A stretch of DNA of 64,000 bases from positions 24,862,001 through 24,926,000 of the forward strand of contig OX597820.1 in NCBI GenBank assembly GCA_951406725.2, in the 5' to 3' direction. Below, one piece after another: positions 1-64,000 of the stretch. Position numbers and translations under genes: made by a program. The DNA comes from Octopus vulgaris. Lineage: Eukaryota. Positions within the stretch are counted from its first letter, which is position 1. Each line of letters opens with the position of its first letter. The notes below the pieces were generated by a model, which worked only from the letters and a program-made list of their open reading frames with translations, searched no databases and was not told the DNA's origin.

Positions 1-1512
1 TGATGAAACTGGTCATTTTTGGAAAACAAAATGCCCAGAAGAACATACATAACGGCAAAGGGGAAAAAAATGCCAGACCACAAGCTTATGAAAGATAGAT
101 TAACTCTTAGCCTTTGTGTCAATGCGAGTGGAGACTTGAAGATTAAGCCACTACTTGTCTACCATTCCGAAAATTCACGTGTGTTCAAGTTGCACAAAAT
201 CCTAAAGAAGAAGCTGCAGGTCATGTAGAGTGTAAATGTTAAAGCCTGGATCACCAGGCAATTCTTTACCAAGTGGGTCAACCTTATCCTCGCACCAGCA
301 GTGAAAAAATGCATTCTGGACGACGATCTTCCTCTCAAGGCCCTCTTCATCCTCGACATTGCTCCTGCACTCCCACCTAACTTCGAAGATGATATCCGGG
401 ACGAATTTAAATTCATAAAAGTTCTATACCTTCACGCAACACCACCCCTGTCTTACAGTCCATGGACCAACAGGTGGTTTCTAATTTTAAGAAATCGTAC
501 ACTAAATGCCTGTTTCGTCGGTGCTTTAGAGTCACCGAAAATACAAAGCTAACCCTTCATGAGTTTTGGAAGGAGTACTACAACATTGTTAAGTGTCTGA
601 AAATTATAAATATGGCTGGCAAGATGTAACGAGAACACTGAATTCTATTGGGAGGGACCTGTGGCCTGATTGCGTATCCGGAAGAGACTTTGAGTGGTTT
701 GAGTTTGCGACACTTGTAATCGAGGAGATGGTGTCTCTTGGCAAGTCTATCGGCCTCGAGGTTGACAATGGGGACATTAACGATTTTGTCGAGGAGAACT
801 TAGAGGAGCTGACGATAGACCAACTCCTGCAGCTTCAGGAGCAGCAGCATTCGGATACAGTGGAAGAGATTGGTTCCGCGGAGGAGGCCAGTGTAGCGGA
901 GAAGGCTATTTCTACGAGTAATGTTGGTAAAGTGGCAGTATATTTCTGAATGTGTGGAAAAATACCATCTTGAAAAGGTATCTACAAGTCGTGCGGCTTT
1001 GGCGCATTTTCGTAACATTTTGAAGGTATGCAGACATCTCTTGATACCTTTTTAATGAACCGACCTGCAAGTGGAAAAGTGAAGAAAGGGTGTCCAAAAA
1101 ACTTAAATTAAGCGAAAAGAGACGACGCCAGAAATTATTCTTCCTGAAGTTTTACTAGAAGAAGATTCTCCTTCCAAACAATAGTCCTCCTCTTCTCTGT
1201 TCCATCGTCTTCCTTGCGCCCATTTCATCCCGTCTTTAAGGTAATTAAAGTAATAAAGCTAATTTACATATTTTTTTGCATTCTCTTTTATTATGTTTTT
1301 ATAATTGTCATTTTCCTTCTAACTGCATCTTTTCTGAATTTAAAACTCATAAAAGATAACTTCTGAGAGGGGCTTTTTTTGAGGGGGGGAGCTCGAACGG
1401 ATTAATTATATTTTAATTAATTTCAATGGGGAAAATTGATTTGTAAAACGAGTAAATCGTAAAATAAGGTCAGTCATGGAACTAATTAAACTCGTACTGC
1501 GTGGTATCATTG
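1..1512 (+). mobile_element. Tigger/pogo-family DNA transposon, 3' part, with a frameshifted DDE_1 transposase pseudogene; truncated by the window edge
   Basis: Frames give DETG.FWK..MPRRTYIT..KDRLTLSLCVNASGDLKIKPLLVYHSEN, then KALFILDIAPA.P and ..LQ.MDQQVVS.FK (motifs typical of the pogo/CENP-B DDE domain). Ends in a Tigger-like terminus ...ctcgtactgcgtggtatcattg followed by TA at 1513-1514. Confidence 0.88.
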
Positions 1513-1546
1513 TATTATATTATCTTATCTTATCTTATCTTATATT

Positions 1547-1756
<210 letters not shown>

Positions 1757-2221
1757 GTATATATGTATGGATACAGACATCATTTATGAAATTATTTTGT
1801 TATAAATTTTTAAGAAGCGTCTATTCTGCCTGAGTTTAAATGATACTGTCAAGCACAACAAACTGGAAGTGTCGGTAGATAATATATCGACTCGGTGTAT
1901 TATGATAATTCGACAACTATTGCATACATGTGTTTACATAAATATGTCAACAAGTGAGCCTCTATAAAAGCATTTTATGTACTAGAATTAGTAAACAATT
2001 CTTGCCTTGATCACACTCTACCGCCTCAAAAAGATAGTAGGACGTATTGGATAATGAGGTCAATATATTTTAGAATTTTGAACGGGCTCGTCATGGCTGA
2101 AACTTTTTTCGATCATAGGTCTCGATTGATCATGAATGACTTAGAGCTAAACCAGAATGGCTGCAGCAAAATATACCTGTTTGCGTTGGTGGATTTTTAT
2201 TTGGGCATACTTATACATACT

Positions 2222-2257
<36 letters not shown>

Positions 2258-3107
2258 TACTCTCACACAGACAAGCACACGTGTATATATGTATAAAATG
2301 ATTTGTGTGCGTGTCAGTTTGAGAGTGTTGTTTGTGAATGAGTGTGTGTATGTGTGTGTGTGCATGTGTGTGTTTGCGTATCATTCACGTCAGTGGGCCT
2401 TACAACCTTTTGCTCTGTTTTCTTCCTCTCCTTCCTCATCTTTCTCCTCTTCCTCCTTCCTCTTCCTTCAAGCCCATGCTGTCGTCTCATCGTAGTTTTG
2501 TCCATTTCACGTTCAATAATGATTTAATCAATATTCGGGCAGCTCGATGCTTCATCAGTTCTATGACATTATCGATTTTCGGCTGTTTTCAATGCAATCT
2601 ACGCTTATGTTATAAAATATTTGATTATTTCATTTGAAGAGTAGTACTTCTCTTTATACGAAAAATGTCTGTAGTATTATTGCTGTTGGTTAATACAACT
2701 GCAACCTTGTTAGTTATATACCAATTCCATATTTATAAACTTCTATTCTTTCAATATATATACATATCAATCTATTTATCGAGATCATTCAAATATCGAC
2801 CTATACCTATTTATGTACCTATCTATCGACCTGTCTATTTATCTACCGATTCGCTTCATCTATCTTTCTATCTATCTATCTATGTATCCTTTTAAGTCAG
2901 AGTGTTAAACTCTATATGTGATTTCAAGATCTGTTAGAAATATATTGCCTGAATATACATCTGGTTGCGCTTGGCATGAGGTTGACCATATCATTTTGAT
3001 TAGAACTGACCTAGAACTACAACTACCATATAAATGCACTTTTAAAGTTCTGCATTGTACACTTATTATTCTTTCTCTCACCCCACCCCCGTTACTTCTC
3101 TTTCTTC

Positions 3108-3140
3108 TCTTTGACAAAGAATATCAGCCGAAACGTTAGA
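3108..3140 (+). ncRNA. Degenerate minimal hammerhead-ribozyme-like motif
   Basis: tct-TTGACAA-agaatatcagcc-GAAAC-GTT-aga: stem I tct/aga and palindromic AACGTT helix III, but the core is mutated. Confidence 0.35.
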
Positions 3141-3679
3141 TGTTCTTTCTAACCTTTGGTTGTTGGTTTTCGCTATATATTTCTATGCTTTTTCGGTCAC
3201 ATGCATTGCTTGTCTATCTCCACTTTGCCTTCTGATATGACCTGCCTTCGCTTGTCAGTATATGAAAATGTGCTCCCTTGCAGTTCCGATGGTTTTAACT
3301 CTTATTTCTTGCGATATAGGTGCTACCCAGCACCTTCAATCATAATTAGTGACCATTGAATGTTATGCGTTTATGTGTGTGTGTATGTGTGTGTAGCCAT
3401 TCTAATTGAGCTGTGTGTAAGTGAATATGGTTCATTAAAAAGAACTAACTAGGTGGGAACATGTTCGTTACTTTCATGAATAAGCTTTAAAGACAAGGTC
3501 CACTCTTGAACAACATTTTCATAACTTGCCCAAACATTTTAATTAGCTGCTATTGCTACCCTTCTTGCTTGCTAGTTTTGATGTTTAACAGTTATTAAAT
3601 TTAGATTTTTCATCAAATTTGAAATAGAAAATCTTTGTTGTTTGAATATTAGATATCTGACAATTTACTGTATATTACA

Positions 3680-3790
3680 TACATCTTGAAGAACTCTCCC
3701 TAACGAGTAGCTTCCCTCCAAATATTCTTGTGAATTCAGCTTCGTCACAGTCTCCAAGCACAGAAATGAAAAATATAACTGTGTAGACAA
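3680..3790 (+). mobile_element. Possible hAT transposase C-terminal (dimerisation) remnant
   Basis: LPSKYSCEFSFVTVSKHRNEKYN resembles the hAT-C motif P.(S/T)YLCE..FS. Confidence 0.3.
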
Positions 3791-4574
3791 GTATTTCAGA
3801 ATTCCAATGATAAAAATATTAAAACTGAAGTTTAAATACTTTAAATTTATCATGGGTTTCCTTATACATTTTACGTTATGCTTAGATTTTTTTAATTTTT
3901 ATTTAATCTCACCGTCAACAAATAAGCAGTATGTAATTATATACAATTTCGGCTAAATTCTTGTTTGTGTTTGATATAAATAACGACCGTTAGAAATTCT
4001 CTTCGTGAGCAGAAGAATGAGGCAGGAGATTTTCTTCTAATGAAAAGTCAACAAATCGTGGAACAAGACAGAACAAGCTTTCGAGAGTTGTGTTCCACAG
4101 TGAAAGGTTTAAAAGCTGTAGCTTACATTAAGTATATCTTATTTAATAATTTTTTTATACTTGCTTCGGTGGGCATTAATAACTGTCTATGCAAACACAC
4201 GTGTGTGTGTGTGTGTGTGTGTGTGTCTGCGCGTGTTGTTAGTTCATCGGTGTCTGATGGTGACATAATTTGCGCTCTCTGCAGTGAGAGTGCATGTGAC
4301 ACCGCAGTCCAAAGCTGGGAGCACACAGACATCCACTTCTGTAACCAGGATAGTCCGTTGGCTGGATTGAGGTGGACGCTGCCTTGTGATGTCTGTCTTT
4401 TGTAGCAGCGTGATGCTGCCGTCGTTCATATGCGAAAGCAACTGATGCTCGTGAGGTGAGAGCCCTCCACATCTGTGACAGAGGCTTCAAATTCGTGTGG
4501 GCTAATGCTCCGAAATATCATCCTGAATCCACAAGGCCAACCAAGCAATTAGAAAACTGGAAGTGAAAATCTTC

Positions 4575-4958
4575 CAGCAGAATGCCATTAGATTGTCTAC
4601 AAAGGCCAAGATCTACAAGGCTGTATGTATTTCTAAGTATTCTGTGGATGTGAAATACGGATCCCATACTGCCGACACATGAAGCAGCTGGAACAGTTTC
4701 ACACTAGGGCACTACGCAGGACCATGGGGTATTCGCTGGCAGAACAGAGTGACAAACCAAAAAGTGTTGGACAGAAATGGTTCAACAAGACTCCATTACG
4801 CTGGACTGGTCACGTCATAAGAATGACTGACAACCATGTCCCCAGACAGCTGTTGCACGGCGAGCTGACGCAAGGCTCAACCAAACAAGGAAAGCCTACT
4901 CTGGGGTACAAGGACACCCGAAAAATCAATCTCGAATGGAACGGCATTAGTCACCGTG
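4575..4958 (+). mobile_element. RTE-clade LINE reverse transcriptase C-terminal fragment (pseudogene)
   Basis: IRLSTKAKIYKAVC..GCE..Y.RHMKQLEQFHTRALR..LRWTGHVIRMTDNHVPRQLLHGEL..G...QGKP is a typical RTE/BovB ORF2 end, with frameshifts. Confidence 0.85.
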
Positions 4959-5019
4959 AACATGATGCATGTGTGTATGTGTGTGCATATATATACATAC
5001 GCACACGTACATGTAAATA

Positions 5020-5245
<226 letters not shown>

Positions 5246-5263
5246 ATATGGACAGCTAGATAC

Positions 5264-5341
<78 letters not shown>

Positions 5342-5359
5342 CTAAGTATATGTATTATA

Positions 5360-5561
5360 GAGATCAATGTATGTACATATACATATACATATATATACAT
5401 GCATGCTTACACACACACACACTAACACACACACACAAACACACACACAAACGCACACACACACACATATATATATATATACATACATGCAGACATATTT
5501 ATACATATGTAAATATACGTATGTATATATATATATATATATATATGTGTGTATGTGTATG

Positions 5562-5595
<34 letters not shown>

Positions 5596-5597
5596 AG

Positions 5598-5628
<31 letters not shown>

Positions 5629-5635
5629 GTGATTG

Positions 5636-5666
<31 letters not shown>

Positions 5667-5756
5667 ATGTATACATATATATGTGTGTATATATTAATAC
5701 ATATATATATGTATATATATATTTATACATATATATGTGTGTATATATATTTATAC

Positions 5757-5789
<33 letters not shown>

Positions 5790-5840
5790 ATATATATATG
5801 TGTGTATATATATATATATACATACATACTTATATACTAA
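5360..5840. repeat. Compound (CA)n/(TA)n/(TG)n microsatellite
   Basis: Direct inspection. Confidence 0.95.
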
Positions 5841-6114
5841 TGTGCGTAACACAATTGCCTGCCAAGGTCGACGTTGTCTTTCATCTTTGCCAGATCGTTA
5901 AAATAAATGTGCAGAAATTTAGAATGAAACGAAACGATTCATTCAGCACTCCAATTTATTAGATTTGTGGATCTCTGCTGAAGCTAAAGCTCATCATCAT
6001 CACCATCACCATCACCATCAGTATAATTATCATCATTATCATTATCATTATTACTATTACTATTACTACTATTATTATTAATATTATTATTATTGTTGTT
6101 ATTATTATTATTAC

Positions 6115-6184
<70 letters not shown>

Positions 6185-6195
6185 AGTAGTTGTAA

Positions 6196-6622
6196 GGCAG
6201 GTTGTAGGTAGAATCGTTAGCACGCTGGACAAAACGCTTAACAGCCTAACGTCCGTCTTTACGTTCGGAGTTCAACTTCTGCCGAAGCTGACTCTGTCTT
6301 TCATCGATTCGGGGTCGATAAAATAAGTACCCGTTAAGAACTGGGGTGGATGTAATCGACTAGTCTCCTCCCCACCGAATTTCAGGCTTTGTGCCTTCAG
6401 TAGAAAGGATTCTTTTTCTTCATATCATCATCATCATCATCATCAACAACGTCATCTCTATCATTCTCCATGTCCCGCGTATACTTTCCTTTTTATCATT
6501 TCATTATATGTAAACCCCCCCCCACACACACACACACTTTATGTCTGTCTCTATATTGTTCCCCTCATCCTTCGCTCTGTGGCAAATAAATGAAAGCATT
6601 ATTATTACTATTACTATTATTA

Positions 6623-6664
<42 letters not shown>

Positions 6665-7165
6665 GGTAGTTGTTGTTCTTCTTATTGGCGAACTAGCAGA
6701 ATTGTTAGCACGCCGGACAAAATGCTTAGCAGCATTTTATTTTGCTCATCCTTACTTTCTGAGTTCAAATTCCACCGGTGTCGTCTTTACCTTTCATCCG
6801 TTCAGGGTTGATAAATAAGGTATCAGTGAAACACTAGGGTGGATGTAATCGACTAGTCCCCACCACCACCACCACCACCACCACCGATTTCAGGCCTGGT
6901 ACCAATGGTAGAAAGGACTATTATAGAGGCTGCGAGCTGGCAGAAACGTTAACACGCCGGGCCAAATGCTTAGCAGTATTTCGTCTGCCGCTACCTTCTG
7001 AGTTCAAATTCCGCCGTGGTCGACTTTGCTTTCATCTTTTCGGGGACGATTAAATAAGTACCAGTTACGCACTGGGGTCGATGTAATCGACTTAATCCGT
7101 TTGTCTGTCCTTGTTTGTTCTCTCTGTGTTTAGCCCCTTGTGGGTAGTAAAGAAATAGGTATTTC
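6196..7165 (+). mobile_element. Cluster of three family-A SINE copies (about 6196-6410, 6686-6920, 6927-7165)
   Basis: Shared consensus ggcgagctggcagaatcgttagcacgccgg..aaatgcttagc...gagttcaaattcc (B-box-like) ...ggtcgactttgcctttcatcc...ggggtcgataaa..aagtacc..ctggggt.gatgtaatcgact. Confidence 0.85.
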
Positions 7166-7556
7166 GTACCATATCCGTGCTCTGTCCAGTCCATACATTT
7201 CACATAACCTCCAATGGACGTTATCGTGTCACCTTTTGTAGTATTTTTGGGCCAGCTTGCTATACTCACTCACAATATGTGAGACTGTTTCGTTTACTAT
7301 TATTATTATTATTCTATGTTTGACTTTTGCTTTATGTCTGTACAAGTTGGCTCCAAGTCTCACCCAGAGACCTCAAGAGACAACAGGTTAGAAGTTCTGT
7401 GCCATATATTTGGGGTTTTTTAGTTTTTGTTTTTTTTTTTGGTGTTGTACTAGTGAATGTCTAATACATAAAAAAAAGAAATAATAAATAAATAAATAAA
7501 TAAAAAAGTTTGTTTTAAACCTTGGGATTACATAGAGAGTATTTTGCGTAGGATAT
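7165..7556 (-). mobile_element. Inverted R4/Dong-type fragments: 3' end of the 7851-8575 element (7312-7556) plus a zinc-knuckle-region fragment of a related element (7165-7296)
   Basis: Reverse complement of 7312-7556 matches 8317-8575. The minus strand of 7165-7296 reads ETVSHIVSEYSKLAQKYYKR*HDNV..HWRLCEMYGLDRARIWYE. Confidence 0.8.
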
Positions 7557-7570
7557 TATTATTATTATTC

Positions 7571-7611
<41 letters not shown>

Positions 7612-7806
7612 GTCATCATCATTATCATTATTATCATTATTTTTTTTCCTTCTTTCTTCAATTTTTTTCCATTCCTCGCTGAATGTTTTCCGTACACCTA
7701 CGGCAGAGAAGCTCATTGTATGTACAGAAAAACACTCGGCGAGAAATGGAAGAAAATTTGAAGAAAGAAGGAAAAAAAAAATGATAATAATGATAATGAT
7801 GATGAC

Positions 7807-7850
<44 letters not shown>

Positions 7851-8375
7851 GAGTATCTCAACAGGCACGATAGAGCTGCACAATATATTCACTGGGTAAT
7901 CTGTAAAAACCTGGATTTGCCCCATGAAAAAAACTGGTGGGAACACAAACCACCCCCAGTGCTTGAAAATGACCACATCTCACTCCTCTGGAACTTCACC
8001 ATTCAAACTGACAGGAAGATAGATGCAAATAGGCCAGACATCATATTGAAAAACTTCAAACAAAGAACATGCCTCCTCATTGATATGACTGTCCCAATCG
8101 ATATAAACGTATCTGTCAAGACCTACCAAAAACTGAGCAAATATAAAAATCTTGAAATAGAAATCAGCAAAATGTGGAAGCTGAAGACTAAAACAATACC
8201 TGTTGTCATAGGTGCCCTGGGAATGATAGCAAAAGGGGCTGATAGCTACCTAACTCAGATACCAGGAAACCCAAAAATGGCAGAAGTTCAAAAGATAGTG
8301 CTCATGGGAACTGCTCATATCCTACGCAAAATACTCTCTATGTAATCTCAAGGTTTAAAACAAACATAATTTTCG

Positions 8376-8408
<33 letters not shown>

Positions 8409-8575
8409 TTTTTTTTTCTTTTTAGACATTCATTAGTACAACATCCCCACCCCCCAAATATATGGCACACTAGGCATAACAACAACATGAACTTCCAACC
8501 CTGTTGTCTCTTGAGGTCTCTGGGTGAGACTTGGAGCCAACTTGTACAAATATAAAGCAAAAGTCAAACATAGAA
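7851..8575 (+). mobile_element. 5'-truncated R4/Dong-like non-LTR retrotransposon (RLE endonuclease ORF end 7851-8345 plus 3' UTR) inserted in (TAA)n
   Basis: Open frame EYLNRHDRAAQYIHWVICK..WWEHKP..LLWNFTIQTDRKIDANRPDII..LIDMTVP..K..KY..TIPVVIGALG..QKIVLMGTAHILRK carries the RHD motif and PD-(D/E)XK nuclease. Flanked by TAA repeats on both sides. Confidence 0.9.
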
Positions 8576-8632
8576 TAATAATAATAAACGAAACAATCTC
8601 ACATTTTGTGAGTGAGTATAGCAAGTTGGCCC

Positions 8633-8660
8633 ATTATTATTATTATTATTATTATTATTA

Positions 8661-8701
<41 letters not shown>

Positions 8702-8875
8702 GTTGTTGTTGTTGTTGTTGTTATTATCATTATTATTATTTCTCTTATTATTATTATTATTATCATTATTATTATTATTATTATTATTATCATTATTATT
8801 ATTATTATTATCATTATTATTATCATTATTATTATTGTTATTATCATTATTATCATTATTATTATGATTATTATG
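8633..8875. repeat. Compound (TAT)n/(TGT)n trinucleotide microsatellite
   Basis: Direct inspection. Confidence 0.95.
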
Positions 8876-9479
8876 TTAATACTCAAGATGCAAGGTGCTC
8901 CACAATGCTCTCGTTTCCGGATTAGTACCACGCGATTTTTTTTTTCAAAATTGCTTCGTAAAAACATGCGAGCCGTCAGTTGCTTCATTTTCTTCACCCA
9001 GTTGAGGCAAAAATCAAAGAAACTCTATATAATATTATTTGAATATTATTTTGTTGACATTTAGCATAAACACACACAGACACACACACACAAATATACA
9101 CACTCACTCACTCACATACACACACCTTACTGTAAATAAAAGAAAAAAATAGCTGCGCAGAAAATACACAAAAACGGAAAATACAGAAAAATATTATATA
9201 ACAAAGCAGGAATACTTTGAAACATAGCACATAATGATATTTCTATAAAGGAACCTTTATTTCTGTACGAAGAGCAATGATAGATAAATGTGCATATAGC
9301 ATTTCGGTAAAGGTATATTGGTTTCATATAGGCGCTTGATGGAATGGTCGTGTGTATTTTATTCGTGCGTAATACCACTTTCAATCAGTAGGAAGGGCGG
9401 ACATCAAAGGTAAACCAGAAATGAAATCCTTATGTCACTCTCACTAGATTATATAAAAGCAAAAACAATGTCTATACAT

Positions 9480-9690
9480 CTTACTTGTTTCAGTCATTGG
9501 ACTACGGCCATTCTGGAACACCGCCTTGAATCGTTTAGTCGAAGAAATCTTGGTTCAAGTCTAGTAGTTGATCTATCAGGGACTTTCGCCGAGCCGCCGC
9601 AAAATACACTGCAACGTAGGGTAAATCAACGCCGATTGTCAAGAGGTGCTGAGAACAAACACTTACACACACACACACACACACACACAC
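9480..9690 (-). mobile_element. Family-B SINE, 3' part
   Basis: Reverse complement of ...ggcggtgttccag.atggccgtagtccaatgactgaaacaagtaa and cttgacaatcgg. Confidence 0.7.
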
Positions 9691-10056
9691 GTGTGTGTGT
9701 GTGCTTGTGTGTGTGTACATTTGTGTGTGTACATTTATAAATGCAATAATGCTTTACGAATGAAACCTGGGATATATTTGTTCTGTATCGATTAAGATAC
9801 TCCTTTAATACTCCACCTGTCAGATATGCAGCGAACCAGGGATTAGCCCATGGAAAACTCATAACTACGACGTTATCTTCCCAAATTGTTTTATCAAATA
9901 GATATAATAAATAATATATTGTCGCAGCTGTATGTATATGTCTGTGTGTGTTTGTGTGTGTGTATATGTGTTATATATCTCCAGAGCAACACTCGCTACA
10001 ATAGTATACCATACATGTGTATACCACACGATAATGCTACCCCTACATTAAAATAG

Positions 10057-10142
<86 letters not shown>

Positions 10143-11789
10143 ATCACGCGATAAAATTGCCCCTTCATTAAACGTGGAACGGCTGTCGTGTCTAGTTGAA
10201 TATATAATCCTCCATCACTCGAACACCTGAGGGATGCTCTACTTGGTCGCTCACTTATACACGATATAGCAACCAAACTTACGTTATATGGCACGGTACT
10301 TCTTGGAGAGGGAAAGACATATTGGAGATTGTTGTACGTGATATATAAAAATACCCCTCTGTGTTTAGCCCCTTGTTGGTAGTAAAGAAATATATATAAA
10401 AACATGGAATGGTCATGGCAAGAACGCTTTTGATCATAGCATTCACGTGGCCGTGGAACAAAACAACAACAATAAAGCCACACCATTTCCAAAGAGTCAA
10501 TGTTAAACCTTTCAAGGGATCATTCAATCAGCTCGAAATATCAGCTAGGTATCCCTCAATTTTTCACTATCCCTTCTTGAAGAGAAAGAGACACACTGAA
10601 TAATGTAATCCTTGATGCGCAGTTCCTAATATAAGGAGATGGTCATGGTTAGAACGCCTTTGAGCAGAGATCTGTTTAGAAAGTACCGATCTGAGCCAAA
10701 CAACAAGGTCTTCCTATAATGTATTGTTTGATTTAACAACAGTCATTTGCACTTCTAAATTTCGTGTCTCTCTTTCAGTCAAATGTACGTGTGAGTCAAC
10801 TATAAAACGAAGGCAGTATGAGATCCTGAATCTTCGATATACCCCTCACACTTCCGCTCCCTGTTTACATTCAGGGGATGAAGATATCGATTAAGCTGAT
10901 TTATGTTCGTCAATATATGCCATTACAACCACAACCTGGGATAGCTTTTGTCTAACAAGCGCGATAATGTGCTGTGTCAGATGTCTTTTAGGTGATGGCT
11001 TTCGTTCTGTGTTTTTTTTCTTCCCGACGAATAAACTTCTGGATTCTAAAATAACTGTGATTGATGTAACCAAAGGTAGTGTAATAATAGCTTTCTGTAA
11101 AGTTTTTCTATCGATATTCATTGGGAAATTAATGTCCTTCAATTCATTCTCGTGTCCTATTCATTCTCGTCCTAGGTTGTCGTATAATATGTAATTTACA
11201 GAATATGTTTGCGCTGTTATATAAGTTTGTTTTTAAATATATTTCATTTTTTTATCAACTATTTTATTGAACATATTTTAAATAAAGTACACTACATTTC
11301 AGGCACGCTAGACGCCTGATATGTAGTATTCCGTTTCGTCCGTCTAGGTTCAAATCCCAACTGGTATTTTTTGCATTTGGCCCATTTTGCTACCATATTT
11401 CTTCCCGAATATATTGCTTATGTTTCATTTAATTTTACAAACAATGAAAAATATAGTAAAATAATTACATTGTTATTAATATTTTGTCGATACATCACCT
11501 ATGATACGCAGGACATATTTCCCTGGCGACCGTGCATCCTATACGATACACATGCCTAATTTTTTCAATCACCAGAATAACTTCAGACATGAAGATCAAA
11601 TTTTATGTTACTCATTGTATGACACAAGAGCTAACTAAAAGTCTGAAAGCAAGCGTAGACGTTCAGAACAAACATATGAAAATACTTTGGACTGGCAAAG
11701 GGTTAAGTTGATGTTTGAAACACAAATTAACATATTTTGATGGAAGTTTTTAATAAAAATCATTTTAAGACAGGATATTTGTATCGCAA

Positions 11790-12005
11790 AATCCTTTCTA
11801 CTATAGGCACAAGGCCTGAATTTTGTGGGAAGGTGGGGAAGTCGACTATATCGACCCCAGTGCGTAACTGATACTTAATTTATCGACCCCGAAAGGATGA
11901 AAGGCAAAGTCAACCTCGGCGGAATTTGAACTCAGAACGTAGCGGCAGACGAAATACCGCTAAACATTTCGCCCTGCGTGCTAACGATTTTGCCAGTTTA
12001 CCGCC
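11790..12005 (-). mobile_element. Family-A SINE, near full length
   Basis: Reverse complement matches the family-A consensus end to end. Confidence 0.88.
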
Positions 12006-12101
12006 TTTGTATCGCAAACTCAGGGACTGTCTGAGGCTGATTGATATCAAAACGAATAATTTCTTTACGACCGATGGTAAAGCTATTTGAGTTGCAAAAA
12101 T

Positions 12102-12271
12102 AGTGGCTGTGTGGTAAGTAGCTTGCTTACCAACCACATGATTCTGGGTTCAGTTCCATTGCGTGGCACCTTGGGCAAGTGTCTTCTACTAATAGCCTCG
12201 AGCCGACCAAAGCCTTGTGAGTAGATTTGGTAGACGGAAACTGAAAGAAGCCCGTCGTATGTATGTATATG

Positions 12272-12312
<41 letters not shown>

Positions 12313-12525
12313 TTGTGTGTCTGTGTTTATCTCCCCCCAACATCGCTTGACAACCGATGCTGGTGTGTTTACGTCCCCGTAACTTAGCGGTTCGGCAAAA
12401 GAGAATAAGTACTACGCTTACAAAGAATAAGTTCTGTGGTCGATTTCTTCGATTTAAAGGCGGTGCTCCAGCATGGCCGCAGTCAAATGACTAGAACAAG
12501 TAAAAGAGAAAAAGAGTAAAGAGTA
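12102..12525 (+). mobile_element. Family-B SINE (tRNA-like head, internal TA/TG microsatellite), full length
   Basis: agtggctgtgtggtaagtagcttgcttaccaaccacatg.ttc.gggttcagt.cca.tgcgtggcaccttgggcaagtgtcttctact...ggaaactgaaagaagcccgtcg(TA/TG)n...catcgcttgacaaccgatgctgg...ggcggtgctccagcatggccgcagtcaaatgact. Confidence 0.9.
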
Positions 12526-13400
12526 TCCAGTTCCCAGTCTTTCCAACAAATTTCTTTCTTACGGTCAGCCTAAGAAAGAATCATGTAAAGGCGCCTGTTT
12601 CATTGTTGCACTCACGATCGTCAGAACGTGGTTTCGATTCCTGGACCTGACGGCATGTTGTGCTCTTGAGCAAAAACTTCCTTTTACATTACTCTAGTGC
12701 CGTGTAGGGATCGACCTGTGAGAGAATAGACCTAACGTTTCCTCTGCGTGTCGTAAAAGGCGACCAAAATAGGTTGAGGTAGGATTTGCAGCCCGACCTC
12801 ATAAAGCCCTCATCAGCAACGACTCCTCAAACAGACCCGTGGGTTGGAAGATTGTTGTTTGAGTGGCGCAAAGGTGTCATCCGCCAGCTGTAGGGAATCA
12901 CCAACAAAAGGTGGATGCAGTGCGTTCGCCCTACCACTACTACTACTACTACTACTACATTTATTAAAATAAAATTTAAGCATATTAATTTCCCAATATT
13001 TGCTCAGTTCCATGCATTTACAGGGAGGATGTGAGGCACATTGATTCCTAACGGTTCGTATGTGTTTGTAGTAATAAGACAACATATGGACACCCAAAAG
13101 AGGATTCGGATAATTTATTGATTTTATGGAGAATTTCCTGAAATTGATATAACATTAAGGAAAAAAAAGCAGTCTGATTGCCAATAGACAAGAAGATAGC
13201 TGCGCGTGATTGTTTCTGCTTCAGATGTCGTTATCATCACAGCAGTTGTCTCACTTAGATACCATGTGGTTAGAGTGTTCGCGATCATAATGTTGTGGGT
13301 TTGATTTCTGAACCGGACAGTGCGTCATGCTCTTGTGAAAGGCATTTCATTTTACGTTGCTTCACTCAGCTGAAAATGGATATCTTCTGAATGCTTGTGT

Positions 13401-13479
<79 letters not shown>

Positions 13480-14795
13480 TATCATATCTTCGGTGTTGCA
13501 GTACTCAAGAGTAGGAGAGTAGAGAGAGACTGCTTATGGTTATTATTGATGTGATATTCCTTTAGTCTTCATGTCTAATTCTAATTTAAGTACTGGCTTC
13601 TGAAATTGCCTTCGTAAATTATGATATATTATTTAAAAGGTTTTTATCTCTGTCGACTAAGACAGCTGTTCGATAAACTAAAGATTTAGTTTTGTATATA
13701 TTACTGACTGACATATCTTTTCAATTTAACAATTGGAGTTATCTCTTTTGTCACCTTGACGGAATATACTCCGGAAACTATCCATTCTGAGTCAAACGAC
13801 ACGATAGCTACAAAACGGATGCCTTTATATTTTAAAGCCATACTACTTATTCCCAGCGTAAAGTGAAATATGACACCATGATTTTTAAGAGTTCTAATAC
13901 AAACTAGGCATTGTCAGGCAAGACGAAATCTATGTACTAACGAGAGAATTATTCTTCAGACTTCATGCATAACTGGATAATTCTGTTTTATTCCTTCGTT
14001 CTCAAAGATGGACTTAATGTATCGACTTTTAAACTTGTCTTCACTCATACCCATATGGATTTTTCTTTTAACGTACGACCTATTAAGGATGTAACTTAAG
14101 TTCTTTAAACAACAGATTTCTTAAAACAGCATCAAGGAAAACTAGAACCACATTCGTTTTCTATCGCGCAATCTGAACTATTTTTTCTACAATTACATAA
14201 AATGACACAAAGGATGTTTTTAGTACAACTATAACTAACTTTCATATTATTTCCGTTAAATAATTAACGGTAATTAATTTTGCAGCCTCCTGTCCTGAAA
14301 ATGATATTAGTATTGAGTTATTCTATAATAGCAACATCATCTGATTATTCCTTTTCTATTCAGTAATAGAAAAGTTGTCTAAATTAAACTGTAAAATAAT
14401 ATTTTTCTATATGACACATTGATTCCACTTGAACAAATTCATAATATTACACCCTTCGTAATATTTTTTCTATCTGCTAAAGGCACAAAGCCTGAAATTT
14501 TGAGGGGGGATGGCTGGTCGATTGCATCGACTGCAGTGCTCAAATGGAACATATTTTATCGACCCCGAAAGTCAAAGTCCGGTGCGGTAACGATTCTGCC
14601 AGCTCGCTGCCTTGCGCAATTTGTAATACTATGAATAAGTCATCTCACTTGAATTGAATTTTATATATTTGACCTACTTTGGTTAGTGAATTCTGGCATT
14701 TTCATCAATTAGCTTTTCAATTGTTAGTCATTATTCTTAAAACTTCTTTTAAAATATTAATGTTTTTGTGTATATGTGTGCATGTGCGTATATAC

Positions 14796-15170
14796 AGGCG
14801 CAAGCGAAGCTATGTGGTAAGAATTTTGCTTCCCAACCACATGGTTCCGTGTTCAGTCCCACTGAATGGCACCTTGAGCAAGTGTCTTCTACTATAGTCC
14901 CGGACCGACCAAAGCCTATGGTAGACGAGAACTGAAAGAAATATATTGTGCGTGCGTGTGTGCCTTTGTTTGCGCCCCAAACCACCACTTGACAACGGTT
15001 GGTCATTTATGTCCCCGTAACTTAGAGGTTCGGCAAAAAGAGAAACGATAGTATAAGTAGGCTTATAAACTAAGTACTGGAGTCGATTTGTTCGACTAAA
15101 TCTTTTCAAGGCGGTGCGCCAGCATGGCCACAGTCTAATGAGTGAAGTAAATAAAATTATAAAGAAGAAA
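14796..15170 (+). mobile_element. Family-B SINE
   Basis: Matches 12102-12525 with an internal deletion. Confidence 0.85.
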
Positions 15171-15194
15171 AGAATATATACAGATCGATCGATC

Positions 15195-15267
<73 letters not shown>

Positions 15268-15884
15268 AGACAGGTTCGAGAGAGCGAGAGAGAGAAAGAG
15301 AAAAGAGGAGAGAAAGGAAAAGAGAGAGAAAGAGGAAGAGAGAGAGAAAGAGGAAGGGGGAGAGAAAGGAAGAGAGAGAGAGAGAGAAAGAGAAAGGGAG
15401 ATAGAAACGAAGAGAGAGAGAAAGAAATAAGAAGGAGGAAGCCAGAATGATTGTGAATCTAAAAACTAACACGAACATAATTAAAACCTTCCTTATTCAA
15501 AATTCTAAAAGACCATTTTGGATTACACAGTTTATACGAAAGACTCGAATGCATTTCAGAAAATCTATTCCGCGCTATTACCAATTATGTACATTTGATA
15601 TGTACTTACTGCTACTTGCAAACCTTCTTAACTTCTATAATATTGATTTCTCCTATAAGCTAAGGCCTTAAAATTAGGGTTGGCTATAGTTGGTTATATT
15701 GATTGTAGTACTTGAGTAGCTACTTGTTTTATCGACCCGAGAAGGCTGAAAAACATCCTACCGATCGGCAAGGATTTATCTAACATTATATTTCAGAAAT
15801 TGCATTGTATGCAAATGAAGTGTCCTGTATATGGTTGCCCTACTTGCTGCTAGAAGTAGCAACTAAACTTCACCGGATTTTTTC

Positions 15885-16046
15885 GACGCAGGAGCAGCTG
15901 TGCGGTAAGTAGTTTGCTTACCAACCACATTGCTCCGGGTTCAGTTCCACTGCGTGACACCTTTGGCAAGTGTCTTCTGCTGTAGCTCCAGGCCGACCAA
16001 AGCCTTGTAAGTGGATTTGGTAGACGGAAACTGAAAGAAGTCCGTC

Positions 16047-16093
<47 letters not shown>

Positions 16094-16218
16094 CGCTCTT
16101 GTCCTCCCACCATCACTTGACAACCGATATTGTCGTGTTCACGTCCCCGTAACTTAGCGGTCGGTTCGGCAAAAGAGACCGATAGAATAAGTACTAGGCT
16201 TACAAAGAATAAGTCCTA
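15885..16218 (+). mobile_element. Family-B SINE, 3'-truncated
   Basis: Matches the family-B consensus. Confidence 0.88.
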
Positions 16219-16739
16219 TGTGAAATCTCATTCCAACTGTCATGTCCTTCAGTAGAAGCAAAACTGGAAAGTAATGCAATACAGTTCGTTTGTAGACAGT
16301 TCGTTGCTGAGAAAACTGTTGGGAGCGAAGGCCATCTTCCGTTACTTTCCTGTTGAGTTCTAACAGCTCTGTATAAACATATTCAATATTGTCTCACCAC
16401 TGTATTGCATCTTATCTTCAAATAATTCCTAGTGCTGCTGTTGGCTAATTGTAAAGAGCCTGCATGTGAGGTTTCAGTCAATGTATAAACATGTGAACGG
16501 ATTGGTTGAAAAGAACCAACTCAATTGAATTATAAATGAAATTTGTGAACACGAGTTCAAATCGCTGGACAAGGCACAAATATAGTCTTACACTGGAGAA
16601 AGTCACTACATATTTAAATATTCTATCATGCATAGACACGCACATATCCTATATAAGCCTTCTCGAACGACCATAGTACATTTACACACTCATCCACACA
16701 CACACATAAATACATACACACATGCATACATGCACACAA

Positions 16740-16781
<42 letters not shown>

Positions 16782-17008
16782 TTGTGTGTGTATGTAGGGT
16801 AGGAGGAGTTTTCATCTGGGTGACTCAAACCAATAGGTACGCCTTCTGAGTGCTCAAAATAGTTGTGCAACTAAAATTCCATTTGAACAACAGAAGTGGG
16901 TTCCTCTTGAGTCAGCAGGTATAGACTAAAGTAGTGAGGAAAGGTGAACAATTAGGCAAGACTTGACAAGGACATTCAATTTGATTTAATTTAATTTAGC
17001 TACATAAA

Positions 17009-17199
17009 GAATGATAAAAAAAATAGTCTCTGACAGCTGTTTCTGGGATATCCCAGGTACACACAAAACTATATTCCATTTAGTTACATGTACAGAATAT
17101 CGGAAAGCTTCCGCGCCGTTTCCGTTTACCCATTGTCTAGCAAACACTTAGGTCTAGCTGAAACTAGTGTTTCATACATACAGATAGATCGATCAATCG

Positions 17200-17242
<43 letters not shown>

Positions 17243-17595
17243 GAGACAGAGAGACAGAGAGAGACAGATTCGAGAGAGGGAGAGAAAGAGGAAGGGAGAG
17301 AGAAAGGAAGAGAGAGAGAAAGGGGAAGGGAGCGGGAAAGGAAGAGAGTGAGAAAGAAATAGGAAGAAGGGAGCCAGAATGATTGTGAATCTAAAAACTA
17401 ACACGAATATAACGAATGGTAAAAAAACATAACGAATGGTAAAAAAAATAGTCTCTGACAGCTGTTTCTGGGATATCCCAGGTACACTCAAAACTATATT
17501 CCATTTAGTTACATGTACAGAATATCGGAAAGCTTCCGCGCCGTTTCCATTTACCCAATTTCTAGCCAACACTTAGGTCAAGCTGAAACTAATGT
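17009..17595 (+). repeat. About 160-bp direct duplication (17009-17170 and 17434-17595) enclosing a copy of 15177-15478
   Basis: Both copies read aaatagtctctgacagctgtttctgggatatcccaggtacac...ggaaagcttccgcgccgtttcc...agctgaaacta. The insert ends gccagaatgattgtgaatctaaaaactaacacgaa, as at 15441-15475. Confidence 0.9.
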
Positions 17596-18284
17596 GAAAT
17601 ATGTTTGTTTAAAGTGTAATGCAACAGGAACGAACTTAAGCTTTCGTGATTGAAAAGTGAATTCCTTAACCGCTCCGTGGAGTAACACTATAACATTATT
17701 TATACACAACACGCAAGAACACATCGTCAAATATATAGCTGTGTGATATTTAAATACACACAACACACGATTGCATAAGCCTCAGGATAAACATTGATTT
17801 CACTCACTGCGTCGTATGCTAAACACATCCAATTACTTGATCTTCCGTGTTTAGAGGAATTCATCATTGGTTGACCAGTGACATTATCTGGCGGATAATG
17901 ATAGAGAACTGTATGGAACTGTAACTAATTGTATGCGGAAGAGGGTTTTTGATTTATAAGGAATTACTGAATTGTCCCATCAGCGGAACTGAAGGGAGTA
18001 GGATTGCAATTAAGAAATGAAATCTAATCTTAGGCGTAAATGAAGAGGAAAAGTTATAAATCCTTCAGATTGGTTTGGTTCATTGAGAACTTACATAATA
18101 ATCAACAGCATTCAGTATACATTAGCACACACACACACACACATATACACACAACACCGCATCCATGGGAACAGTCGATGCAAACACCCGCTATGGCAAT
18201 TTTGAAAACCATTAGAATCTATAGAAACTATTTCTATGCACTTGAAAATGCTCAACATTCACGCTCAAAGATTAATGTTATAAA

Positions 18285-18517
18285 ATTTTGGCACAAGGCC
18301 AGTACTTTTTAGGGGGAAAGGGCAACTCAATAATATCACCACCATTACTCCATTCCACACCATCCCCAGTGCTAAAATGGTACTTATTTTCTCGACCCCG
18401 AAAGGAAGAAAGGCGAAGATAACCTTGGCGAGATTTGAACACAAAACATAAAGAGCCGGAAGAAATGCTGCTAAGCATTTCTTCAGACGCGCTAACAATT
18501 CTGTCGGTTCGCCGCCT
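18285..18517 (-). mobile_element. Family-A SINE
   Basis: Diverged reverse-complement match to family A. Confidence 0.8.
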
Positions 18518-18979
18518 TATTCAGAACCAAAGATTAAGGATTAAATTTATTTATAATATCTATGATATGAAGATAAGATTCAAGAATATGACGAGAATGT
18601 ATCATTGTTCGGAAGCTTAGCAAAAATAACAAGGAAATGCAGAAAAATTCAACGACTGAGAGATAAATATGTAAGAAAAAGCTTCTTAAGAGGAATTTTA
18701 CACAGGATTAAATCTAGTATCAACTTATGCCATACCTCTTTTCTCTGAACAAACGTCTCTGTATCTAACAAAAATGTCGACATGAAATTATAGATACACA
18801 CCTTACCATAATCAGTGGGCGATCGGGGAAACAGTATGAAAGCATTATTGGTTTCTATGTGTATCGGCATTGCTATAGCCATAACTTTATAAAGTAGCAG
18901 GTGTCAACAATGGTAAAATTCAAGAATATAGAAAGACAGAAAGACAGACAAACAGACAGACAGACAGATAGACAGATAA

Positions 18980-19063
<84 letters not shown>

Positions 19064-19663
19064 AAATATATACATATACATATACATATAAAGTATGCAT
19101 ATATGCGTACACATATGCTGCATTTACATATCAATAGACTCCTTGAGTGTATATGTGTGTATGCGTAACTATAAATACATAAACGAGATAGCAATCACGG
19201 AAAAGACTATGAATTGTGATAGAGAAAATTAAATCCTCCCACGCACATACGCAAAAACTATGAACAAATGAATAAATTCATTAACATTCCACACGTAGTG
19301 GCTTTATATCCAATACAGCTGCCCAACGGTGTATCAATAAAGAATGACTATATATCAATTTGACATGTAAACGTCATTAAGCAAGCAATCTATGCATCTG
19401 ATGACGTAATATCCGTGGATATGGATGTGGAAACATGGCTATGCTGTCGCTTGCAGAAACAGTTCAGATCAACCAGAAAAATATCAGTGGGCAAAAAATT
19501 AATTGATGAAAAATAGTTAGGATGTCGGTGATGTAGTTGCATAACAAGTGGCCTGATCTGAGATCGTGTGCTGGAATGAAAACAATTGCAGCGTGGAAGG
19601 TGTTTATAAGCCATTTAAGAAACACACAAAAACCGTTAGATTCACTTCAACATTTAAATTTAA

Positions 19664-19714
19664 TTTGTCAAAATATTTTCTTCGCTTTGAGACCGCGACC
19701 TGTTCACTCACAAA
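19664..19714 (-). ncRNA. Minimal type I hammerhead-ribozyme-like motif with a G3/C8 swapped core
   Basis: Minus strand: TTTGTGA-GTGAACA-G-GTCGC-ggtctcaaa-GCGAA-GAAA-ATATTT-TGACAAA. Stem I pairs 6 of 7, stem II is TCGC/GCGA, helix III is the palindrome AATATT. Confidence 0.55.
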
Positions 19715-21378
19715 ACTTCGTGCTGCGTATTAGGATGTCAGATACAATAAACGATAAAGAAGACGACGATAGAATAAATATATCTAGTGACACCAAACAG
19801 ATTTCTCCACCCGCCCAAATAAAAGCAGGTACTAAGATAATACTGCTTTAATAACAGTAGGTATATTACGGTTATCGGCCAATAAGTAGGTAACATCTCA
19901 CGAATTATCCAATAAAAGTTCAATGGAGCGATCAAAAAGGCATGCTTAAACAAATCTACAACAGTATTACGTAATCGGATATTCACTGGTGCCCTTCAGA
20001 GGGATCAAGAATTATTTGTACAATTGGCATTATATTAAATATAGATATTCGAAGTATCCCTTCCCTAGACTGTATCTATGTATCAAGCAAAAATGTGAAT
20101 CTAAAATTACGTATTTATACACCTAACCATCAGCAGTAGATAATAAGGTATATGGTGTGAGAGCGTTATTGTCTTCTATGCTCGCTGCTATTGACACAAA
20201 TTTTTTTAAATTTCCAAAGCACCATGGCAGCTATAGAAAACTTGTTAATTTTTTTTTATTAAGCATTCTTTTGTTTAATAGAATTTTGAGCCATAAAATA
20301 GTCCAGGTGTTCGACTATTATATGTTCTTTCAAAAGCATTACATTATATTTTATTAAAAAATCTACGACATACTTAGATACTCTTTGCAGTGTACGATTT
20401 GAGAGACATTGATCTAGAGAAACCGGCTGTAATAAGGAAATCGACCAAAGAGACAAAACAATCGAAGAATTGGCCAATGATATAGGACAACGCGATAATA
20501 ATTAAAAAGATATCGCTCTGAAAAAAATAATCAAATTTGGCTGCTATTTCCAGAGGACCGAAAGACAGTCGTGTCAGCTCTCACATTAATCCGTTGTATT
20601 TATTTCTCTCTTGTGTGCAGTTGTTTTCCCTGTCAATTTAATTGAACGCTGTTTGTTTTCTTTCTGTTTTTTTCGTTAATATTCCGTTATGCTCTTATTG
20701 TAACCAGTACATACATACACGCATGCAAATTTAAGCACAGTATGTAGACGCATACGTACACACACACACACACACACATATACATGTATGTATGTATATG
20801 TATACATATTTTTCTCTCGTTAAGACAGCTGCATTTGAAAGCAAATAAAATATCAGCACTTTCTGCTTGATATTGATTCCTTCAGGCAACTCTTGCAAAC
20901 TTTCCAAGATGCACTCATTTTCTTTCGTGCATTACTTACAGCTGTACTTCCCGTAGCCCAGCAAAGAACGATAACAACCACCATCATCCATTACAGCTAA
21001 TATCACTGCTTTTTAGGCTTGTGGTTTTACTGGATATCACACACACCTTAAAGTCTCGCATTTTCTTGGAGCAAGTGACATTATAATGTAAATAACTGTA
21101 ACTGACTTTCTTACAGATCATATGAGTGTATACAATTTATTATTTTATTTTTGTATCTGTGTGTGTGTGAAAATTAGAAGAAATATATGAGAAAGGCGGA
21201 TAAAGAAAAGACGAAATAGATAAATAAATGGCAGCGAAATACCAAATCAGGTTAGACATGTTGTTTAATGGATGTTTAAGAACAACCCGAGGCAAGGTTT
21301 TTGGTTTTATGCTTCGGTCATGTGTATTCGGCGTTTATACATACAAACATACATACACACACACAAACACACACACAA

Positions 21379-21418
<40 letters not shown>

Positions 21419-21680
21419 ACACACACACATACACACGCATACATGTATATATAGGCGCAAGAGTGGCTATGTCGTAAGAAGCTTGTTTCCAAGCCACATG
21501 GTTCCGGGTTCATGTATATATATATATTTTGTGAAATAGAAAGATGAATAATCTTGTTGCAGATTAATCAAAAGTTTAACCGATACCTTGGTAGCAAAAA
21601 TCACAGCAGAAGACAGCACGGTTGGAGGTACAACCATATGGTGTTGCAACCGTGTGTTGGTGCGGATAATTGAATTTTAA

Positions 21681-21832
21681 TATTATTAGTGAATTGAAGA
21701 AATGGAGTTGAACGAAGATTGAACAGAAATCGGAATTTGGTAAATTGTGCCTTTCGAAACACGTGTAGAATGCAATAAAACGATTTCTGTTCAATCTTCG
21801 TTCAACTCCATTTCTTCAATTCACTAATAATA
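21681..21832. repeat. Perfect 52-bp inverted repeat with a 48-bp spacer
   Basis: 21681-21732 is the reverse complement of 21781-21832. Confidence 0.95.
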
Positions 21833-21858
21833 TATATATATATATATACATTTACATG

Positions 21859-21966
21859 TATACACATATCCATATACATAGTATGAGTACAGAAACGTGT
21901 AAACCTACGTTGTAAAAATACAAATATATATATATATATACATTTGTATATATATTTATATATTTG

Positions 21967-22006
<40 letters not shown>

Positions 22007-22065
22007 TTTTTACAACGTAGGTTTATATGTTCTGTACTCATATTATGCATATGGATATGTGTATA
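21859..22065. repeat. Diverged about 60-bp inverted repeat around a (TA)n core
   Basis: catatccatatacatagtatgagtacagaaac..aaacctacgttgtaaaaat versus atttttacaacgtaggttta..ttctgtactcatattatgcatatggatatg. Confidence 0.85.
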
Positions 22066-22081
22066 CATATGGATATGTACA

Positions 22082-22139
<58 letters not shown>

Positions 22140-22149
22140 GTATGTATAA

Positions 22150-22190
<41 letters not shown>

Positions 22191-22214
22191 CACACATACT
22201 TACACATATATGTA

Positions 22215-22437
22215 TAATTTTTAAGTACATTTTTTAAAGCCAAAATTTCCGTAAGTTATAAAACTTTAATCGTAAAGGTCAACGGTTTGTAGTATTACCA
22301 GGTTTTTCAGTATTTCAGGTTAAATCTCCTTCTTCAGGAAATTTTTCCCTGAAATTTTGAAATATCAGATAACATTACTAACCATTGACCTGTGTTATTA
22401 ACTTTTCGTAACTTGCATTGCTTTGTCCTTAAAATAA
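22215..22437. repeat. Diverged inverted repeat with an HHR-like core (minus strand 22308-22340) at its centre
   Basis: Arms share aggtcaa.ggtt.gta.t.tta.c.g.t.tttca..atttcagg. Minus strand reads CTGAAGA-AGG-agatttaa-CCT-GAAA. Confidence 0.65.
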
Positions 22438-22463
22438 TACATACACGCACACACACTCTATAT

Positions 22464-22502
<39 letters not shown>

Positions 22503-22849
22503 ATACATATACATATATGTACGAGTCTGTATGAGTGTTTGTATGTATATTGAAGGACAACAAATGAGCATTCACTCACATGCACATATGCGCAATGACA
22601 ACATAAGACAGACTTTATTCTTGATTTTTGATGTGCAAATTAAGTTTACAAATGTGTTGTGACATCAGATCGATGTTTTGCCTTAAACAATATTTAGTTT
22701 ACCCAGCTCTTCTTTCCGTCTATAATCTGTTAATGATTATTTTGCCAACGGCATTATTTACGTCTTTAGATATTATCATTATTACTGTTGTTAGTATTCA
22801 AGTTTCTGCTGCTGGTATTATTATGATGACGTTGATGATGATGATGATG

Positions 22850-22956
<107 letters not shown>

Positions 22957-22958
22957 TA

Positions 22959-23014
<56 letters not shown>

Positions 23015-23089
23015 GTCGTTGTCTTGCAGGTAAGATGCCAAAATCAATACCATTGTCATTATTATTTTAGTTTATCGCAGTAAACTGGT

Positions 23090-23591
23090 TCAAACATTTG
23101 CAAATTTTCAGACGTCGTTAAGCCTGGTCGTTGGTCAGTTCACAAGGTCTCAATTAACACTGCTGTCTGGAGGGCCTGGTTCTGCCGTCAATGTACGAAT
23201 GCTTAAGCTTGCAGTTGTTCAACCATTTCAAACGAGGCCTTATCTTCAACAACAGAAGGTCACACTGACTTTGTTTTTCTTTGAGACTGGTAACACCTTT
23301 CTTGAAACACCTGAACCAGTCTTGTGCCACATTCGTTGGCAGTTCCTAGGCCTTCAACATCATTAATTTCTTTTGCAGTTGCCTTTGGACTCTATCTTTT
23401 TTCCATAGGTAACGTAAAATGGCTCTAATTTTTTACCACTCATTATCAAAATAATTGATGTTTATATTTTATATACGAAAATAAAGAATAAACACTTCAG
23501 TAAAGATTGACCAACAAGTATTAAATTAATGATACAACAAATTGTCAAGATTATCAGTCAAAATCCTAAAATACTTTCACTCTACCGTGTA
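23090..23591 (-). mobile_element. Mariner transposase N-terminal pseudogene fragment with 5' end
   Basis: Minus strand: IRAILRYLWKK..ATAKEINDVEGLGTANE.VAQDWFRCFKKG..SL.....PSVVED..LSIRTL..ELTNDQ..RRLKIC, matching the mariner HTH and WVPHEL region. Terminus begins tacacggtagagtg. Confidence 0.75.
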
Positions 23592-24266
23592 GAGTGAAAT
23601 TATCTCATATTTACAATAGTTTGTTCCCAAAAGTATCCCCAACGTGGGTCACACGCTCTGCTGATGGGGCATGAGATCCAAATGTTTCTATCTCTTTTCT
23701 TAGTGACATGGAATTGTGAAACTATTTTTTCACAGCATACCTACTACACCTATACTCAACATAATACAGCTTTACTCAGCATATATACTGTGTGAAGATT
23801 GTTTGCTGCAATTTAGCGTTATTCTGATGTCCTGGTGTGGCTATTTCTTTAAAGATATTTTTCTGGAAAATTACAGTGGAGCCTGGGGAAAAGAAAGGTT
23901 GGGTAACTTTCGTCGGTGGTTGCCGAGCTTCAAGAAATAGCTACTTAATATCCATCAAAACACACACGCTGTCTTAAAGAAAAGAAAAAGTGCATTAGAC
24001 AACGCCGTCCAAGATAGTTTGAAATGACAGGATGTTTACGAACGGAAAATCTTAGATTCCGATGTCTTTACAGGGGATCATTCCACAAGGTCAAGAAAAG
24101 CTATAAGAGGGATCACTTTGAGCAGATATAGAGGCAATTACGCAGATAAACAAATTAGATACCTGAAATATATTAATTTGTCTAACTTGTTTATTCGCAT
24201 AATTGCTTATATATATATGGAATGTATTAGCCTGACGCTCAGTAAAAATTGGAAACAAGGGTTGGT

Positions 24267-24301
24267 GTTTTACGTTTCGAGCATAGTTCTTCATCAGAAA
24301 G
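24267..24301 (-). ncRNA. Minimal type I hammerhead-ribozyme-like motif (best-preserved core)
   Basis: Minus strand: cttt-CTGATGA-A-GAAC-tat-GCTC-GAAAC-GTA-aaac, with intact CUGAUGA and GAAA, an ACGT palindromic helix III and a GUA triplet. Confidence 0.65.
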
Positions 24302-24373
24302 AGGAGAAAGGAAATGTCTGGAGGAAGAAAGTCCAAGAAAAGCACGTGTGTGGTTATATGGATGAAGTATATA

Positions 24374-24598
24374 CGAGGGGGTGGTGTGCTGAAAAGTTCC
24401 TGGCTTTGGATAAAAGAAAATACACAGGAGGATCATTTAATTATGATTTTATTCAACGCATTTCTATCTCAGATTCACACACTTATTGCAGTGGTCCTTC
24501 AGTTTTTTCTAAATCCTGCAAAAGAACTCGGAAGGTTGGGCTTCTAACCAGGCCATTCACGAAATCCTTAAAGCCAGGAAATTTTCAGCAACCCCTCG
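24374..24598. mobile_element. Mariner-type MITE with TIRs and TA target-site duplication
   Basis: TA|cgagggggt..tgctgaaaagttcctggcttt ... aaagccaggaaattttcagcaacccctcg|TA. Confidence 0.88.
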
Positions 24599-25220
24599 TA
24601 TATGACTTTCAGCAATCAGTAAATGTTCTGAGTTTACAACTAGGATGCTGTATTCTGTATTCTGATTCTTTTATTGATATGTCAGCATCAATAGAACATC
24701 CATTGCTAAACATGTAATTTTTTTGTAGAATTTATATGAAATGGTTGTGTTATTAATACATTTCATCTCTCTCCGACAAAGATTTCTGTCCAAAATTTTT
24801 GCTTCTCTTCTTCGCAGCGTAACGTTTATTCTAATCTTTATTATTACTATTTTTCGATGCAGAACAACCCTATTTCCCCATAGAATCTACAGTTTTATAA
24901 TCAATTCGTTCATAGATTTATTTTGTTTTTTTTGTTTTTGTTTTTTGGGGTTTTTTTTGTCAGTAATGTAATTTGTAGCAATGCCTACTTGTTGTAAATG
25001 CACTGGCGCTCGGAGCAACTTTGACGTAGTTATATGGCTTATGTTATAGTTTAAGTGATGACAAATGCAACATTAATATTTACATATATCTTTATATACC
25101 ACATAGGTCATCTGAAGTATGCTCTGTTGCTTACAGGCCAAAGTTATTTTATATTAATGAAAGGATTTTATTAACCAGTAAGAAAATATATTTCCAATGC
25201 GTCTCGATGGGTAGGGGTCA

Positions 25221-25441
25221 TTTTGCCAATAATAAACGCATGCACTGGTTTTATTTCCTTTCTTTCGTTATTGTTAATCAACTAGATAATTATTCAATTA
25301 ATTAACTAATCGATTATTTGACTAGTCATTGGGATCTTTCGTTGCCATTCGTAACAGCGCATGCCATTGATACGATCGTCGAGAAGAGCGATGAAAAGAC
25401 TGATGAAATAAAACTAGTGCATGCGTTTATTATTGGCAAAA
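25221..25441. repeat. 37-bp inverted repeat (1 mismatch) with about 147-bp spacer
   Basis: ttttgccaataataaacgcatgcactggttttatttc / gaaataaaactagtgcatgcgtttattattggcaaaa. Confidence 0.9.
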
Positions 25442-26708
25442 GAGAGGTAAGAGGGACCGATAGAATAAGTACTAGGCTTACAAACAATAAGTTCTCGGGT
25501 CGATTTCTTCGACTAACACCCTTTAAGGTGGTGCTCCAACATGGCCGCAGTCAAATGACTGAAACAAGTAAAAAAGCAAAATAATATATCCTTACAGTTT
25601 GTGGTCGGGTGAAATACATGCTATGCTCTTTTTTTTAAATAATTGAATATTTATTTAATTCCCTGTGTATTCATCAGCTCTGTAACTAGAATGCGTATTG
25701 ATTGATAATTCTGTCTAGCTGTTTATCGACCGTGCCTAAACGGGTATGTTTACCATAAAAACAATAATCAGAGCGAGCTATCTTTTTTTTTTTTTTTTGC
25801 AAATCTTTACGATTCCATGGTTATATGAATGGGGTGAATACCATTTCCTAATGAGAAGTATTATATTGGACTTGCACTTTTATTACAGCGGTAATTAATT
25901 TGTTGAGTTTAATGTTTTATTGTGGAATGTTATCTTTCTTAATTTTGATAAATTTTGCTCTTATCGTTTATCATATTCATAATTCTTTTTTGCAAAATAT
26001 TCACCTTTGTCCGCGATAAAAAATTAATTATTTTTGCCACTTTTAAACATAACGATTTTACTGTTCATAAGATCATGTAGAGTTTGTATAAGTTTGATGT
26101 TACAAAATTCTTGTATGTGTGTGAATGTATGTGTGTGTATGTGAGTGTGCGCGTTTGTGTGTCTGCGTTTGCGAATGTGTGTGTGCCCCTGTTTCCTTCT
26201 TTTGATCCAGTAACAACAAATAATTACATATATAATAATCAGCATGAATCAAATACGTTCCAGTTATTAGCATAAAGTATTAATTAGGAAATTTATTTAA
26301 AAATCTGTAACACTAATTAAATACTAAATTAGTTCAATTCTAACTACTCGGCGTAACGTTACGTCGAGAATTAAGGATTTGACAAAGCCCTTCTTTCACC
26401 TGAGGACGTAGCATTGTTTTTAAAAGATTTTTTTTTTTTGAATTTTGCATAAATGCAGACTTGTAATCAATTTATTTATTATTAAACATAATAATATATA
26501 TTATCCTTACATGCTTTAAGTCACGAAACAATTTGTCGTAATATTTGAATTTTTTGTTGTTAAACAAATTTTCATCATAATAATTCTGTCATTTATAACT
26601 CTACGCACTCCTTATCGTTTTCTCTTGTATAGTTATCAGTACTACCTAATTACTTGAATCCTGTGTATGTGTGTGTATGTATGTGTTTATGTGTGTGTGT
26701 ATCTGTGT

Positions 26709-26781
<73 letters not shown>

Positions 26782-26908
26782 TGATGTTTGTGTGTACACA
26801 TTGCTTAGAGCACAAGGAGAGACAGCAAGAAAGAGAGAGAAAGAAATTAAATAATGCGCATAACAATACAATGCATTTATCTTTAATTATATTTTATTCT
26901 CATTTCAG

Positions 26909-28124
26909 AACCCAAAAAGCTGAAATGTACGGTTTGACCAGTGAAATAACACAAATTCAGAGAAAGGAAAACCCGAATACATTTCGTTATTCTGATTCCA
27001 ATCAATGTTCTCCACCAATTGATATTAATGAGAAAACGAAAGAAACAAGCGTGGCCGAAGCTAGTGCCTCAACGTCCGATAAAAACATTCAACCGACCGT
27101 TCATCACGGTCAAACGGCCAATAGCTCTTTCATATCTGGATTAAGCGATAAGACGAAAGAATCTCCACTCAACGAGGAACACATTCTTATTAACGTTTTG
27201 AACACAGAGAAAACACCAAAGAGTGGTATAGAAAACCCAGCATTTTTGAATCGTGACTCAGACGAGAAGAATTTAGCCAAACGAACTGCATTGATTGAAA
27301 AGCAAGACGATGATAAAGAAGGCAACGAAGCAATCCATGAGCAGCAACAGCAGGAGCAGCCACAGCGCGAACAAAACAGCAGCAACAGTGGCAGCATTAG
27401 AAATAGTGGTGCTCGATGTAAAGTGAATGTAAATGTGCCCACTCGTGTAGATTCCCCATCATCTTCGTTGAGTTCTTACAGGAAACAATCCCGTCGACGC
27501 TGCAATGAAAGCCTCGACGAAATAGACAGGGTCGTTTTTCGCAACAAGGACGATGTTCATCGCACGGTTCTCGGTGCTGAAAGGTTAATGTACGGTGGTT
27601 GCGGCAGTAATGACGATGTTTCAAGAGAATCGGAGATTGGGAACGAAGTCATCGAATACGACGCCGGCGTTTTGTCGAGCAGCGATGAGTGGGAGCTGGG
27701 AAACCAATCGAGTGCGAACTCCAGCCAAAGCAGTGTGTTTGCTACGACGGTAAGACTTGAAAACGTGTCCGACTGGTCGGCATGTGGTGAAACCGTCTCT
27801 ACGGGAAGTAGTAAGAGCGGATCGAAAGACAGTGCCTCCGCGTTGTTGGGCGTGCCCCCGTCTGAGTATTACAAGCGATCGTTGAAAATGAAGGACAACC
27901 GAGTAAAGTCAACAATACGGCGCCACGCCCTACGAGGGGTGCGTCCTTTACTCCCTGCTTCTATGATTGACGAGTGCACGATAGAGGCACTGTCCAAGGA
28001 AGACCTTCTAGTCATGTGGAAATCGTCAGAGATCGAACTCCAGAAGAAACTCGGTGAAGTTATGGAGCAAAAAGAAAAGCTAAAACGCCTCATTGAAAAA
28101 CATACGGATCATACAGAACTTTAG
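26909..28124 (+). CDS. Large terminal coding exon of an unidentified host protein (Ser/Glu/Gln-rich disordered region, C-terminal coiled coil)
   Basis: About 405 uninterrupted codons with raised GC in an AT-rich context. Polypyrimidine tract plus ttcag acceptor ends at 26908 (an in-frame ATG at 26925 is an alternative start). Amphipathic end IEALSKEDLLVMWKSSEIELQKKLGEVMEQKEKLKRLIE, stop TAG at 28122-28124. Confidence 0.85.
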
Positions 28125-28586
28125 TTACGGCAATAATCCTGACCATTGTCCAAAAGGTAGCGACTACGACCGAGAACAGCAGAACACCGGAATTAACGGT
28201 TCACTGTATTTAGTTCGCTACCTCAAACTTCCGACTGAGTTCAATTCCCGCCGGAGGTCGACTTTGCCTTTTATTCCTCCGGGGTCAATAAAATGAATAC
28301 TTGTAATATAATAATGTGAATACAGACCTCCTACATAAAAACACTGTGTCCGAATTAAAACAGGTCACGTGTCGAAGTAAAAACACCTATCATACTATTT
28401 ATCAATTTACTTTTTTTTTTAATTTGTTATTATTTTTCAAAGCCAGTTATCTCTCTGAAAAAAAAAAGGAAAAGAAAATAAAATCTTTCTAGAATATTGT
28501 AGTTCAAAAGTATAAAAACGTACGAGAAACATTTTTCTAAAAATTTTGAATTATGAAATTTCAAATTACAAATATGAAGCAAAATA

Positions 28587-28654
<68 letters not shown>

Positions 28655-28707
28655 GAATACATATATATATATACATTCATATATAAATATGTATATATAT
28701 ATACATA

Positions 28708-28756
<49 letters not shown>

Positions 28757-29056
28757 CGTTGAGTTCCCAAGATCTTCACCAACACATAAACATGACAAAA
28801 GAAAAATATTTTCAAAAGTTAAAATTCAAAAAAAAAAAAACATTTACTCGCAAATTTTTCCAAAGATTCTAAAACTCATTAATAAATTGGTAACCTATAT
28901 ATATATAAATATATATTACTTTTATAATAATATTTAATGGGGATGGGATGGTCGGGGCTAATTTTTTAATATTTTTTCCTTTTTGATTTTTTTTCTTATT
29001 TTTTGTCTTTTATATATTACATTATATTACATAAAACTATTATAAAACTATTATAT

Positions 29057-29135
<79 letters not shown>

Positions 29136-29355
29136 ATATGTATATGTATGTATGTAATCGATTACTTAAGTACTAGAAGTCGATATGATCGGCTAAATCC
29201 TGAAAGGCGGTACCCAAGCATGACCGTAGTTAATGACTAGTATCGTTAGGACTGAATGATTTTTTACATACACGCATACGCACACGTACCTATGCAGGCA
29301 TATATGAATGTATGTATGTGTGTATATATGTATGTATATGTATGCATGTGTTTGT

Positions 29356-29425
<70 letters not shown>

Positions 29426-29578
29426 GTATATATAAGTATATATATGTGTGTGTGTGTATTACGTATGTAGAAAAATTCGTTCGTTGTTTTTTGTTTGTTT
29501 TTGGGTGGTGTGGGGGCTACATGGCACTCTACCGTTATATATCCAAAAAGAGGTAATATCTATTTAAATTTCAGAAGC

Positions 29579-29835
29579 CAAAAATCCTTTTATCATTAAC
29601 TAATAAATCTTAGGGTAGAAAAAAAAATTTAGAAAAGTTCTTTGCTACCAGTGGTCTAGCGAGAAGAAAAGACTAGTCAATAGACTATATATTATTCATA
29701 TAAAAATACGGTGTACATTTAAACACATAAAAGATGGCCATAACAGGATATCTGAGTTTAACTACTCTTTCTAGCGAGTCAGATGGCCTGTTATGGCGAT
29801 CTCTTATGTGTTTAAATGTACGCTGTATTTTTATA
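29579..29835. mobile_element. Short hairpin-containing retroposed element with a 14-bp target-site duplication; second copy at about 37840-38063
   Basis: taaatttcagaagc at 29565-29578 and 29836-29849. Internal 50-bp inverted repeat at 29699-29748 / 29787-29836. Confidence 0.7.
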
Positions 29836-29933
29836 TAAATTTCAGAAGCGATAAGCAGACAATGTAGAGAAAAAATAGAGCAACAAAAAACATGAAACAC
29901 TATGATTTAAAATTACCATTTCAAATCCTAGCG

Positions 29934-30060
29934 GAAGGCGACGAGCTGGCAGAATCGTTAGCACGCCGGGTAACACGCTTAGCAGCATTTCGTTCGTCTT
30001 TAAGTTCTGAGTTCAAATTCCACCGAGGTCGAGTTTGCCTTGTCCCAAAATTTGAAACCA
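29934..30060 (+). mobile_element. Family-A SINE, internally deleted
   Basis: ggcgacgagctggcagaatcgttagcacgccggg...gagttcaaattccaccgaggtcga. Confidence 0.8.
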
Positions 30061-30619
30061 ATTTGACTAACATTGAAATTGAATAAAATAAATGGAAAGA
30101 AAAAACGAACGAATTTATTTGAGAACCCAACATGTATGTGTGTGCATGTGTGTTTATGTATAACATTGAAAAGACGACTGTGTTCTGGTTTTCTATCTCT
30201 TTCATCATGGAATTTCATCACTTCGTATGAGTTCATGGTTGTGTGTTTGTACGAGTGAAGTTATTCAGTCCTAAATTAACTTTTGTGTACTTTCCCGGTC
30301 TCAAATGCCATACAAGTGCAACACTCATCCCTCGACTCGCAATGCACTTACAACAAGGAGCTATTTCAATGCGTTATATCACACAATACAAAACAAAATC
30401 TATTTAAGAAAACATTAATAAACTATACGTCTACACTATACAGTATTCTCCATATAAATTGACGATTAATAATGGATGCAATAAAAATATGTAAAACAAA
30501 TTCTTTGTAAAAACAGTATATAAAACTAGAGTATATATACATATATGCGTGTGTATACACACGTATGCACGTATGTGTGTATGCATGTATGTATGTATGT
30601 ATGTATGTATGTATGTATG

Positions 30620-30650
<31 letters not shown>

Positions 30651-30789
30651 GTATGTATGTATGTATGTATATATGTAAGTATGTATGTATGTATGTATGT
30701 ATGTATGTATGTATGTATGTATGTATGTGTGCATGCATGCGTACGTGTGTGAGTGCGCGCGTGCGCACGTATGTGTATAGAAAATGCCT

Positions 30790-30994
30790 GGTGACAAAAT
30801 CTGTAGAACATCATGTAAAATGCCTTTCGGTATTTAGTTACGGCCTATTAAGATCTGATTGCAAAACCCGCCGAGGTCGACTTTGCCTTTCATCCTTCAG
30901 AGGTCGATAAAATAAAGTACCAGTCATGTACTGGAGTCGATTTAGTCGACTGACTCCCCTCCACCCAAGTTTCTGGCCTTGTGCCTACGTTAGA

Positions 30995-30995
<1 letters not shown>
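30790..30995 (+). mobile_element. Family-A SINE with (TAT)n tail
   Basis: ccgccgaggtcgactttgcctttcatcc...ggtcgataaaataaagtaccagt. Confidence 0.8.
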
Positions 30996-31036
<41 letters not shown>

Positions 31037-31467
31037 TTCTCCATCCACCTCTTAACATCTCTCTGTCTGTCTCTCTCTCTGTCTCTCTCTCTTTCACTTT
31101 GTTTCACTCACTATTTCTACCTTTATATCTCTCACTTTCACTCACTCAGTTTCTCTAATATTCTTTCTTCCCTTTTTTTTCCTCTCTTATAATATACATA
31201 TACGTACATACGCACATGCATACCTGGTTATATATGTATATGTATGTGGACGTATGTATTAATGTTTGTTCTTATGAGAAGTTATCTATAAAAATAATTC
31301 AACATTAAATTGAAGGATCACTCAATACTTTTAATAGAATACGCATTTGTGAATTTCTACAAGAAACAAGATTTACAGATATACAGTGACTTCGAAATCT
31401 CTACTTACTCACTCGCCGTCGCCTAACTGAAGACGGATGGTGAGACGAAACTTCGAACCTTTTCCTT

Positions 31468-31531
<64 letters not shown>

Positions 31532-31690
31532 ATATACATATACATATATAAATATACGTACATATAAATATATTTATATATGTATATAAGTATGTATATA
31601 TGTGTATATATGTTTGTATATATGCATGTAAGTATATATATATATATGTATGTATATATACACATACACATATGTATATGTACATGCATA

Positions 31691-31762
<72 letters not shown>

Positions 31763-32216
31763 TACATATATATATATGTATATATTATGTATATATGTAT
31801 GTATTCCTAATGATCTCTCCCAAGAGAGAAGATTTACCCTCTTATCTCCTGCACTACTGCTCTTGGGTTATTTACGGGTAACTGCTTACAGTTTTTCTGT
31901 TTTTTTTTGTTTTTTTGTATTTGTTTTTTTCAGCCTCTTTTCTTTATCCTTTCTTCATTTTCCTTCTTTTTTCTTTCCTTTGTTCAATTGTTTCTGTTTC
32001 AGAACCCTGCACATCTACAATCGTCAGACTTGGTCTGCCTTGCCTTAATTATCCTTTTCATTCAAAACTTGACTCAAAGATACTTGCAAATACATTCAAG
32101 CACGTACATGCATAGATATTCGTCATATTCATGCATGCGTGCACATAGCACACACAGCGTGCACGCACACACACTCATAAACATATACGCACAGAGTTAA
32201 TCCAACCAATGCATCC

Positions 32217-32289
<73 letters not shown>

Positions 32290-32555
32290 AATATATATAT
32301 AAATATATTTATATATATATATATAGCCATACACCGTTACAATAGACACTCTTATAACTTCCTATACATATACAAATATAAACATGCACAGAGGTGTGCA
32401 GGTACACACACATTCACGCACTCATAAAGAGAAACGCATACAACAATACACATGAAATCATGCGCACATATACACACTCTTGCATTTACTGACCCACCGA
32501 CAAGTAGCTGAATATTACATACACAGATACATTACTTGACACAAGGCACACACAC

Positions 32556-32591
<36 letters not shown>

Positions 32592-32971
32592 GCCGGCAAA
32601 TAATCTTAAAAGTAATGTGACTTTCTTTATGGTCTTTAGTGCGAAACGACGAGAGTTATTTCCGCACCTTTCAGCAACTGAACTAACCGATTTATATTTC
32701 AAACCATTGTCGAATATAAGGAAAAGTTGTTGTTGTTGTTGTTGCTTGTCTCCATGTTACACTTGATTGAGCTGATCAATAATTGATCGTGTTCCAGTTA
32801 TGACCAGCCTGTTCCATTCAGATTATGTACATCCAAGACAACAATATTTAATGTAAGGAAAATTTGTTGTCGTTGTTAAGTTCCTTGTCATCTCTGGTTG
32901 AGCTTTTCCAGCCAACTGTTACCAGCCCGTTTCATTCAGCCAATGTACATCCAGGACTATACTATCTAATA

Positions 32972-33354
32972 CAGTAACTCTCAACCAGAGCCCATGTGAC
33001 CCCTGAGGTTCATATAAAATTGGGGTGGGGGGTCTACGTAAGTAAAATACTGAATTGGGGATCCACAATAATACTTTAAGGGTTCATGAACGAAGCTTCC
33101 TTTCGATATGTTTATTGCAAGAAGCAGGTAGGTTTCTTTATCTGACGTTTTATAACCGTATTACCGGCTACTGGAACATGTTCTCCCAGAGAGTTCTGTT
33201 ACAAACCGAGAGTGAATGTATGAAAAACCAAATAGGTATTTTCAAAGACGTATCTGTAAAAGTAGTTTTTATACGTCGAATGAAAATGGAGGTCCACCAA
33301 GATAAAATAATAAAGGGATCCGTAGGTAAAAAGCATGATCGTCAAGAACCACTG
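32972..33354. mobile_element. hAT (Charlie-like) non-autonomous element
   Basis: Termini cagtaactctcaacc / gtcaagaaccactg (CAGTGGTTCT-type TIR). Flanks atctaata / atctattg resemble an 8-bp target-site duplication. Confidence 0.7.
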
Positions 33355-33898
33355 ATCTATTGTAAGAAAAGTTTGTTGGTGTTGTTGTTCTTATTTTGGT
33401 CCATGTAGTACCTGGCTAAGCAGATCAGTAATTAATCGTGTAACTGCCATATCCATAATGGGCGTCTAGGACCGTATTTTTTATTGTGGGGAAAGCCTAT
33501 TATTGTCGTTACTGCTCCAGCTCTTGATTTTGCTGCTGTTGTTGTTTAAGTTCCTGATTGAACAGAAAAAAAAGATCCCCAGGTACTCAGGCCATGATTA
33601 TTCATGTTGTTAAAAACAAATTTGAACACTGTGTATCCAGAAATGCATTACAAAAACACTTGTTTCCCATCCACATGATTTCGGGTTCGGTCCCACTGCA
33701 TAGCATCTTGTGCGAGAGCTTTCTATTATAGCCTAGAGACGACCAAAGCCTTGTAAGTGGATTTGGTTGACGGAAACTGAAAGACGCCTGTCGTGTGTGT
33801 GTGTGAGTATGTGTGTGTGTGCTTGCGTGTGTGTACGGCTTTCGTCTGTGTTTGTCTCCACCGCTTGAAAACCAATGTTGGTATATTGACGTACCCTT

Positions 33899-33940
<42 letters not shown>

Positions 33941-33943
33941 CAT

Positions 33944-34262
33944 CAGTGGTTAGAGCGTCGAGCTTACGATCGTGAGGTTGTGAGCTCGAATCCCGGACCG
34001 GGCTGCGTGTTGTGTTCTTGAGCAAGGCACTTTATTTCACGTTGCTCCAGTTCACTCAACTGTAGAAATGAGTTGCGACGTCACAGGTGCCAAGCTGTAT
34101 CGGCCTTTGTCTTTCCCTTGGATAACACTGGTGGCGTGGAGAGGGGAGGCCGGTATGCATGGGCGACTGCTGGTCTTCCATAAACAACTTTGCCCGGACT
34201 TGTGTCTAGGAGGGTAACTTTCTAGGTGCAATCCCATGGTCATTCATGACCGAAGGGGTCTT
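33944..34262 (+). mobile_element. Family-C tRNA-derived SINE
   Basis: cagtggttagagcgtcg (A-box region), gagctcgaatccc (B-box), then gtgttcttgagcaaggcactttatttcacgttgctccagttcactca. Related heads occur at about 12610, 13262, 44330, 53121 and 60330. Confidence 0.85.
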
Positions 34263-34315
<53 letters not shown>

Positions 34316-34531
34316 TTATGTATATATGTATATATATATATGTATCTATGTGTGTGTATAATAAAATATTTAAGATATTAAATTACCATAAAAAAAAGAA
34401 ATATTTTAATTTCTGGAAAGCACTTCTTTCAGGATGAAGCTATCCGCTTTCTACAAAATGATCATTTAATTTATATAATATATAGTGTATGTATATATGT
34501 GCGTGTGTGCATGTGTGTGTGCATGTGTCTG

Positions 34532-34586
<55 letters not shown>

Positions 34587-35159
34587 ATGTATAATATATA
34601 AAATATATAAACCAGGAAGTGTTACAAGTTCTTAACTGTAAATAACACACAATATAAAACTGACGGACATTTCCTTAACTTTATAGTGTTTAATTGAAAT
34701 TACTACAAGGACAAAACATGCAATAAACTTGTTAATGTTCACGTCTAATTAGTGTGTTGTCATTCAAATGTTTAACTCAGGGCAGAATTTACGTGCATAA
34801 TAAAAACATCTGATGAAAGAACCTGGTTTGAATTACGTTTAGCCAGCAGTGACAGCCATATCATACACAAATTCAGCTCTTTCAACACTACAAACATTCT
34901 CAAGTCTAACAAGGTTTAATGAACCGTACAAAACGAATCCGTTGAAAGTGTTTGAAAATTCTTTGGTAATGTTTACGTGATAACATGATTTCATTAAGAC
35001 TAATTAGGTATAGCAACAGCGGCTAAAAGCACTAGTTAAAATATAAAATACCTCACAGCATTCAATCTCATGCAGTTGTATTCTAAGTCCATATTTTGCC
35101 AGATTCGAATTTGCGCTTTTTTTCTATTTGCTGCTGGAAGGAATGAATAACAATAATAC

Positions 35160-35222
<63 letters not shown>

Positions 35223-35304
35223 CTTCAGTCAGTCACTTTACGTTCCTATGTTTGTTGGTCTTTTACCTGAACGAAGAAAATGTATTAATGATTGAATAAT
35301 TAGC

Positions 35305-35975
35305 AAAGTGGCTGTGTGGTAAGTAGGCGCAGGAGTGACTGTATAGTAAGTAGCTTGCTTACCAACCACATGGTTCTGGGTTCAGTCCCACTACGTGCAC
35401 CTTGGGCAAGTGTCTTCGACTATAGCCTCGGCCCACCAAAGCCTTGTGAGTGGATTTGGTAGACGGAAACTGAAAGAAGCCCGTCGTATATATGTATATA
35501 TACGTGTGAATGTGTGTGTTTGTTTGTGCGTCAGTGTTTGTCCTCCAAAATCGCTTGACAACCGATGCTGGTGTGTTTACGTCCCCGTAACTGAGCGGTT
35601 CGGCAAAAGAGACCGATAGAATAAGTACTAGGCTTACAAAGAATAAGTCCTGGGCTCGATTTCTTCGACTAAAGGCGGTGCTCCAGCATGGCTGGAGTCA
35701 AATGACTGAAACAAGTAAAAGAGTAAAGAAAAAGCGAATTACTGATAAATGCAAATTAAGCCGGCGAACTAGCAGGATCGTTAGCACTCTGGACAAACAA
35801 TACTTAGCAGCATTTAGTCCGAATGTACGTTCTGAGTTCAAATTCCAGCCAGGTCGACTTGGTTTTTTATCTTTTCGGGTTCGATAAAATAAGTAATAGT
35901 TAGTCGTTAGAGTCGATGTAATCGGCTTACCCACTTCCTGCGAACTTGCTGGCCTGGTAACAAAATTTGAAATCA
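35305..35975 (+). mobile_element. Full family-B SINE (35305-35730) followed by a family-A SINE (35760-35975)
   Basis: Consensus matches to both families. Confidence 0.88.
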
Positions 35976-36383
35976 ATAATAAAGACAAATTGAAGATTAC
36001 ACATTTCTTTTTAATCCGCGTGTTTGTTGCTTGCTGGACGTGTTATCATGGTATTGACAGAGCGAAAGAGAGAGACACACATACACAGACAGAGAGGAAG
36101 GGAGAATCTATGTACTACAGGAGGGAGAATCACTTCTTTTCTTTCTAGTTTTTAAGTTGGAAACTTTCCTTTTTGCATTCACCACAAGCAAATTTTCTAA
36201 TCGAAAAAATATAACAAAAACAAAAACAAAACAAGGGGCAGTAAATTTCATTACTATTAATTGATTGGGTGTCCATTAAAATTATCTACAAAACTGAAGG
36301 CAGCGAACTGGCAGAATCGTAAGAGCACCAGGCAAAATACTTAGCAGTACCTATGTATATATGTGTGTATAGGCACCGGTTTG

Positions 36384-36472
<89 letters not shown>

Positions 36473-36475
<3 letters not shown>

Positions 36476-36735
36476 TAAATCGATAACGACTGATGACTTA
36501 AAGAACAGAAACTAACAAAAATGCAAATCAAGTGGACGTATTCAATGGATATATTAATTTGATGCTCGGTAAAAGTGCAGGCGGAAAATTAACAGTAAAA
36601 ACAGGACGTTTTGAGTATGGCTCTTCGTTTGATCGTAGATGAAATTTCGAGAGTGGGAATAAAGGAGGAGGAAACATGTAGTCAAGAGAAAAGCATGTGG
36701 GTCGCTACATGGTCGAAGAAAATATGTACATGTAT
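36473..36735 (-). mobile_element. (TA)n-embedded short element with a degenerate HHR-like motif (36602-36632)
   Basis: Minus strand ..ACGA-AGAGC-cat-ACTC-AAAAC-GTC. Context resembles 24225-24360, 39490-39690 and 56957-57140. Confidence 0.5.
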
Positions 36736-36742
36736 GACTATT

Positions 36743-36794
<52 letters not shown>

Positions 36795-36856
36795 CATAAA
36801 TATATATATATACATATTTATATATACACATATATATACATATATACATACATATA

Positions 36857-36926
<70 letters not shown>

Positions 36927-37040
36927 CATGTATATATATATGTGTGTGTGTGTATATATATATATGTGTGTGTGTATATATATATACATATATATATATA
37001 TGTGTATATATATAAATATATATATATATATATAAATATG

Positions 37041-37101
<61 letters not shown>

Positions 37102-38056
37102 GTATATACACATACATAATATATATATATTACATGGGAAAATGCGAACAAGAGAAATAATATTCTTAAGATTATATAGCTGGAAAATTATAGGACAAGT
37201 TATTACACTTGGAAATTTTAACCATACAGCTATGTCTACATCTAAGATGTTTCAGCAGTACAGATTTAAACCACATATGTACTGAAAAATACACCTCATT
37301 TTCATTCGTTTCTGATTATGAAACCAATCGAGATAGGAGCGCGTCGACCGACGATACTCTTAAAGATTGTGGTTAAGTAATTGCAAGAAACAAGAACTAA
37401 AATTTATAATCATCATTATAGTTCTCCTACCATAAACCATATTTCATGAATATTAAAAGCTTATTTCTTTTGTCACAACCACGACCCATGCAAACTTTTA
37501 TGATTACATGAGAAGACATCTTGGTATGTTATCTACTTGAATATAAAAGTTCCGAATGATTATACTATATTCTCTCTCATTTTGTACAAATTCGTGTGAT
37601 TTCGTCAATGATATAAATGACATTTAACTATAAAAGTAACAAAAATCATTCATATTCATGAAATCCATCTCTGAGTTTCACAACTCAAACTGTTTAACAA
37701 AAATATAAATATATTTATGTAAGGGCGTATTGTAAAATTCATATGTGTGCATATATATGCGTGTGTGTGCATATATGTGTGTGTGTGTGCATATATATAT
37801 GTGTGTGTGCATATATATGTATCATATCGTATATAAATTATCAAAGGGTAATCGGAAATATTAGAAATTTCCATTACCAGTGGCCTAGCGTGTAAATATT
37901 TAGTCAATAGACAATATATTATTCATATAAATACAGTGTATATTTAAACACATGAGAGGTAGCTATCATAGGAATTTAACTGTCCTCTCTAGCGTGTAGG
38001 TAGTCCTATGACGGCTATCACTTATGTGTTTGAATGTACACTGTATTGATATGAAT

Positions 38057-38095
<39 letters not shown>

Positions 38096-38306
38096 CATAT
38101 TTATGTATGTGAACTGGAGTTTGCATGTATGTATATATGATGTGAAGTTACAGTCTCGAGTTGATCTTCAAAATAAGTTGACTCTAACTTTTAGTATAGA
38201 GTCACCAATAATTACACCACCAATAAGTGCTTATTCGTTATTCTTAAAAGTGCTTTGAAATAAAATAATTCTCTCTCTTTCTCTTTCTCTCTCTCTCTCT
38301 TTCTCT

Positions 38307-38366
<60 letters not shown>

Positions 38367-38400
38367 AAATCGAACACGCATGCTCATGTATGTACTCTGC

Positions 38401-38786
38401 TTGTTTACCAATAGTCTGCGATTGAGCGCGGTGGAGATGACTCTCAAAGCACTGAGTGTTAAAATATCTGAAAGTCATAGAGAAGCGAGACAACTCACCC
38501 CAAATCCCATTCAGGAGCGACTGACATCGATGTTTCACCATTTTTTGCGGCTTATCATCATCTCGTGCAGGAACTGAATTGGAGGTGAACTGAATCGCCT
38601 TCCATGACAATGTAGAAATACTGTAGAAACCATTTGCTAGTTTGCGCCGATGATGATACGTAAGAATAAATTCATTTATGAATTAGAAGCAGTGCAAGTG
38701 TTGTAAATATTATCTAAAAACTCGTAGTGAATGTATACCGCAATGTTGTTCGCCAGTAGGCTGCGATTATGCGCGGTGGAGATGAC
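38401..38786 (-). mobile_element. Retrozyme-like unit: 345-bp period, 41-bp terminal direct repeat, internal HHR-like motif (38518-38565)
   Basis: 38401-38441 and 38746-38786 match at 35 of 41 positions. Minus strand reads ATGATGATAA-GCC-gcaaaaaat-GGT-GAAAC-ATCGAT-GTC-agtcg. Confidence 0.55.
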
Positions 38787-38990
38787 ACATACATATATAC
38801 ATAATGTCCATTCGTTACTGAGAAAGACCATCACTGACCAACAGGATCATTGTTCACTCAGGCAAATGTATGAGCACTCTTCATAAACGTACATATATGC
38901 ATAAATACATACATACACATTTATGTTTGCCCACGTGTTTGTATCCATATGCAAATACTTTTTATGTGATATCTATATGTGTTTTTATAT

Positions 38991-39036
38991 ATAATTGATG
39001 AGGTCATAATAAGACCGAAACAAGGCGGAGATTATC
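38991..39036 (+). ncRNA. Degenerate type I hammerhead-ribozyme-like motif
   Basis: ataa-TTGATGA-GGTC-ataataa-GACC-GAAAC-aaggc-GGA-gattat: perfect stem II, but C3 and the cleavage triplet are mutated. Confidence 0.55.
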
Positions 39037-39445
39037 TCCCGTACTTGCCACAATAATTAAAACAATATTAGTAATTGACTAATAGCGTTTTCGTTTTTTT
39101 TTCTCCTCAATATTTCTAGTTTCCTTTTAAATAATTCTCGCACTATTTATACATACTATGTATGTAAATGCGTGTGTGCGCACCAGCACGTATGTTTTCT
39201 ACTTGTGTGCGTGTATGTGTAAATATTGCATTTAAACACGTATGATTAAGTGAATGTGTGCATATGTGAGGAATGAAAGGGGTCAGGGCAGAAATGAGAA
39301 TTCATACAGATATTGTATATACATTTATATATTTCCCGCACGCTTGTATATATTACTTCATTTATTCATATTGCACTTTACGTCGGTCTTTTTTATATAT
39401 AACTTGAAGTCATATATATATATATCGTTCATAATAAATAATTAA

Positions 39446-39489
<44 letters not shown>

Positions 39490-39492
<3 letters not shown>

Positions 39493-39690
39493 CACCATGC
39501 TGGACTGCTAAACTCTACGCGCTTTTTTCCATTCTCTATTTCTTCTTATTCCTTTCTGTCGAAGAGCGTAGGCTCGAAACATAAAAAAAACTTTTCTATT
39601 TTTCTCCAACGTCATACTAATACATTTTCTTGTTGGTCCTACACCCGTCTTCGTCTTATGTTTTTCTATAAATTTCAACTATATATGTAT
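39490..39690 (+). mobile_element. (TA)n-embedded short element with an HHR-like motif (39552-39587)
   Basis: cttt-CTGTCGA-A-GAGC-gtag-GCTC-GAAAC-ATA-aaaa. Homologous to the reverse complement of 56957-57140. Confidence 0.6.
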
Positions 39691-39728
39691 ATTATTTATA
39701 TCTGTTTATATATGCGTTTGTATAAACA

Positions 39729-39808
<80 letters not shown>

Positions 39809-39809
<1 letters not shown>

Positions 39810-40067
39810 GGAGATGTACTCGCATAGCAAGTAATTTGATCTGAGATCGTGTGCTGAAACGAAAACAATTGCAGCGTGGAAGGTGTTTATAAGCCATTTA
39901 AGAAACACACAAAAGCCGTTCGATTCACTTCAACATTTAAGTTTAATTTGTCATTAATTTGTCATTTAATTTGTCATGACAAATTAAACTTAAATGTTGA
40001 AGTGAATCGAACGGCTTTTGTGTGTTTCTTAAATGGCTTATAAACACCTTCCACGCTGCAATTGTTT
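39809..40067. mobile_element. Fold-back copy of the 19527-19670 element inserted in (TA)n, with perfect 91-bp arms
   Basis: 39863-39953 is the exact reverse complement of 39977-40067. The spacer is two extra copies of (t)ttaatttgtca. Confidence 0.92.
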
Positions 40068-40297
40068 ATATATATATATATAGATGGGATCATGGGTGTG
40101 TAGGCGCAGGCATGGCCCCGTGGTTAAGAAGCTTGCCTTGCGACCATGTGGTTTCTGTTTCTGTCTGACTGCATGCCACATTAAGTAAGTGTCGTCTACT
40201 TTAATCTCGGGCCGACCAATTTTTTGTGAGTGGACATGAAAGACGGAAACAATGCAAAAAGTAGTCGTTTTCAAGTACTGAATCAACCTGCTTTAAA

Positions 40298-40390
<93 letters not shown>

Positions 40391-40460
40391 GAATGACAAT
40401 CGGGAGTTCCAACAAAACCTGTGATAAAGAGAAATAATAAGAGTAATAATAATAAACATT

Positions 40461-40515
<55 letters not shown>

Positions 40516-40519
<4 letters not shown>

Positions 40520-40935
40520 TCCTTACTGGGAATGACAAAGTTTAAAAATCTGCTGGATCTCGCTCATAAGGGAATCTTACATAGCTTATAAAATCTCTAT
40601 TTGGTAGGGCTCATATTAAACTCTGTTGGACTTTTGGATTTTACTCAAAGAATATTGGAATATTGCATATATACCATTATGCCTATAAAACGGATTTATA
40701 ACTTCAATACCCATATATATCTCTCACATCTATTTTCTTTCCTCCACCTCACTCTCTATTTTGTATCAGATCTAAACTAACTATGACTTAACCATCCTCT
40801 CACACCGTCTCCAATGAAAGGATATTATTAATTGATATTCTAGAAACAGCCGTAAGACCTATCTATCTATAAATGCTCTAATATCTATACAGCCTTGGTT
40901 TTTTTTTATCTTATTACGCAAAAAATTCTTATATA
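40516..40935 (+). mobile_element. (TA)n-flanked element with an HHR-like motif (40807-40858)
   Basis: gtct-CCAATGA-aa-GGATAT-tattaattg-ATATTC-ta-GAAAC-agcc-GTA-agac: stem I gtct/agac, long stem II, GUA triplet, mutated core. Confidence 0.55.
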
Positions 40936-41821
40936 CACACGCTGACATAGAACCAACGTTGAACCCTTTATTCGCAATATTACCGAATCTGGAACTTAAC
41001 TATGGTCTGTCTGTAGCACTTATTCAGCATTACCTGACACCTTTGGGTCTCAATGACACCATTATCTCTTATATATATATATATATATATACATACATAT
41101 ATATATGTGTGTGTATTTGTGCGAGTGTGCATGTATTATGCGTTAAGTCCCATCATCACTGTTTCACAACTGGTGTTGGCTTGTTTAGGTTCCCATAAGT
41201 AAACAGTTTGGCAAAATACACTGATTTGCATTAGTACCAAACTTTAAAAAAATAAGAACTGTGGTCGAATTTTTTAACTGAACTCATCAATGTGGTTCCC
41301 CATCATAACCGAAATCCAATGACTGGAACATGCTAAAAAATAAAGACAAAAGATTCGCTGTAGAATTTATTTTTCCGAGGGTATAAAAGTAGGATCCATC
41401 AGACTTATATGTTTATCTTTTTACATGTTTATCATAAAATAGAAATCCTCTCCCTAATAAGACAGTAGTAATGTTTGATGTTTCACAATGTATGCAAAAT
41501 TAGGACTCGGTAAAAAAATATACACGTTTAGCTGTTTATAAGCAGAAAATAGGATTCAAAATAAAACCGATCACTCTAGTATTCCAGTTAACATAACGAT
41601 CAGTCACACCTTGTAAACTGTAGAAGCTACGAACCTTTCGATGGATAAAAGAATGGCGTTTTTCGCTAATGAAGTGATAACACTAGAAAATGTTGCATAC
41701 CTCTCAATTTTTGGGCTCATTGCCAGCGGAAATTTTGTTGTATGTCGACTATGTACACATTTGCTAAATTCCAGCTTAAATTTTTATATTGACAAACAGT
41801 GTCTCAGATTTCAAACTAGTT

Positions 41822-42000
<179 letters not shown>

Positions 42001-42042
42001 ATTAGAAGGTTTGGATGTGATGTACAGGTATTATATGTTAGG

Positions 42043-42293
42043 AGAAATAAAGTACTCAGAAATCGGGATGGTTGTACATTTACAGATTTTTATTAATATA
42101 TCACATGTTTTTTATAAATCATATATTAGCGCTTGCATTTACTCCAGTAAACTCTTCAGATTTTGTGTCAACTCTAGTAGAAGAGTCTACTAGAGTAGAT
42201 ACACGCGCTAATATATTATTTATAAAAACATGTGATATATTAATAAAAATCTGTAAATATAAAACCATCCAGATTTCTGAGTACTTTATTTCT
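42043..42293. repeat. About 115-bp diverged inverted repeat with a 22-bp loop, between microsatellites
   Basis: 42043-42157 pairs with 42180-42293. Confidence 0.92.
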
Positions 42294-42299
42294 TCGAAG

Positions 42300-42354
<55 letters not shown>

Positions 42355-42451
42355 CATACATACATACATACATACATACATACATACATACATACATACA
42401 TACATACATACATACATACATAGATGCATTCATCCATACATACATGCATAC

Positions 42452-42489
<38 letters not shown>

Positions 42490-44894
42490 ACAGACCACGT
42501 ATGTAAAAGCTAGTGAAGTAGACTTCACTGCCGTTGAATTAGAGAAGTATATTTAATATAGAATACAAGCCGTAGTATATCTACATCCAGTACTAGAAGT
42601 TTCCTGACAGTATCGGATATGACTTTATCCGATTAATAAACGCCGTTAGTCAGTTGTTATGTGTGCTTTTCCTGTAATAGACAGCTGACGAACAGTTGCT
42701 GTTACTTGAGTAAAATCAAATTCGATGCTCGAAGGCACTCCGAGTAGAGGATGTGAGCATTCCGTGCTCGTATTTTATATTACGTATGTATGCATGCATG
42801 TATCTATGTATGTATGTATGTATGTATGTATGTATGTATGTATGTATGTATGTATGTATGTATGTATGTATGTATGTATGTGTACGCACGCATACACGAT
42901 ATCAATGAGATAGTTTTAATTACTCTAATTAAAAATTTGTTGCGTTTAGCATTGTTCTAATAACTTCTTTTGACGTTTCATGTTAATAAAGGGAACTACA
43001 ATACAGTTACACGACCGGCTAGACATAACAGCTAATTTCCCACCAAATCACATCTACACGCACACAAACACACACACACACACACAGACAGACACACAAA
43101 CACACGCGGACTCTCTCTCTCTCTCTCTCACACTCACACACATGCACACATAGACACACACACACACACAGTTACATTCGATAATGTAGCCCTAAACACA
43201 AAGTTCCTTGTCATGACAAGAACACATTTGATCATAGTTACACTCAGTCAGGGCTGACCTTGAGCTAAACAGCAACAGCAACAACAGTAGCAGCAAAAAG
43301 AAGAAAAAAAAGAAGAAAAAAAACACATTTTTTCCGCATCCGCTCTCTTGTACCCTACTCAAGATTTTCCTATCTTGCAAACCAATTTCTCTCATTCTTT
43401 GATGTTTCGAATATTTTTTCTTTTTAATTTTTTGTTTTCTTTTTGCTTCTTATTTTTGTTTTGGTTTTTTTTTTCCTGAGGACAGAGGCTTCTTAATTCT
43501 GTTGATATATTTTTTGTTGTGTTTATTGGGTGAAGGGAGATAACTCTCATTGTTTCTCGTTTTACTTTACAACGCCACACCATTTTCTTTACTCTTTTCT
43601 CCATTACTTCTTACCACCTTTCTCTCTTGTTCTTTCACTCTTACCTGCCTTCTTTCTTTTTCCTTCCAATTCCTCACATTTCCTCACTTATTGATCTTCT
43701 TTTGTTCTCTCAAGCTTTTTTCTTTCATTCTTTCTCTTTTGTTCTTTTTGAATTGCTATTTCCCTAATGTTCGTTCTTTACTCCTTCTCTCAAATTTTTA
43801 CCTTCATTTTTTACTTCTCTCAATTATATTTATATATTTTCTATATTTTCTTAAATTCGTTTCCTTCCCTTCTTTCTTCAAGGTTAGTGAGAACCGGGGG
43901 GATGGTATTTCTGTAATTTTTTTCGCTTTCTACCTTTCTTTTATTCTTTCTTCCTTTCCTTCTTTTCCCTTTCTTTCTTTTTTTCTTTCTTTCTTTCTTC
44001 AAAGCGTCATGTGTACTTCTCACATTTTTCTTCTCTTTGAGGGTGCTGAGCTTGCAGAATCGTTAGATCGTTAAAAAAATTTTCCTTGCAGTATTTATCC
44101 CGACTCCGAACATTCTGATTTTTCCATCCCTTTATTTCACACTTCATTAAAAAATTTTTCTATATTCTCTTTCTTTTCTTTTATTCTGAGGGTTTTTAAT
44201 AATAATAATTGTCTTTTCTCTCCCTTTATTTTTCGTTCATTTTCTTTCCCCTTTCTTGTTTTCTTTGCTTCTTTAGGGGGTCATTCATTTTTATTTAATC
44301 TTTCTTCCATTTATTTCTGCATCAATGAGGGCATATGACTTAGTAGCTAAAAGGGTTAGGCTTACGATAGTAAGATTTCAGTTTCGATTACAGGACTGAT
44401 CAATACTTTGTCTTCTTGATAAAAGCACTTCATTTCATGTTCGCAAAAATAAATAATCCTGTGGCAGACTGGCGTCCCATCCAGCGGGGAGTATATAGGC
44501 CACGGAATCCGGGGAAACCGGCTTTAGGAGTCTGTATGTCTCAAGAAGAAGCTTTACTTCATTTCTTTCTTTACTTATTATATTTTTATTTTCCTGCATT
44601 CTCTTTCTTTCCTTCGTTCATTTTTGATGGAGGCTATTTCTCCATTTTTTTCTTCCTTCATTCCTTTATTTCTTCTGTCTCATTCTTTCTACAATTTTCA
44701 CTATTGCTTTTCCTTATTTTTTTTTATTCAGTCTTCAACTTACGGTTTCCTCCTTACTTTTTTCTTTCATTCCTTTCCTGCGAAAGGGGCGAGTCAGTGG
44801 GGGGTGGGGGGTCGTGATTTTTTTTTGCTCACATTCCTTTTATCTTTCTTCAATTATTTCCCTTTAAACCTCCTTTTTTTTCTTTTACCTTTAC

Positions 44895-45063
44895 TATGTA
44901 TATATACGTACATACATAATATTTATATACATATTCATATATATAGATATATGTGTGTGTGTGTGTATATATATATATGTATATATATATATATGTATAT
45001 ATGTATATATATATTCATATATTTATATATATAGTTATACATGCATGCATTTATATATGTATA

Positions 45064-45146
<83 letters not shown>

Positions 45147-45215
45147 ACATATATATATATATACATATATATATAAATATAAATATAAATAAATATATAT
45201 ATGTTTATATATATG

Positions 45216-45267
<52 letters not shown>

Positions 45268-45738
45268 GAATTTGATATTTCTTTGAATTTCTTCCTTTAT
45301 TCATTTCATTCTTTAATCAATTCTTTAGAATTCGTTTAATTTTGGGTTTCTTCTTTCCTGAAATTCTAGATTTCTTTCTTCCTTATAAATGTCCTCCACC
45401 TTCCTTATATTTACCTGCTCTAATTATAAAACTCCGCTTCGAAAGTTTTCAAAGCGAAGACAGCGACGCCTGGTGGAGATAGAAGTCGTGCATGCACATT
45501 TTTTTCTACTCTCTTTCCATCCCCCCCCACTTCTTTCTCCCCCTTCTTTTTTATCTGTCTCTGTCTCTATCTCTCAGTCATCCTATCTATTATATATCCT
45601 ATCTATCAGTCCCTCCTTTTCACTCCCCTGCCTTCTTTCTATCCTTCTCTTTTTATAATGTATATGTACATATATGTGTCTATTTACACATGTATTTCAT
45701 CAATATGTATGCATGCATGTATGTATATATATATATAC

Positions 45739-45812
<74 letters not shown>

Positions 45813-45842
45813 ACTAAGGCAGTGCTTCAGTATGATCACAGT

Positions 45843-45926
<84 letters not shown>

Positions 45927-46216
45927 TGTATATACATATATGTACAAACACATTTATATATATATGAATGCATGTATATATGTACGTACGTGCATATGAC
46001 TGTTCACTATATAAACATACACATGTATGTATACGTATACTTACATATATATATACATGTATGTATCTATATGATTATATTGTGTGTGCGTGTGTTTGTG
46101 AGTATGTATATGTATGTATGCATACGTACATATGCATGCATATTCATACACAAAATACATACCTGTCTACATATGTATCTATCTACTTGTCTACATGTGT
46201 CTATATACCTACTCAT

Positions 46217-46292
<76 letters not shown>

Positions 46293-46358
46293 TTGAATAT
46301 ATATGTATATATGTATACATAGATATGTATACATATATATAGAGAGAGATATATGTGT

Positions 46359-46397
<39 letters not shown>

Positions 46398-46468
46398 AGT
46401 CTCTCTATCAATATATCGGACAGTCTATCTATCTATCCATTTATCCATCTACTCACCATAATATCACA

Positions 46469-46510
<42 letters not shown>
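44895..46510. repeat. Extended (TA)n/(TATG)n/(TATC)n low-complexity field
   Basis: Direct inspection. Confidence 0.9.
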
Positions 46511-46511
<1 letters not shown>

Positions 46512-46789
46512 GCCTTAATTATTTCCTACGTGTGTTATACTGCTTTATCAGTAAATAACAAACACATAGGTTTATGTAATTTAATCACATTCATTGTTGT
46601 TATTGTTGTTATTATTATCTATATTTTTTGCATTGTTGATTTTTGTTTCTTTTATACTCTATAATGAATAAAGAAAGAAGGTTTTTTTTTTCCATTTCCC
46701 ATGTAAAACATTAAAAGAAAATTAATACTAATTTACATATGTTATATATTTTTTAGTACGAATATGTGTATACGTTTATCTACCTGAAG

Positions 46790-46821
<32 letters not shown>

Positions 46822-47142
46822 GTATTTATATATATATGTATATATATATGAATGGATGGGTGTTTGTTGGTACGTGTGTAATATATGCATGTAATTTTTT
46901 TCTGATATATTGACGTTCTTATTTTGCAGATTTCAAGTTGGTCATTATCAAGGAGACAATACTTCTTTTTCTTTCTTAAAACAGTTCCAGTGATTTCTGA
47001 ATATGCAAATGAGTTAGTGTGTATATATATGTACGTCCTTTTGCTAAATTTGTGAAGTTATCAGCACTTATGTTATAGATGTACATATATGCTTTGAGAC
47101 AAATATGTGTGATTGTTTCTTTTTTGTGTGTGTCTGTGTGTC

Positions 47143-47180
<38 letters not shown>

Positions 47181-47592
47181 TGTGTGTGTGTGTGTGTGTG
47201 TGTGAGTGTGTTTATTCGTACGTGTATACATACTATATGTACACTAGTGATTCTGTGTATATGTTCAGTTCAGGAAAGTTAAATGGAGATATTTTGAAAC
47301 GTTTTACAAATCGTCATGCTTCCTTAATCTATTGGATTTTGTGGATGCGTGTCACTTTACTTTGTATCGTCTTTGGAAACCCTACCATGACCAGGTTTTT
47401 ACAGAAGGGTACTACCACACAGCCCATGACACTTATATCAATACGCACAGACGAGACTCTCCAACACATACATGAAACAATTGTTACAGCATTAACACTA
47501 GTTACTCTACTAAAAGAAGTTATTCATTTCCTCATTTCGGTATTGATTATTTCCTTGTGCGTTACTTTCGTAGCTGCGACCTTGATATTCTA

Positions 47593-48158
47593 TAGGGTTC
47601 TCCGGAAAGTTCGTGCTGATTTATAGTAGCTTTTATTTCGACTTATTTTAGAACATGGTTGAGTCCATAAAATAGGATTTGACTACACCTCCATTTAGAG
47701 CACAGTTTAAGCTATCTTTTCGTGGAAGAAGGTTTATGTTCCTATAACCTGTGTTAATTATGTAACCCTTTAACTTGGAAGATAAGAAAGTTCATTTTCG
47801 GCATTTGATGCCTTAGGAACTAGACAAAAATTGCTGCATCTCGGCTGGGACGTGTTACCTCACCCTCTATATTCACCAGATATTGCTCCTTCGGATTTCC
47901 ACTTATTCAGGTCTCTGCAGAATAGTCTTAATGGTAAAATTTTCAATACCTTGTATGACGTAAAAAGATACCGTGATGAATTCTTTGCCATGAAAAAACC
48001 TCAGTTCTGAGAAGAGGGTATTTTCAGGTTAAAGGAAAGATGGAGATACATTGTGCAACAAAATGGTTCATATTTGGTTGATTAAAAATGTAATGGCAAG
48101 TATTTATTGACCTTTTTCTTTCCTTTAAAAATTGGCACGAACTTTCCAGACAACCCAA
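47593..48158 (+). mobile_element. Internally deleted mariner transposon with both TIRs and the transposase C-terminus (47819-48085)
   Basis: TA|tagggttctccggaaagttcgtgctgattt ... aaattggcacgaactttccagacaacccaa|TA. Translation TRQKLLHLGWDVLPHPLYSPDIAPSDFHLFRSLQNSL..GIFRLKERW. Confidence 0.93.
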
Positions 48159-48312
48159 TAAATTACCAATGAATTCTCATTAAGTAACAAGAAGCACATA
48201 AATCCGTGGAAAAACATATTACGATCACACTGGAAAATATATTTTTTCCTTCAAAGAAGTTCTATATCAGGCAACTACTTGAAACAACGTAGTATTTACT
48301 AAGATTGAAATG

Positions 48313-48588
48313 CTTCCAATATCACAGATCAGTTGATATTGCCGACGATAGATAAAGAATACTCTGTAACAGTGTTATAACAGTACAAAATAGAAGCAGC
48401 AGCATTAACAAACACGTAACGAATCAGCAATCTTTTAGAAACCAACAATCAATATTTCTAACACACTGTAAACTGTATCTGGACTTCGAAGTCTAGACTA
48501 CGAACTGCCGACTACGTCAGACCGCTACTATTTATATATAGTGATCCCGTCTATTCTCGTCAGTGGGTGTCGTACTCTCACCACAACA
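48313..48588 (-). repeat. Gypsy 3' LTR, with polypurine tract AGGGGAGA at 48589-48596 (minus)
   Basis: Homologous to 52536-52842; ends ...ctctcaccacaaca next to tctcccct. Confidence 0.88.
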
Positions 48589-49737
48589 TCTCCCCTGTTG
48601 AGATTTCGAGTTCCGAAGGAATAAAGAAATTTTATTTATCATTATTATTTTTTAATATCATTTTTCGCTTGGGCCTTATTTCCCGGTGTCCGGTCCGCTT
48701 CCATTTTCTTGTGCTGGTTCTACGGGAGTCTATTATTTTCGGTGCTGGGATATCGAATAAATTAAAAAATACTTCCATAGGAATTTCTCTGTGTCTCTTC
48801 TTTAGCTGATTTATGTGTCTCGTATGTTCCCAGAGTGGTTCTTTAATTGGATACATCATACTTCTTTTTTTTTTGTTACAAGGCCATCCTCCCAGCCTTC
48901 TTTACCATTTCTGTAAGGTTTTAAATGCACTTTATTTTCTACATCGAAATATTTCATTACATCTTTCGTATTTTCTTTACATTTTTTATTCTCTGGCAAT
49001 AACTTATCAAAAATCGATTTTATTCTTCTCGTGAACATCACTTCATGTGGGGGTTACTCTATATACCCTTAAGAATGTTGTTAGTGCTTCGTCGTTACTT
49101 AATCCGTTCCTAGTTTTTCTTAACGCTCTTTTGAACATGTCCGCGAATCTTTCTACCTCCCCATTTGATCTCGGGTGGTAGGGTGGAATGAAAATACACT
49201 TTATCGCATGCATTTTACAGATGTTCTTGAATTCATACCCTGAGAATTGCGATCCATTATCAGAAACTAATGTGTCTTAAACACCATATCACGCAAAGAA
49301 TTCATATAGGAAATTATAGTCGCCTTAGTGGTTGGTTTATTGCATCTGCATACCTCTGGCCACTTTGTACAGCTGTCTACCACGATTAGATAGTAAGCAC
49401 CGTTCAATGGTCCGGTATAGTCAATATGTAATCCAGCCCATGGGTTCTGAGTCTTCGGCTACGATTGATATTTTACCGGTGGGGCTTAGACTGCGAACGC
49501 ACAACCTCGACAAGTTCTTACCAAATTTTTGATATCCTGGTCCATAGTCGGCCTATAAACGTAGCTCCTCATCAGAGCTTTCATCCTCGAAATTCTTGGG
49601 TGTCTGCTGTGAAATTGCTGCAGTACAGTTTTTGTAATGTAGTCGGTACTGCAACTCTGCGCATACATCAGAATATCGTCGCATATTGAGAAACTACACG
49701 AATTTGTATTTTTTTATTCTGCTTATTTTTTAAAGCT

Positions 49738-49847
49738 TCTTTCATTTTTGTAATATATTCATCGCCCACAGATTTCATTTTTGTAATATATTCATCGCCC
49801 ACAGATTTCATTTTTGTAATATATTCATCGCCCACAGATTTCATTTT
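49738..49847 (-). repeat. 33-bp in-frame tandem triplication inside Gypsy pol
   Basis: tttcatttttgtaatatattcatcgcccacaga three times (KMKSVGDEYIT). Confidence 0.95.
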
Positions 49848-52520
49848 TATATCCTGTGCAGTCACAGGCAGTTCGTGGTTAACATTAGTCATAATACTTT
49901 TTTATTTCATTTTCTGCCTGCAGTGCAGTTGTCACGGGTTCCGTATTTTGGGGAATTAGTCTCGATAGACAGTCCGCATGACCAATTTTTTCGATGGAAT
50001 ATACAGCATTTTGAAATTGTAATTTAGTAACATTATACTCCAACGTTGTAGTCGGTTCGCTGTATGGGTAGGTAAGCCTTTCTTTGACCCACAAATTGAT
50101 AGCAATGGTCGACGATCTGTTTGTAACAGAAAACTTGCACCATGTAGAAACTTGTGACATTTTTTCACAGCAAAGATAATCGATAGGACTTCTTTTTCTA
50201 TCTGACTGTATTTTTTCTCTGCCGCTATCAGCGAGCACGAAACATGAATCACTGGTTTCATATTTCCATCTTTATACTTGTGTAGCAAAACAATGTTCAT
50301 TTCAGAATCGAAATACGCTTGAGACAAATCTGCGATTAGAATTTTTTTTTGTTGCTTCAAAGGCATTTTGGCATTTAACAACCAATTCCACATTACTTCC
50401 TTTTTTTAATAAGTCATTCAATGGAGCTCTTAATTTGTGCAGGTTAGGAATGTAGTTTTGGTAGTAGTTTGCCGGCCCAAGAAACGATTATAATGTTGGT
50501 ATATTTATCGGAGCAGGCTTATTTTTTATTGCGCCTGCCCTCGACGAGTCAGGCCGTCTACCATTTTTATCAATTATTTGCCCTAAGTACCTAATTTGAG
50601 GCAAAAAGAATTCTTACTTTTCTTCACTCAAAGTGAACCCGAACTCTAATTTTCTTGAACACAGCTTATGCTCCACATATGCTCCACATATTGTTCACGT
50701 GAATTACTTTTAATCAATATATCGTCCAAATAAAAGATTGCAAATTCACTATCAGATAACATAGCATCCATGATTTGTTGAAATATTGCCGGCGCAACCT
50801 TTAATCTAAAAGGTAACCGGGTATATCTGTACAATGCTCTACGTGTGTTTATTGTCAGATACTTTGAGTATTTGGCATTTGCTTTATTCTGTAAATAAGC
50901 GTCAGACAGATCCAATTTGTAGAACATTTTTCCACCATTTAAATTTTGCGAAAATGTCCTCTGGAGTCGGGAGTGGATGGTGGCATGTCTTTAAGCAGTC
51001 TTTCAGTTCTGTAGAGAAATCGGCACGCAGCCTAATGTTATTATTTTTCTTTTTACTGCACACCGTAGGCGCCGCTCATTTAGAGTAACCCACCTTTTTG
51101 ATAATTCCACCCTTTTCCAGTCTGTCCAACTTTCCATTTAGGTACATCGTTTTCACTTACTTGAAAGCAGGCTATAGTCTTTTTACATAGATCTCAGTCC
51201 TCCGATAGTACTTGAGAAAACATCTTTTTCAATTTTCTCTTCAATTCCTCAGACGATTTATTTTTAACGAGACAATCATTTATGTTTTTGAAGTAGAGTT
51301 ATAAGTCATATAACTCCAACCAATCTGAACAAAACAGATTGATTGTTTTCTCCACTATGAATATTTTTGCTTCGCGTGTTTCTCCTGGAAATGTGACAGA
51401 CGTCACATTTCGCCCATGAAATGTAATTTATCACCCGTCACGCCGTGCACAATTTTCGCTGTTTCCCGATTTTTTCCGTGTATTCGCATTTATGATTGAA
51501 ATATCACTACCCGTATCCAACTGTAGTTTACACCATTTATTTTTACGTGTACGAATTTTCTCGTCTTTGTGTCGCATTCACTTTTTGCTGAAACCCCTTA
51601 GAACTTTTTGCTTTCGATCCTCGTAATCTTGTCCTGCAGTGTGAGCTCTTGTTACCAAGTTTCTGACAACTATAGAATTTTCGGTTTTTAAACGGACAGT
51701 CTTTTCTGAAGTGTAGGCCTCCACATCCGTAACATGGATTGGGGCCTGACACTATTTTTTGGTGTACTTTCCGGGTCGACACATCTGTATTTTTGCAGAA
51801 TCTTTCTCTTGAATTTTTCTTCACGTCCTACTTCAGGTTTATCATTGTTTTAAGTCTTGGTTTGCTTGCTCCATTTTTGAGAGAATATTTGTCCGAATTT
51901 TTCTATCTTCTGTTGCCGTAAGGTATTGTACGACGATAAGGGATTTAAACATATCCTGAATGAGTTCCTGAAGTTTAAAGTTTTCACACATACAGTTGAC
52001 TACAAGTTAGGTTCTAACACTTCATTCGAATGTTAAATAACAAACTTTTATCACAAAAGATCATTGAGAGAAATTCAATAGTTTCTTGGAAACAAATCTC
52101 ACTCGACTTTTTGGGCAAAATAAAGTTATAGTAGCGTTCATGCTCAGCCGGAGCTACCTTGCGTAGTAATAGCCTCACTTTCCCTTTATCCGACCATTAC
52201 TTGCAATCTGTGTTAAAACTTTCCTCGTACCTTCTATAGTACGCAGGAGACGTAATACTCTCCTCCGGATTATAAGTAGTTTCAGAAATTGAGTTCGCCA
52301 CACCGTCTGGCGTAAACGAAGTTACAAAATTTTCAGATTTCCTTGATTGTAACTCATTTAACTGTCGTTGTTGTTGTTGTTATAATATTTGTTTCTGCAA
52401 ATCCTGTAGTTGTTCCTGTTGCTTCTCTTGAAGCTGTATTACTGTAGCTAATAGGTTCTCCATAATTTATCAACTTGTATGATGCACAAATTGTAAAATA
52501 ATCTACGTGAGCTTCGAAAA

Positions 52521-52533
52521 ACCCTCGTCGCCA
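52521..52533 (-). promoter_or_regulatory. Primer-binding site TGGCGACGAGGGT
   Basis: Lies 2 nt inside the 5' LTR boundary and is complementary to a ...CCTCGTCGCCA tRNA 3' end (tRNA-Ser(GCU)-like, from recall). Confidence 0.85.
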
Positions 52534-52535
52534 GA

Positions 52536-52842
52536 TGTTATATCTTTACGCCACCAATATCGCAGTGCGGTTGATATTGTCGACAATAGATGAAGAATAC
52601 TCCGTAACAGTGTTATAACAATACAAACAATACAAAATACTCTGTAACAGTGTTATAACAATACAAAATAGAAACAGCGACTGTAATAAACACGCAACGA
52701 ACCAACACACTAACTGGAACTGTAATCTGTAACTGGACTTTGAAGACCAAACTACGAACTGCCGACTACGTCAGAATGCTACTAATTATATGTAGTGATC
52801 TCGTCTATTCTCGTCAGGTGATGCCGTACTCTCACCACCACA
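52536..52842 (-). repeat. Gypsy 5' LTR (TG...CA)
   Basis: tgttatatc...ctctcaccaccaca, with an internal duplication of aatact.cgtaacagtgttataacaatacaaa. Confidence 0.9.
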
Positions 52843-53120
52843 AAATGGAAAGCGCTTTTCTACAAGAAAGACATATCTGCTTCTTCTTCAGATGACAGTG
52901 TTGGTTTTATATTTTGCAACGGTTCTCCATGTATCAAAAACTAAATAGATTTCAAAGATCACCTAATTACATTTGTCAAAAATATTTGGCTTAATCATGG
53001 ATCCAGTAATATCCATTTAAATTTTTTGAACCCTTCAGAAACTTCTCAAATATAGTCATTAAGCTGATAAGACTAATACTGTATATGGACTAAATAAACG
53101 CACATTCAACGAATTGCAAA

Positions 53121-53445
53121 TAGGAGCACTCCGTCGCTTACGACGACGAGGGTCCCAGCTGATACGATCAACGGAACAGCCTGCTCGTGAAATTAACGTG
53201 CAAGTGACTGAGCAATCCACAGACACGCGTACCCCTAACGTAGTTCTCAGGGAGATTCAGCGTGACACAAAGTGTGACAAGGCCGGCCCTTTGAAATACA
53301 GGTACAACTCGTTTTTGCCAGCTGAGTGAACTGGAGCAACGTGAAATAAAGTGTCTTGCTCAAGGAATCAACGCGTCGCCGGGAATTGAACTCACGACCT
53401 TACAATCATGAGCCGAATGCCCTAACCACTAAGTCACGCGCCTTC
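53121..53445 (-). mobile_element. tRNA-derived SINE (family-C head) inserted in the Penelope RT
   Basis: Minus strand: ggcgcgtgacttagtggttaggg...gagttcaattccc...ccttgagcaagacactttatttcacgttgctccagttcactcag. Confidence 0.88.
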
Positions 53446-54842
53446 ACAATAGACTACACAACTAAATCACATCAGAAAAGCAGCTACAAAACATACGACA
53501 TTAATGCGAAAACCAAAAGTTTAACCACCATCGATGTTAGCGTACAACGACTTAATACACGGAAGCCATTTGTGACCGTGAAAGATGACGAAGCTAATTG
53601 AAATCATAAACCTACACTAATTAATTACAACTAAAAACGAAATAGGTATCATCAACGAATCAATATTAGAAAAAATAATAAGTTGTCCAACATATTACAC
53701 AACCTCAAGCAATGGATGTGTAGTAACATTTCATTGAATAGTTTAAACACATCAATACAAATAGAAATGTAGGGTTATACAGTTTGTTATTTTTGAATTT
53801 TCCCCGTTAATCTCATATCGACCTCCTGCTCTAGGTATTCGAGTTCGGTAAGATATACACCACAATCACCGATTCCGATATTAATATTAACCTGAACGCT
53901 AGAAAATTATTACATCTTCAGGGAAAACTGTTATTGATCTTAGAAAGAAACGGTGATGAAGTCTTCGTCATCGCTGTAGGAAGGGATGACGGAACTAAAT
54001 CTAGTTGTCTTGTTTAACCTATTTAGACTTAGCAACGAAATACGGGAAACCAAAATAAGATTATACAGGAATGATGGTATAGGAATGGCTCATAGCACAA
54101 ATAGACACGACATGAATACTATTGAGAAAGGTTTACTTATGATATCCACACAACTTAGCCTAGAGATTGCAGTTAATGCCAATTACAAAACTGTCAATCA
54201 TTTGGTTGTTAGCATGAACCTTAACAGAGATGGATACCGCTCATTGCTGAAACTAAACGAAGAAATCACTTAAATAAATAAAAGCTCAAGTCATCTACCT
54301 TCAGTTATGAAACAGATCGCAAATAACATTAGTTAGCTCACCCGTTGTCTTTCCCCGGATAAAGCAACTTTCTATGGAACAAAGCCAAACGTCAATGACA
54401 GCATCAGTGTAAGCATCGATTATAGTGAATCTTGCCGTCGGTATAAAAAATGCCGTAGTTCACTCTTGCGTACAGCATATTCGTGACAACAAGTATTGCT
54501 TGAGGGCTTCTCACACTAACACACATTTTCCACATCCACATAAATGCCATAAAATATTTAACAGAAACACTGTTAATGTTAGCACTTCTTGTTGCATAAA
54601 TACAGGTTCATAAAGCTTTAATTACAACAAAATAATATTCCTCAGCAGATTTGCAACTTCACTCCCTCTTAAAACTGTTCTTTAGACAAATATGCCTTGA
54701 GAAGGAACTGGTGTATAGATCCGACATCCACAATTTAGATGGCACAATAAGGATATATATAGGCATCAAAGGAAACGTTCATGGAAAGATACACACAGCA
54801 TACACGCATATATATATATATATATATATGTATATATCCGCG

Positions 54843-55010
54843 TAGGCGTGGCTGTGTTGTAAGTAGCTTGCTTCCCAACCACATGGTTCCAGGTTCAGTC
54901 CCTACTGCATGAAATTTTGGGCAAGTGCCTTCTACTATAGTCTCAGGCCGACTGATGCTTTGTGAGTAGATTTGGTAGAGGGAAACTGAAAGAAGCCCGT
55001 AGTATATGTG
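54843..55010 (+). mobile_element. Family-B SINE, 5' half
   Basis: Consensus match. Confidence 0.85.
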
Positions 55011-56502
55011 CATGTGTGTGTATGTATATATATATATATATATATATACTACGTATGTGTGTATGTACATCATACGAACGAATGACCGATGTGTACTCAA
55101 TACATATCTTTGAAGACGGTTTTATTTATTATTGATACTGAACTAAGATTGTCCCGCGACTAGTGTGTCACAGTACTGCGATCTTCAGGCGAAACAGTTA
55201 CAACTCACTAGTGTTAGTAATGTATATCTATCTATCAATTTATCTATCTATCTATCTATCTATCTACCTACCCACCTACCTACCTACCTACTTATTTATC
55301 TATCTATCTATCTCTATATCTATCATCATCTATCTATCTGTTTGTCTATCTGTCTGTCTGTCCACTTGTCTGTCCGCCCGTCTGTCTGTCTGTCTGTCTG
55401 CCTACCTACCCGACTCTCTTTCTGTCTATCTACGTGTGTGTATATATATCTATCAACGGATTTTCCATACATCATCATGAGATGCCACCCAGGATGATAT
55501 ACGGGTGTTTCCTGGGATCCTTGGGTATTTCAAGTCTTTCATTAATTAGTTATCCTGTTGCGGTCGACCCAATCAGACCAGGGTTCAACGTGTCCCAGTT
55601 AGAGCAAACTCTGGTAGCACTATCTCTTTCACGGCTGACACCAGGTCCTTGACCACTCTTTCGGCAATCTCATATATATATATATAATAACATATTTACG
55701 AGAATCAATCTAGGACCAGAAAACAGGACACAAACAGTCTAAGTTGACATGCACCTCATATTTTTCGCATTCTACACTGCTGTTACCGAATGCGTCATAC
55801 AGCAATAGAGTAGTTTACCTTGATGGTTAAGTACCTACGAACTTAGGTATGCTCCTTATGCGATATGTGGCAGGATAGTACCATCAATATTCACATCAGC
55901 ACAACGTTAATATAATCGAATTTATGTGGAGTTCATCGTATGTTTTCTTTACTGTAATCAGTAACAGAACCATCGTGACACGTACACAAACTCAAACACA
56001 TACGAGCAGACAGGCACACACACAAACGCACGCACGCACGCACACACCCATACACACACACACACACACACACATTGAAATGGCTTGCATATATTCATGT
56101 CTAAGAGTTTAACGAAAACGATATAGAACCATTGAAGACAGTCTAAAGAGACACGAACAATGCATCAATAGTAATATGGCCGAACATTTTAAAGATTATA
56201 ATACAGAACCTCTACCGATATCCTCTATCGAATTAGATGCTTTAAATGTTTTACAGGTATATATTAATTCATCCTACATCACAAATACGAAATTTGATTC
56301 ACAGATCTAATTTGTTTTCCATATATAGTCACCAGCGCCGTTATATAGGTAATTTAATGCTGCTTAGTGTAATATTCTATATTCTTATTGAGATTTAATC
56401 TCAATGATATAAATAATATGCATATATTAATACATATATCCATACATACGTACGTACATAGAAACATATATCTGCATGTGTATATGTGTGGATGTTTATC
56501 TT

Positions 56503-56535
<33 letters not shown>

Positions 56536-56538
56536 ATG

Positions 56539-56589
<51 letters not shown>

Positions 56590-56855
56590 TCTTTTAATCT
56601 TTTCAGTCATTTGACTACGGCCATGCTGTTCTAGTCGAACAAATCGATCCCAGAACTTATGTTTTGCAAGCCTATTACTTATTCTATCTTTTGACGAACC
56701 GATAAGTTACAAGGACAGAAACACACCAACATCGGTTGTCAAGCGATGGTGGGGTGGCAAACACAGACACAAACACACAAATATATACATACACACACAT
56801 ACACATATACTACGGGCTTCTTTCATTTTCCGTCTACCAAATCTACTCACAAAGC
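56590..56855 (-). mobile_element. Family-B SINE, 3' part
   Basis: Reverse-complement consensus match. Confidence 0.82.
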
Positions 56856-56910
56856 ATGTTTGTTTTGTACACCACCTGTCTTCGTCTTTTGTTTTTTTTT
56901 CGTAAACTCT

Positions 56911-56960
<50 letters not shown>

Positions 56961-57137
56961 AGAATTCACAAAAAAAAAACAAAAGACGAAGACTGGTGGT
57001 GTAGACAACAAACAGATATATTAGTATGACGCTCAGGATGTGAAAAAGTCTTTAATGTTTCGAGCCTATGCTCTTCCACAGAAAGGAACACAGAAAGAAA
57101 CGAGAGAAAATAAAGAATGTGTAGTGGCTAGCGATCT

Positions 57138-57140
<3 letters not shown>
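56856..57140 (-). mobile_element. HHR-bearing short element (motif 57050-57085) with an inverted terminal duplication across (TA)n
   Basis: Minus strand: cttt-CTGTGGA-A-GAGC-atag-GCTC-GAAAC-ATT-aaag. 56856-56913 is inverted relative to 56958-57015. Confidence 0.65.
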
Positions 57141-57236
<96 letters not shown>

Positions 57237-57266
57237 CTAGAGAGATACATCTCTTTCTCTCTCTCA

Positions 57267-57325
<59 letters not shown>

Positions 57326-57874
57326 TATCTATCAATTATATATAATTAAAGTCAAAATGAGGGTGAAAAAATTGGATATTAATCTATATCCAAAAAATTG
57401 GATATTAATCTATATTAATCTACATTTTCGTTATTTTTCATTTGTCCTGCTCGCTTACGTTCTTGGTGTGTTGAATTATTTCTTGAGAACAATTCTTAGT
57501 GGTTGAATCCCTTTGCGGATCTATATCTAGCGTAAGAGCGTCCACATAGTGGATTTTCTCTCATAGTTGTGTATCTATTATATATATATATATATGTATA
57601 TGTATGTATAAATTTGGTGTATCTGTTTATTCAAATATAGATATATACTTACATTTACGTATATATGTATGAATGTATGTATGTATGTATGTATGTATGT
57701 ATGTATGTATGTATGTATGTATGTATGTATGTATATTCGTGTGTGTATGTGTGTGTGTGCGTATCTGAACAACAAAGATACACGAAACAATAAAAGGATG
57801 GATGAGTTAAAGTATCATAATCAGTAAGTCTGGCTCTTTTGCAACCCCCACGTCCTACCATAAACTATATCCAT

Positions 57875-57909
<35 letters not shown>

Positions 57910-58689
57910 ACACACACACACACTCACTCACTCTCTCTTCTAATACTTTAAGTAGTAAAGCAACGGAGATGAAATCTCTTACTCCATAAACATAAGAATG
58001 GAAAAGAAACATTGTATCAATCAAATCGAAGATACTGATAAATGTACCCTCGTGCACTTCCGTGACTGCGTGTGCATGTGTATATATATTCGTGTGCGTG
58101 TGCACCTGTGAATGTGTATGTGCCTATATGGTGTGTATATTTGTACAATGAACTTCTTAGATATCAACAAAATACAATGGAGAGGAGCTTAAGCTCATTA
58201 GACAGCTTAACAGATTTCAACATTGTGTTTTTTGCTCTTGTTGTTTTTCGCTTGGTATTAATTTTCTGACTGTAAATGTGTGTGCCTGTGTATGCGTATG
58301 GGTATGTATTTGTGTGTGCGTGTGTGTGTGTGTGTGTTTGTGTGTGGGGGGGGGGGGGGGGCGTGTGTGTGTGTGTGTCCCCATATGTGTGTACATTCAA
58401 AAAAAAATGCTGCTGTGTCGGTAATTTTACATAGTCAGCTTTGAAGTTATCTGTAAGATAAAATCTCGGGATGATGTTGAGTGTGTATAAATATATATAT
58501 ACATACATGTGTACGTAGAAGATACACGCACACGCGTGGTGTACACATACATACTAGCATACACACAAACACAAATGCACATATAGACACAGACACAAAT
58601 ATGTATAAATATATACCTATATATATACGTCAGTGTATGTGTATATATATATATATGCACGCATGTATAAATATATGCCTACATATACG

Positions 58690-58760
<71 letters not shown>

Positions 58761-58879
58761 ATTATGTGTGTATAAGTATATGTGTGTGTGTCTGTCTGTC
58801 TGTGACCTGATGACACAGGGAAATAATACGTATTGAAATTGGATATTAAGATATATTCAGTAAGAGAAATGTGAAACTG

Positions 58880-58953
<74 letters not shown>

Positions 58954-59032
58954 CACACGGAGAGAGTATTTCAAAGACGCGAATAAATGGATAAATAGTA
59001 AAATATGCATAATATATAGCTTGAGAGAGGTG

Positions 59033-59147
<115 letters not shown>

Positions 59148-62100
59148 GAGATTAGTAATGTCTGATTCCGTGCATGAACCTGAGGTGATAACATTAATGT
59201 TTACCGCACTCTTTGTCTAATCTGGAATCAGCCATTTTGTGACGTTCACAAACAGAATTGCTTAACTCAAATACCATCGTCCTCGTCACTCAATGGCTGT
59301 TTTCTAACTTAAACCTTGCTGTACTTTCTAAATTGTTTTATTCATATAAAGATTACAATTGGCGATAAGCTAATGCGAAATACTCCATTCGCTGAGAATG
59401 CTTGATATCGTAACTCATTGCTCGGTCAATAGTGTGTCAACAGTGAAGGCATTTAACTGTTATCTTTATCTAAGAACTATTTCGTTTCCCCATTAGGGCT
59501 TTGTAATTCTACTTCAGATATCAGATAGTCAAAGGTCGTTGCTGCTGCAGTTGCTGTTGTTGTTTTTCGCCCTAAGTCAGTTTTGACCTCGTAGACCTAT
59601 GATCAAATACCTTCTAGACGTAACCATTCTATCTTCTTGTATAACGGAAGCTATATTGGCCATATTAGATGGTAAAGTGTAATTTGATGCAGATTCGGTT
59701 GCTATCTCTTGCAGGTCGTATGACCACGTAGAAATGCCTTTGTTTCTGCTTGTCCCTAAATTTGTGAAAGTAATATTTTGTCTAATTCCCCCTTTTTTTC
59801 TAACACAGGCACAAGCCTGTGATCTCTTATATTCTCCAAGTTTAGGTGAGGATTTTAAGATAGTGTTGTGGAAAGATTCTGACCAGCGCCAAGTGGCTAA
59901 AAGTGGACTGCACGTGGCTATAAAATAAAGTACTGTGAGCAATGGGCAAGCAGTTCACTGTGAGCCGTTGCTTGAGAGCGTTGAGTCTCGAGTAACAGTA
60001 ATCATACTGCGTCGTGTAAATATTTTTTCTTTCCTCCTGCTTCGTTAAATGATATATCCAACACTAGGATATAAACGATAGAATTGGGGCCAAAAACTAA
60101 TTTCTTTAATTAATCAACCATATCTTTTTTCATCGATTAAATCTCCCTTAGCGGGTTATGTGTATGCAGCTGCGTTAAATTATGATGGTAATCTCTCGTA
60201 ATCCGAGAAAGACGGTTCTGCAATTTCTTGCTGAACAACCTGTATAGATAGTTTGTTTATAGGGATCAGATGTTTGTGATGTACTTTAACTTACTCCTTC
60301 AAATCAACATTGCCTCTACAGGTTCACATTCTAACACACATCAAGTGTCGAAGTGATCGCAGAGAAGCGTCAGACGAAGTGTATTACTCAAGAACACAAT
60401 GCAATCCCCTGTCCAGGAATTGAAACCACGATATCGCGACCGTGAAGCAACGCTCTAACCACTAGTCTGTGCGCCCTCACATGTTAAACTATATTTTTAG
60501 TTTTATCAGTTAAACATCGTAAGGAGAGAGGTAAGATTCGACTACTTATGTAAGTGGGATAGAACAATTCGTAGTGACTGCAATGCTGTTTCATATTACT
60601 TAGACATATTTACACTTTGTCAGTGTTACATCGACAAGACCTCTGAACCTTCGAGAAACCGTACTGCTTGGAAGTAGACCTAACACCTCCCCCTGACCCC
60701 TTGAGCTTCCTATTCGACCAGTAGTCTCTTTGCATTAAAATAAAATCACGAACCAAGTGTCCACTTGAATGGAAAATCACACACGTCAGCTGAATGATGG
60801 CCAAGATCCAGGCAAAAGAAACTGAAATCACTCCTAGAATAATCGTCTCCCTAGCAAGATCAAATATTGAAATAATGTGCACAGAATGATGAGAATTGCT
60901 GTGTTGGCTATAATCAATATAATGATTTTCTTTATACCGATCTAATAGGCTAACTCTGTTGACTGGCAATTAATCGATAGAACTATGCTAATATATGTTT
61001 TTGGTTTGTTTGTTTGTTTTTTTCTCCCATTTTGTTTTGTCGTATATTTTTAATAATTTCTTTGAATGGTCATCTTTTGAAAGTTTCCCAAGACTTTTTT
61101 CCTTGTGAAAATTTTGATTTATTGGATAATTCCATCTCTGTCTCCCTGTCTCTCTAACTCTCTCTCCCATCTGTATTTTTTTGTTTTTTGGGGGTTTGTT
61201 TTGGGTTTTTTTTTGCTGAATGTCAACAAATAAAGTTGATTGAGATATATAGAAATAGAGACAATACTTTATTAAATCCATTCAACCCAATTATACTATT
61301 GGTATTTATTTGACCTCAATGCCAGATGATTGCGACACTGAAAACTGACAAACAGGGTATTGTAAAGTATTTTACCTCACTCGCTACCCTCCTTTCCATT
61401 TCGAGCGTTTCAATGTTAAATAAAAATTATTTATAACAAAATATAAAAATTATTCATTATAAAAAAAATAAGTTATATTCTTTATAAAAAAAAAAACTTT
61501 ATTTTTATTAAAAAATAAAAATCCTTTATAAAAAAATATTGATTTCATCGTTAGGCACAAAGAAATGGATACATTTATAAAATTTTTCTCAAATATTTTT
61601 GCTTGCGCATATCAGCATCAACAAGTTAAATTGTTATCTTTTATAGTAACTCCTGCAAGTTAATTTGCAGTATCTTTTCAATTTCCTAAATTAACTCGTT
61701 TTCGACCGTTCTAAGTTATTACGGAAAATATCTAGAAATTTACTGCTAACTGTTTTTACAGCTTTTTTTTTTCTGTCACTTGGTCTATCTGTCTGTTTGT
61801 ATTTTGTTCACCCTATCTCTTTCGTTCGCTCTATTACTCTCAATCTTCTCTAATTTATTTATTTAATTTAATTCCATTTTGTTTTTTATTGGCGCTTTCA
61901 TCTCAATGGAGAACTTTAAATTCAGAGAACGCTATGCTGTAAATCAAATTAGAAGCATCATAAGTGTACTGAATTGGATGCTGCTAAAAACTGAAACCAG
62001 CACACAAAGAGGCATAAGATAGTTTGTTTTGTTTTTTTCCTTTCTGATATACAAATGCACATAGAGAAACAGACACTCTTAAGTACACATATACACACAA

Positions 62101-62383
62101 ATATTTCTTCCACATCTTCCTTAACCATTTGGACTTGTCTCCAGCGTAAGAAATTTTGTGTCGACAAAACTGGTCAATCCACTTTCACTATTGGATGAAC
62201 TCCTTCTATGGAATGATTAGTTCCTTCATTAAAGCTAACGCTGAATCTAGTTGAATCTGTATTCACTTGTGAAATATATAACTTATGCAAAGCTACTCCA
62301 TATGATAGCAAGAAGAAGAAGCATTGCTTTTGTGATTCGAAAGTGTAACCCATGGCATATTTGTTTTCAAACCTTGCCCAATC

Positions 62384-62790
62384 AGGCGTAGGAGTGGCTG
62401 TGTGTTAAGTAGCTTGCTTACCTACCACATGGTTCCGGGTTCAGTCCCACTGTGTGGCACCTTGGGTAAGTGTCTTCTACTATAGCCTCGGGCCGACCAA
62501 AGTCTTGTGAGTGGACTTGGTAGATGGAAACTGAAAGAAGCCCGTCGTATATATATATATACATATATGTGTGTGTTTGTGTGTCTGTGTTTGTCTCCCC
62601 AGCATCGCTTGACAACCGATGCTGGTGTGTTTACGTCCCCGTAACTGAGCGGTTCGGCAAAAGAGACCGATAGAATAAGTACTAGGCTTACAAAGAATAA
62701 GTCCTGGGGTCGATTTGCTCGACTATAGACGGTGCTCCAACATGACCGCAGTCAAATGATGAAACAAGTAAATGAGTAAAGAGAAAAAGA
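62384..62790 (+). mobile_element. Family-B SINE, full length
   Basis: End-to-end consensus match. Confidence 0.92.
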
Positions 62791-63410
62791 GAGAGTAATC
62801 AACATTAATCTTTTTAAACCTAAGTTCCACACTTAAATACATACGTTCAATACCACACACACACACACGCGCGCGCGCGCGCGCACGCACACACACAAAA
62901 TTACATGCACACACACACACACATATATTTTATATATATATATATATACACTTACACATATCTGTATACATATATATATATATATATATATACATGAGCA
63001 CAAACACATACATACTCTACTGTAAAATTTGTAAATTTGACATGTAAATAGATGTCTTAAATTTGGTATCGTATATTTTTTTAAGAAACAAGCAAATGCG
63101 TTTTCTGCGATAGATGGAGTAGCGGTGACGAGTGAAATTTCTGTAAATAATAATATTTATAAGCTTAAAGCTTTTAACTGATCACCGTGTATTGAAAATC
63201 ATCTAATATTTGGGCATATAGCCCTCGACGGTAAAAAGTGTGTTTTACAGCGTACGGAAAACCCACTTTTTTTTCTATCAAGGGCTAATATGCCCCAATA
63301 TTAGACTAGTTTCTTTAGTCAATACACAGCGATTGCTTATAAGCCTTAAGCTTAAAAAGGTTATTATTATCGTATATTTTTATCCACTTTCTCTTTCTTC
63401 TATTAATCTT

Positions 63411-63560
63411 TTCATTGAATAGCTTAAACACATCAATGCAAATACAAATGTAGGGTTATACAGTTTGTTATTTTTGAATTTTCCCCGTTAATCTCATATC
63501 GACCTCCTGCTCTAGGTATTCGAGTTCGGTAAGCTATACACCACAATCACCGATTCCGAT
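63411..63560 (+). repeat. 150-bp near-identical copy of 53730-53879
   Basis: Only about 4-5 substitutions by eye. Confidence 0.93.
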
Positions 63561-63740
63561 GTTAAAAACAAACAAAAAGAACGAAGCTCCAATAACGGAC
63601 AGAGTCAACAACTATTGAAAAGGTTGCAAAAAGCAACGAAAATTTTAGAAAAAATAAATAAGTAAATGAGTGGAAATCGAACCGATGAGTTGTCAATTAA
63701 TAAGGTATTGAAACAGAATGACTCTCCCCAGACACAGCAA

Positions 63741-63790
<50 letters not shown>

Positions 63791-63794
63791 TATG

Positions 63795-63960
63795 TGGCTA
63801 TGCAGTAAGAAGTTTGTTTTTCAACCACATAGTTCTGGGTTCAGTCCCACGGTGTGGCAGTTTGGGCAAGTGTCTTGTACTCTAACCTCGGGAGCGGCCA
63901 AAGACTTGTAAGCGGATTTCGTAGACGGCAGCTGAAAGAATCTCGTCGTAAATATTTGTG
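63795..63960 (+). mobile_element. Family-B SINE, 5' half
   Basis: Diverged consensus match. Confidence 0.8.
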
Positions 63961-64000
63961 AGTGTATTTGTGTGTCTTCGTGTGTGCTCAATGAAACAAT

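Follow-up and report, generated by a model that had tools for sequence, protein, structure and literature searches.

The hairpin copy

What made an inverted copy of a short repeat turn back on itself exactly at the predicted cleavage site of a hammerhead ribozyme? This question is raised by a hairpin insertion in the window, the whole 64,000-nt stretch of Octopus vulgaris DNA that was analysed. The initial annotation proposed that the 5′ end of the RNA template was made by ribozyme self-cleavage, and that a Penelope-type reverse transcriptase (RT) reached this end, reiterated it in a telomerase-like way, and switched to its own cDNA for the inverted arm. The analysis favours another answer. 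The insertion is probably a two-armed copy of a repeat of ~208 nt, in which a Penelope-type RT primed from both (TA)n ends on one RNA and the two cDNAs were end-joined, its stop at the cut site being chance.

The described anatomy of the copy is confirmed almost throughout. The stretch 39809-39953 is 91% identical to 19526-19670 (132/145, gap-free), and the arm stops where it was said to stop. TTAATTTGTCA begins at three points (39943, 39954, and 39966), which accounts for the two extra terminal units of 11 and 12 nt at 39954-39976. The 91 nt of 39977-40067 are a perfect reverse complement of 39863-39953, and (TA)n lies on both sides. The right end at 40067 is also correct, but the left end shifts from 39809 to 39807, where the element begins. 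No target-site duplication is resolvable at this copy in the flanking microsatellite. Element positions (el) are numbered on a real copy, L009, with el1 at window position 39807 and el147 at 39953, which corresponds to 19670. The plus strand is read as cDNA sense, and the RNA would be the minus strand. The features are listed in Table 1.

Table 1. Coordinates of the hairpin copy, the second copy, and the predicted hammerhead in the window
Feature	Position	Strand
Left flank, (TA)n target microsatellite	39772..39806	none
Tailed arm, el1-147, 'G' subfamily	39807..39953	+
One-sided ~56-nt 'tail' (el1-56) between two putative reverse-transcription start sites	39807..39862	+
First direct reiteration of the arm end, 11 nt (el137-147)	39954-39964	+
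Second direct reiteration of the arm end, 12 nt (el136-147)	39965-39976	+
Inverted arm without tail, el147 back to el57	39977..40067	-
Right flank, (AT)n target microsatellite	40068..40082	none
Second copy, near full-length, single arm, 'A' subfamily	19526..19726	-
Predicted minimal type-I hammerhead in the second (19.6-kb) copy, from sequence, features per PMC4209133	19664..19714	-
Predicted stem I	19708-19714 paired with 19664-19670	-
Predicted core G3-A9, G3-C8 variant; extra G	19701-19707; 19700	-
Predicted stem II	19695-19699 paired with 19681-19685	-
GAA; palindromic AAUAUU; U17	19678-19680; 19672-19677; 19671	-
Predicted cut	between 19671 and 19670	-

Inverted pairs and arm starts

The combination of an inverted copy and a tail is a known signature of Penelope-like elements (PLEs) (PMC8557442, PMC3846280). 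Among 157 inverted pairs taken from pattern-selected loci, whose proportions are not genome-wide, 114 have one start at el<=15 and the other at el50-68, and the lower start is el1 in 102. The two arms of a pair differ at 27 of 407 subfamily sites, compared with a background of 311/7,656 and with 36-49% under random pairing. A common RNA or source gene is therefore the likely origin of both arms. Frequent origin of the arms from different RNAs was rejected on this near-background discordance, with single mixed cases in L161, L168, and L081. Target duplications outside microsatellites measure 8-16 bp, mostly 12-13, and were found in 32/97 pairs, and a microsatellite directly follows 104 of the 177 tail ends. 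Several marks of a PLE-mobilised repeat are present, namely an inverted 5′-truncated arm, a one-sided tail, AT-rich or (TA)n targets, and variable duplications. The claimed Penelope-like context is borne out, and the ~208-nt repeat likely moves with Penelope-type enzymes.

The two arm starts, the agreement within pairs, and the target duplications fit priming at two ends. Such priming is seen in vitro for the Anolis Poseidon element PAc, in which the PLE tail is delimited by two internal RT starts (PMC11167929). The ribozyme is dispensable there: insertion is normal with ribozyme mutants, and none of the RNA reads stops at the cut. In the octopus family, a GIY-YIG endonuclease would nick both target strands ~12 nt apart, and each target 3′ end would prime at one of two start sites on the RNA (el1 and el~57). 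Both cDNAs would head for the RNA 5′ end, usually passing through the uncut ribozyme to el~205. For the hairpin copy, both would have halted at el147, perhaps on an RNA that was broken there, that stalled synthesis, or that had, as an occasional event, cut itself. This would have left two blunt cDNA ends without complementarity, and after two rounds of slip-back synthesis the RT or an end-joining pathway of the polymerase-theta type would have joined them.

Two arrangements of arms point to spread as a passenger. One inverted-pair junction (el181 to el~201) is identical at many loci, for example G000:C1:4383200, 5023938, and 19952270, and L079, so this pair has spread within another repeat. 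In L033, L266, L417, and L418, tail-less arms are followed by a shared ~25-nt extension and (TATG)n, which is a second passenger arrangement.

The repeat family and the search for an autonomous partner

Matches to a 19-nt anchor give at least 7,398 arms in the 2.8-Gb assembly of 227 contigs. The family has two main subfamilies, 'A' and 'G', and the hairpin, which is one of thousands of copies with two arms, belongs to G. The right ends of arms cluster at el~205-210. Most words of the repeat are present in runs labelled with four organisms, and contigs of four runs (presumed RNA) cover el1-205, resolving neither ends nor strand. ARAGORN finds no tRNA head in the 64-kb window. The hairpin is a tidy example of a known PLE insertion form, and no paper on the family itself was found in the literature searched; the supplementary motif lists of PMC4209133 and PMC8557442 could contain it.

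It is conceivable, though on balance rather doubtful, that the ~208-nt unit represents a solo pLTR, the 5′ stub of the mRNA of an autonomous PLE, and not a self-standing non-autonomous element. Copying of such a stub would begin at internal start sites and end at the start of transcription. An ATG on the RNA strand at el91 opens ~12 codons to el57 and 30 to el1, and this frame is open in 124/142 arms. It resembles the frame of Adineta Pen2a, with 12 amino acids, or 22 with the tail (PMC3846280), and the geometry resembles that of Anolis (PMC11167929). However, none of 177 distinct tail ends runs into a shared or PLE-like ORF, and none of 39 right-end extensions inspected by eye enters a shared coding continuation or any coding sequence. 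Similarity to a pLTR is also absent from 62 GIY-YIG stretches except as separate adjacent copies, and 4/6 subfamily codon changes in the el91 frame are non-synonymous. Autonomous PLE-like families bearing GIY-YIG are abundant (150 scored of 6,136 candidates). The terminus of the repeat is absent from the 62 stretches examined around GIY-YIG matches, and neither the GIY-YIG search nor flank continuation found an autonomous partner.

Several loci with GIY-YIG matches stand out. L385-L391 hold many near-identical intact frames of 781 aa that match GIY-YIG at the C-terminus. A further frame overlaps them on the upstream side, and their 3′ region is repetitive; they likely represent a recently active PLE family. 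L392:2083-4483 and 1321-2086 (G000:C14:47993500-47998800) belong to a young PLE-like family that bears GIY-YIG and forms inverted pairs on insertion, with arms 100% identical over 766 nt and relatives in L409-L412, L402, and L414. By eye, a motif resembling a hammerhead lies in its 3′ region near L392:4300-4345, where the core reads CCGAAGA and helix III is the palindrome GUAC. At L397:1846-2350 (G000:C8:100174000-100179500), a truncated arm of the ~208-nt repeat and a 3′ fragment from another GIY-YIG gene stand head to head across (TA)n, by chance or by mixed insertion.

The predicted hammerhead

Judged from its sequence, the minus strand of the family bears a predicted minimal type-I hammerhead with a G3-C8 core. 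The hammerhead core CUGANGA..GAAA..UH with its 3-8 pair is matched as the G3-C8 variant in 138/161 arms, and the motif also has an extra G, a G10.1-C11.1 pair, a palindromic AAUAUU, and U17. None of the 14 subfamily sites falls within the core or stems (p=0.03), and the subfamily changes include loop II. With regard to compensatory changes in the stems, the family is young and its subfamily changes spare both core and stems. Rfam returned no hammerhead among the 150 of 268 matches listed, only microsatellite-driven miRNA and snoRNA matches.

The initial annotation placed base 19670 first on the 3′ side of the scissile bond, and the predicted cut agrees with this. In the 19.6-kb copy itself, the motif is impaired by substitutions at 19681, which breaks stem II, and at 19709, which breaks stem I. 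Because of these two changes, free folding of this copy gives no ribozyme fold (z about +1), and the fold is visible only in intact family members. In the intact copy L009, RNAfold places stems I and II around an unpaired core at -14.5 kcal/mol.

The motif resembles the minimal PLE hammerheads (PMC4209133) in its extra base between 9 and 10.1, G10.1-C11.1 pair, and short palindromic helix III, and in its occurrence mostly as single motifs or opposite-strand pairs. It differs in the predicted G3-C8 pair and helix I of 7-8 bp, whereas the described motifs have C3-G8 or U3-A8. In PAc, G3-C8 is an engineered double mutant in which cleavage is partly rescued (PMC11167929), while here it is the natural state of the family. 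No natural G3-C8 PLE hammerhead was found in the literature searched.

Breakpoints around the predicted cut

Cleavage by PLE hammerheads during transposition is stated to be an open question (PMC8557442, PMC11167929), and a literature search found no paper on PLE breakpoints at the ribozyme cut. The family is a natural test of hammerhead use with thousands of insertions, and its answer is mostly negative. Under the same trailing filter, 5,681 arms run past el147 and 97 have another next base, so that ~98% of arms reaching the predicted cut read through it. The 97 non-continuing rows comprise, by eye, 41 breaks, 15 joins at the 7-nt homology of stem I, 36 substitutions, and 5 others. Two control bases were chosen with an identical next letter. 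Counts by eye gave 30 breaks in 83 rows at el151, and 18 in the first 100 of 225 matches at el138 (about 40 genome-wide). The difference between el147 and el151 (41 versus 30) has p=0.24. A scripted recount of 30 loci per set gave 15 (+3), 9, and 7 breaks at el147, el151, and el138, respectively.

A scripted histogram of el135-156, covering the first 100 of 474 truncation-enriched matches, contains 75 breaks with a mean of 3.4 per base. Three of them are at el147 and 15 at el147-150 (p=0.39). The pattern filters behind this set and a G-subfamily set of 233 matches catch part of the breaks and depend on the partner offset, and the next-base counts at el147, el151, and el138 were run to offset this bias. 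Before counting, 25/100 read-through rows were dropped from the 474 set, and 15/100 such rows and 10 rows at el140 from the 233 set. In the G-subfamily set, the AAAATATTTT palindrome leads BLAST to extend partner ends too far, to el152. Several of the break counts were made by eye on printed rows. The commonest exact junctions are homology-guided arm joins, at stem I el147-el191 (15/97 rows) and at el156-el192 (11/100 rows).

A ribozyme-made template end is thus not the rule, as breakpoints are flat around the site and nearly all arms read through. The plot of breakpoints against the motif, put forward in the initial annotation as a check on its own reading, has no peak at el147 and speaks largely against that reading. 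About one arm in 100 stops at el147, so such a copy will be met by chance when many windows are scanned, and the stop of the hairpin copy at the predicted cut is probably chance. In pairs with one arm ending at el147, the partner passes el152 in 20/31 (two entries may be one locus), so a single cut RNA cannot have templated both arms.

Slip-backs and a possible cut-template minority

A genome-wide pattern search caught ten slip-backs around the el147 region, with 3 at el147, 5 at el148-150, 1 at el151, and 1 at el158. The three at el147 use an identical 11-nt unit and are found in the hairpin copy, L270, and L262. L270 has three extra whole units and a partial one, followed by a near-symmetric fold. 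The duplication in L262 is internal to a copy that continues past the ribozyme. Overall, slip-back ends occur at el123, 129, 130, 143, 147, 148, 150, 151, and 158, and the unit length of 11-12 nt is the usual length of the target duplications.

There is a modest chance that self-cleavage affects a small part of the RNAs, for the most part those of the G subfamily, that both primings run off the cut end, that the RT re-copies 11-12 nt before the ends are joined, and that the hairpin copy is such a case. In the first 100 of 233 matches of the G subfamily, the furthest end reached by either arm is at el147 in 7/48 against 2.6 simulated (p=0.014), or p=0.039 without the hairpin copy, a post hoc result. 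The genome-wide counts by eye give 17 G breaks at el147 versus 8 and 4 at the controls (p=0.04). Symmetric or nearly symmetric hairpins of the forms 147/147, 147/146, and 147/145 occur in W39, L242, L042, L246, and L241/L270, all of them G. The slip-backs with the shared unit at el147, the five close by, the repeated units of L270, and the conserved motif also point in this direction.

Against this stands the stratification, which was post hoc with an uncorrected p of about 0.04, and el143 is equally high (8 furthest ends versus 3.8 simulated). The A subfamily has no excess (5 breaks versus 11 and 5), nor do the G single arms (7/75 at el147 versus 4.1 simulated, p=0.12). Symmetric hairpins also turn at 139, 142, 143, and 150, and the same 11-nt duplication is carried by the read-through copy L262. 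A control interval has 4 slip-backs of its own, and a single 10-nt unit is shared by L417, L418, and L420. Furthermore, cleavage by minimal hammerheads is inefficient and is not achieved by monomers (PMC4209133), and the copies of this family are dispersed and not tandem. A stricter version is slightly more doubtful again, namely that the G3-C8 hammerhead of the G subfamily cuts a small share of the RNA, that both primings run off the cut end, and that the RT re-copies the last 11-12 nt repeatedly, as in the hairpin copy and L270. If the G-subfamily excess is true, it would be in vivo evidence that a natural minimal hammerhead with G3-C8 cleaves. If reiteration at a cut end is true, the genome would hold a record of PLE ribozymes cleaving during transposition and of a telomerase relative adding repeats.

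Proposed copying of the first cDNA

The reading of the initial annotation, with telomerase-like reiteration at a ribozyme-made end and a switch of the RT to its own cDNA, is very unlikely. The arms of the hairpin copy are identical and turn at one base, a cDNA snap-back is described for R2 insertions (PMC11371274), and self-priming has been proposed for Penelope (PMC3846280). Nevertheless, in the 114 pairs with the two typical starts, the tail-less arm extends beyond the tailed arm in 60, falls short of it in 35, and ends level with it in 19, and the longer ones hold sequence that the first arm lacks. A copy of the first cDNA cannot outgrow it and gives no cause for the fixed stop at el~57, so in the family the first cDNA is not the template of the inverted arm. 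As a family mechanism, self-copying is largely refuted. The hairpin copy has identical and symmetric arms, so that it alone may have arisen by snap-back.

The telomerase-like part of the claim gains no specific support. Telomerase adds repeats from a template that offers a realignment match. Here the sequence before el137 is AAGT, with no match to the arm end GTCA, and is thus not a telomerase-type template. Neither a fixed template boundary nor a realignment region was found, and similar duplications occur elsewhere and inside read-through copies. Repeated realignment by polymerase theta makes direct templated insertions (PMC9962433).

A fold-back assembly artefact has virtually no place among the explanations: the 91-bp palindrome is perfect and the assembly is rich in repeats, but the junction is spanned by short-read contigs of two studies (run X1, which may be the source sample, over 39937-39994; run X2, from another study and sample, over 39925-40005 at depth 31.9), and the genome has hundreds of comparable, diverged inverted pairs, so the hairpin is real.

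Comparison with known elements

The pair data argue that a PLE makes its inverted arm as another cDNA on the RNA template, begun at a second start site, and not as a self-copy. The template would usually be uncut RNA, which matches the single in vitro study.

Endonuclease-bearing PLE insertions (PMC8557442, PMC3846280) share with this family the head-to-head inverted arms with a tail on one arm only, the (TA)n targets, the target duplications, and the microhomology joins. The tail is ~56 nt here and 30-40 in those elements; in this family no ORF-bearing parent was found, and nearly all arms end by el~210.

PAc (PMC11167929) is similar in its two RT starts, ~120 and 177 nt 3′ of ribozyme stem II, its AT-rich targets, and its use of uncut RNA as the main template. 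Unlike the present family, PAc is autonomous and has C3-G8.

Non-LTR retrozymes (PMC7229834; bioRxiv 10.64898/2026.07.22.740005) are likewise short, non-coding, and PLE-related, with a type-I hammerhead. They are defined by tandem units, whereas the present family occurs as single or inverted copies, the unit of which starts ~60 nt upstream of the cut and not at the cut. Assignment to the non-LTR retrozymes, with tandem units cut and circularised at the ribozyme, was rejected on the single or inverted copies and the read-through of most arms.

Polymerase-theta insertions and R2 snap-back junctions (PMC9962433, PMC11371274) have comparable short direct flanking repeats at the end-join and repeated realignment. 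The insertions in the polymerase-theta review are 3-10 nt (PMC9962433), compared with 11-12 nt without microhomology in the hairpin copy.

Other sequences in the window

A dispersed repeat of ~410 bp has many copies in the window, including 12102-12520, 15887-16217, 35325-35733, and 62384-62786. Further inverted-repeat structures are found at 56857-57014, centred on (TA)n, and at 21680-21833. The frames at 4637-5134 (+), 7851-8345 (+), and 49956-50405 (-) presumably resemble fragments of non-LTR and LTR retroelement genes. At 26658-28124 (+), there is a stop-to-stop frame of 488 codons, the 3′ part of which resembles a host exon with a terminal coiled-coil-like stretch.
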